Shown one piece after another: positions 1 to 64,000 of a DNA stretch of 64,000 bases. A program made the translations under genes and the position numbers. The stretch spans positions 1,996,335-2,060,334 of the forward strand of contig MU057521.1 of NCBI GenBank assembly GCA_013265495.1, given 5' to 3'. This stretch comes from Vicugna vicugna. Lineage: Eukaryota. The notes beneath the pieces are model-generated. The model was not told where the DNA came from. It worked only from the letters and a program-made list of their open reading frames with translations, and did not search any database. Position 1 is the stretch's first letter, and every line of letters begins with the position of its first letter.

Positions 1-3000
1 GCTAACCAGGAAAGAAAAAAAAAAAGGAAAGAAAGAAACTGTCTGGACTTGCACAGTTCCAAAAACCACTGAATGTTTTCTTTTTTTTTCCCACCTTATT
101 AAGCATTTGTTTCTTATCAAGGAGGATTCATTTCCCACCTGTGTCTTTTACTTTCTTGAAATACATATAAAGTTAATGTTTACTTTCCACCCACTGAAAG
201 CTTGTTTAAGTTACTCTGTCTTTAGGTTTTATTTTCAGGAGCCCCAATTTGTTTGGCCAGTGTCAGCAGGAGAGAAGGCTTCCTTTTGAGCACAGAAAAC
301 TCTCGACTATTTAGAATGTTTGCTTGGGAGATAAAGTGATGCCTGGCGGTTTTTCTGCTTCATAACAATTCCCAACATGACTGGGCAAAAACTAAAATGT
401 GCTTGTACTGAATTCCATCTTTCTCTGATGAGTAAGCCTCATAAATGGGATCAGCATAATCAATGCTAGGTTTTTTCAGTAGTCCAACGTAATCTGAAAC
501 TTCCAAATGTTTGTATTATAAATTAGTACGTATATTCCAAATATGAGTTCTGGAAAGGAGATAATATGAGATGGTCTCTTTGAGTTGTACCAGTCTCATT
601 CTTCGCGCAAAGAATCTGACTCCAACTCCAGTGAAGATCGTATCTTCAAGGGGATCGCCACAAGGCGCCGTCCTGACAGCACACCTGTAGCATTCCCTGG
701 ACTTCAGCAAAAACTGCAGGATGGGAATAAAAAGACAGCGGGGACGAGGCCTTCCAAGGGTCATGGGGAACTTGGGCAGAGATGAAACGTACAGGAGCAG
801 AATTCTAAGCTCCTGAGGCTCGGTCTGCCTGTACCTGTACCTGGGGTCCCTGGCTGCTGAGTGCTTGGACCCAAAGAGCATTTGGTTGCAAGTCTGATTC
901 CTGATTCTCTTGGAAGTCCAAGCACATACAGTGGGAAAGTCTGATCTGATCCTCTGCTTTCAAGCACTTAACATCATTTTCCCATTTGACTGATGGCACA
1001 GCAGAGGTCCACAAGAGCCAGGTGACACAGAGACAGAGCAGTGTAAGGGCAGCACCTGTCACCTTTCCCAGCTCCATAAATAAGGGCCGGATCTTTTCTG
1101 TAGTATGTGGTACTGGTCACAAAGGAAACGGGATGACAATGTGAACTGCTTGATCCAGACCATTACTTCTAACAAACGAAACAAACTCAGTGATACTGCG
1201 GGCTTAGAGCCCCTTCCTCCTCGATGGACACTGGACTGTACTCAGGAGCACAATAGCCATGGACTCAACTCTCTGCTTCGAATTGAAAAGCCACGTTTGA
1301 TTCATTCAACTGTCATTTGTTCAGTTCTTCAAAAATCAAAATGGTCTAGTGTGAATCCTGAAAGTTGAGAATATGGACTCAGAGTGATGCCACTTGCTAG
1401 CCAGCCTAGGTGGTGTGGTTTTAAGAGACTGGACTTCCTTTTCTCACTTTGCAGCTGACTTGCTGAGTAAACTTGGGCTCCTTGCTTCTTAACCTTGGCC
1501 TGCCCTGGATTTCCCCCGCGTGAAAAACGTGGGAAGACAAGGTCTAACGACTTCTCTGGGATGTTGTGAAGATCACTTAATGTTTTGAACCACACCATCC
1601 TAGGCGGTGCCATGTGTTACATGTTACCATTATTACAACTGTCTCTGGTCAGTTACAGCTACACACACGAACATTTCTTAGCAAAAAAGAAAAAAAAAAC
1701 GGTGAGGAATTAATTCTGTTCTTACTTGGGGGTATTTCACAAAATGTCATATTAAAAACATTAACGTTCTGAAAACTAAATTCAGTTGCGTGTGGCAACA
1801 GAAGGTACTAAAACCTCGCCATGGTGGTACCCCAACCTAGAAGTGCCTCCCGGACAGAAAGAACTTCACTGGATGATTAATTAATCACATATATTCAGTG
1901 AGACAAATAGTAGTCTCAGTCTGTTTTGGATTTAGTTTGGTTTAAGAACACTATAAAAGAGCTGTCATTGTGCAAGTGTCAAATGCTCAAGTTTGCCAGT
2001 TATAGAACCTCAGCTACAAAATAACCCTGGGAGAATGTATATATACGGGCTGATACTGCTTTGTGACCACTTTAAGGAAAAAGAAATGAACACAGAGTTG
2101 GGGTGACTTACTCAGGGGCTACATACACGTGCTAGATCTGTACACATGGACTTGAATCCCTTTCACCTGTGTGCTTTCATGCCCGACACCCACATTTATG
2201 AGCCAGCACTGGTAGCCTAGACTAGGGGTTCACGGTTAGGGACACAGAGGTCAATTTATAGCTTGGGGTCACAAAGCAGGGTGAATAACCTTCCTACCCC
2301 ACATGAAGTCTGCCCCCTTGTCTTGAGTGTCCTCCACAGCAGGCGCTGATGAGCCAACCCAACCAGCCAAGAGTAAGTGGAGAAATTAACAGTCACATTC
2401 GACATCCATTAAAACCAAACATGTGTCCACAAAACAAGGTTGATCTAGGACACCCTCCATCCAGTCTGTTTTTGCCAGTCTACACAAAAATGGGAAAAAC
2501 ACAGGGAAGGTAGTGATTTTTTTAAAAGTTAAATTCACTCCATTTTAAAATAGTGTAATTTATTCTAAAATTATGTCCTTCCTATTTTTGGTGTTACATG
2601 CTTTTTATTTTACCAGTAAGAGTAAACAGTAGTTGATTTCTTAATATCTCAACTTGGCAAAATAAGAAGTTAGCACCTCTATATTGGTCCGTGAATTAAA
2701 AAAAACAAAACAAAAATAAAAGAGCTGAAATACAAAAATTTGGCTAGCTCTGCCTGGGAATGAGTTACCTGCTGTTAGAAACTCATAAAGAGGAGAGACC
2801 TATAGGGAGCATGTCATCAAACGTTCTCTAATAAGACACAACGCTTCATTTCCACATGGAACGCAAAAGGATTTCAAGCTATAGTAATAAATGGCGTCTC
2901 CAAACTCAGCTAGAAAAGCATGATGCCGTCTAAAATCGAATGAAATGTAGATTCTTAAATGCTACAAAACATACATTTATATTGCCATTCTTCACAAGGT

Positions 3001-3512
3001 AGAAAGCATTTTAATTAAAACCCAGAGGGCATGCAAAGACAATATAATCCAGTAGACACAGGCGAAACAGTAAAGGATAGAAACCCTGTTTACTGGCTTT
3101 CCACTTGTAGGCCCTCTGTATAAAAGATACAGATAAACATCAATTCTGTATCTGCGGACAGACGGCAAAGGATTTAACCATCCAGTTAACTCAAGAACCC
3201 AGGTGTCACCAACCATGGCACTAGCTGACAGAGGTGGGGATGTGGGAGAGGGGAGGGGAGTCAGAAGGCCTAATACTCTCAGTTTTTTAATGGGTACTTG
3301 AGTGGTGTTCCTTATGGTTAAGGGAATAAGAAATGAAATTTTCAAGAAGGTGTTTGAGATGTGAGCAACGTCCTTGAAGAGGACCAGGAAGGGTGACCTC
3401 TCCACGGAGGGAAGGAGCTCGGGGGAGAAATGGGGCTGAATAAGGGAGAGAAGTGCCATGTACCCGGGAACGAAGTCAACAAAACAAATGTTTATAAACT
3501 GAGAAAGAGTGA

Positions 3513-3970
3513 CGTTAGGGGTTGAACTGTGCCCCCAAAGATACGTTCCAGTTCTAACCCCGGTACCTGCGAATGTGACCTTTTTTGGACACGAGTTCTT
3601 CACAGATGTAATCAAGTTTAGAGGAGGTCATCGGAGTGGCCTCTCATCCAATGACTGTTGTCTTCATAAGTGGGAAACACCACACGAAGGCAGAAACACA
3701 GGGAGAACGTTCCCAACCACACAGGCCGAGACTGGAACGAGGCAGCTGCCCACCAAGGTCCACGAAGGATGGACAGCCACCACCTGAGGCTGGAAGACAG
3801 AGAACAGCTCCCTCCCGTCTCCACGCCTGGAGCCTTCAGAGGGAGCGTGGCCCTGCCGGCTCCTCGATGTTGGACTTCCAGTCTCCAGAACCAGGAGAGA
3901 ATAAACGCCTATGCTGTGAAGCCACCCTGTCTGTGGTACTTAGTTACAGCTGCCCTAGGGCCTCAGTCCA
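3513..3970 (+). mobile_element. MaLR solo LTR (MLT1 family)
   Basis: Typical motifs GTTGAACTGTGCCCCCAAA, GAATGTGACCTT, GATGTAATCAAGTT, GACTTCCAGTCTCCAGAAC, AATAAA, GTGGTACTTAGTTACAGC. Confidence 0.85.
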
Positions 3971-5758
3971 GCTGGTATATTTACGTTATTTAAAGAGATG
4001 AAGATAATCACCCAAAGAACTTCTTAAAAGCGTGGGAGGGATAAAGGCATTGCCTCTGGGAAGTGGGTCTAAGGGAGCAGAGGGGCAGCATCTGGGCTGT
4101 TACTGTGTATTAAACACCTTTTGCACTATTTGGCTTTTTAACCACACGCATGTGTTACTTTGATCTTGAAAAGGCATAAATAAAATATCCACGGGATGGC
4201 ATCAGAGCAAAACCTGGTCAGGTTTCTCTGTAGACTGATGGCCATGTCCTCCGCCCGGCCTCCTGCCTCGCCCCCACCCTTGCAGCGGACACTCCCCGGA
4301 CACTGTCCCCGTCTGTCCTCAGGGACTCACAGCGGCTGAATGTCTGTGCACATGTGCACTCACATGCTTGCCAGCCCCCACTCAAGTATTTTTGGACTTT
4401 TTGTGGGTTTGTATCATCGATGACAGTAATTGTGCCCATTGACTTGGATGATTAAGCATTGACTACAGTGAAAACAGAGAACCTCAGGGAGCTCGTCACT
4501 GGCCTTTTTTGTGGATTAACACTCAAAACAATGCCTGACAAAGATTTCAGTGATTAGGCTACACGGTATCAGAAAACCTCACAATAGAGCTTAATCATAA
4601 TCGTTTGCTCATCCGATTTTATTTAACCCACAAAAAGAAATGCTGAGTGATCCCCGGTGGCCTGGATCAAGTTGGATCTGTGATGCGGGCGGTGACTTTC
4701 CCGGATGGACGGACGGGAGAGGTCCCATGCCCTCTGCTCGCTCTAAGAAGAATGGTCACATTGAGCCCAGCAGCCTGTGATGTTGTGGCAAAATGTGTAG
4801 TCACCTCCCACATGAACAGGCCTATTGATGACCGTAGAACCTAGAGTGAGACCAGGACAGCGGGGCAGTGTTCCCAGCTCGCACTGGGAGGGAAACAAGG
4901 CAGAAGACAGATGCGGTGTGTGTGCACCAGAGGCCCCCGCGCACGTCCACGTGCACACGGCTCCCGCACAGCTGGGGAGCACCCTGTCATGTGCTGGCCC
5001 TGAGGCTGTGCCAGGTGGATGAACACCCAATGAAATGTCTCCCCGCCATCACGCAGGGGAGCTCGCAGGGAGCAGAACAAAGGGGCAGCATCTCAGCAGG
5101 ACTAGGATCCTGACTGCAGTCAATGCACCTCCCCCGGGGAGGTGGGGACGGCTTTTCTTTTCATCCCAGTGTTCAGTTTCCGGTAACACGTGCCAGCCAC
5201 CCAGGAGGTTACCTTCCGGGCCTTCCTGGCTCTCAGACATCCAGACCTAGCGGATGTGGTCCCTTCCACATTGCAGGTGGCAGGGTCACCCCCAACAGAC
5301 TTCCCAAGACACAGATGAATTGTGCTCATGAGAGATCAAGTCACAGTTTGCAAAGCCACTGCCTGTGTGACTCTATACTGAGCAGAAGGAATAGAAGGGC
5401 TCAATTTATATTATGTGACCTTTTGCGGAGCTCTTCCTCCAGCGCCGCGTACAGAAGAGAGGGTGGGTCCCTTCGAAGGGACCCCATTCAAGCCCACACA
5501 TCTGCCTTTTCCCCCTTCTTGCTTTTAAAACATCACTTTCTCAGCATATCGTAATGAAGACCAAACCCTGAGACACAGATGTTCCAGAAACCTGAGATAT
5601 TAGATGTGTTTTGATCACATCTGGCCCTTTCTCATCTGCTTTGCTCTTGGTCACATCAGCACGGCCAGAAACCAATTCTGTCTTTTCAGTTATGGCGTAA
5701 GCCTAACAAGTCTGTCCCTAGAGCACCTAACCATGGACTGTCTCCCTTTCCTCATCCT

Positions 5759-5793
<35 letters not shown>

Positions 5794-5812
5794 GCAACGC
5801 GCGCGCGCGCGC
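5759..5812. repeat. Compound microsatellite (AC)14 ... (CG)7
   Basis: (AC)14 at 5759-5786; perfect CG alternation at 5798-5812. Confidence 0.95.
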
Positions 5813-8800
5813 ACATGCACGCAGCAACGCATCAAGTGAGGACACGGGCAGAGTAACTGAGAAAATGCCAACACCCTTCAGACAGCCAAGCTCTGGATTC
5901 ATTAGGCAAACTGTTTAAGAGGCACATGATCGATAGCTTCACAATCTTGTTATGAAAAGAGATTTTCGTAGCTATTGTTCTACAGAACTTCCTTACACAA
6001 TAGGGTACCCCTGTGAGGAGCTGCCTCGTTCAGGAGCCAGGCTCAGCCCGGTCAGCAGGAGAGGGTGATGGCACTGGCCCCGAAGGCACAACCAAACTGG
6101 GCTGGTTCCTTAATCCCTAGGAATGAAAACAACCTAGCTTCTTAAGGATCAGACTTACAACCAACGAGGCTCCACATTATGTAGAACTCACCAGGGAAAA
6201 GGTGACTATTTCTTAAAGATATCCAGCCAACTGATTTTCAAAATTAAAAGAAAAATGGGCCAAGTACTGCCTATCTCCTCCCGTTCCCCTGACAGATGAT
6301 GGGGACTGATGAACCAGGAGAAATTAGAGGAACAATATAACTGTATAAACAAGAAGAAAGAAAATGAAAAAGAAAAATAAACATGAGTTGGATCAGGGGC
6401 AAAAAAAAAAGGCAAAACAAGCAGAAATGATCTTTTGATAAGAACAGTATTATATAACCCAGCGCCTCTAAAGTGGAAAGCCACTTTGCCCTACAAATCA
6501 CTTTTCCACAAAGAATTAAAAGAAGCAGAATGAACACAAAAATCAATTAAGGTCCGGAGAAGGGTTCCATTCCCCCTCCAGCGGCTCGTTCTTATCCAAA
6601 CACTAATGCAGGTACTGTCAGGCTGCCTAGTAAAGGATATTTTTTGTTATCACTTGAGCTAGTCTATCCGGAGAGTGATGTTCCCATTTAAGTTTGCAAG
6701 GAAAGGTTAAATAGGAGTAGTTCTTCCCTTAGAAAATGACAGTGTATACCAGTGCTTAAGGCTCCTGGGGCCTCCATGGTGTATCGGCTTCCACGGCGCC
6801 CTCCTGGCTGCACCAAGGACCAGCGGCTGGCGTGTGGCTAAGACACAGCCTCTTCCTCCAAGGGCGAAAGCAACGCCATGGTTCCAACAATTCCGGACAG
6901 GAACAAGGTAGACTTGGAGAACACCAGCGCTGCGCTCGGCCCACAGCAAGCATGAAATCAAAACTCACTGAAGGCATGAGGGGCGAGAAACACCTCTCTG
7001 ACCCGAAGTGATAAAACTCCAGAGCCAGGGAGCTCCTTGTATGCGCTACAGGACAGCCACGCAGTGCAGTCTCACCTCAAACTCTATTTGCCAAACAAGT
7101 CAGAAGAAGCGATCGCCTTGAAACTTACACAGAAATGTACACATTCTTGGGGAGTGGATCACATGTTTATTATTCTATCTATGCCATTTGGAATGGGGTG
7201 ATACATTTTCTGAAAAATAAATGAAAGTGTCCTACTTGGTCTTACAAAACTGAATTGTTGTAATATTGGGTTTGCCTACAGATGAGAGGGCATACACTTA
7301 CCTTCTTTGGAGCAAAAGTACAAAGACTCTGTCCAAATACCAAATAAAGGGAAATGAACAGAAGTGCTTTGGTGTTATGGGTATTTGTTACCAATTAGGT
7401 TGTTGCTGATCTGGCTGATGGACCCGAGGATGTGCAGATGAGGTCGGTGACAATAAAAAACTGGAGACAGGGAGCTCACGCCAGGGTCACAACTCAACCT
7501 CCTGTTTAAATGGCGGATTTTGACCAAATTAGGCCTTCTTGGACCTCCAGGGTAGCCCTTCTGCACTTCCAGGAAGGAGGTGGCTAAGTGGCTATTTTGG
7601 TCTGTCTGCCCATCTGGTCCCTTTGTATCTGGCTGGCTCACGGTCAGGCCAGCAGATTAGGTGCCGCTGCTCTGAGCAGCCGTCCATCCCACTAGGACAC
7701 GGGCCACTCATGACTCAGAAGAGACCCAACAAGACGTCCCGGAGGAGGCCCCCCCACCCCCACCACGCAAGTGCAATTCCAGGCGGTGGGGTCCGGGGCA
7801 CCCGGTCATTTACAAAGGGGAAGGGACATCAGAACTCGACGGCAGAACAGGCACCGGACTGTGGTCCCCAAATAAAGAAACTCACATCAACAGGGAGTAT
7901 AAAAATGTTATTTAGAGCTTCTGTTCTCAGATGTTTGACACAAAGGAGAGACTGTTGCGCCAGGGAACAAAGTGATCCAGTCTTCACAAAGCAGGAATTC
8001 TCCCGCCGCACATTTTGTTTCCAAAACACTGAGGACTACAGCAAGTTTTCCAGTTGGGGTAAAGAAGCTACTTCTGGAAGCAAGAGAGGAGATAACTGAG
8101 GACTTTCACGGAGGGGCTTAAAGCCTTCCAAGAAAATGCACAGTGGGTGTCAGCATTTCGGGGCGGCCAGTGCGGATGGTGAGCAGACTGATCCCCAAAT
8201 ATGTGGAATGCGTATGGGCTGGGGGAAATGTGGGCTGAGGGTTTTTAAAGCGACAGAACCTTCTAGTAACATACCAAAGGGACCCCGAGTGTTTTTTCAA
8301 AGTTAACCCTTTGAGCCCAGGGTTTCAGGTGGTGCCAGTGTAATCGTACTTCCACTGGGCTCGCAGCCAGGAAGGAACAAGCAGAGCTTCTTTCCTACAT
8401 ATTTTTAAAACCTGTTTTGTTACCTGCAGGGGAGTCAGGTGGTAAGGAGCCTTTTTTTAATCAGGGTGGGAGCCAGGGAGCAGGACGAGGGAGGGGGGTG
8501 ACCTTTCTCTCTTGAATGTTTGGCATCTGAGCTGCAGCACAGAACTTCAAGCCCAAATCCCCAACCAGAAACTCAAGGCTGTCAACCCATTTCTCTTCTT
8601 TTTATGTCATTATTTGTGTGTTTTCACTGAAAACAGTCACATCGCCGTTTATCTCCCTCTCGTCTTCACCAGACTGTACGTTTCTGGAAGGAAATGCAGT
8701 ATGGCCAAAGACCTGGGGATTTGGAACCAGGTTCACCATCTTAATTCAGCTCTGCCATCACTATGGGATCAATGAGAACTACTCTTCAATTCAACTTCTT

Positions 8801-10417
8801 TACTCATTAAATCAGAATAAAGATGCCCTAGTTTGGGGATTGTTGCAAGTCTCAAATGTAAAATTATAAGCAACATGCTCTACACATAGATGGTCCTCCC
8901 TTTGAGCTCAGGGGCTGTGACTTAATTCACCTTGGTATCCAACCCCCACAGCACTTTGACCTTGAACCCTCTCCCTGGCCGTGTGCTAGCACGATTCGGA
9001 TTAGTCATGATTAACATTTGATACGCCTCACCATAAAACTCGACACTTGTGCTCCAAGCATTGTTTTACTAATGGCAAGGATAGTGGCAAAACCCAATGT
9101 GAGGGGACCTTCCTGTTTTGCTGTATCTCCTACCACTGGAACGTCAAGGGGACACTGTTAAAATTAAGTATACAAAGGAGATACTTAAAGAGGCAAAGAG
9201 GGAGTTAAAGAGAGAGAGAGAGATGAAAGCCAGGAAATGAGGGCTTCATTCTCAGCTCTGCCTCCAAGGTACCAGCGGCTTTGAACAGCCTGCCTCATCC
9301 GAAACCTTTTCTAAGGATTTAGCATCTAGGAGTTAGCATCTCTGACAACTAACTGCAATTTTAGTAAATAAATATTAACAGAAGCTGACATGATGGAACT
9401 TTTTAGGGTGATCGTCCCCTAAAAACTTACCACCTGGGATTAGCCCTTCTGTATGGTCCACGGGAACGGAGACCAAGCCAGCTGACTTATGGCTCTTACA
9501 ACCAAGACCTGCACCCCAGGCCTCTCACTTCTCCCCACCCACCTGGTCACAGTCTCTTCTGGGCACGTAGCATGAGGAGTACACCACAGTGAGTCCTGTC
9601 CGTGTGTGACAGACAACAGGGCAAGGCATCGCCCGCAGAGTCACAGCAGGGGGAGAGGCCACTGTGCACACAGCCAGTGAAGACTGTCCACAGAGGGGAA
9701 GGCACAGAGGCCAGGGACCTACAGGGCAGGGGCTGCAAGGTGGCTCAGAGGAAGACCTCGGACTCTCACTGATGATCCGTGGAAAGAAACAAAGCTTCAA
9801 GAGCCGGCAAGGCGCCAGGGCTGGGGGAACAGCTGCGTGGCAAGTGGGGACGCCGTGCAGAAGCACCTGTGGCACTCCAGGTGGCTCCAGCCAGAACTCC
9901 AGGCCTCTCCCTCTTGAATCAAAACAAACAGTGAAGCAATCAAAATGAGCACTCATGCACTTCCAGCAGAGCCCCGGATGGACGCAGGGTGGGAGAGGGG
10001 CCGGGCGGGGCAGGGCATGGCAAGAGGAATGCAGAGGAAAGAGAAGAAAGGGCTTCTGTGCTCGTGCAACTGTTATGGAAGCTGGAGAGAAATAATAACA
10101 CCGTAAAGGCAGCCATCGGTAATCAAACACAAAACACTTCCCTGTGTTGCTGCATTTGATTGTCAGAGTAACCCTAGGATGCAGAGCTTAATAACCCATT
10201 TAAAGATGTCACTCAAAGATATAGAACTAGTCAGAGATGAAACCGGGGCTAAAAGTGAGGTCAGTCTGACTCCATAATCTGTTTCCAAGCTCTTATACTC
10301 TGCTGATTCCCTCTCTGAAGCAACTTTAGGCCTACATGCACGCACGTGGAGGGGAACTGTTATCATCGAGGCGTGGGGCAGCCGGCCAGCCTCCCTGTGA
10401 CTCAAACGCCACAGGCT

Positions 10418-11360
10418 GTAAAAGAAAAAAAGTGATAAATCTGATTACATGAAAATAAAAATTTTCTGCCTGGGGAAAATACAGCATAAACCAAGACAAA
10501 AGACAAATGACAAACCAGAGAACGACTGGGTACATAAATCACTGACAAAGGCTAATTTCATTCATATATAAGGAATGCCTGTAAATCCATATGGAAAGAT
10601 CCAACAAAACCAAATGGGCAGCCAGCTGACAAAAAAAATCAAAATAGTTCACAAACATTGAGAGATACTAAACTTTATCACAGTAGGAGAAATACAGATG
10701 AAACAATGTGTTTGGATTGGTGAACATCAAAATGTTTGATTCTACACGCATTGGTGAGGGCGTGAGGAAAGAGGCACTGTCATAAATTAATAATGAGAGA
10801 CTAAATGGATACATCCGCTAGGAAGGCAGTCCGGCACTATCTATCAAAATTATAAACGTCCTTCCCCTCTGACCCAAAATTCCAATTCCAGGATTATATC
10901 CTGCAGATAAATTCACCCGCGTGCAAAATGATGCCCGTAGAAAGCCAATCTTTGCAGCAATGTTTGGAGCAGCCAGTCTGAGAACCATGGAAATAGCCAA
11001 CAAAAGGAGACGGATTAAATAAATTATGGCATCTCCCTATAATGGCCTATTATTTGGCCATAAAAGAGGAGAGGAAGCTCTTAATGTGTTGATATGGAGC
11101 AAGCCCCAAGGAATATCGCTAAGCAAACAAAGCAAAGTAAGAACGGCAAGCAGAATACGCTGTCGCAAATGTCAAAACAAAATTCTATGGCGTAGACATA
11201 TGTATTTGTGTGCTCCCCCTGCAAAGACAAAGAGACTGGTAACACTAGGTGCTTCCAAGGAGACGGGAGGTCAGTGACTGGAAATACAGGGGTGGGAGGG
11301 AGACTTCCTTGTCATGGTATGTTTTGTGTCTTTTGAATTTATGTACTGATGCCTATTCAA
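10418..11360 (+). mobile_element. Old L1 (L1ME-type) 3' fragment
   Basis: A-rich degenerate ORF2 end/3' UTR motifs (AAAAGACAAATGACAAAC, GACCCAAAATTCCA..TCCAGGA, TAAATAAATTATGG). Confidence 0.7.
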
Positions 11361-11489
11361 AAAAACAAGTTATATAGACACGTATAGGTATATAGTGCAT
11401 ACAAATCAAAATCGAGTGCCAAACAGTGGTGAAAGCTGCCTTCTGAGAAAAACTGGGCTAATGAAAAAGGTCCTTCATCACTCAAAGAA

Positions 11490-11610
11490 AGTCTCATCCA
11501 TAAAATGGGGATAATAATCCTTCCTTCCTCTTGTGGTTCTGAGAAGTAAATAATGAATATAATATAAAGCCCTCAGACCCGTGCCTGGCACACAGCAAAT
11601 GTCCACAAGT
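11490..11610 (+). mobile_element. MIR SINE 3' half
   Basis: CTCATCCATAAAATGGGGATAATAAT...TAAAGCCCTCAGACCCGTGCCTGGCACACAG. Confidence 0.75.
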
Positions 11611-11619
11611 GTTTGTTAC

Positions 11620-12350
11620 ATAAGTGACATCTAAGCTGAGATCAGAAACATCAGTAGGAATTAGACCAAGAAGAGGGAAGCAGGGGCAAGCCAAATGTGC
11701 CACTCAGCAGCAACAGCACGTGCAAAGGTCAGGGGGTAGGAAAGCGCACTGCTGTGCCGAGGGCATCCTGGGAGGAGGGGGTAGAGAAGAGACAGAGCTG
11801 AAGGAGTGAGCATGGACCAGTCTGGACAGTTTCTCTGCAGGGGACAGACAGCAAGTGGAGCATTTCAGGCAGGGGAATTCCGTGATTGGACAGGCTTTCC
11901 TAGAAAGAGTTCTCTGGCAACATTCTGGAGGACAAGTTGGAGAGAGGCACAAACTGGGTGGCAGAAAAGCCACTTAAAGACTGTTATAGCAATCCAAGAA
12001 GAAATGATGAGGCTGTGAGCCAAAACGACGGCAGTGGGGAAGTAAGGGAGGAAGGGCTTGGGAGACACAAGGAGGCAGAATCACCGGACTTGGCGACCTG
12101 GTCGCGAGAAGATGGAACCAGGCATCATTCCCAAAGTTCTGACTTGGCTTATGTGAAAGACCAAGATGTAACTCACTGAGATAAAAACTTCAGAAAAGGA
12201 GCTCGTTGGGGATGGAGGTAAATGTCTCCTACATAATCCATAGTTAGCTACAGGTATCTAAACCTCAAATGATGGGCTCGGGCTGGAAACACAGCTTCGG
12301 GTGGTAGCAGACAAATCTGTAATATTTAAAAGCTCTGGATGATGGTTAAG
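11620..12350 (-). mobile_element. L2 LINE fragment
   Basis: GACATCTAAGCTGAGA, TGCAAAGG, GACTGTTATAGCAATCCAAG..GAAATGATGAGG resemble antisense L2. Confidence 0.6.
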
Positions 12351-12439
12351 GCAGCAGCCACCAAGTGGCAATGGTCCCTCTGGTCCAAGTAAGAGACTTT
12401 TGAGAAGAGACATTACCTGTGATGCAGGTAAGACCTATG

Positions 12440-12521
12440 CTCCTCCTCTCTTTTCCTCTCCTCCCCCCCCTTATCCTCCCTCCTCTCACTTCTTCTCTCT
12501 TCCCTTTCCTCCTTCCTTCCT
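12440..12521. repeat. Polypyrimidine/polypurine low-complexity tract
   Basis: ~80 nt almost entirely C/T on the + strand. Confidence 0.85.
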
Positions 12522-12969
12522 AAAAATAGAATAAAAGCCCTCACAATAGGTTTCCTTAAATGCTTCACGTAAAGCAACCCATTTGTGACCAGTCCCAGCC
12601 AATCTGTGCTGCTGCCTTTGTTGCTGCCAACACTGCTGCCCTGCTTTTCTCTCTACACACAGCGGAAGCCACTAGGAAGCTGTCTCTGTCCTGTGGGTGC
12701 ATCTCCGCGTGACGAGGAGCATCCCTGAAGACCTCATTTTTCCACACGTCTGTCTCAACAGCTGCATGGAATAGGTGTTTCTTAGAAAGGGCATTCCGCG
12801 GTTTCCTCTCCCGCTGAGGGGGCTTCGGCAAAACCCGTCCCACGTAAAGACCACCTACCGAAGAGTCTTACTAGGAGATCTTAGAACGGACTTCTGAAAG
12901 AGCGTACAGTTTTCTACTAAAAATCGAGTCATGTTTAAGCAAGATTTCTGGAACAACTGAGTCAGGATT

Positions 12970-13120
12970 CCGGGGCCAGGATTTGAGAGTTGCCAACTCT
13001 GTCACTCACTCACTCAACAATCCCAAACTTCTCTCAGCTTCTGTTTCCTCACCTACAAAATTGGGATCAACTGCTAGACCACCTCCATGTCTCCTTCTGG
13101 CTCTAAAATTCTGTGAATCT
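12970..13120 (+). mobile_element. MIR3/MIR fragment
   Basis: CTTCTCTCAGCTTCTGTTTCCTCACCTACAAAAT...CCTTCTGGCTCTAAAATTCTGTGA. Confidence 0.65.
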
Positions 13121-14254
13121 AGATTTGAGGGAGGATTGAAATTGGTTTCATGACTGTGGAATGTTTCAACAATTCAAAAGTGCCATTAAACATTCAAGGC
13201 CACTTCATTTTTGGAGACCAGTTGATTTCCTGATTGGACAGAATAGAACTATTGCAACTGTGTCATTCACCGACTCGGTTACCGTGGCACACGTGCTCAT
13301 CCCAAAGGGAAACCCCAACTATTACAGCGCAGCAAGTGTGGCTCACTTCTCAGATTTCATACTTGCCAAAGAAGCCACCTCTTTGCCTGAAGAAACCACA
13401 GCTAGGCACTCTCAGGGGAGAGAAAATGATACACAAGGCATGGATTATTAATCAGTCTTTAACTATGTAAATTACAGGCTTGCCTTTTTCAAATGAATGT
13501 AAGATAGAAATTTCGGTCTACCAAGAAACGGAAGATGTATTTTCCCACTTGTAGAGATTTATGTGAGAACAAGCCAGGGATACACACAAGGAGACTCACC
13601 TGATAACAGACTCACTGGCTTCTCGCCCCCAGAGGGGTCAAGGGATTACCCTGATAAATTCAGTTATTACAACAAGGCAACAGTCAGTACAGCCACCAGA
13701 GATTTCCAGGTACAGTTCAGCACAAAGAGAAATATCAAGAGGAAGGTGGCCATTTTCTACCTAAAAGGGCATTTTTTTCATCATGTCTGTCAAAATGCAA
13801 TTTCCCTAGAATCTGTGTACTTTCAGTAAAAAGCAACATGTCAGAGTTTAATGGCCTTAAAATATTGGATCTTAAAAGATATCAGGTAATGCACCCTTAC
13901 AAATCAGAGCTTGATTAGATTAGTTTGAAATGCATGATTCTTAAAAACGATTTTAGTTGAAACCTGATTGCAGCAGCGGTGTGCTTCAGTAATCATATAA
14001 GGGAGAATATTAGGCATTTTCCAACATTTACGGCATAGAAACTGGCTGTCTAGTTTACTAGAAACCAGATATAATCTATTGGTGCTTTGAGGGGATGCAC
14101 AGATAATTTCCATCTTTGAAATTAACACACACACACACACACAGTGTTTGTCTTTTACTTTAAATTGTTCACTATTCCCAACATCAGTCAAAATTAGAGA
14201 AAAGACGAGGACAAATTAAACCATAAAGTGAGATGGCTGTGTCATCTATTATCT

Positions 14255-14920
14255 TCACAAATGTAGAAAAGGCTGACGCCTGTTCAGACAGCTGGTGGAG
14301 CTGTAAGCTGCTATGGAGGGCAACTTGACAGAATCAATCAAAATGCCAAACACACTCCCTTTTGGTTGCAGCAATTCCGTTTCTAGCATTTCTTTCTATA
14401 GACACACAAAATAATTTAATACAGAGCTATTCACTGCATCATTATCTTTCCCAGAAAAAACCGGAAGCAGCCTACACTGTCCATCAGCGAAGGACCAGCA
14501 AATAAGGCATAGTACCTCAATGCCATGCAGCCGTAACAAAGAATACGGAAGCTCGCTCTTAACTCACTAATATGCACTGAATTCCAAAATGTATTTAAGT
14601 GAAGAGCCCATATATGCAGAACAGCATGTGTGTCTGCCACCTTCTGTATAAAAAAGGGGGAAATAAGTATACACACATGTGTACGCATACATGTACGTCT
14701 ACGCATACCCACAGACATAGATACGTGTGTATACATAAGTATACATATACTCACACACAAGCCCCTGATAACACAGATTCTGGGAAAGGCAACCAGGAGC
14801 CTGGGCGCGGGAGGAGGGAGAAGCCCCTCCCCTGCACACCTTTTGGGACCTGTAGAGCTTTGAACCATGTGAACATGTTACCTATTCAAAAATACTTCAA
14901 CAAACGTAAGTAATAATAAT
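14255..14920 (+). mobile_element. Old L1 (L1ME-type) 3' fragment
   Basis: GCAGCAATTCCGTTTCTAG, ATTCACTGCATCATT, TTTGAACCATGTGAA motifs. Confidence 0.6.
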
Positions 14921-17900
14921 AAATCATCCACTGGTCGGTAGTAAATACACAGTCGTAGGTATTACTACTTAAGAAGAATCTGAAGGACCACCTTTTATAA
15001 ACACTAAAACCCCCAGGTGGAGATTGGGTTTTTTTAAATAAGGCTAGGGAGAATAAAAATGAGCGGCTCTTCCTCTCTGTATTCCCTTGGAGTGCTTATC
15101 ACATAGTAAATGACATATAACAGTTTGGAGGCAAAGCAATTAAAGGGACATAAATCATCATTAACCCCTTCCCCAGATGAATGACAAAGAGAAACATGTT
15201 CTAATTAACACCGAGGAACATGGTGTAAAGAGCAGTTTGCAATGGAAATGAACAGATGGCCAACAAGCATATGAGGTATTGGGGTGCAAGACAGAAAACT
15301 TGATCCGACACTGAAAACTTCAAGCAACTGAAAGAAACTGTACCTGAATGAAAACTGATCTAAAACTATGGATGAGCTCCCCTATTCCACTCTCTCTAGT
15401 TTTGAGGTGCCTCGGGTTTTGCTGCTGTCTGCGTTCAGTCCCCACAAGGCAAATGCGAGTCCAAAGCCCATCGTACTCTCTACATAGGCAAACACACACA
15501 CACACCAGCCACGCAGCCACCTTTTTACAACTGAAAGATTTCCTATCCCCAGGCAACGGTTGGCTCAGTTTATTTCAAACCAAGCTAGCAGTTCAGTTCA
15601 ACAAAAGGTTTTGGACATCGTCTTGGAGTCTGAAGTAACAAGAGCTGACCTAGAGCTTAATGCTCTAACCGACCGTCTCTTTTCTTTCCTTTGAAACAGA
15701 GATTTATGACAGGAGACAGAGAAAGAGACAAAGATCGCAGGGTCGATGAAACCCTCTTAGGATGCACAGAGCAGGTAGCAAAGGGTTCGTGCTTGCAAGT
15801 TCTCTTTGCTCAAAGGCACAGCAATAAGGAGGAAGGCACGGTTTCCTCTTGTTTACAAGTTCCTCCCATTCTTAGACTTTTCTCCGTGGAAACAAGGATG
15901 CCACGGCAGTGGCAGTTCCATTAGCTGAACCCTCAGCGGAGAACCAGTGACTGACTCCACATGTAGGGGATGTCGGCACAGCCAACAGATGCTGTTTGTC
16001 TCTGTCCCCACTGACCCAGGCTAGGGAGACAGCACATTTCAGACAGGATGCCCTCCCAAAGTCGTGATGCAACCCTGGAAAAAAAAAGTCTGTCCAAGAT
16101 CCAAAGCCAGGATCTGGTTTCTGCCAATTCAGAAGGACAGAGACCAGTGGCTAAGACACTGTCACTCCAGAAGGTATGTTGAATTCACACATATTTAACA
16201 TCAGCAGACACTCCACACTCTCCGGCCTTTTATTGTTTTACCTACATCGAGGGTTTTAAATGTACACTCTGTAGCGAACAACAGCTGGATAAAAAACATA
16301 AAACTTTGAGTAAACACCAGATACAGTTCCTGCTCTCCAGGCAAAAAGCAGAAAAGGTTTTTGTTTGTTTGATTTTGGAACTCCAAACAACTACTCCAAG
16401 GGGGAAAAAAAGGCAGATAGTGGGCTCATCCACTATATGAACAACATTTAAGGCTGGGAACTGTAAGTATATAAATGATTTGTGCAATCTGAATCTCAGG
16501 ATTTACACTGACACTTTAACTCTTGTGTCTGAGAGGAGCATATATGCATCACATACACAGATTTATGCATCTATTTTATACAAAGCAGACGGTTTCCACT
16601 AACCTATTAGTTGAGGTATTGGGATTCAAATTCAATTCCTTTCTCCATCTGAGACAACAGACTCTTCTGGTTTAAGGATATTTTTAAATATAAAAACTAA
16701 TTATCCTATCTCCCTGCCTATAAATTCAATTTCTATTTCTGAGCCGGCTTCTGTTGTATGTCTCCTGGTAGTCCCTTTGCATTACAGCTTGTTTACAACC
16801 TAATCTCAAATCACAGGAAGGACAGGGATCAAATAAAAATAAGCTTCCCAACCTTTTAGGAGGGTTTGGTAACGCGGCCACATTTCCATGATGCTCTGTA
16901 TTTAAAAAAATCAAGTCCATTTTCTTTGAAAGGAGAGTTCTTCCGAAGCGGCAAATTTTATAGACAAAATGCAGAGCATATAAATTGGACGGGTGAAGAG
17001 CGAGGCTCACAGTCTGTTAGGATGCTCTGTCTTGGTTAGATTTTCCTGCAAAACCAATCAACCGATGCACGAGGAGACACATCAGGCAAACGGCTGCAGA
17101 CCAGAGCCTGGGATGTGCACTGTGCCAGCCTACGGAGAGCCTCCAAGGCCAGTCCGGATTGGACCAGAGAGCAGAGGGATGCAGTGTGCAGCAAACACTC
17201 TCCCTTCTCAACCCTACTAACTCCTTAAAAAGAGAGTCCCTCACAGACGTGTCAGGGAGAGCAAATTAACAACCACAATTTACGCCACCCAGCTAGGGTG
17301 GTGAAGGGCAAAGGCAAAGCAGAATAAATTGACAATGAGAAACAATGAAAACAGTATATGCTTTAAAAAAAAATCCTTGAAGTCCTTTCTATCTCAGCAT
17401 CAGTTCTGTGAGCCTGTCTGAAGAACTGCAGAAAAGGTCCTCATCGGAAATCTGCCCTTAGACGGCTGGCTCAGCTGCCAACGAGCTGGCTCGGCCCCGG
17501 CAGTCTCTTTATGTCTAGAGACCTGATTTTTCTTATCTATGAAATGAGGGAGTTGAACAAGGTGGCTGAGGCTTCTTCCAGCTCTCACTGTCCATGGTGT
17601 GTGATCAAAGGCCGGGGTACCCCCCTCACCCCCACTCCCCACCCCTAGCCCTTTGTCTGACTCATCTCTTCGGAGGCTCCGTCTACATTGTTTTCTGGAC
17701 CCCGCACACAAAGACGAGATCGTTTTCCGACCTTCTGGATCAAGATGCTCTTTGTCTCTTGGTTTTACAAACATCTCGGATCAAACGGATAGGAGAGGAG
17801 AGGATCAAAGGATGAACTCAGATGCTGAAGATGACATGCCTCCCAAAGGAAGAAACACACATTTGTGAGAAGGAAAAAGCCACTTCTGGAAACTCTGGAG

Positions 17901-18416
17901 TCTTTTTTTTTTTTTTAAGAAGGTGTAGGAAGTCATCTTCATATTCTCCTCCCTGTCTCCATTTTGGAGATTTTCATTCTTCTCACTTCCCATCTTCCAC
18001 AACGTCGGGAAAAACGGAAAGATCATTTTTTTCTCACTATCTTTGGATTTAGCCAACTTGGGTCATGGCACAGGTATTTTAAATAACACTTTTGCCACAC
18101 CGGCTCTCCACAAAGGCCAATATCTGAACCCTTCCCACCCTGATTTTTGAAGCAAGAAAGTTTTCTTCAACCTGCCACAAGGAGCCAAGGCTCTGAGTGT
18201 GGAGCCCCGCCTTCCCCCAATGGAAGAAACTTCCAGGAACTTGGCTGAATCCAGGTATTTGTCAACCTAACTGCTACATCTCAAAAAAAAGCCTGATGTT
18301 TTTCAACATAAAACTCTAAGTCCAGCTTTGCCCAAGTTGTCAAGAGCGTAGTCCTACTATTACTACATTTTAGGGCCCAAATATTCGTTCCCCGACACAT
18401 TTAAGAACAGAAATAG

Positions 18417-18516
18417 CGGGGAGGGCATAGCGCTAGTGGTAGAGCGCATGCTCAGCAGGGTCCTGGGTTCAAACCCCGGCACAGCCTCTAAAAACAAACA
18501 AACAAACAAATAAATA
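18417..18516 (+). mobile_element. Short tRNA-derived SINE (camelid Vic-1-like)
   Basis: A-box-like TAGCGCTAGTGG, B-box GGTTCAAACC, (AAAC)n/(AAAT)n tail, perfect TSD AACAGAAATAG at 18406-18416 and 18517-18527. Confidence 0.85.
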
Positions 18517-19725
18517 AACAGAAATAGATCCTGCCTTCATAAGTCTGTGTGTGGTCCTCAAGGAAGTATTTATGCAGCTACCATGGTATACACATTCACT
18601 CTTTTGCTCCAATATCATTTCATATCAAAAAATCATGAAATAATTTTTTGATGGTCAAAGTTTGGGTGACCTGGAGACCGTGACGTTACTGAGGCCACGT
18701 TCAGTAATGTTAGATTTCATTAAAACACACACGCACCCCCCTGCCCCACCTGCACCCCAGCAGGGCCAGTTCCAAGGGCACTACTCTCACTGCCCTTCTC
18801 CCTGACAACCCCAAATCCACAGGGGCCACAGAACGGAAGAGGACTTGGAATGTGCCCTTCCATCCTGGCACTAAATACCGTACAGCTTGGGCCTTTCTAG
18901 AACCCACTTTGAGAGGATCCCGAGTTTCACTGCTGCTGAGAAATAAAGGACTCGTTTTTAAGTCTTTTTTCACATGCAAACAGCCCCACACACGATATCA
19001 CATGTACTCTTCTCTGCTATTGTTTGCAGCTTCCAGTTTAGGACATTTCCAATTATCTACCTATGGTCTGGCAGGCCGGGCGCGGGGGATTCCAGCTACA
19101 GGAAATGCTTCTGCGACTGCAGGCCCAAAGCAAACCTTGGAGCAGATGGCTGCACAGCCGAGAGAGTGCGAATGCCCCAAGGGGGTCAGGCCGGGAGGGA
19201 GAGGCCGTCTGGCAAAATAACCCAAGTGTGAAGTTCAACTGCAAAGCTACTTCCAACCACTTGGCGTGGATCTGGTCTTTATTGTAGGGAGGGGAGTAAA
19301 CATGGATTAAGGATGTGTACGAGATAGGGATGGTGATGCTGTTGGAAGCTGCTTGAGGGACAGCTGACACCATGCTTATAAAGGGTTTGGGGCTCCAAGG
19401 ACCCCGTGGGGTTGCCAGCCTGCAGGGGACAGCAGAGTCCTGCAGGGATGCTGACGGACGCCCTCTGATGGGTGATTTTAGGTAAGGCTGGGGGCATACA
19501 GACAGACTCAGGATGGGAAAGATGGGTCAGTTCAATCTCTGCAGCTCTCTTAGGGGAGTGAGTTCTTGCCGAGAGACTGAAACCTGTCTCCATTCTGCTT
19601 CTGGTCAGGAGATTCCTCTAATCCTAAATTCAGATCACTTCACTTCCCTGCTCAAAGCTGTCTGCTGGCTTCCCATCACACACAAAACAAGATCCAAAAT
19701 CCTTGCAAGAGTCTACCAGGCCCTA

Positions 19726-20405
19726 CAGTGCTTCTGGATTGGGAGCAGAACCCCCTTGGGGCACTGGGGAAACCCACGGGGGCTGTTCCGGGAGACCCAT
19801 GGCAACTGGGGTCACTGGTGGTGCTCTGCGGGTGAACAACCTGAAGTGCAGCGGGCAGTCCTGCACAGCCCAGAAACGCCCCACGTCCCTGATGACTTTC
19901 CAGCGCCCGTTGGACGTTCCTACGACCGTTTTACGTGTCAACACACTGTTCTCTCCACGATTCTCATGAACAGCCACCTTCGAGGAATGCAACAGCGAAC
20001 GATGTACTTTGTTTTGTCTCGAACTGTACTAAGAATCGTTTGTCGTATCAGAAATACCATGTCACTCACCGTGACACTGACTGTCCCTGAGTCATGATAT
20101 AACGTATCTGCAGCCACCTGCCTTTATGGCCCCAACGTTCCTAGTGACCCTACAAGGACATATGGAACATGTGACCACACCACGACGACTTTCAGGGTAG
20201 TCATGCCTCCGCTGACATGTTCAGATACTTACTGCAATTGACTCTTCTTTTGTATTTCCTTTGTAGTACAGTTAATGCATCATATTGGTGGTTTGTTATT
20301 TGTGTGGTGGGTAGCTTGTATTTTCTACAAATGTCATCACAGGAGAGTAAAAGGAACGTTACTAAGTATGTCATGAAAAGCAGGGTTTGGGTCTGGACAG
20401 GGCTC
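19726..20405 (+). mobile_element. hAT-Charlie relic (MER20B-like), flanked by L2-like sequence
   Basis: Starts CAGTGCTTCT; GGGCAGTCCTGCACA; ends near TTGGGTCTGGACAGGG. Confidence 0.45.
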
Positions 20406-21279
20406 CTCCCACCCCATTACCCCTCCCTCTGAGCCCCCTCTGCTAGGCTTTGAAGGGGCCCTGCTCCTGCCCCAGGACTTCGCCTTGGCCTCTCTGGAAG
20501 CTGTGTCTCTCAGACATCCACAAGGCCATCGTCCTCCACTCCTGTCCACCATCCCTTTACTCCCCTTTTTCTTACTATATAATTTATCACTGTCCGACAT
20601 TACATTTCATCCTTCATTGTTTATTGACTTTCTCTGCTGCTAGAATTAAGTCTACGAGGCCAAGGACTTGTCTATCTTGTTCCCCGGCACCAGGAACACT
20701 GCCTGACCCACAGAAGGCATCTATTAACATCTGCAGACAAGTAAAGGAACAAACAAGCCAACAAACTGCAGTCTGGTCCTACAAAAGGGCTCAGCCGCCC
20801 TGCAACAGCAAGTCCCCCCACGACTGCTGTTGCAAAGTGTGCTCTTTCTTCCACTGACCAAGTTTTTCACGCTGTGCCCTATTCAAGTCAAAGAGCAGAA
20901 AAAGAGAAAGAAGCCAGAGAAAAGGAAAGGGTAAATTCTTTCAAATAACCATCTTTTCAGGACAGCTGTGTGGAATGGACTCTGCCCTGGGGACTGCCCC
21001 TGATCTTCGGGATGTCCTGTCCATCCTCTCTGCCCACGTACGGAGGCAGATGTGGAGGCAAATGTTTGATTCCTGAAAAGGCAAAAGTCCCTCAAAAAAA
21101 AAAAAAAAAAAACAACCAACTCCTACAATTCCGTACTCAATAAATGCTACTCAAAAAGCAAAACGGGTATTTTGAAGATAGCTAAATCCTGGCTGGGATG
21201 GCCCAAGTGTGTCCTCCTTTATTCTTTTCTTTGTTTTTGAGCCCCTGTTCCTTGAAATGAGTTGTGTTCAGAAATTATC

Positions 21280-22310
21280 AGGAGTAATGCTATTCAAGTC
21301 AAAATCGCAGTAGGTATTTTTGTGGAACCCAATGCGCTGACTCTGAAAGTCACATGGAAGCCAAAAGGCCAAAGACAGCCAGGATGCACTTCAGGAAAAG
21401 AAAACGAGGCAGGGACTTACTCTCCTGGACATCACGACTTAAAAAGCTCTAACTAGTATGAGAGAGTGGCATTACCACAGGTGCAGGCAAACAGATCAAA
21501 GGAATAGACGAGAGAGCCCGTCCCGAGACCCACACACGCACAGACACCTAATTGCTGAAAAATCTATCACTGCAGAGCACTAGGGAAAAGATGTTTTCCT
21601 CAGTAAATGGGATAACCAGATGGGGAAGAAAGAAAACTTTGCCCTCCCAGCTCAACACACTCACATAACTCAATCCAGGTGCGTGATAGAAACGTAAATG
21701 TGAGTGGCAAAATGATACAACTTTTAGAAGTTAATATTAGAGAAAAATCTTCATGACCTTGGGATAGCAGAACACAATAAGCACTAACCATAAAGGAAAA
21801 GAGTAACAAATCGGGCTACGTTAAAGTTAAGAACTTCTTTCCATCAAAAGATGCTAGGAGAGTAAAAAGGCAAGTCACAGAGGGAGAGAAAGATATTTGC
21901 AACCCATATGGCTAGCGGAAGGTTTAGTCCAGAAGATGTAAAGAACACTTACAAATCCACAAGAAAAAGACAAGGCAACACAGTTGAAAAATGAGCAAGA
22001 GACCTGAATGGGCATGTCACAAAAGAGGATAGTCAGGAAACATATGAGAAGCAATTGGTAATTAGTAATTAGTAATCAGAGAAATGCAACAACAACAACA
22101 AACAACAAAAAAACCCCAGAACAACACCATATTGTGATACCACTATGAACATAGCAGATTGGCTAAAATAAAGAGACCGACAACTTAAGTTTGGAAAGAA
22201 TGCAAAATACCATGAACTTTCATACGGAATGGGTGAGAGTGTCAACAGTACAAACATTCTGGAAAACTCTTTGGCATTACATCCAAAACAATTCCACTAT
22301 TTGATTGGTA
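21280..22310 (+). mobile_element. Degenerate L1M ORF2 fragment
   Basis: Remnant peptide NAIQVKIAVGIFVE..LTLKVTWK resembles L1 ORF2 (NAIPIKIP..FF..LILKFIW); further L1 motifs downstream. Confidence 0.75.
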
Positions 22311-22315
22311 CCCAA

Positions 22316-22600
22316 CACAAATGTGGTCTACACAGACAATGAGATATTATTCAGCCTTTATAAGGAAGGAAATTCTGGCACAGGCTGCAACACAGATGAA
22401 CCTTGAAGACACGCTAAACCATGAAATAAGCCGATCACAAAAAGGACTCCACTTAAATGAGGTACCTAGAATAGTCAATTCACAAGAGACAGAAAGTAGA
22501 ATGGCGGTCGCCAGGAGTTTGGGGGAGGTGAGGATGGAGAATTAGTGTCGAATAGGTGCAGAGTTTCTGCTGGGGAAAATGAAAAAAAGAAATGGCACCA
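22316..22600 (+). mobile_element. L1MB-type 3' end
   Basis: AAATGTGGTCTA...TATTATTCAGCCTT...ATGAACCTTGAAGAC...CCACTTAAATGAGGTACCTAGAATAGTCAA. Confidence 0.8.
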
Positions 22601-23727
22601 ACTGTCGTTGTAAAGTACATCCATAAACCAGACAGCTTAGTTTCAATATGTTCAGAAGAGAGAGAAGATAGCACATCCATATAGACTCACGGTTATTGGT
22701 TTGGCTATTGGAGGCTGGTTTTCTTTTTTGTTTGTTTTTGTTTTTTATTCCATCCAATACTCAACATAAATACCAACAGGAATTTCTTATGGTAAAGAAT
22801 GAACTAAAATTAGTCCATAGCAGGAACCAATACTAACAGACTTACTAAATATTCGATTTGTACTTCGATTATAGCCTTCATTAGCTCAGGTAAGCTTAAT
22901 GCTGATCAGGTAAATTAAAGATCACAGTTGAGTAAGAGAGCATTGATATTACCTGACTTAACCACTCTTTCCAATTAGGACTGTTATCCCAAGTTCTTGA
23001 CATATGTAATTAAGAAAGTTAAGCTACAAGTCACCCTTTGATGATGTTTAACTGCAATTCTGATTATCTTTAAACTGCAATTCCAGTCCATGAGATGCAA
23101 CGAACAGTTATTTTTCTCACGTGCCAAAAGTTCAGAATTTACCCTGAAAATTTATTGAACTGCTTCCAATCTTCAAAAGCCCAGATTTGCATACAAGAGC
23201 CTACAGTGGTCTTTAAAATGATCTACCCAAACATCCAGTTTAATGCGTGGTTTAAGGTAGAAAGAAAGTTGATTTCATTTATTTTTCTTTTCTTCTCCTG
23301 AATGGAGATCCAAGTTGCAAAGTATCTCAATGGAATGGAAATCTTATTTTCAAGGTTAGCTTTAATATACATTTAAATAATATTTCAGATGTCAGACTTT
23401 GCAGCATAATATTACAGATTTTACTTACTCCAAACACCAGAGAGTCGGCATTATAACCCTTCCGCAATGTACTAATGACTTCTGCGGAAGGCACTGAATC
23501 CTTGTAATCACCCGAAGTAAGATCATGAATGTCAAAACACAGGCCCTGGCTCACAGGGAAATGCTTAATAAATGGCAGTAAAAAAATATATATATATAAT
23601 AACAGCAAGAGTTGAGTGTATGTGGTCCATGTGAGCTAAATGCATTACCCCATTTTAGCTGAACAGATTTTAGAAGTCAGTGATTCCATTCTATTTTGTA
23701 AATTACCGAGCTGCACCAATTCAGAAA

Positions 23728-24185
23728 TTCTTCTGAAACTCAATTCCCAGGCATTTGGCTTCTGTTCCTGGGATTTCCACTGCTTTAGAGGATCCAGCTT
23801 TAATGGGCTCTTTCTGAGAAACCCTCCATCGGTTCTGAGAAGTACTTTTATTGAATGCTCCATTTAACTTAATTTTGCAATTAATGAAACTTTCAAGGCA
23901 TATTTCCCCTCCCCTTTTTTCTTTTTTAGTGATTTTTTTTCTTGCCTTTTGGGTAATTAGGAGCAGAAAACTATTCCCACTAGGACCTACAGGCAATAAA
24001 CATGGCACCAAAAACGCCAGATGCCAAAACAAATGTCACTTGCAGAGTTCTGAAAAGCCCACCTCTCCGAATTAAAAACATTCTGTGTCCCCGGTAAAGG
24101 TCTTTGGTCGCTAGCTATCAAGTGGATCGCTTTCTGATTTCAGGGAAATGCAACCAATAGTAAAGCTTTTTGAGTTTTCAGTTTC
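23728..24185. promoter_or_regulatory. Candidate cytokine-responsive intronic enhancer (STAT/NF-kB/IRF motifs)
   Basis: TTCTGAGAA at 23812 and 23833, TTCAGGGAA at 24139, TTC-N4-GAA at 23728, GGGATTTCC at 23770, TTTCAGTTTC at 24176. Confidence 0.5.
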
Positions 24186-24979
24186 CCTCAACAAGGATAC
24201 TTAACCTTTTCCAGTCTGGGAGTCTCTTTCCAGCCTCTGCAACTCGACCGGTCTGGTAATAAAACAAACCACCAATTTAGTTGTTTATTTTCTTAGCCTA
24301 AAAATGTTTGCGTGGTTAACTGAGTGCCAATGAACTGTATCTGCTCTTCTTCTTTTAAAGTTTTAAACAAATAATCACTGGACGTAATCAGCCAGGAACA
24401 ATCCTCTGCTTGTGAGATATGCAGCCCCCATCCAGAAAGACGCCAGAGAAGAGCGCGATTTATAGGGACCCAATGGTCTCTCCAAATTACTGTTCACTGT
24501 CTGCTGAGAAAACTGTTTCATTCACGTTCCCAGTCATGCAGTGCACGACCCCAGAATTTTCAGTTCATTTACAGTGCTAGGAAGTCACAGGGCCCCTTTG
24601 GTAATGGATAAGACCACACGGCTTGGTTCAGAGGAAGCAGAGCCGCATTCAAATGCGAGAATAAACTGCTCCCACGGGATTCTTTATACTTCCTAGTTTT
24701 AGGTAGATCAAGAGTACTTTTAAAATAAACTTGGCATTTGTCTCCTGTTCCAGTGGAAAATCTGATTTCAGACTCTGCAGTGACAGTAAGGAAGCCTTAC
24801 TTTCCTGGGAAACCAGAACCTGGTTCTTGTTGCCTAACGGCAGCAGGTCAATACAAAGGGTCCGGACGTCCATTTGAGTGTCCGTTGAATGCGCTGTTTC
24901 AGCCTTGCCTGGAGGAGCATCTGTGGGGCTTGAAAGCCCTCGGACTCCTGGTCCCACCCTCCACTCCCGACCCCCTCCC

Positions 24980-25076
24980 CGACATTCTGATTCAAGTGGT
25001 CTGAGAAGTGACCTGGGCATTGGAATTTTAAACGTCCCCTGGGTGATTTTATGGTGCAGCCAAGGTTGAGAACCCC
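24980..25076. mobile_element. MER5-type hAT relic abutting the MLT1 LTR
   Basis: CTGATTCA..GGTCTG, GGTGATTTTATGGTGCAGCCAAGGTTGAGAACC terminus. Confidence 0.65.
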
Positions 25077-25442
25077 TGTGTCTCAGTCTATTCGGACTGC
25101 TATTTGTAATATCATGGACCCGGGGGCTTACAAACAACAGAAATTTTTTCTTACAGTTCTGGAGGCCGAGAAGTCCAAGATCAAGGAGCCAACAAATTTG
25201 ATGTCTGGGAAGAGCCTACTTCCTGATGGACAAAGAGCCGTCTTCTGTGTCCTCGCGCGTGGGAAGGGGTGTGGGAAGGGGTGAGGGAGCTTTTACAAAG
25301 GCACTAATCCTATCCATGAGAGCCCCTCCTTCATGACCTAATCACGTCCCGAAGGCCCCGCCTCCTAATACCATCACACTGCGAGTTAGGATTCAACATA
25401 TGAATTTAGGGGCTGGGGGAAGGACACATTCACTCTACAGCA
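25077..25442 (-). mobile_element. MaLR solo LTR (MLT1A-like)
   Basis: Reverse-orientation motifs CAACAGAAATTT...CAGTTCTGGAGGC...AAGTCCAAGATCAAGG, ATGACCTAATCAC, CCTAATACCATCACA. Confidence 0.85.
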
Positions 25443-28400
25443 ACCAAAAATGTGGTCAGGATGCCCCAGGCCATTTAACCATAAGAGGCAGTCTGGGCCC
25501 GCAGGGGCACCCTCTGGGCGTGGGGCTCAATGAAACCCTAGACAGGAATGAGGCCAGGGCTGAGCTGATGGGCTGGTGCTGCCGGGAAGGGGAGGATCCC
25601 CACCATCAGCCACAGTGTCCTCCCCATGAGAAAGCCAAGAAGCCCCCAAACCGGGGCGGAGGTGGAGGGGAGGGTCACAACTAGTCCTGCAGGGCTCTTA
25701 AGCAAAGACCCAAATGTTGTGCCCATCAGCCTACCCTATTTGGGGCCCCAGGTGTAGACATTTCCAGGATCTGAGCTGCACCAAAGGCATTCAGACTCTT
25801 CACAAGGCTCATTCACAACAAGGTGGTCTTTGCTGGGATGGGCCCTGGGCCCCACAGGCCGGGACCAGATTCAGTCTCTGCAGTACTTCTGTGGTAGGGC
25901 TCCTAGCGCTGGACCGGGAACGTTAAATGAGTTCATTATTTTGAAATTTTAAACCCTGAAAAGGTAGCTGCAAACCCATGATTCAAAAGCATAAAATTTC
26001 AGAGCATCTTATTTTTAAACGGCCTGGGGGCATCCTGGTCACATTTTTCCTTGCAGTGTATTCCAGGCTGAGGAGGAGAGAAATACGGATTTTCACTCAA
26101 AACTATCCCCGCCTTCCCCACTGGCGCAAGTTAGGCTTCTGCCGCTCTGGCTTGAGACTATGAGAATCCTAGAAGGGTACCGGGCTGGCTCCTATGAGGC
26201 TCCACTCCAGTGAGTGGAGATGCCAGGGAAAAAGAAAAAAGTTTTGCTGGCTGCAGAGCATCCCCAAGGAGCAGAGGTCTCCCCCTCTGGCTCCCCAGCT
26301 CGCTCCTTCTCTCAGGGCCCGCCACTGCAGCTCACCTGCAGCTACACCACCCCAGGGACTGGGGGGGGGGCGGGGGGCGTACATGCAGCTGCTGGAGGGA
26401 AGAAGGCGGGAACAAGGATTCTTTTTAAATGGAAAAATAAAGATCACTGGGGGAAATTCTGTGTGTACTCAGCTCCCCTGGCAAGGTTGTCTGCTGCCGG
26501 AGACCCTGCAGATGGGCTGGGTGGGAGAAGAAATGTCGGTGGGGGCGCTGTCCTTGCTGCCTTCTCTCTCTGGCCAACCTCTGGAACCGAACCCGGGGCT
26601 GGGGAAGAGGCCCTCACGATTCCCCTGACATCTCCCCTAGGAGATGTCACAGCCTTCGCTGGAGCTGTATCTGGTAGGGAGATAGCTGCAGACCGCATCC
26701 TCTTGCGATCTTGGGAAAGGGGAACATATGCAATACAGGATGGGTAATTGCTGGTGAGGCACTGGGTGGGAGAAGTGTTCTAGAGGCTTGTGTGGGCCAC
26801 AGACTGAACATATGGCAGCCATGTGCCACGCTCTTACCCAGGAATGGAATCCTGAGCTTGGGTTTCACAGACAGGCGCATCGCGTCCGGGGAAACAGTGA
26901 TGTGAAGGTGGTACCAGTTTACACGGAGGGCCAGTGTGTGTGTTGGGGGGGGGCGGTGCGTTCTGCATCTCAGCGTGGGCTTGGAAGATGCTGGAAGTTC
27001 ACCCACTCAGCTTACTTAGCAAGCATGTCCCTGTGTTGCCTGCCTTCTGCTGGCAACTTCAGTTTGACAGCAACAAATGAATCGATGGGGGCGGTGGGGG
27101 AGGGGCAGTGGCATCAGCTTCTCGAGGCCATAAAGGGGCCTTTTCCCCCGACTTTCTGGCTGTCAGTGCAAGATGCCCTTACTTCTCTGGGTCTACCTGG
27201 ACTATGTCCTAATCTTGTGCACACAGAAGGCTCACCTGAGGGGCTCTGACCATATGACAGCTATTTCAAAACAGACCCCCTGATGTATTAACAACGTCAG
27301 GAAATGTGTTCATGCACAGCCAGCCCCATCACGGGCCTGGTACTTGTACATAAAAATGGGAGCACGATGGGGAAAAAAAATACCTCACTTTCCTTTCACT
27401 ATTCTCTAAGTTGCCTTGATTATTTAGGAATTAATTTCATTTCATCAACTATGAATTGAGAAGTCTTTACACAGCTCAAGATGGGGGGAGAGAGACATAG
27501 ATACATAATTATGATACAACACCTTATATAGACAGAAGGAGACTGTAGATAAAGGAGAGCTTAGTGAGGATTGAGGGGAGACAGGATTCAACACCGTGGA
27601 GCTGAAGGCAGCTGGAGCGTGAGATCAGGGTGGGGAGTTGGGAGGATGGCAGGAAGCAGGAGGGAGGGGAGCTGGTAGGCAATCTGGTACCAGCCCTGGA
27701 GGTCAGCCCAGGGGGTCCCTGTATACCAAGCTAAAGAGTCAGGATTTGGGGCAATTTGGGGGTGAGGGGCAGAACGTAAAAGGAGACGTGGGAGACGGCA
27801 CAGAATCACGGGAAGAGGGTCCACATTTCCTTAGTATCCAAACTCCACCAAGCAGGGCCCCAGCTGGCTACCTCACGATACCTTCGTGATAACCCCATGG
27901 AGCACGATGCTCCCACTGTGGATCTGGGCCTCCTCACGCCCTTCTCAGTGTGAAGGCCCATTCAAAAGGCGGCCCTGGCAGCTTGGAGGGACTTATGGAA
28001 CACAGGTCTCTAAGGCAGGGCTCCCCAGGGCACCGGGGAGGACTGGCACCTCGCACGACACTCATCTGGAATGCCCTCTGCAGACACCTCTCCCCTCAAC
28101 CTTCTTCTGCTCCTTGTGGTAGCTGCTCTCACCTGTCCCTCTCTTTCTTCTCCCCAAGAGCTCCAGGGTACCATTTCTTACTCAGAGCAGCTTACCACTT
28201 TTCTGGTCTCTGCATCAGTCACTCAAATTAGGAAGACAAAGGGTCTTCCTCAGGAGCCAGCCTCCGTAGAAAGTATTAGAATTCTTCAAGCTAATCACTT
28301 TATACGCTCGCCCAGTCACATACTAACATGGAAACAGAAGTGCAGAGAAACTAAGGATTTCTCAAGGTCTAGAACACAGATGTGTTTTAGGAAGATATGA

Positions 28401-28469
28401 CATTGATGAAGAGGAGGGATGGGCTGGAAACAGGTGCTCAAAGAGAGGAAGACCAATTTACAGGACATT

Positions 28470-28690
28470 TTATAAAAGGGATGGAGACTAGTGGTTGCCA
28501 GGGGCTAAGGGTTGGGGAGGGTTTGACCGCAATGGGCAAACTGGAGAGGATTTTTTTTAGGGATGAGGGAACTGGTCTGTATCCTGATCACGGTGGTGGC
28601 GATGTCTTGATCCACCTGTCAAAAACTCATCAAATTATCCATAAAAGTGAATTTTACTGTATGTCAATTTAAGACTAAACTTAAAAGGGA
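28470..28690 (+). mobile_element. L1MC-type 3' end fragment
   Basis: AGTGGTTGCCAGGGG...TCTGTATCCTGAT..GGTGGTGG...GTCAAAAACTCAT...AAAAGTGAATTTTACTGTATG. Confidence 0.7.
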
Positions 28691-29864
28691 GGCCAGCTAA
28701 GAGATCACAGAATAATCAAGAAGTAATGAGAAGCTGAGTTTTAGCAGCAGCAGGATTTTACAAAAAAAGGAGAAGGAGTGACCTAGGTGAGAGAGATTTC
28801 AGAGGTGAGGTTCAGATGTGTGGGGCATATGTGTGAAGAAGTCACAGAACTATACATGCACAGGTTTTTAGAGCTGGAAAGGATCGTAAGCAGTAATCCA
28901 GGGAAGCTCTACCTGACCGATGAGAAAACAGAGCTGAAAATGATTTAAGGCTTTGGGCTTTGTCTGGGTGGACGGTGATCTCATTCACCAGACAGAACAG
29001 ACACGGAACGGTGAGCTCAAGGAGGAAGTGGGTCCACTTTTGGATATTTTGAATCTGGAACATTGAGGTCACCAAGATTTCTTTTTTTAGTTTTCAGGAA
29101 TTTGAAAACAAAACTGTTAGGTTTTGGCACCGAAAGCAATATCTCTCCACAAATACCATTTCACTGCAGAAAAAGAACTCATGAGTACAAAGCCCTACGC
29201 GAAAACGGCACATTAGATTGTTCTGCTTGTGTGTGTGTGACCGACAGTCATTCAAAATCACAAACAGAAAATTGTCCTGATCCAATAAAGACAGCAGGCA
29301 CATTCTCCATTAATTCATTCGTCATTAACATTACCATATTTTCATGTATTTATAAAACAAAAGTTGTTTCTTCCTTATCCATAATATACATATCAAACTT
29401 TGAAAAACGGTTGCTTTCCATTGTACTGATGCCAGGATATAATTCACTGCTGTTCTACTTTTACTTTTCTTTTATAACATGTAACAAATAACCAAAAGAA
29501 GATGAGCACTGACTTGCTGCTAGTAAACCAACAGCAGCCTAGTGAGCGTTTCAGTGCTGCAGACAGGACTGAAATCTAGGGGACCTGTGTCCCTATTTCA
29601 GAGCAATTTGCAAAATGACTTGATTTAACTGTCAGAAAGGGAAAAGAAGTAAAGTTTTCAATGTCCTCATAGCCACTAAGATATGGAACCAATTTTAAGA
29701 ACCACATCCTCAAAGCTGCAAATGACCAGGAAGGCATAATGTTTGTGGAAGTCAAGTTTAATCACAGAACAATCAGAGAAATATAAAGCTAATCACATTT
29801 ACAACTGCTTCCTGTTTCTTCAAGAGCTGAGGAGGCTGAATGCAAGGATGGTTTGTCTTCGGAA

Positions 29865-31100
29865 GAAGCTAGAATGTAAGTGCCTTCTGGACAGGTATCT
29901 TTGTTTTGCTCACTGATGTATCCACACACTTAGTGCTGGAGCAGGCTCTCAATTTATGATTGACTCAAATTTATGATTCAACAAAACAACGAATGAAGCA
30001 AGGAGAGAAGTAAACAGGTCTCATATAAGAGATGGTAAAGCCACTATACTTCATTCATCCATTCAGCAAACATCACTGAGCACTTACAAGGGAGAGACCA
30101 TTTTTAGGCACAGCTTGTGGCTACAGAAACACAGAAGATGTCAACAGGTTTATAACCTAGGCAAGGAAGAAAGAAATGACAGCCAATATTTGTATATCAA
30201 AGCCCATACCAGAGAGCATGTCACAAAGCTTTGAAGAGAGTTTAAAAAAAAAGCTGGAAGAGGGTAGAGATTCAGAAGTCGGTGTGGTCACATTCAACAG
30301 GGACATCTATCTCCAGGAGGTCTGAGTCTTTAGGGATGGAGAATTTGGGAAAACTTGGATGGAACCAGAGCCCTTTGGGATGTAAAAACAGCAGGAAAAG
30401 AAATGCCCAGAGCAGAGAAGACAGGATGGGCTTAAGGAGTAGCAAATCTTGCTCAGGAGGAGCAAGAACTGCTAAATGCTGAAAATTCACAATTAGAAGG
30501 ATCTTAAGCAGCAGAATCCTTTATCTTGTAGGAAAGGAGGAACGTTTCAGGGCAGAATTCTAATCAAGTCTGTTATAAGGCAGAAGATAAACTGGAGTGA
30601 GGAGAAAGTGCAGGGGTTAAGAGCATCACCTTGGCAAGAGTTAAGAGTGGTGGCAGCAGGATGGGGGAGGAACACAGGAACTTCCTAGTTCTGTCTGTCT
30701 GGAAGGAAGACACGAGTTTGTTTTAAGCCTGGGTGATCAGGAGGATGGAGGTCACGTGAGGAGAAATCGCTGAGCCCAAGAAAGATTTTGGAGGGAGAAG
30801 GATGAGTTTAGTACTGGATTAAATATTTTGATTATATGTAAAACGTGAGCTGCCAACAGGAAATCCAGGGGGAAATGGTATATAAGCAGAATTGGAGTTT
30901 GTGGAAACACACCACTGAGAAGCAGCTGCCTGGGGGTGATATTCAAGCTGTGGGGATGGAAGTCACTGGCAAGACAGTCAAGAATAGAGACACAGACAGA
31001 CAGACAGAGGCAGAGAGGGAGACAGAGATGAGAGAGAGAGAGGGAGGGAGGGAGGGAGGAAGAGAGAGCACACGCTGTGTCAAGGTAAGCAGTATTAAAG
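29865..31100. mobile_element. L2 fragments: + strand 3' end at ~29865-30000, - strand element from ~30050
   Basis: CTAGAATGTAAG...GCTCACTGATGTATCC...CTCAAT; then TCATTCATCCATTCAGCAAACAT..CTGAGCACTTAC. Confidence 0.6.
30985..31070. repeat. GA-rich simple repeat (GACA/GA/GGGA units)
   Basis: Seen directly. Confidence 0.85.
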
Positions 31101-32859
31101 GAACTTCCAAATCATTTACTCAACATTTTCCCTCAGAACATGGTTTTCAAAGCAAAAGGGAATTCCTAAAACTCATTTTTAATTTGAAATAAAAACACCT
31201 CAACACCTCGTTTATAATGAGGGCAATGGCTGCCACCCTTTTGGGCAATGCTCAGGCTGAGCTCCATGGCTGGAATTTCACTCGAGAGAGGGCATGAGGG
31301 AAGGACTGCTCTCCTCTCCAGACTTAACTCACGCTTCCCTCGGCAGCAGGACTTCTATTTGGTAGAAGGCAATGGAAACAAACAACCTACTTCATTTCAC
31401 CTGCAGCCGCACAGACACAAAAACAAGAGAAGAAGCCAGTACTGTGTAGGATGAGTGTTTCTTTCCTCCTCCCACCCTCATCCCGCCCATCTCTCTTTCC
31501 CAGGTCATTATCAACACATTTCAAACGCTTCGAAGATGTTGATAAAGCAGCTCGACATCTGCCAACTCCTCCTCCACAGAACAGCGACGCGTCTCAAGAC
31601 CGAACCTTCCCACCTTTGCATGGAACAAAAGCCTGACATCTACCCCCGGCACCCACAGCTGTTTTCCACGAATACAAAGAACCCAGCCAACCCGACTGGC
31701 TCTTTGAAGGTACACCATCCTTTTCCTGTGGCCTAACTGAGCTGCAGATTGAAAAGTGCAAAAAAAGCAAAAAATGGATAAGGCTTTCACAAGAGTTACT
31801 TAGTAAGATGAAACTAATTTTCTTCCAGCATCAAATTCTTCGGGGTGCATTTGCTTGCTTTCCATTCTTCTTTATTTGCTGAAAGAAGCTCTAAAATTGT
31901 TCTCCAAATGTATTATTATTTTGATTGAGCAGATGGAAGTTATATTTTTTTAAATCTACATTTTTCAAAAAGTCACCATTTTTTTTTAATCAAAGACTCA
32001 CAAGACCACGTTGGTGGGAGCATCACCTAGTTGGACAGCTACTGCCACATCCGGCCTGAAGCTCTTCAACAGATCAGCAGCAGCAGCCCTGGCAACCAAC
32101 ACTCATCAAGTGTCAGTGGATTCACGGTCCCGCGCTGGGCATCGTTCACAGAAAGTGAAACAAACAGAGCTCCCGCCCTCTTGCAGTTTGCAACCTAAAC
32201 CAAGGAATGCCTATCCCAGCCCGCAAAAGTGCAAGCAGGAGCATGTTCGACAGTACAAAGATGAGCAAGTAGCCTCAGAACTACTGAGCAGACTTGGAAC
32301 CCTTCTGGTCACACCATTGAGGCCCCGGGGTACTCGCGGGTACTCTTGTCTTTCTCTCAGTAAAATAGAAAGAAAAAAAAAAAGCTGCTGAGAGGGTTTT
32401 TTAGATGCATTCCTTCCTCATGTAGTGAAGGTGGAAGACAACCTTACCAAAACAGTTTAGACACAGAATCTAGCTTATGTCTCTTCCTCCTATTCTTAGA
32501 CTTCTAAACAAAGAAGTGAATTTGTTTAAGAGAAGAATCCCATGGGAAGGAAGTTCAGTTACAGTCCAAAGAGGCTAGAAGCCACTTTGAAGCAGCACGG
32601 AGCTCACAAGAGTGCAAAGCAGTGGGAAAACACGTCGTGGCTGCATCCTGAGGGTGGAAATGCAGTGTCTGGACAAGACCTAGTTATCCCGTAACAGATA
32701 ATGAAGGGAGTTCTAGTGAATATGTTTGGAGGGTAATTTATACAGAAACCCATAAAATTTGGTTTTCAAAAAAATGCTACTAGGAGTCAGCACAAAACCA
32801 AAAACTCTCTCACTATATATATAGTGTCCAATCCTTAAAAGGTTGGATATACCCCAAGT

Positions 32860-32944
32860 ATATGTCCTAAAGTGATAATTCCTAACACCTCTTTTCACTC
32901 TCACAAGTATCTCAGTTTGGACAATAAATTTTATGGCCATCCTA
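32860..32944 (-). mobile_element. hAT-Blackjack relic (MER94-like)
   Basis: Minus strand TAGGATGGCCATAAAATTTATTGTCCAAACTGAGATACTTGTGAGAGTGAAA. Confidence 0.55.
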
Positions 32945-35697
32945 GATATGAAAGAATGGCAACCTGATCGATTAAGGTAAATGCTGAAACAAAATACACA
33001 GCTTTAGAAAGGCTTTCCTTCTGAATTCTGCAACATACTTAATAAATAATCCAGACCTTCTATATTGTACCTATATATACAATTCTAGGCTGGGAGCTGC
33101 AGTCTGAGAATAAAGAGAGGGGCTCACACACAGGAGAAGGGTTGACGTGTCACACCCAGCAGGTGGTCTGTAAATGGGCAGCAGATAGAATGGACTTTGA
33201 GCGAAGGCAAAGACAGAACCATTTTCACCAGTGTCTTGAATGAATGGTTCTTCAGCCACAAGATATGCCACTGAGGATTGGCTTAACAATTCTCAGTGAT
33301 TCTGTGAGTGAAACAGTTGTGTGTAGGTGGAGAAAGGGACTGTCAGAAAAGGTTTCTGCTGCAGAAGGTTCTACTGAGTGAAGTGCCCTGTCACAACTCA
33401 CCCTGGGAAAGAAAAGCAAGCTCTACCACATGCAGTAGGCAAACAGGCCCACAGACAGAAGACCTCCATGCCCTGGAAATCTCCCTCCTGTTGCAGGTGA
33501 CACGTAACATCGGCGATGGCTCGCAAACCACCAGCTGGTGGCTGCTGGAGCCTCCTTTTGGTTGGAGGTACAGTGTGATGGGGAAGTTGGGAAGAGTCAT
33601 GCTGCGATCCAAGACTCCCATGAACACGTGACGTGCACAGGAGATGACTCCAGCCCCTAGCCCTCTTCCCATCAGGGCCAAGCAGACTCTCAGTGGCTGC
33701 CCGCCTCCCCCCAGCCCTCCGCCCTACGAGACAGTACATGAGCCGCAGGGATGCAAAGGAAGGGAAGACGAGGTTTAATCACAGTAAATGAAAGCTCTCG
33801 GAAACTGCACTGCCCAGAATGAAATGCTCTCTGACCCACTGAACATTTTCAACCAAAACATGCTCAAACTCTCAAACTTCTCTTTTTTGGGGGTTGTGAA
33901 GGGAGGGTGGGGTGCTGCTCAGAATAACAATTTTCAGCATAGGAAAATCCCCACTAGACAGGCTGACACCTGCTTTCTCTAACTCTCCCCCCAACCAAGT
34001 TAAATCATCACAAACAGTTCTTGATGAAACAGCCACAGCAGGTTCAGAGATGAGAGTGACCGGGAAGAAAACGCGCACGTGTGGGGCGGTGCAGGTGCGG
34101 GTGTGGGTTGCGAAGGCGGGATGCTCCCAGCACAGGGAACATGCGGCTCAAAAGGAGCTACAGCAGGTGAGAGAACGGTGTGTCTGGGGGACCCGGATAC
34201 TCGGAGTATTCACGAGTGTGTTTGTACAGGGCCTGGGAGAAGATGAGTACACACAGAAACCACCTGGACCACTCCCTCTCCAGTCCACACACAAACACAA
34301 AGGAAAATGGGATTCAAACTGGAGCAAGGCAACTTGAAAAGTCCCATTTCAAAATTTGAAGTAACATTTCCAAATGGGAATCATGTTCACAGCTCATGCA
34401 CATTTATGGGAACGCCTCCTCACCAGGGTCCTGACCTTCTCCAGGTACCAGTTAGGAAACGGCGCCAAGCTCCACTTTAGATCTTTTCTAAGAACGAGCT
34501 GCCTGCCTGCCAGAGACCGTCACATCTACACTACTTTTTCTTTTTTTAAGTCAAATCTAGCATCTCCTTTCCACGTGACACCACTACACTTACGGCTGGC
34601 AGAGCAAAAAGCCTGTCATTCTTAAAAGATGAAGAGAATAATTCAGCGCCTTTCTTGTGATCACAGAGAATGCAATTAATACTCCGGCTGCCTTGGTATG
34701 TAGACCAAACCTTCTGCCACAGTGTTTCGCGGGACTGTTGTCTAGGGCAGCTCTGCCAATCTTTTCATTCCAACAGAAACGATGCCAGGCTCTCAGTGCT
34801 AAGCAGAGGAGAATGAGGCGGAAGAGGTGGCTGAGACCCTTGGTGGGGGCATGTGCTCCTGGAGCGATTCTCAACAAAATCCAAAGCTATCTCAAGGTCC
34901 AAGGGCTTCTGTCTCCCTGCACCTACTAAAAGCAATTAAAACACAGCCTGAAAGGGAAAAGGCGCTAAATTTGCGTGCTTTTCATCTATGGCCCAGAAGC
35001 TTTTTAATTCATAGGAAGTGCAGGGCAGAGAAAAAAACAGCTGTAGACACAGGACAGCAGTGATTCACTAATGCACACGATCAACGTGGGGGAACAGCTA
35101 CCTGGGCAATAGCTAGACTCTCCAGATAGGAGACGAGAAATAATTATAAATCACAGAAAGTGAGGGAGGAGGAGAACAGAGAGAGCCAAGAAAGACACAG
35201 AAGTACAAATGTTTTTAAATGTGACATTACAATACATACGTGTGTATGGCTACAGCAATAAGGTAATCCTAGACCCGACCCAACCCAAAGCCAATGAACC
35301 ATCCAGACCGATGACCGTATCTACCGTGGACCTCTGTGCCCCCAAGTATATTAGCAAAAGGAAGCACAGCAGTAAGAAGGAGGCCCCTTTGCTTTCACTG
35401 ATGGCTTATTAATACTGTGTCTGATGATGCTCTGGACTTCAAAACTCAGAGAATTTTAGCGAGAGCCTCTAACCCAACTTCCTGTTTGCAGATGAAGAAA
35501 TCAGACTCAGAAAAGTGCGTTACTCACCCAAACAGCAGGTCCCTGGGAGGGCCCGATGCAACCCAAGGCCCCTGGTTCCAAGCGCCCTCAGTACTGCGCT
35601 GAGCTCACCGACCATATCCACCTCTTGGTCTCGGCCTTGACGGCTTCTCTCACCTCCCCTAGAAGTGTACCTCCCCATCCTTTGTCTGTATTGGGTG

Positions 35698-36510
35698 TGT
35701 GACATTGTGACATAATAAGAAATAGCTTTTTGGTCCTGTCTCCAGTTCCTGGCACAGAGCTCCTAAAATCCTTGTCATTTCCCGAGTGATGGCATGAGAG
35801 GAACATCTGTTACAGTATTTGGCCTCAGTCCCCGGCCTCCGACGCAAGAGCTCCTAAGGCCCTTGGAATCTCCAGTGATGACTGTCTTCTAATGAGAGGA
35901 CTGGCAGCTGGGGCCCCCTAGATCACTTCAGGATGGAGGCTGGCCACCAGGAAGGCCAGGGCACGATTAGAGGTTGGAACTCCCAATCTCCCAGAGAGAG
36001 GGGAGGAGCTGGAGATTGAGTTAACCACCCACCGCCAGTGATTTAATCAATCATGTCTCCGCAAAGAAACCTCCATTAAAACCCCTCATCTGTAGGGTTC
36101 TGAGAGCTTTCGGGTTGGTGAGGGTACTGAGGCCCTGGAGGGCATGCCCTGCCCCCCATTCTTTGCCCTAAGCATCTCTTCCCTTTGGGTGTCCCTGAGC
36201 TGTATCCTTTATAACAAACCAGTCACAGTAAGTATACTCCTGAGTCCTGTGAGCCGTCCTAACAAATTATCGAGCATGAGGAAGGCATTGTGGGGACCCA
36301 TGGGTGGTCCGGAACTTCGGCTGGTGCCTAAAGCGGGGGCAGTCTTGTGGGACTGAGCCCTTACCGTGTGGGATCTGACGCTAACTCCAGGTAGCTAGTG
36401 TCCAGATTGAATTAAAGTGTAGGACACCTAGCTGGTGTCCAGAGATCTGGAGAATCGCTTGTTGGTGTGAGGAAAATCCCCACGTTTGCTGTTAGATGTG
36501 TTGGCAGTGA
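35698..36510 (+). mobile_element. Solo LTR, MER21 family
   Basis: Starts TGTGACATTGTGACATAAT; duplicated CAGAGCTCCTAA..CCTTG motif; GATTTAATCAATCATG; GTCTTGTGGGACTGAGCCCTTA...GGATCTGACGCTAACTCCAGGTAG. Confidence 0.8.
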
Positions 36511-37245
36511 AATGACTCACAGGTGACTTCCTGGATCTGATCCCTTTCCTCTCTGTCCTTCCACTTCGGACATGACCAAACTCCATCTCAGACCTTCCTG
36601 ACAGGTGAGACCCACCAACCTTGCTTCACGCTGCCCAGGAACTGGACATGAGATCGCTGATTTCCCGGAGGAGGAAAGATCCCCTTGCCATGACAACACA
36701 CCCTAACCTCCCCTGCCCTTGACCTGATGGCTCCAAAAACTCAACATGAGTCAAACCTTTCCACTGAATATCGGCTACAACTATTGATTAATGTGTCATA
36801 TTAACCAGCTGCAGGACATGCTTGTGACCATTTACACACACAGACACACACATTATTTACTCCTAAATAGCACCTCGTTCTATTATGTTTGGTATAGAAA
36901 GACAGGCATTATGTCCACAGGTGATTTTGAGTTTATTTCTTATAGGCACTGGACTATAAGCTGGAAGTCTGAAATTATACTTGTGATTTAAATTATACTT
37001 GAGAAACACTCACCTATAAAAGTGTGGCCCGGCACCGCCCCCCTTAACTCAGTGAACTGACCATGTGATCAGCCAGAACCTGGATGTGAACACACTTTGT
37101 GAAGAGTTATACAATCTGCCCTGAAACTGTCTACACAGCACCCCATCCATTGAAAAAGGTTTTTCTACCCTCCTCTATAATAATATCGAAATACGAGAAT
37201 AAAAAGCTGTCTACACCGTGTGATAAACAGTTAGCAATCTAGACC

Positions 37246-37519
37246 AGTGTGTCCAGTAAAAATACAACGTGAGCCCCGTATGTCATTTCCAATTTTCTGG
37301 TAGCCACATTGAATGTATTTTATTTCAATCAATATATCCAAAATATTATTTTAACATGCAATTAACAGGAAAATGATTAATGCATAGTTTTGCCTTCATC
37401 TTTTTATACTTTGAAACCTGGTGTGGGTTTTCAACTCCGATCCCATCTCACTTTGGACTCGGCACAGTCTGCATGCCCTGGAGCCTGCAAGGCTCGTGCT
37501 ACCACACGGGACGGTGCAG
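37246..37519 (+). mobile_element. hAT-Charlie non-autonomous DNA transposon (MER33-like)
   Basis: CAGTG.GTCCA.TA.AAATA.AA.GTGAGCC, TTTTCTGGTAGCCACATT, CAATATATCCAAAATATTAT, CATCTCA.TTTGGACT. Confidence 0.75.
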
Positions 37520-39299
37520 GAGCTGGTTTCAGACAGGGTGTTTTGGTTCCACACTTTGATGGCACACACGAGCCTTTGGTCAGTGCCCAGCACCCTGGTT
37601 TGTAGTCAGTAAATGCCCAGCCACTGGGTGGGGCGCATACTTGGTAGGGTGTAGGCCGTGATGTCGGGACATTTTGGGATGAGAGGAGGCATAAAAGGCT
37701 TTAAAAGGCATTAGTCTGTGATGACCTTTTCCCGTTCTCACAACACAGAAGTCTTGGCTCTCATGCTGCCAAAGGATGAAATTCTCGACTGCTCAGGATG
37801 AATTCCCAGGCGCAGTCTCCTCTGATGCTGTGAGCCATTCCTTCCCAAACGGTCTTTAACGGGCCTTGTGGCACACTGGTCCTTGCCTCTGAAGTGGCCG
37901 CCACTAAAAGCCCAGGGAGAGGGCTGAAAACGGATGAGCGCTGGTCTCTGGGTCCCACAGGACTGCGAAATCATTTGCATTCTGTTCAGCAAATTTGCAT
38001 ACAATGGGAGCCAAGAGAGCTCAGCTGGTTTTGCAGGCTGCCCTCTGCCTCCACGGCCACCACTGCTGATCCCCTTTCTACGGGGGTGGGCGAGCAAGAC
38101 ACACCGCCCCTGAGAATCAGCATCAGAACGGAGCCCTTCCCGACACAGACAAGAAAATCCGTCCTCTGGAGTGAACAAGGGAAGGGACTCTGAGACGGAA
38201 TCTGGCCGTTGCCTCCTCTGTTGTGACAAGAGTTTATTTTCTCTGACTCTGACCTATGGCCTGAAAACACAGCTTCAGCGGGGGGGTGTCCTGATCCAGG
38301 ACGGTACACACACCTGAGCGCCGTGGAGCTCGGATTCCAGCCCGTGGGCCACCCGGGAAACCAGACTCACCGCCCTTCATTCCAGAAAACCACAGGCTTC
38401 CACCCCGAAAGCAACGTTTCCCGGAAAGGACCCTTCGCCTGTCAGCCAGGTGTGCTGAGGGCGATCTCCAGGTAAGGAGCGGCTCTGAGTGTCCACCCTC
38501 CTCTTTCTTTGGGACCGAGAGGCCCAGGCTGCCCTAAATGACACCACTGGGCAGGCAAGTGTAGAAGGGAAAAGACGCAGAAAACAACTGGATACTATTT
38601 AACATTTCTGTTCTTTTCTTTCAGTGACCTATCTCTTTCTAGGACGATTTCCCAGAGAAATTCCATTTTCATTACAAAAGTGGTTTCGTATGCCAGGGAA
38701 AAGGCTGTGGTGCTGTTATTTCTGCATTGTTATTTCTGCTAAGGTCATCTCAGATGGTATGTCTACGGGAGATAAATGGTTTCCTAATCAGGCTTATCCG
38801 CATCCTGTCGCTGGTGATGTTCGCCCCAAGTCACCCCTTCTGGGGCCTTGGCAGAAGCGGCTTTTTGGAAACTCCGGGAGAATGGAGAGAGGTGACAGAG
38901 CATCAAACAGTCCGTGGACGCCCGGGTTTAAATCCCAGCTCAGCCACCAAAAGCAACTGTAATGAGTCCCCTCTCCAAGCCTCACCTGCGAGAGCAAGCT
39001 CCCCCGACTGTCAGGAGGAGAAATATATGCGTTAATGTAGACAGAACATTCAGGAAGTGTCTGGCACGGAGGAGGCACCCTGTGACCATCTGCTTTATCA
39101 CGAGCACAGCTGGGCGCCCCTTTAACGCCGCTAGTGCGTAGTGGGTCCATCCAGGTCCGTGCTCTCAGTCAGTCAGCTGATACTTATCTGGGCTTGTACT
39201 AGGGCCTGACTCCTCAGTGGTGGTCAAATCACATCCATATTCCTCAACTCCTATGAGCCTCACTGAGCCTTCCTTTGAAATGTCTTCATGGCTGTCCCA

Positions 39300-39860
39300 T
39301 CTCAGTGGGAAGATGGGGCAGGTGCCCAGGTGCAGCCATCCAGCACCATCCCAAGGGGGACACCTGCCCCATTATCCTGTCCGCCTCCCTGCTGCCTGCC
39401 CCCCAACACACACACACACACACACCACTATCCTGCTAGAAATCTTCATTGGCTCTCTACTGCACGAAAGTCAAATCTGAATTCCTTAGGGAGACAGACA
39501 CTCAGGGCCTTGGTAAGTCAGCCTGGACTGTCCCCTCAGCTTCAGCTCCTTCATCCTCCCATTACCCTTGTATTCTGGCCACGCTGACCTCTGTACTCTC
39601 CCACGCTTGTCAGACCCTTCCAGTACTCTGCTCATATGCACAGGGCAGCCCTCCCCATTCTCCATGAGGCAAGCTCTTACTTACCCTTCAAGACCCAGGC
39701 CAGATGGCCCCTCCTCTCTGAAGCCATCCTTAAACTTCCTAGGAAAAACCCGCTGGATTGTCCTATTCACTTGTGTGTCTGTCTCCCCAGGAGACTGCCT
39801 CCAGCAAAGCCAGAGATGGTGTCCAGATGCCCAGCAGGCACAGAGAATGTGGGATGAACA
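39300..39860 (+). mobile_element. L2 LINE fragment
   Basis: AATCTTCATTGGCTC, CCCTTCAAGACCCAG, CTCCTCTCTGAAGCC motifs. Confidence 0.5.
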
Positions 39861-40677
39861 AAGGACCATATTTTATTACATGATGGTTACAAACTGAAGT
39901 CGTGAGTCAGACGCTCAGCGTTAAGGCAGCTCCTCACTCTGTGTGTCATGGGACTATTCTAAATATGTGAACAATGTAACGTATGCACAGAGCGATACAG
40001 CGAAAACTCCTCCATAAATCACATTCCCATGCCCACTTGGGTCAAGTTCCTATTGATTCTGCATTCAAAAAAGTGAGGTAGGAAAAGACAAGGAATGTAG
40101 CCAGGTGAGTAAATGTCATTTCAGGTCCCTTGGCCTATTTGAATTTTAATTTAATTTTTTTTACACTAATATTGCTTTGCTTCCTCTCTTTCACCTTCCA
40201 GAATGAATCATTTCACTTAAGTGGATTTTTCAGATGACTGAAGCCTAAACTTTTTAAATATTCTTTAACCACTGGGAAGGGAGATATCTCTGAGACTTAT
40301 TACCCACTTTCTCTGAACTCTTCAACTCTGCCGATGGAAAATAAGCCGTCTTGATGACTCAGCAGCATCCTGAGGAACAAGAAAGACCTTCCCGGGCTAC
40401 AAACCCACTGACAACCTCAAGGGCGGCTGACATCTTCTTTACTGTCTGCCCCACACAGAGCTGCTCCGATGGCTGTGTGCTTTAGTTCCTGAACTCATCT
40501 CAACAGCATTTTTATCGCCTCCCTTAGAATCAGACTTCTAAAATTATTTTTCTAATAATCTGCAGGCTTCCTCTGCCCACTCAGTACTACTTTAACTCAA
40601 TTTGCTGTTTCTAATGGCGGGGGGAAAAGATGATAATCAATCTTGAGAGAAAGTGTCTTTTTTTTTAATTGGGTGGA

Positions 40678-41050
40678 AAATTATTCAGCCTTGAAAAGAA
40701 ATGAAATTCCCACCCAGGCTACAACACGGATAAACCTTGAAAACATTACGTTAAGTGAAAAAAGCCAGAAACAAAAGGGCAAGTACTGGGACTCCACTTA
40801 CACGAGGTACCAAGAGTAGTCAAATTCAGAGGCGGAAAGTAAACTGGAGGTTACCGGGGCCTGGGGGGTCGGGGGAAGGGGAGCTACTGCTTGATGGGTA
40901 CAGAGTCTCAGTTCGGGGTGATGAAAAAGTTCTGGGCAGGGATGGTGGTGATGGTTCCACAACACTGTGAATGTGCTTAATGCCACCAAACTGTACACTT
41001 AAAAATGGTTAAAATAGTAAATTTAAGTTATATATGTGTTATCACTATAT
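40678..41050 (+). mobile_element. L1MB-type 3' end
   Basis: TTATTCAGCCTTGAAAAGAAATGAAATT, AACCTTGAAAACATTA, GATGAAAAAGTTCTGG, AACTGTACACTTAAAAATGGTTAAAAT. Confidence 0.85.
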
Positions 41051-41122
41051 ACACATACCCACCTACATATGTTTACATGTATATTTTTTTTTCAAGCAGT
41101 CCTGCTAAGAGTGATGGCCAAG

Positions 41123-41215
41123 GTGGGTGGGGGGTATAGCTCCGTGGCAGAGCATTTGCTTAGCACACTCAAGGTCTTGGGTTCAATCCCCTGCACCGCC
41201 ATTAAAAAGAAAAAA
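41123..41215 (+). mobile_element. Short tRNA-derived SINE (camelid Vic-1-like)
   Basis: GGGGGTATAGCTCCGTGGCAGAGC...GGTTCAATCCC...A-tail; 16-bp TSD AAGA(G/A)TGATGG(C/T)CAAG at 41107-41122 and 41216-41231. Confidence 0.85.
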
Positions 41216-44200
41216 AAGAATGATGGTCAAGCTCTTATGAGTACTGGATGTGACCCAGCATGTGAACTTTGTGACATCCTTCTGCATAGCAGGAGGTGAA
41301 GTTACTTCCTCATTCCGACTTGTGTTGAGGATCATCATCATTGCTCAAACAGAGATCTCTGAAGGCGTTAACAGACTTTGCCATCCTAAAGGCCTTTTAT
41401 TAACAAATGACAACACTGCTGACAAACGGGCACCCTTCATTGCCCTGTGGACACTGCGAGTAACCAGTCCCAGGGAGAACTGAGGCCGAGAAAGGGCCCG
41501 GATTTCCCTTCACCCTGGACACCAGGGAGCCCATCCTGGGCACAGGATCCAAACCTGCCTTTCTCCTGTCCCCAGACCAAGCCAGACAACTCAGGGGTCA
41601 CACACTAAGCCATTAAAAGAACAAAGATCCTAATTATCTGAAGTCATTGGGATTTTTAAGGATTTGTAAAAAACACACAAAGCAGCCTTTTAAACAGTAT
41701 ACTGTTGGGTGATAGCTTATAAATTAAACACTTTGGGTTATATTGGACCAATATTTTTGAAACAGTCTGGCCCATAAAAGAGGGAGGGAAGAGCTGGTGG
41801 CCTGTTCAATTCGATGAACACAGAACCCAGGGTCTGGGGAGCTGAGTGTTGAACTCTGTCTCGCTTAGTGAAAGGTTACTATTGTCCCTTTGCCTGAATA
41901 ATCATTCGCCTTCCTTTTTTGCTTCCTTATGAAGTTCTACCCTCAGAGTTATAATACATGCCTGGAAGAATGTTTAATTTTTTCATTTATATATAAGCTT
42001 TATTAAATAAACCCCTTAAAACAGGTTTTTGCCTCCTGAATTTGAGTTACTTAATTCTGTACATGAACCTAAAATGAGTTAAATATTCCATCTGTATGTG
42101 TTAAATCACACCAAGAGATACAAAAATTAATGAGATCACAGGGGGAAAAAAAGAGATAGTTTAATAAGGAGCCCAGTAAGAGTTTCCTAGCTTGTCAGAA
42201 TTTGGTGCTTAAGTTTCTTTTAAAAAAGGAGTTTCCTGGCCGACGCTGAAACTCCCTGAGCCCTGCAGATCAACAGAGCATCCTGTTCAAATGTTATTAT
42301 GGAAACATGTGCTGGTCTAGGCCAAGTGTATCCAAATTAAACCAAGGGGGATGGAAATAACTGCCCCCTGATGCAGCGTGGTTGCTGAAGGTGGGTTTGT
42401 TTATGAGTAGAATAAAATTTACAGCCAAATATAAAAACAGATACATCATCATCATCTTATAAACTTGGGTAACATGTCATTCCACCTCTGGACTCTGGAA
42501 AAAAACATGAAGGTCATGCCTAAAATAAGAACAGCAAAGGGCTGAGGACCACACTGGGGGTAAAACCGCAGACTTTTCCCACCTTTTGATTACAGCATCA
42601 GGCAGGTTACAATTGGACAGTGAGATCATTTCTCTCGACCCAGGAAAGGACGGTGGATTTGTTATTCCAACACACACACTGACCCCGGGGAGAGTTTCTG
42701 AATCAGGTGTCTGGTTTTGGTAATGAAGCAGTGACTGACGATTACTTATTTTTCCAACGCTATTTACACAGACAATTGGAGCCAAAGAGGAGAGAGACAG
42801 AAACCTCTTGTTTCTATGTGTGTCTCTCTTTTCTTTTGAACTCTGAAAGAACTTCAGAAGTCCATGTTGTGAAAGATTTCACCTCCTGGTTACTAAAATG
42901 AAGCCGGCTGATCGGCTTCCTAAAGAGTCACAAAAGGAACCCAAAAGTCACATGAATCAAATTGTGATTTTCAGTAGGTTTCTTTTTTTTAAGTTTTAAA
43001 AAATGTCTTGAAGTTTCAGGGGGTATCAATTACTACTTGGTTTGCTGAGAAAAAGGATCTGGTTTTGCCTCTTACTGGGCAAAGTTCCTTGATTTTGCAG
43101 AACCTCTGTTTCCTCATCCATAATTCCACTTCCTACCCTCAGGGGGGAGGTTACTGGGGTTAAACAACCTTCTAGCCGTAAAAGTGTCAAACCCAGAGTC
43201 TGGAACATATTGGGGTTCAATTAATGCTAGTTTCCTTCCTTCCTCCTGAGTTTCAGTGACTGAGGCCAATGACCTATGTAGTGGAGACATGGAAATGGGG
43301 GAAGTGGCAGAATCAGTACAAATAATGGGGCAAGTGCTCCAAACATTACAGCCAAACTAGTAGGTCTTCTTTAATCCTACACTGAGCACAGTAACGCATG
43401 GAAAACTGAGGTATGGGCTGTATTTTATTTATACACATATATAAATTTTAAGGTAGAATACTATGTTTTCAGTTGTTAATTTTAAAAAAGCCATTCAGCC
43501 TCCTCTGAGTAAACTGCAATACTGCTAGAAGAACCTCAAAAATGAACGCTAGAAGTTAATACTGCCCCATCGGCACTCCTGTGTCGAATTCCCCCGTTTC
43601 TGTTGCGTTGTAGCCCCTACACCGTACTTAATTATTTGCCTGTTTACTGCCCTGGCCTCCGCACAACACTGGCTTCACGTGAGGTATGAGAGGCAGTCCC
43701 TGACCGCCATGTTTTCTGTTACAGCTCCAGCACTCTTACAAATATCTGTTGAATGAATGAAGTTGAACTAATGTGTAGCTACCATGCCCTTCAGACAACT
43801 GGGGAAACCCTACTGATGACAGGCCAAACAATCAGAAACAGTCGCTTCTGTTCATACAACTCCACTGCTGAAAGGGGCTGTTTTCCGTAACCCTCACACT
43901 GAATTTTAACAAACTCTTACATCCACCAGGCTACCGACCCCTTAGAAGGAGTTTCAAGGTCAAGTGCCCCCAGCTCACAAGCACATCCATGGGTACCGTG
44001 TGGCAAACAGTGAGATGTCCCTCTGCCCTTAACGTGAAATTCATTTCAAAAGCTGAATGCAAGGAGAGAAAATAACCTGAAATGCAAGCCTATATTTTAA
44101 TTTTCTTGAAAATGTTTGAGATGCACAGCAGTAAAGGATACTATTTTTTAAAATTAGATATACTTGATCAGGTTTCCATGAAGGAATCTGGTGTCCTTAT

Positions 44201-47200
44201 GAAAACATACCTCAAGAAGCAGCAGAGTGTAAAGGAACACCTACTGGACTCCGAGTCTGGCAACAAACACCAACTCCTCTTGACTTACTGGCTCTCATGT
44301 AGTTTTGTAAGTCAAAGTTTTCTCTTCACATGGGAATAAGCAAATAATACAAAGAGTGTAGGAAGAGGAAGGCAGAGAGAAGTGGGAATCTAATACCTGC
44401 CTCACCTAGAGTTTTGTGAAGATCAAATGGGCCAACAGATACAGAATCCCTCTGGAAACTCTGAAGTCCTCCACTAAGGCAAGACATCACTGCGGTCCCC
44501 TTTTCACCTGGAAAAAAATTCTATGAAAACTGCCTTTCATAACTGAATCCCTTCTTCAAATACATCTTCATTAACTGGTCATTACTGAATGTAACTGCAA
44601 TGTGAATTCTAACAAAATAAAGTTCTCAACCAGGCAGTGTTCATTTAAGAGAATGGGAAATTAAAAAAAAAACCTCATATATAACTAGAACAATGACCAT
44701 ATTCTTTTCAAAGTGACTATAGAAGAAATAAACCCCACTATAATTGAAGAAGAAATGAGCAATGTTTTGAAGCCTTCAGTCAATTACTACATCTTCCTAA
44801 AAATCTCTCCACTCTAGTCCTAATCATTGCATAAAACTATCATCTTCTCACGGTCCTCACCACCTGTCCTCTCCATCAGGCACACGATGTCTGCTTCCTT
44901 TCTGAGCTAGCCCTACACTGTCACTAACATCGCCCCAGTCTTGTGAACTGAGTGCAGCCAGAGTGACCTGTCTAGAAGGCACCCCTGCATGGTGGGACAG
45001 CTTCAGTATCATCTTTTTGATCTGCCCCACCGGCCCTCCTCACTCCAGCCAGGCCAGACTCCTGGGTTCCTGCAGCTCACCACGTGCTCCCCTGCCTCTG
45101 GCCTTTGTTCTCCACATCCTGTCTGCTGGCCACCCTGTGCGCCTCATTCCCGCATCGCTAGGTTACTTCCAGCTCATCTGCCAGGCTTCAGCTCCCTGTC
45201 CGGCGAACACTTCCCTGACTCTAATCTATGCCCCTACTGGGGTTGCATTTCTTCACCCCCAGCTTCCCCCACGCTCCCTGCACTCGCTGTTTAATGATCT
45301 CCACCCCCAAGACGGTAAGCCTGTCTCTCCAGCTCCCACTTGCCCAAGCTGGCCCACAGCATGCAGCCAATTAAAAAAAGAAAATCTGTGGGATAAAAGA
45401 ATAACCAGTCTCCTGCTCTGTCTGCTTTAATTGTATGATCCAGCACACACACACAAAACAACAATTATTTTCCGGAAAACACAGAGATGCAATTGGGCCC
45501 TTCATAACACGGACTGGGACATCCCTTTCAACAGCATGCCGAGACAAACAGGTAGAGAGGTTTGAAGGAAGAGTCGAGTGTCTCAACTTGTATTAAATTT
45601 CCCCAAAGTCTTCACATTTGAAAACCACTAATTTACTCATTGGCCATGCCCTTTCACTAGTCCCTACAAAAGGTATTTTCAAATTCCATTTGACATGTAC
45701 TTTCATCAGTTAATTTTTAATTGAGCCAAATATTAAATGCTCACATTAACCAGACAAAGCAGGTTTAGCTACTGATTTGCAGTGACAGCTTGTGTTATTC
45801 TCACACACAGGCCAAGCATGAAATAGAAAACTAATAACCCCTTAAGTGTATTCTCAAAGTATCATTTATGGGAAAGAAAACTACATTCAAAGGAAACTTG
45901 CATGATGGCTGTCATTTCTTTCTCCCCAAGAGCCGCAAGCTGTTACAAAGCAGGGAAGCTCATTTTCTCACGGATCCGGAGCACTCAAGAATCCCACTGT
46001 CACTGGATGTATTCATTAGGAAGGAATCTGGCAGGAGCACAGGGGACAGATCCTTTGGAGAACGGGCCAATTATCTGGGTGTCCTTTAAATTTGAAGTTT
46101 CTGAATTCACTCATAGATAAGCCACTTGAAGAGGGTCTGGCAGTGGCAACATAACGCACAGATGGCCACTGAAGAAACAAGAGGGAAGAAGGGAAGACGG
46201 GGGAGAAAGAGAATTTGCCTGTGGTTTCATTCATGGGGACAAATCTGGAAGCTGACACATCCCTCTTTTTAAAAAGCCCCCGGAGAAGTACGGCCCAGCT
46301 TCGTTACAAGTAAACAAATCACACAGTCCTTCACCAACAGATGACAAATGATGAGTCTCGATGCTTTTGAGCTCGCTTCATGCCAAGGAACGAGGGCTCT
46401 CCAAACGCAAATTCCACCAGATCTTCAAAACCACAGAAAGGCTGCAATGCTTGCTTTAACCAGAACCGAGAACTCAGCCCAAAGCTGCCCGGCCAGTGGT
46501 TTGCTCCATGCCACCCTTGGTGCTCTTCCTGTCGGTCAGTGTCTGGAGAACTGAAATCCTGGGTCTCTCACCTCTGGAACACTGAGCTGTACTCACTCCC
46601 ATCCTCCACTGGCTGCTTGTTTTTAGGGGAAAAGAACTAGCGTCCCCTTCCTCCTTGTGACTTTTATGCTATAGTTCTTCTATATTTGGGCTACAACACT
46701 AATCAGAGAGGAAAAATCACTTTTTTCCCACTGTGAGAACCATGGACAAGCTCTGATTTCTGTAATGATAAGGTCATGAATCATCTGTGATGTCAAGACT
46801 TCATCTGGACTGGGTTTGACACATAAAACACGAGAACTGAGAGCAACCGTGCCCATCTATGTAGACTGTGTGCATGTGTTCTCTGCATACACAGATACAG
46901 TGTGTCGATTGATGGGCTACTGGCTAATGTTAGCGTGAAGGATGTTGATTAAAGTTGAACGTTTGCTATAAAGCAAAATCTAGATTTCTCTCCGGGTATG
47001 AATGACATACTTTTTCAATTCAATGATGAAGGATGAAATCAAAATAGGAATTTTCCTTTGTTCATTCCTATTAAATATGAACAGATTTGTGGGATGGGAC
47101 ATTTGGAACACATATGTCCCTATAATGGGACATTACAGAGTGAGGCACACATACTCTATGAAGAAGGGGAGTGGGACAACATTAGTCTGTTAGGATGAGT

Positions 47201-47649
47201 TTGACATCCAAAGCCCCTCACACTCACTTTATTAATCCATTTATTTGCTCAACAATCATAGTGTGCACCTACCGTCTACTATGCTAGGTGCAGGGTACAT
47301 TGAATAGGAGAACTATTTCATTAAGTGAGGAAGTACCAGTGAAGGCGAACACCTTCGCTGGGTCAGACCCCTACAAATGGAGGATACTATTTGGATGTAA
47401 GAACAACACTAATCTGAGTCAGATTTCTTTTAAGGACGCAAACTGGTCATGGAGAGCCAAGCTTTGAACAGAACAGCTTCAAGTGATCACCTTAACTGAA
47501 TCCACAGAAGTCTTCAGAGGACTGTCGGGGAAAGGCGGTATAGAAACAGCAATAATAGAAGGTAGAATCAGCAGGGGCAGCGAAGACCACTTGTGGAAAT
47601 GAAAGAAGACAATGTACATGGTTTGGGGAAAAGGCACAGTGTATTTCAG

Positions 47650-48480
47650 CCCCAACTTCTCTCTCGAGTTCTGGATCCTTCAGGCCAACTGAAACTGGGC
47701 ATTTCCACTTGAATATCTTACTGGAAGCTCAAGTTGAAAATGTCCAAAATTAATTTCATCACACTTACCCCACGAAATAGTCACTGTTCTTATCTTTCCT
47801 TTCTGCCTTAAGGACAATATCATTTCTGAACCAGCTGGGTTTTGAACTTGCATCCTCTGCTTCTTTCCCTCCCTTGTTCCTCATGTTCAATCTGTTGTCA
47901 GTCCTTTGGGTCCACTTCTCCAGGAACCCCCACACACCTGTCCTGTCTTCTTCATCCCCCACTCCCTGTGGTTCAGACATCCACCCTGGTCTCCACTGTC
48001 CAGCCCCAGTCATAGTAAATCTTCCACAAGCCCACACATCCCGGCTTTTTTCAGAACTCTTTCAATATCCTTTTAAGGTCTACCAAGTTAAACACGAACC
48101 TCTCAACTTCGGAACCCAGTCTTATCGCACAAGAGATCTCTATGCCCCAGTCAAGTCAGACTCTTTACAATTCCCCGATGATGTCTCATACATTTCTGCC
48201 TGCTCTGACTCCTCCAGTCCAGCGACCTGAAATGCCCTCTCCCTGTATCTCCTCCCTATTATCTCCCCCATGAAACTCTTGCAGATCCCCTTCTAGCTGG
48301 ACCAGATCACTCCATCCACTAAAGTACGTCAAGGATTACAGCAATTTACACAGTACTTATCTTAGTCTCACTACTGGTTGGTAAGTTTCTTAAAGGCAAA
48401 GTTTATCTTCATTTTTCACCCAAGTGAAACACCCGGCATAGAACTTCGCACATAGTAGGCTCTCAATAAATGTTTTTTTC
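47650..48480 (+). mobile_element. L2 LINE fragment with 3' end
   Basis: GGCATTTCCACTTGAATATCT, CCTGAAATGCCCT, GGCATAG...CATAGTAGGCTCTCAATAAATGTT. Confidence 0.65.
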
Positions 48481-51400
48481 CAATGGAAAAAGGTAGTGTG
48501 CATGCTCTACAAAATAACAAGATCTCTGTAACCATTTCCATCACTGCCCTGGTTGTTAGGATCTCGGGGTTAAGATTGGAGAACAACTGCTCATTTTCCT
48601 TGACTAAGAGTTCTTCACATCGTTTACTTCTTTAATATTTAGTAAGTGGCTCTGCCTCACTATACTTAGAACTTTGTTATAAAATAGCTCAAAACTACCT
48701 CTAAAACTTTTCAGTGTTAAAAAGAGAGAGAGAGCTGGAGAAAGGTAGGTATGTAGATTGATACCCCAGCAAGAATTCACAGAGAAAATGGCTAGGAGAT
48801 AGTCCTGAAAATTTAGACTTAGAGGTGCCAGCTGGCATCCTTTATGGACTTGCTTTCTTCCCCCAAGAGATAAAAAATCCATATCTAAAGATGATGATAT
48901 AATTTGTAATTAATTTTATTTCTGTGCTAAACGGAAGAAGGCATTGAATTAAGAGAACTAAGTATCTGTTCCATAGTCTCTTAGAAAATTCTAATGCAGC
49001 TGAGTGGACTATTTGGCTGCAATTCGAGTTCAAAGGTAATAACGCAGACATGCCATTCATCACGTTGAAAGTAGAAGAAATCTCAGCACTGGTGAAGAAG
49101 ACCGGGAAAAAGTCAAGAAAAGACAACTTGCGACACTGATGCCTTGCCTGGTGCTCCAAGCATTAAAAGTCATCAACTCTCCATATTCTTCTGCCACTTA
49201 AGAAAAGACAGTTGAAAATCGAGAAATATAGTCACTGGAACTGTCAGAAGAAAGATGTACTGGTCTCAATGGCAAAATTCCCCTTGGAAAATATAAGCTT
49301 CACTTGACACAGTGGGCCCTGGGGTTGTGTTCAGGAGACCTAGTAAAGAGGAGAGTGGAGTCGATCATAAGCTTCTGACTCATTACACTGAAGTCCGAGG
49401 GAGCTGATGAGCTGATTATTAACTAAAAATGGAATATGGATCCATCCCTGAAATTCTGAAGGCAAACCATGGAGCAGAGTGGAAATACTAGTGAGCTGGT
49501 CAATCGGCTGGGAAAATCACCTGAGTACCTCTTAGTGCTGCAAACGGCCACGCCAGCATGTCAGGGACATTCCCTTTCTAACACATTTAAGAGGGTGTTT
49601 GGGGACATAGTCTTTAGTATAAACTGTTTTAGTTAAGTTTAGCTCATCAAACTTTATTCAAGGCTGGAGTGTAACCCCCACTCTCCTCTCACACTGCAGA
49701 GATCAGGGCCGGTACAAATTCTTTCAGCAGAGTCCATCTTCTCCCTGCACCAGAGTTGGAATCTATGATCTCTGGAGGGAAAGCATCACATCTGATGCAG
49801 AATTTTCCCTTGCCCGGCTGCCTGTAGCCAGACTGGGGTAAGAGTCGGAATATTCCAGCTTTGACAGACCCCTTACTCTGCTCCCTCTTGCTGGTATCTA
49901 GACATAACGGCTTTTTCCTTCAGGCGAATCCCACACTTCACATGTTCAAAGGTCACAAGGAGCTACCCCGCTGGTGCTTTTGCTGTGGTGGGATGACGGG
50001 CAGATAGGGGACAGTGATGGAGGTTGGGGTAGGGTCACAGTGAGAAAGCCCAAATGGCTTTGGAGAGATAGAAACAATCACTCCATCATCATTCTCACCG
50101 AAGGACAGCTGGGTTTGTCTTCTGTCTGGCAAATAAAGAGCAGATAAAAAGTGTTGGCACTACAGAACCGAGCGCAGATCCGAACAGGCAGCCATCCACA
50201 AAAATACTTTTAGAAATGAAAATGGCTTTGTCGTAATTTCAAAAGTTTTACAATCTCCATCTGAAGAAAGGGGACCACGAATAAAAGAGGTTAGATGGTA
50301 AACACCTGCTCTCCAGGGACACCAGCATCACGGTGGACAGGAATTTACGTAAGTAGCATTTTGGAAGAGAAGCCTCTTAATAAACAGAACAGACTTAGAA
50401 CCTAAAACCAAACCAAAACAAAAGCTTTTAAAAAAATCTTTCCCCTGTTCTGGTTCAAATTGACTCATATTTTTCTGTATACCAGAATGATTTAAGAAAG
50501 ACAGTTCTTCCAATTAAGCTGGCCTAATCATCTTAATCAGAGCCCTGATTGTCTTTTACTGAAAAATAATTAACAAAATACTTTTAAAAATGAAGACTAA
50601 TATTTATTAAGCCTTAATAAGCCTTAATAACAATAACAAGCACCTAGTGGGTAAATATTTAACAAGGGAACTCCCCTGCCTTTCGGTTCTCTTAAGCGTA
50701 TGTCTGTGTAACACGGTATTTTTAAAATGATCTATATTTCTCTTCCTAGTTAAATCAGGCCTAATGCACACATGAACAGACATATGTTTAGAAATAACTT
50801 TTTCAGAAAAAGATTGAAGTGTATGCAAAATAACACATACTTAGGTGGTTTTTTTTTTTCCCTCTCTTTTTCCCTCTAACTTTGAGAGTTTAGAATCATG
50901 CTTATCAGGCTGAGCGGCAGCTCTGAGTTCACGAGGACACCTCCAGCACCAGCCTTGAGGGCGCCCTGGGCAGCAGGAAGCCTTCCGTCCTGCACCCCCC
51001 GCTAACCCAGCGCCGGGCACCTGGCAGGCCTGCGATCCCGTCTGTGGGTCTCAGTCCTTGACTGACTCTCGTCGTTAATCCTATTTTGACATCAATCCCC
51101 GATTTTGTCTGAATCAAACCAAGAGGAATGAAAGAGAACCTGCGCAGTGGAGTCATTCGCCGAGTGGTCTCCGGTGCGGAGCCGGGGGAGAGGGTGACCA
51201 GCTCGCGAGGTTACCGCTCTTCCTGAATAAGGTACTATTAGATTACCTTAAAAAGGTTTAACAGAACCTTTGAACCTCAAATACAATATATCTCCGGGGA
51301 GAGAAAAAAAACCTTTTCACTCATACACTACAAAGACGGTGTTGTCTCCTCGCACAAATGCACTTCTGCTCAAATGCTGCTTTGCTGAACGATGGCGAAG

Positions 51401-52887
51401 ACATGATGGGTGACCTCAGAAATGGGTGCAGGGTTGTGCTGGTGGGGAGAGGCCACTGTTAGTACACACAGCACCCACTCATCTACTTTATGAGTGGGTT
51501 TATCATTCCTCCAAAAAGCTGACTAGGACTGGGAGTAGACATAAAGAAAAACTATAAGAATTTGGCTTTAAAAAAAAAAATCCGTGGCTTTCTGTTACCT
51601 GGTATGCTGTGTGACCTGATGACATTTAAGCAATCTGAAATGTACCAGTTCAATCAAGGATTGCTAAAAAGATCAATCAGTTCTCACTAGAAAGCACAGC
51701 TGAAAAGTAACAGGATGCACCAAAGAAAGCCATGTTTTCGACCGACATTAAACAGCAACAAAGGCTCTAAAACAGAAAAGAGAACTGAGTGAACTATAAA
51801 ATTTTAGAAAAGTCCCCACGTGTAATCACTCAACAGCACACGACCGCAAACTCTAGGAGCACTCATGTACCTTTTTCTACAAAATAGATTATTGGGAAGG
51901 GTCATATGATTCTCAGCAGGCAAAAAGATGCACTTTCCCAAGGAAAGTTCATCATTAAATAAATAAATTATTTAAGACTGGATCATCTTCGGGCTATTTT
52001 TAATCCTCTCATTTTGCTGCCAAAATTGGCCATAAGCAGCTGATATTCAGCCACTAGAAAAATGATGCTTTTTCTTTTTTTTTATGGGGGGGGCGGTAAC
52101 TTAAATGATGCATTTTCATATCTTTTGCAACACTGGCCTGAGAATGCTATTGCTTTCCAGTTAATCAAATGTTTGGGTGGATGTGGACTACATACAGAAA
52201 AGAGAAACTGCTTGCTGACCAACTAATAAAAAGGAACCTAACCTCTACTGGATGTAGAGAAATAAGTTCCTGTCTTCCTAAACCACAAAGACCAAAAGAC
52301 AAACACACACAAAAATGTCACACTGCCATCTCATCAACAGAATGAAGTCAATTGCCTGTTTAAGGCAGCTCATTTTGGCAGCTGTCAAACATCTCACTCT
52401 TTAAAGCCACCAAGCAAAACGCTGTAGCATTTCCCAGTTTGGAGGGCGCTCTCAATGCTCACTCCCCATCAACCTGCCCAAATCTCAACCTTCTGCTTGC
52501 CAAGAGCCCCTTCGTCATGAAGCAGTCTCAGGGCCACTAAACTCATCTACAGAATTTAAATTGTTACAAGGGGATAAAATAATACCTAATGGAGCTAACT
52601 GGAGTAGAAAAGCTACCTTATTTTAATGTGGTCAGTAATGCCAATACAAGTTGTATAGTGGCTGTGAAAAACATTTCTGAGATGATGGAGCTTATAATAA
52701 CATATCCCTTCTCTCATTCTAGTCTATTTCTTCCAAGGGTCAGATCACTCTAGAGGACACATGGGAAACAGTCAGTGTTCCAGGTATGAACCTGTGAAGC
52801 CACTGGAAAAGAGACACTGTAAGACCTATCTCAGATTGTCATTCTTCCCACAAGATGTCTGCAGGAATCAACGGTCGATGCTGGTGG

Positions 52888-53040
52888 CCAGCATCTCTAA
52901 CTTTCACGTGCACACAAACACCTGTAGACGTGTGAACCACAGATTATGACTCAGAAGCTCTGGGGTGGGACCTGAGATTGCATCCCTAAGCTCCCATGTG
53001 ATGCTCAGGCTGCTGGTCTGTGAACCACACGTGGCACAGC
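52888..53040. mobile_element. MER5A-type hAT relic
   Basis: CAGATT.TGACTCAG..G.TCTGGGGTGGGACCTGAGATTGCAT...AAGCTCCCA.GTGATGCT...GCTGCTGGTC. Confidence 0.65.
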
Positions 53041-55748
53041 AGGATCTCAGACATTTCCTAGGACTGCTGCCTCCTCACTGCTCCACTGTCCTGTCTCTGT
53101 CTGGATGCCTTATTCAGACCTAGGAAAAAGCCCCACTCCACTCTACATCCAATTTCTTCTTTAGTCTTTACTCAATTTGTAGGCTTCTGGGACCATCTCT
53201 CAAACGCTTATCATTCCAAGGCCCTGCTTTCTACAAGTTATGGATATGAAATGCAGACTGTTTTTTTATCGGCCTCAGAAGTAGCAGCAGCAAAGAAAAA
53301 AATTTAAAAATGGACCTTTAAGCCTAAAGCCCCGTCAGTATAGATTCAGTAGATGAACTGAGTCCTGTACACAGTGCAAGTTATTGCCCACTGTGAAAAG
53401 AATGTGCCAAGTTTCTTCTGAAACTTGACCATCTCTGTTGAGTCCTTTACACCATAAGGTGCAACATATTATTAGAGATGCAACCCCGATTGGTGCAAAT
53501 TTGAAGGAAAATCTGTATGACAAATACTTAACATAAAAATTTAGATTAATAATGCACCTTTGAAAGAATGAGTCAATCAGACTCAAATTCTACCACTTTT
53601 ATTCCAAAGTGTACATTTATGATTGCATTTCCTGATACAAACTTTTATTTTTGCCACAGCCCTTTGTTTGCCTATTTAGTCATCCATCTATATGTTGTCC
53701 TGAAAGGTACACATTTTACCATTAGCTATTTGTGCTTCTCTATTACTTATTTTTACTATAAGAGCTTTTGTCAAAAAAAAAAAAAGTTTATCATGTTCTA
53801 TGGTATGTCACTGTGGTTTGGTATCATAAAACGTAGCCTCTACATTTATCAACCTCAGATACCTGTTGACCACAAAGATAGGCTCTACTGAGAAAACTTT
53901 ATTTTGAAAGGAGGAAAAAGGGAGCCTTCACTCAGAAAGAAAACTCAATCAATTGTATGGGATGTTAATATACCACAACTTGACAACAAAGATCAAGATT
54001 ATATCTTAATTTCTATCATAAACATATGTCTCCGTTTTTCCTCTTTTTATTAAATTACTTGACACATGACAGTTATCACCTTTGATTTCTTTCAACTAGA
54101 AAGAAAAAAAATTTAAATATTTTTTCACAAAAAGATGAAATAGTGAAACTGTTAAATTTGTTTTACTTTGGTCTTAAATGATCCTTTTGGCATCTGGAAG
54201 TCCCTACCTCTTTGGTTATGGTGGTTAAAAATAAAACCACTTACTTATCCAAACATTTAACAAAAATATTTTTTTCACCCTTTACTGAATTCTTCCAGAA
54301 TTACTAAAGATCTGATAATATGGGATCTCAAAAAAACAAACAATTCACAAAAAGCATTTAAACTCTGGAGATTAAATAGGGATGTTTTAAACAGTCAACA
54401 GTGGCATCAATATTTTGTCAACTTTGGTCAAGTAGGATCAGATGTTCATGTTAGTCATCTACTTTTCTTGGCCTTTTCTCTTTTTGGCCCCTTAATATTA
54501 GCATACTCTGTAAACTGTAGTAAAATATGTAATGTGCTTCTTGAAATCGAATCCACTTGTAATGACTTCTAGGCTTTTTAATCCCGTTAGGTCCTATAAA
54601 ATAATAACACAAGTAATTCTCCCTAGAGACTATAAAAGGAAGCACTGAGCTGCATCCTTTTTCAAAGACAATTCTTCAGGTGAAAACAAAAAGTGTGCAA
54701 AAAAAAAAAAAACCTTTGGACAAGAATCATTCCTCTTTTACTTTTTCATAAATTAATAACTTGGGATATAAAGTATAGATTTCACTCACACTTCATCAAT
54801 CTTGGGACCTGTACCCCTCCCCCGGAGAATCACACACAATAAAAGAACTTTATGGTAACGTGCTGGAAGCTCGATTTTGCACAACAGTACCAGAAAAAAA
54901 AAATCAGCTCACAGATGTTCCTCAAAAATACAAGCATCAATCACTTCGGCTAAAGGCAGAGCATGAGAATCCACAGCTAAGAATCAATTCTCCTATGCTT
55001 TCTGCAGATACCACAGATGCAAGCTTTTCCAGCAGAGGAGACCACCAAAAGACAGGGATTCTAGGTGGTGAAAAGTAAAAGATACTCAGATTCCAGTAAA
55101 CCTCAAAATCATACACAAGTTATAGAAACAGAACACAAGGTACGGCAGCCAATGCAAATTCTGTCACTGATGAGATACCACAGCTGAGTGTTCTTCAAAA
55201 CCCTGGGTGATGCCCCCTTGGGAATGTGGCACGCAGTGTAGGCGAGAGTCCCTGGACTTTTGGAAAGTCAACTAACACCTTATCTTTTTACAAACACATT
55301 CAAGTTCCCCAGGGAAAAGGGCTACATTGGTTTTTCTTTTTGGGTAGATTTTACCAAGTGAAAAGGCATGCTCTTGGTCTTCTGGGGGAGTCTGTTCTTC
55401 TAATTGGGTGGTTCTCAAATTTTAGTACAAAAAAGAAACCCCCCAGGAGAGCTCATTTCTGATGTGGACTGCCAGGACCCAGCCTGGCTTCTCATTTACG
55501 AGTTGTCCTTGCAATCTCTGATTTCAACCAGCTACTCAGGCCAGGTATTGTGATGCTGGGGATTCTTGGATCCCCAGTTTGAGAAACCTGAAGGGGTGCC
55601 ATTTATCCCAAGAGCCTATCGAATCTAGATCTTTGAACCTCAGCGGCAGACAAGCAAAGGAAACAATTTTGGCGGTAAGCAAGATCACAGCAGGATTGGC
55701 AGAGAGAGCTCTGTATAGGGGGAAAGGGAGGGAAGCCACAAACCTGAT

Positions 55749-55754
55749 TTTATT
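55749..55754 (-). terminator. Intronic polyadenylation signal AATAAA for the beta-type transcript
   Basis: tttatt on + strand, followed on the - strand by GU-rich GGTTTGTGGCTT and a pyrimidine-rich tract; lies just 3' of the read-through stop codon. Confidence 0.65.
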
Positions 55755-55812
55755 GCATTGGCTTAGGGGCCTGCCCTTGGCCCAGCAGCCCACCCACACT
55801 CCAACCAGCGCA

Positions 55813-56418
55813 TCACAGACCCAAGACATCCAGCCCGGACTCACATTCAACCAGATATGCACCTACCCAGCCTCCGTTATCCTGGATCCAGGTGTGCAGG
55901 TGCAGATTCAGGTACTCAGTCATCCACAGGACGATGTTGTCCACCAGGGGCGACATCTCCCGGTTGACGCTCTCCACACACATGACCCCACCGAACTCAA
56001 AGAAGGCCACAATCCTCCCCCAGTTCACCCCATCCCTGAAGAGCTCCTCCACCACCGTGGCAAAGCGTCCCCTCGCGGTGAAGGGCGTCAGGTGGAGCTG
56101 GCTGGACATCTCGGCAAAGTCGCGGCGGTAGCGACGGGAGAAGTCATCGCCGGCCTGGCGCAGGGTCAGGTGGACCACAGGTGGCACAGGGCTGAGCGCA
56201 GGCCCTGCGGCGGCGGCGGCAGGCGCGGTCGGGGGCGGCGGCGGCGAGGTCCTGGCGGGCGCGGGGGTGCGCCCGGGTTGGGAGGAGAAGATGCCCGGCG
56301 CGGGGGCGGTCCCCGGGGACACGGCGTCCCACTCGTAGCCCCTCTGCGACAGCTTATAGTGGATGTATTTCATCACTATCTCCCGGTTATCGTACCCTGT
56401 TCTCTCAGCGTGCGCCAT
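55813..56418 (-). CDS. BCL2: BCL2-beta-like read-through isoform, 201 aa ending ...[21 protein letters not shown], no transmembrane anchor
   Basis: Frame stays open 17 codons past the exon 2 donor to TGA at 55813-55815. AATAAA follows ~59 nt downstream. Same architecture as human BCL2-beta; expression not demonstrable from sequence. Confidence 0.6.
55867..56418 (-). CDS. BCL2: BCL2 apoptosis regulator, first coding exon (exon 2) of the alpha isoform; 184 codons, phase-0 donor, remaining CDS outside the window
   Basis: Translation [30 protein letters not shown] (BH4), [12 protein letters not shown] (BH3), [20 protein letters not shown] (BH1), [10 protein letters not shown] (BH2). Strong Kozak aggATGg at 56418. 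Donor TGG|GTAGGT at 55867/55866, the conserved BCL2 exon 2 boundary. Confidence 0.99.
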
Positions 56419-56462
56419 CCTTCCCCCGAGGAAAAGCAGCCGGGTACCAACAACACCTCTCG

Positions 56463-56487
56463 CCCCCGCTTCCCGCCCCACGGCCCC
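56463..56487 (-). promoter_or_regulatory. 5' UTR RNA G-quadruplex motif GGGGCCGTGGGGCGGGAAGCGGGGG
   Basis: Four G-tracts with 4/1/4-nt loops ~45 nt upstream of the ATG; same position as the described human BCL2 5' UTR RNA G4. Confidence 0.75.
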
Positions 56488-56501
56488 ACAAGAGAGAATA
56501 G

Positions 56502-56537
56502 TTATAATCCAGCTATTTTATTGGATGTGCTTTGCAT
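56502..56537 (-). CDS. 11-aa upstream [14 protein letters not shown] (-119 to -84), the known inhibitory BCL2 uORF
   Basis: ATG CAA AGC ACA TCC AAT AAA ATA GCT GGA TTA TAA, starting exactly 119 nt upstream of the main ATG and out of frame with it. Confidence 0.85.
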
Positions 56538-56592
56538 TCTTGGATGAGGGGGTGTCTTCAATCACGCGGAACACTTGATTCTGGTGTTTCCC
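56502..56592 (-). promoter_or_regulatory. BCL2 P2 promoter: TATA (TTATAA 56502-56507), CCAAT (56520-56524), octamer-like ATGCAAAGCA (56528-56537), NF-kB-like GGGAAACACC (56583-56592)
   Basis: All four motifs are read directly, in the order and spacing established for the human P2 promoter. Confidence 0.88.
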
Positions 56593-56697
56593 TCCTGGCA
56601 TGAGATGCAGGAAATTTTTATTTAAATTCCTTTCGGATCTTTATTTCATGAGGCACATTATTAATTTTGTTAATATCAGTCTATTTCCTCCGTGATG

Positions 56698-56904
56698 CTG
56701 AAAGGTGAAAAAAAACTAAGTCAAAATCAGGTGCATTTTCCTTACACACTGGGGAACGCAGGTCATACACACTGCAAGTTACACAGCTAAAAAGAATGTA
56801 TTAAACTGCTTGGAAATAAACTTACTCGAATGCACTTAAAGTTAAAATTTCAAATGTTTCCATTGAAAGTTACATTAAACCAATTTCCTGTGCAAAGAAC
56901 TTAC
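56698..56904 (-). other. BCL2: BCL2 intron 1 (207 nt)
   Basis: Donor AATACAA|GTAAGT at 56905/56904; polypyrimidine tract plus CAG acceptor at 56698-56700; size similar to the ~220-nt human intron 1. Confidence 0.9.
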
Positions 56905-57822
56905 TTGTATTTTTTAAGGACAGCATGATCCTCTGTCAAGTTTCCTTTTTTGTGAAAACAAAACAAATGCATAAGGCAAAGATTCCATCAGTCTTCAGAA
57001 CTCTCCAGTTATAGCTGCTTTGAAACTTCCAAATGAATCAGGAGTTGGGGGAGGGGGGTGTAAAAATTAGGAGAATTTCCAGTTTGATTCCCAGACTTCT
57101 CCTTTACAGAAATGTCAATCCGTAGAAATCCCAACCGGAGAGCTCAAGAGCACGAGAAAAGAAAGGCAGCGGCGGCGGCGGCGGCAGATGAATTACAATT
57201 TTCAGTCCGGTATTTGCAGAAGTCCTGTGATTTTCCCTCTTTCGGCAATTTACACGCGCGCACACACGCGCGGGCACAGACATGGATCTCTATCCGCGGG
57301 ACCGCTTCACGCCTCCACGGGAGAGAGACAGGGATCGGGGGCCGGTGGACGAGCCGGGAACGGGGGCAGGAATCCTCTTCTGATTAAACTCCGAACGGCA
57401 AATGCATTTTCCGAAAAGCTGCTTGATAAATGAAGGCTGGACGCGCCCGGCCCGCCGGTGCCGAGCGCGAGAAGCCCGCGCTGTGTGTGGTGCGGCCAGG
57501 GGTGGGGAGAAGGAGGTGGTGGGGGAGGGTTTTATTTTTTCCTCTTTTCCTAAAAAGGATAACTGCTACGAAGTTCTCCCCCCCCGGACCCCCTCTTCCG
57601 CTGCACCCCACCGGCGCACCCCGCCTCCGGGCTGCGCACCCTTTCTCCTCCTCCTGCTCCTCTGCGCGGCGGCGCTGGCGGCGCCCGCCTCCCCCGCGCT
57701 CCCGCCGCGCACCCGCTCTGGGCGATGACGGCCGCGCCGGCGGGGAGGGCCCGGCGCCCGGCACCTTCGCTGGCAGTGGCGGCGGCGGCGGCGGTGTCTC
57801 GGCGGGGAAACCGAGCGCGGCG
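56905..57822 (-). other. BCL2: BCL2 non-coding exon 1 (P1-derived leader; 5' end runs into the gap)
   Basis: Blocks such as GCCAGCGAAGGTGCCGGG, GGAGGAGGAGAAAGGGTGCGCAGCCCGGAGGCGGGG and GATTGACATTTCTGT match the recalled human P1 transcript leader. Confidence 0.85.
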
Positions 57823-58215
57823 NNNNNNNNNNNNNNNNNNNNNNNNNNNNNNNNNNNNNNNNNNNNNNNNNNNNNNNNNNNNNNNNNNNNNNNNNNNNNN
57901 NNNNNNNNNNNNNNNNNNNNNNNNNNNNNNNNNNNNNNNNNNNNNNNNNNNNNNNNNNNNNNNNNNNNNNNNNNNNNNNNNNNNNNNNNNNNNNNNNNNN
58001 NNNNNNNNNNNNNNNNNNNNNNNNNNNNNNNNNNNNNNNNNNNNNNNNNNNNNNNNNNNNNNNNNNNNNNNNNNNNNNNNNNNNNNNNNNNNNNNNNNNN
58101 NNNNNNNNNNNNNNNNNNNNNNNNNNNNNNNNNNNNNNNNNNNNNNNNNNNNNNNNNNNNNNNNNNNNNNNNNNNNNNNNNNNNNNNNNNNNNNNNNNNN
58201 NNNNNNNNNNNNNNN
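57823..58215. other. Assembly gap (393 N) over the P1 core promoter
   Basis: Run of N flanked by extremely GC-rich sequence, ~1.4-1.8 kb upstream of the ATG. Confidence 0.99.
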
Positions 58216-58410
58216 GTGTGCGAGGGGCCTCCTCCGGCCTGCGGCGGGCCCGGCGCGCGCTCGGGGTCTCCGGGGCCCGCGAGGGGCCGGGGGGGGGGCC
58301 CGGGGAACCGCACGCGGCCGGCCGGGTGGCTGCTGGGGAGTGAGGGGAGGGGGGGCCGCCAAGAAAACAAGCGCTGGAAAAGCGCCGGGAATCGCTTAGA
58401 CCCTTCTAAC

Positions 58411-58449
58411 CGTGTGTGTGCGTGTGTGTGTGCGCGCGCGCACACACAC
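58411..58449. repeat. (TG)n(CG)n(CA)n alternating purine-pyrimidine tract
   Basis: 39 bp of unbroken Y/R alternation. Confidence 0.95.
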
Positions 58450-60241
58450 CGTGTTACCAGCGCTCGGCCGAGGCTGACCTTCCCTTGAAGAAAGGCGACG
58501 CTGCCCATTCATCAGCGAGGGAAGCTCCAAGCGTAGTGTTTCCTTTCCAGTTGCTCCCTAGGTGTCCATGCAGAACATACACTCCGGAGACACCATCCCT
58601 GATCAAGGCTAGACGTAGCTCTCAGTGGCCCAGCGGAGAAGCCAGTAGGGGATACCACGGGCTTTCAAGTGGTTAAGTAAATATTTTTCCTCTGCTCCTA
58701 GCAATTTTGGCATTGGGTTAGGGCTGGACGCCGCGGGGGGCTATAGGGCAACTTTCAGGCCGGCAGCCCCTAACCCATGGTGGGTGGGTTTCTGAGGACC
58801 TCCATGGTCGCCTAGCAGCGAATCCCAGATGGTCACACTTTCTCGAGTTATCTATACGTACACAGACCCAGGTATTACACACTTAGTAAGTACACACCAG
58901 CACACGCTGGTTTTTTTTTTTTTAATTCATCAGCATGAGTAGCCTCCAGGAGAAAAACATGAGGGCAAACCAGTTGCATGTGTTTATTTTTATCTCTAAG
59001 AGTCTTTGACAAATAAAGTGCAAAGAAAAAAATGTTTACTAATAGCATGGCGGTTTACCTAACGGGGCTCAAGTACAAACGGATAGGGACACTGGATTAT
59101 TGTGGTCGCAGAAACGTGAGAAGTGAGTACTGCCCGGGTGCACAAAAACGTTCTCACACTGTCTTTAGTTTGTCTCATTCCTAGTCTAAAATCAAAGCAT
59201 TTCTTCCTTAGCAAAATAAGCACAGCAAATTATTTTAATTTCTTCACTTATCAAAGCCAATCAGCCAATGTGCCAACCTCTGGCAGATAGGAATGACTGC
59301 CTGTCCAACTGTCTTACTCAGACAAGAGAGAATGAAGGAAGGTGGTCCTTCCAGCCTTCCCAGGGCTGTGCCAGAGTGCCCTTTTACCCATGGTCGTGGT
59401 GTGCTGGCCCGGAGAGAGATGCTGGGTATAGACTGACCTGGGATATATGTTCTCACGGAAATTAGCAGAAACCCCTGCTAACGCCACACATCGTGGTTTA
59501 GGAATCTTCTCAGAACCTTGTCTTAAACCTCCAGAATCACTTAAGAGGAATTGAAAGCTTTAGTGTTCTGAGATCCAGCATGTGAGTGAGGAAATGAGAG
59601 GCCAGAGGTGGAAAGGAGAGTACTTCTGCAAAGGGGGCAACCAAAAGTAAACGATACCCCATTCCCAGGGAAAGAAAAGCTTCCTTTATTCCTCCTTTAC
59701 TTTATAGAGCCTCACTTTACAGAGTCTTCTACACTTGACTGTTAACCAGGTATTTTCAGGACAGGTCTGCATTAGTCCTTGACTAAGGCTGTATATTCCC
59801 TGGGAATGAATGTCCTGGATACTCTTTCAATCAAAAGGGTGAAAAAATTCCTCCATTCAGATTGCATGTTTATTAGAGTCCACCTAAAGCTGAGGGCGGG
59901 TATTCCCCAGAAGTGTGTGGATTAACTGTCTGCCTCTGGGCATTGGTGAGATGGCGGAGGGACCACTAGTCTGTGTCAGGAGTTCCAGGTGTGAATCTAG
60001 AGACCTTCCAATGACCTTCTACATGTAGGCTTTTCACTTCCCAAGACGCCTTCCACTTTTAAGAGCCAATGGATGGTCCTTTTCCCAGTTTTGCCTGGCT
60101 GGGTTCTAGCAGTAGGGTGACACCAGGAAGAGAAAAGAACAAGATGCAGTGAATGGAGATTGTATCAAGAATCTGAAAGGCCTATGTTTTCCTTCTTTAT
60201 TCTCCAGTCTGGCAAACAAAAAGCTTTTTATTGCCAGTTTT

Positions 60242-60254
60242 CGCCACCTACTGG
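60242..60254 (-). promoter_or_regulatory. CTCF consensus site CCAGTAGGTGGCG
   Basis: Matches all positions of CCASYAGRKGGCR; in apparently unique sequence upstream of P1. Confidence 0.65.
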
Positions 60255-61455
60255 TTGATATTTAACAGTATCATTCAGAAAGTTCTTTTCATCCATCACC
60301 AATATAAATGTTCCAAAGTTTATGAAATTCAAAAAGGACATTATTCTAATATAATTATGTTCTAATCTGAACATACTAATATTTAATATAGGTATGTATG
60401 AATCTTCCCAACTATTAAAATTTTTATTTAAAATGAGGCTACAAAGACATTGTTAACTGAGAGGGAATTGACAACTAATAGGCAAGATGAAAGAGTTAAA
60501 ATTATAAAACATGACCCCAAACCATTTAGGCAAACTGAAGTGCAAATAAAACCATAAACAAGATGAACTGATTAGCGAGAGTAAAAGCAAGTTGTCAGCC
60601 TGCATAAAAAAAGGAACTGCTTAAAAATAACATCTCACAGGCCTAGATGAGCAATCCAAAACACTGATTACCAATTTCAAATATCTTCTACACTATTGTT
60701 TCCAATTTTATTAAGATATAATTGAACTAAGTATCTTATACACTATAAACTCTTAGGCTAAATAGGGCCACATGCTTTAAGATGGTTTGCATACTTAGTT
60801 GGCAAACATTATATAATAATGTTATTACTACAATATGAATTCCCTATTAGTATTAATATTACTAACAGTAATACTGTTCCTGATTCATTTATGTTCCAGA
60901 GCTGCTCTTCTGTAAGAGTGATTGTATCTGTGTCATCCGCTGTTTGCTCTCGAACCATCCTTGTCTTCATCAGGAAACTCTTTGGCCGAATCTAAACCAA
61001 CAGGCCTCAGTTTACCTGAGAAACCCACTTGCTAATTTCAGGCGGGTCTTAAACTGCAAAAAATGTTTAGAATGATTAACAACTTTTGAAACTAGGCAAC
61101 AAGTGCAGATAAATCATTCTGTTGTGCAAGTTTGATAACCAGCAAATAATGTTTACTTTTGGTTTACAAAGGAAAGCACAATAAACTCACCTATGGCAAT
61201 TTATTCCTTTCAAATTAGTGACTTGGCATTTAAAGTGAGTAAACTGAGATTAGGAGCTTGTCTTACACTTTTTAAATGCCTACTGCTCTTGTTGGATTGA
61301 CGTGAAACACCTCAGTGCTGAGGGGAAACAGGCAGAGAATTTACATTCTTATGTGCAATGGCTAACTTTTATTTTCTTATACTCTTTAGCACAGAGCACA
61401 GTGTTTCCCAGACATTAATTGCTGATGAACACATTTAGAAAAATCGAGGTTAATA

Positions 61456-61872
61456 TGTTTGTTATCTAGGGCTGCGGTAGCAAAGTACCACAAACTGGAT
61501 GGCTTAGAACAGAAATTTATTCTCCCACAGTTCTGGAGGCTCAAAGTCCAAAATCAAGGTGTCAACAGGTGTGAACAGGTCCCTAGGAAGGCTCTAGGGA
61601 TAAATCTTTCCTTTCCTCTTCCTAGCCTTTGGTGGTGGCTGACAATCCTTGGCTTGCAACTGTACCACTTCAATCTATGCCACTGTTGTCCCATGGCATC
61701 CTCCCTGGGTGTTTCCGTCTTTCCTATTCTTACGAGGTCACCAGTTATACTGGATTAGGAATAACCTCATCTTAACTTAGTTATATCTATGACAACCCCA
61801 TTTCCAAATAAGGTCACATCCACAGGTACCGGCATCAATGTCTTTTGAGGACACACAACTCAACCCATAACA
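61456..61872 (-). mobile_element. MaLR solo LTR (MLT1B/C-like)
   Basis: AAAGTACCACAAACTGG, CAGAAATTTATTCTCCCACAGTTCTGGAGGC, TTTCCAAATAAGGTCACAT, ends CAACCCATAACA. Confidence 0.85.
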
Positions 61873-62324
61873 ATGTGTATCCAATATGATTTTTTTCCCT
61901 CAAACTAATGAGAATTGTTTATTCCAAGACCCAAGGGCTTAGCAACCCCTGAACTTCAAGGTGATCCATATCTTTCTAAAATCTAGCCATTTCATATTTC
62001 TGCTCAAAGTTCTTCAGAGGCTGAAATCTCAACTCCTGTGCATGGTATGATGTGGCCCAAGCCTAGCCCTGGACGCCCAACCAACCTTTCCACTTTCACT
62101 TCTTGTAGCCACGTTACCTCTGTGTGCTTTCTGGAACATGCCGAGATCTCTTCCGTCTTCTGCCTTTGCACATCTGCTTGTCTCCCTGAAGGGAACCCAA
62201 CTTTCTTGTGGCAAATTCACACTTATTCCTCCAGCCTTATCTCAACAACTTCCTCCTTCGTGAGGCTGTCTCCAGCTATCCTGGGCAGTCCCAGGATCCC
62301 ACTTGTGCCACCAGAAGAGTTTTT

Positions 62325-62550
62325 GTGCAGAGGCTGAGAGCTTCAAAGTCAGAAAACTGGTTTGGATCCTGGTTTCATCACATTGCTGCTGCAGCCTTGG
62401 CCCAGTTACTTAACCTCTCTGTGCCTGTACCCTCATTTATAACTCAGGGATAGAAAAGTATGACTGGTACAGTCAGTGTATGATTTAAATGAGTTAAATG
62501 TAAAGCACTCATAAGAGTGACTGGCACAGGTTACATTTTCAATGGTCGTT
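62325..62550 (+). mobile_element. MIR SINE
   Basis: CCTTGGCCCAGTTACTTAACCTCTCTGTGCCT...CCTCATTTATAA...GATTTAAATGAGTTAA.TGTAAAGCACT. Confidence 0.8.
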
Positions 62551-64000
62551 ATCATACTGAACCATAGTTACTGTTGGATCATAGTGTAATTTCTGACATT
62601 TGTTTTTGCCTCTAGATTAGAAACTATTTGAAGGCAGGGGCCATATTTTTCCTTTGTGCATTCCCAGCCTAGAATAGTGCCTGACGTTCAAGTAACTGTG
62701 GCATAAAATTCAGAGGCCCAAAGAAGGAATGGGGAGTGGTTCCTCTTTCTCCAGGAAGACTTGTAAGAGCCTTCAGAGGGGTGAGGAAGTGGGGAGAAGT
62801 AAACCAGAAATGTAATCGCCATGAGGGAGGTACAAATTGTTTCTGCAAAACTGTATCCCTGGTGCCTGGATACCGAGCTCATCACAGGCTCTCAGTAAAC
62901 ATATATTGAATGAGGGTATAAAGTCAGGAGTGGAACAGAAGTCAAGAAATATTTTTGTTTTTAAAGGTCCAAACATAAAAATTACAGAGGTGATATCCTA
63001 TGCATTTATGTACATCAACTGCTCAAATTAAAAGGTTAAGTTTGCCAATCAAGATATCCTAGGAATCTCTTCTCAATGTGATCAAAAATGTTCTATTTAA
63101 GGACTGAGAAATATGAAGGCGTGTTCTTTCCTATAACTGTCTCCCATGCATTTCAGAGTCTAGGAGATATTTCACTGTTGGAATATGAAAGTTTAAAGTA
63201 TGGGAAAGCAATTTATTTGTATCTGAAACATAATGACTTAAGAAATTTTCTGAAACTCCACACTTCTTACCCTTTACTCATATAGCCCACATCAGAGTCA
63301 CACAAACACAGAACATATCTGAAACAAGAGCCCAGAATACCACATACTGACTCCGAAAATATTACTTCCCAAAAATTGATAAAAATCAAGACTTGCCAAG
63401 TGTTTAAGACGCAAGATTAGGATAACATTATCAAAGAGGGTTGTGTTTTGCTGAAGTGTCTCTTAAAAATGCACATTTCTAAAAAATAAGTTTTCAAATC
63501 TGTAAAGCATGTTCCCCATTTATTTCTTGTTGTGATTCAGAAATACAAGATATGAAAATTAGGTTACAATTCTGCCACAAAAGCTTCTAAAGTAGCAAAC
63601 ACAGGTTCTAATATATATCAAAATAGCCATATGCACTCTCATCAGTTTAAAAATGTCTTAGAGTTGTCACATTAAGCAAGTGTAAAATATAATAGCTATT
63701 ATCTCCTCTTCAAAATACCAAATCTGCCACCACTGCTCCGAACTAAACAAGATTTAGTCCAAACTATGACGGTTAGGGTTAGTAGGTATTTTTCAAAGCT
63801 GAGTTACTAATAATTTAAGGAAATGAGAAAGACGCAAAACATTTTACGTCAAAAAGTATGAACATTTAAGTGTCTTCAAGTGAATAAGACATGTTTAAAT
63901 TAGAAAATGATGTGATAAAATTAAATCTGTTGATGATATAATTTGGGGGAAAAAATTATGGTATTTCCTTCTTCTAGAAAGACAAAGACACCCAATTCTT

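Follow-up and report, generated by a model that had tools for sequence, protein, structure and literature searches.

Cleavage of BCL2 at Asp34 is the textbook case of a survival protein turned into a killer, and the cut reportedly converts the protein into a Bax-like fragment. The 64,000-nt stretch of Vicugna vicugna DNA analyzed here (hereafter, the window) raises the question of whether a mammal can carry a sound BCL2 gene without this caspase-3 site and, if so, what the loss means for the protein. The original prediction, made from the letters of the window, held that an in-frame deletion had removed the site and that the protein could thereby resist a feed-forward death switch.

We found that the locus is the BCL2 ortholog and not a paralog (feature coordinates are collected in Table 1). 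Read on the minus strand, the first coding exon opens with an ATG at 56418 and W184 is followed at once by GTAGGT; the exon product runs from BH4 through the disordered loop, BH3, and BH1 and takes in most of BH2. Both conserved blocks were recovered with Pfam, namely the BH4 domain (PF02180, residues 8–32, E = 3.4e-14, with a score of 52.6 bits where 20.5 is the cut-off) and the core of the Bcl-2 family, comprising BH3, BH1, and BH2 (PF00452, residues 86–184, covering profile positions 1–100 of 100, E = 1.1e-31). When 5.8 billion proteins were searched, 591 matched at E ≤ 1e-20; the best of these were all named Bcl-2 and shared 86–92% identity with the exon product across 100% of the query, while identity to the human record (P0048) was 84%. 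Exon 3 lies ~152 kb further on, outside the window but on the same contig and strand, where it contributes 44 codons, preceded by an AG acceptor and closed by a TGA stop; it is 100% identical to residues 161–204 of the alpaca record XP_006205860.1 and brings the full protein to 228 residues (184 + 44). Only one BCL2 locus was found in the animal's own assembly (2.03 Gb, 12,405 contigs), the remaining family matches having 56%, 47%, and 39% identity. The matches at 56% and 47% are presumably BCL2L1 (Bcl-xL) and BCL2L2, which belong to the same fold family but are different genes. With a GT donor after the first coding exon, an exon 3 that retains its acceptor and stop, and a single locus, the gene is intact, unprocessed, and single-copy.

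Two other origins of the exon were considered and rejected: a processed pseudogene is ruled out by the GT donor and the intron sequence that follows the exon, and a second BCL2 copy by the search of the own assembly. As to the surroundings of the exon, reading through the donor (55813–55866, minus strand) yields a tail that ends in a stop at 55813 and resembles the BCL2-beta isoform, and the same BCL2-beta-like tail stands at the end of a Camelus dromedarius record (P0072). An assembly gap of 393 Ns (57823–58215) lies 1.4 kb upstream of the coding exon in a G+C-rich, CpG-rich region that probably corresponds to the CpG island of the BCL2 promoter together with the 5′ UTR; the long ORFs that span this gap in the ORF list are artefacts of the N run. 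Also upstream of the coding exon, in what is presumably the 5′ UTR, a (GGC)7 / 9-nt repeat tract occupies 57165–57187. An Rfam scan of the whole window gave no matches.

Table 1. Features of the Vicugna BCL2 locus, with positions counted from the first letter of the window
Feature	Position	Strand	Remark
First coding exon of BCL2	55867..56418	minus	184 codons, M1 to W184, from translation
GT splice donor	55865..55866	minus	Phase 0, directly after W184
E5 codon	56404..56406	minus	Gly in nearly all other sampled mammals
Deletion junction	56320..56328	minus	Codons D31 (GAC), A32 (GCC), V33 (GTG); placed by codon table and Camelus alignments
S34-P35 codons	56314..56319	minus	Ser-Pro, ancestral
Loop residues 32–80	56181..56325	minus	No Asp or Glu
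GCG/GCC triplet tract, Pro/Ala run	56207..56246		Tandem Repeats Finder: period 3, 13 copies
V163 codon (human A174)	55930..55932	minus	Lineage-specific change at a near-invariant position
L172 codon (human R183)	55903..55905	minus	Lineage-specific change at a near-invariant position

Within this gene, residues 31–34 read DAVS in the exon translation. YEWD31 is retained, and in both the window and the alpaca record an otherwise intact BCL2 has no Asp at the place aligned with human D34. Scripted scans of the exon product detected not a single DxxD motif and counted 0 Asp or Glu in residues 32–80, the next acidic residue being D91; the loop is thus free of aspartate, as predicted. In our comparison set, the sequence of the human record is DAGDVGAAPPGAAPAPG, and DAGD stands in the records of Bos and Bubalus, in agreement with the original prediction, according to which cattle keep it. 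Aligned with 27 other BCL2 proteins, the exon product shows a five-residue gap right after D31, which bears out an in-frame 15-nt deletion removing DAGD. Specifically, the junction lacks the five codons found in Camelus (AGDAG or GDAGA) between D31 and V33, and with these residues the protein lost its sole DxxD motif. The range 56296–56337, which had been assigned to this peptide, does cover Y28 to P41 but is one codon short of the peptide quoted with it, since G42 is encoded at 56293–56295.

One further proposal, that the deletion also created a new Ser-Pro and with it a possible kinase site, did not hold. S-P is already present in pig (P0010) and orca (P0013), at aligned residue 39, and baleen whales likewise have S-P at the place aligned with S34-P35, where Camelus has F-P, its Ser having changed to Phe. 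Because pig and whales already carry it, the Ser-Pro is ancestral, and the deletion merely shifts it five residues nearer BH4. The window protein keeps the proline-directed sites that correspond to human T56, S70, and S87, here T51-P, S58-P, and S76-P, respectively.

The camelid records place the deletion on the family tree. The NCBI alpaca protein XP_006205860.1 (P0055, Vicugna pacos) is identical to the window product over its first 54 residues, including E5, and has the same V163 and L172, which marks the window as alpaca or a very close relative. The Old World camels, represented by Camelus ferus (XP_032326474.1), C. dromedarius (XP_010978295.3), and C. bactrianus (XP_074211278.1), all read YEWDAGDAG(A/T)VFPG and continue AAPAPG. 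A BLASTP comparison of the window protein with that of the dromedary gave 177 identical columns out of 193, with one five-residue gap (DA-----VSPG versus DAGDAGAVFPG) and one four-residue gap. DAGD is also kept in pig, whales, cattle, buffalo, deer, and horse, and the Val that follows the gap is common to the window and Camelus only. Since Camelus keeps DAGDAG and shares this following Val, the alignments indicate that the deletion arose on the New World camelid branch, after its split from the Old World camels. Searches with residues 1–90, covering near and shorter lengths, revealed no deletion-bearing representative beyond the alpaca record.

The DNA around the junction suggests how the five codons may have been lost. 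Positions 56179–56325 have a G+C content of 83%, the loop DNA contains a 25-nt imperfect direct repeat, and a triplet tract underlies the Pro/Ala run. We infer that replication slippage on the ancestral DAG-DAG repeat, in DNA both G+C-rich and repeat-rich, would have caused the 15-nt in-frame loss. This mechanism fits the DAG-DAG repeat itself, the G+C content, the triplet tract, and the direct repeat, as well as the ambiguity between AGDAG and GDAGA that results from the flanking Ala codons and that, at the protein level, is compatible with microhomology. The Ala run falls four residues short of the dromedary's (the four-residue BLASTP gap) and six short of that of the Bactrian camel. This is a second in-frame length difference within the same exon.

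The same properties of the DNA could be turned against the deletion, in that the 15-nt gap might have come from a collapse of the 83% G+C stretch during assembly, or might be a polymorphism that the sequenced animal carries and not a trait of the lineage. The loop region is indeed extremely G+C-rich and repetitive, an N gap lies only 1.4 kb upstream, and the alpaca RefSeq model lacks 25 loop residues, a sign that the stretch is hard to assemble or to model; moreover, the agreement with alpaca RefSeq may stem from the same animal or a related assembly. However, the gap is exactly in frame, its flanks are clean and include the Camelus-specific Val, the alpaca record has the same 54 N-terminal residues, and the own assembly contains no second copy or alternative contig with DAGD. 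We therefore regard an artefact or a non-fixed allele as unlikely. Broader look-ups brought no independent evidence. Looked up exactly, with M1 or M16 as the start, the read-through open frame of the window was absent from a collection of 15 billion proteins, and a 28-mer across the junction had 0 matches in JGI metagenome contigs. Among 24 sequencing runs, 21 contained part of the 701-base stretch at 55800–56500 and 14 contained at least half of its 69 sampled words, counts that say nothing on the junction; likewise, the word shares, 0.87–0.88 in four runs of one organism (one study) and 0.56 in two other organisms, are uninformative on the junction and on the species. At the level of assemblies, the deletion reads as a real lineage trait.

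How unusual such a trait is can be judged from other mammals. In a tally built on the BCL2 protein searches, with one or more records per named mammal species (91 rows, 77 genera), Asp at position 34 was absent in 16 of the 77 genera and 19 of the 91 species rows, most species being represented by a single record and some states possibly reflecting individual variants or errors. Unnamed Logan/ENA/MetaClust proteins were left out of this tally, as were birds, reptiles, amphibians, additional isoforms of the same species, and models without the motif (e.g., P0072, P0087, P0095, and P0104). The residue was lost by deletion in Vicugna; it is replaced by Ala in Capra, Ovis, Capricornis, Budorcas, Ovibos, and Oryx (sheep, goat, ibex, bighorn, serow, takin, muskox, and oryx), by Gly in Manis, Smutsia, and Dipodomys (pangolins and kangaroo rats), by Asn in Vombatus (wombat), and by Glu in Canis, Megaptera, Thomomys, Elephas, and Loxodonta (dog, humpback whale, pocket gopher, and elephants). 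Doubtful among these states are those of the humpback, with DAGE where other rorquals have DAGD, and of the goat, with DARA versus DAGA. The whole loop is free of Asp and Glu, as in Vicugna, in Capra, Ovis, Capricornis, Budorcas, Oryx, Manis, and Smutsia, and sheep (EAGA) and pangolins (EAGG) have Asp at neither 31 nor 34. Residues 31–34 read DAGE in the records of dog, Mexican wolf, and dingo (P0157, P0147, P0150, and P0156) and EAGA in sheep record P0233. Insertions or deletions in the same stretch occur in Ochotona (DAGDAGAAPAPG), Erinaceus (DAGDPGDAGATPAPG), and P0241.

Mapped onto the usual mammal tree, these states would correspond to at least about eight independent losses of Asp34. Because Asp34 has been lost many times among mammals, the original prediction overstated the significance of the Vicugna case: the loss is real but a fairly ordinary lineage variant. 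With 16 of 77 genera lacking Asp34, and several of them having a loop free of acidic residues, the caspase-3 site is dispensable in many mammals. None of the papers that our literature searches turned up dealt with the BCL2 deletion of the alpaca or compared species at Asp34.

The loop deletion is accompanied by substitutions elsewhere in the protein, and these bear on whether selection has been at work. Among the 192 proteins that share the surrounding motif, human position 174 is Ala in 191, with Val only in the alpaca record, and human position 183 is Arg in 190 and His in one, with Leu only in the alpaca record; with a looser motif, the window and the alpaca record were the only ones of 231 tetrapod proteins to combine V163 and L172. 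Both residues sit in the helix before BH2. Among script-matched records, position 5 is Gly in 149, Ala in six, and Glu in one (the alpaca record), and Camelus has Pro4-Gly5 where the window has Ala4-Glu5. When polarized by outgroups, the derived changes numbered about five on the New World branch versus about three on the Camelus branch; it is the positions that are striking and not the substitution rate. An AlphaFold2 model of the exon product, made with a 28-row alignment, had a mean pLDDT of 41.6 and a pTM of 0.28, too poor to place D31, V163, or L172.

Human A174V and R183L could mean a changed BCL2 function in the New World lineage, and the pair of core replacements may have greater functional weight than the loss of residues from the loop. 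An adaptive account would go further and hold that G5E, the loss of DAGD, A174V, and R183L were all selected, for example for a higher apoptosis threshold under chronic high-altitude hypoxia. The singular Val174 and Leu183, the equally singular E5, and the derivation of all these changes on the same branch as the deletion agree with such an account. Nevertheless, we consider it improbable: the number of derived changes is unremarkable, the same Asp34 loss is found in lowland lineages (dog, sheep, goat, pangolins, and elephants), and our literature searches returned nothing that links camelid BCL2 to selection, the one camelid paper (PMC10440933) dealing, in the part available, with BCL2L13 and not with BCL2. 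Accorded equally little credence is the fuller version in which New World camelid BCL2 has undergone a burst of functional change, producing no killer fragment, binding its partners differently or differing in stability, and possibly being adapted to altitude hypoxia.

Least probable is the idea that caspases still cut the protein, now after D31 (YEWD/A), and that the death switch is kept. Tyr or Trp at P4 together with Glu at P3 is close to what inflammatory caspases prefer, and D31 is not only retained but now lies directly at the start of the flexible loop. Yet D31 is unlikely to have taken over as the cleavage site, because human BCL2 has the same YEWD/A while its D34A mutant is described in PMC2193081 as cleavage-resistant, so that D31 is no efficient caspase-3 site in the human protein; in addition, P4 is Tyr and not Asp, the Pfam BH4 match extends through residue 32 so that D31 stands at a structured edge, and sheep and pangolins have no Asp at either position.

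Our preferred reading, a tolerated loss of the site, leads to a simple prediction for the protein. The deletion removed five residues (AGDAG or GDAGA) and with them Asp34, the P1 residue of DAGD; without Asp34, the loop would not be cut, BH4 would stay in place, and no pro-death fragment would form. Asp34 is given as the caspase cleavage site of Bcl-2 in PMC2193081, which cites Cheng et al. (1997, Science 278:1966), and the same paper reports that D34A was no better than the wild type at protecting endothelial cells from TNF-alpha. The 300,000 characters available of a 2025 review of the BCL2 family (PMC11926181) contain 0 occurrences of D34 or Asp34. By analogy with the human D34A mutant, the BCL2 encoded in the window is predicted to resist caspase-3 cleavage of the loop. 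If the loss of Asp34 affects the late amplification of apoptosis at all, the effect is most likely mild. Since natural losses of Asp34 recur and the loop often gains or loses residues, the deletion most likely represents a lineage variant that is tolerated and nearly neutral, and its effect on the animal is probably small. Taken as a whole, the account of an intact, single-copy BCL2 in which a 15-nt deletion after the camelid split removed Asp34, with a predicted D34A-like protein and a tolerated, nearly neutral outcome, seems to us reasonably likely to be correct.

A BCL2 that naturally lacks Asp34 offers a ready-made control for the cleavage-switch model, and alpaca or llama cells could reveal what part the switch plays in vivo. 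The wider pattern may be of more consequence: of the mammal genera sampled, roughly one in five lack Asp34, including those of sheep, goat, and dog. This proportion suggests that the caspase switch serves as an optional amplifier rather than as a core step under conservation. It also suggests that results on BCL2 cleavage obtained in human or mouse should not be transferred to species without Asp34. This concerns common veterinary and experimental species, as dog and sheep have no human-type caspase-3 site. The two replacements at near-invariant core positions may, for their part, interest those who study the structure of BCL2.

Set beside known systems, the window locus is close to human BCL2, being the same gene with the same domain order (BH4, loop, BH3, BH1, and BH2, with the TM segment in exon 3), and its protein shares with the human D34A mutant the lack of an Asp at the caspase-3 P1 position. 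However, D34A is an engineered point change, whereas the Vicugna protein has a natural deletion of five residues; its loop is also 11 residues shorter than the human one (184 versus 195 exon-coded residues) and has no acidic residue at all, and E5, V163, and L172 stand in place of human G5, A174, and R183. The closest named relatives with a complete loop are the Old World camels, which have PPPPPTAP and the Val behind the DAG repeat in common with the window but differ in keeping DAGDAG and DxxD, in having Phe for Ser34, a longer Ala run, and P4/G5, and in carrying Ala and Arg, as is usual, at human positions 174 and 183. Judged from these alignments, Vicugna BCL2 joins a set of natural orthologs without Asp34, a state shared by fifteen further genera. 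In those orthologs the residue was lost by substitution, whereas in Vicugna it was lost by deletion, which also brings BH4 five residues nearer to the remainder of the loop.
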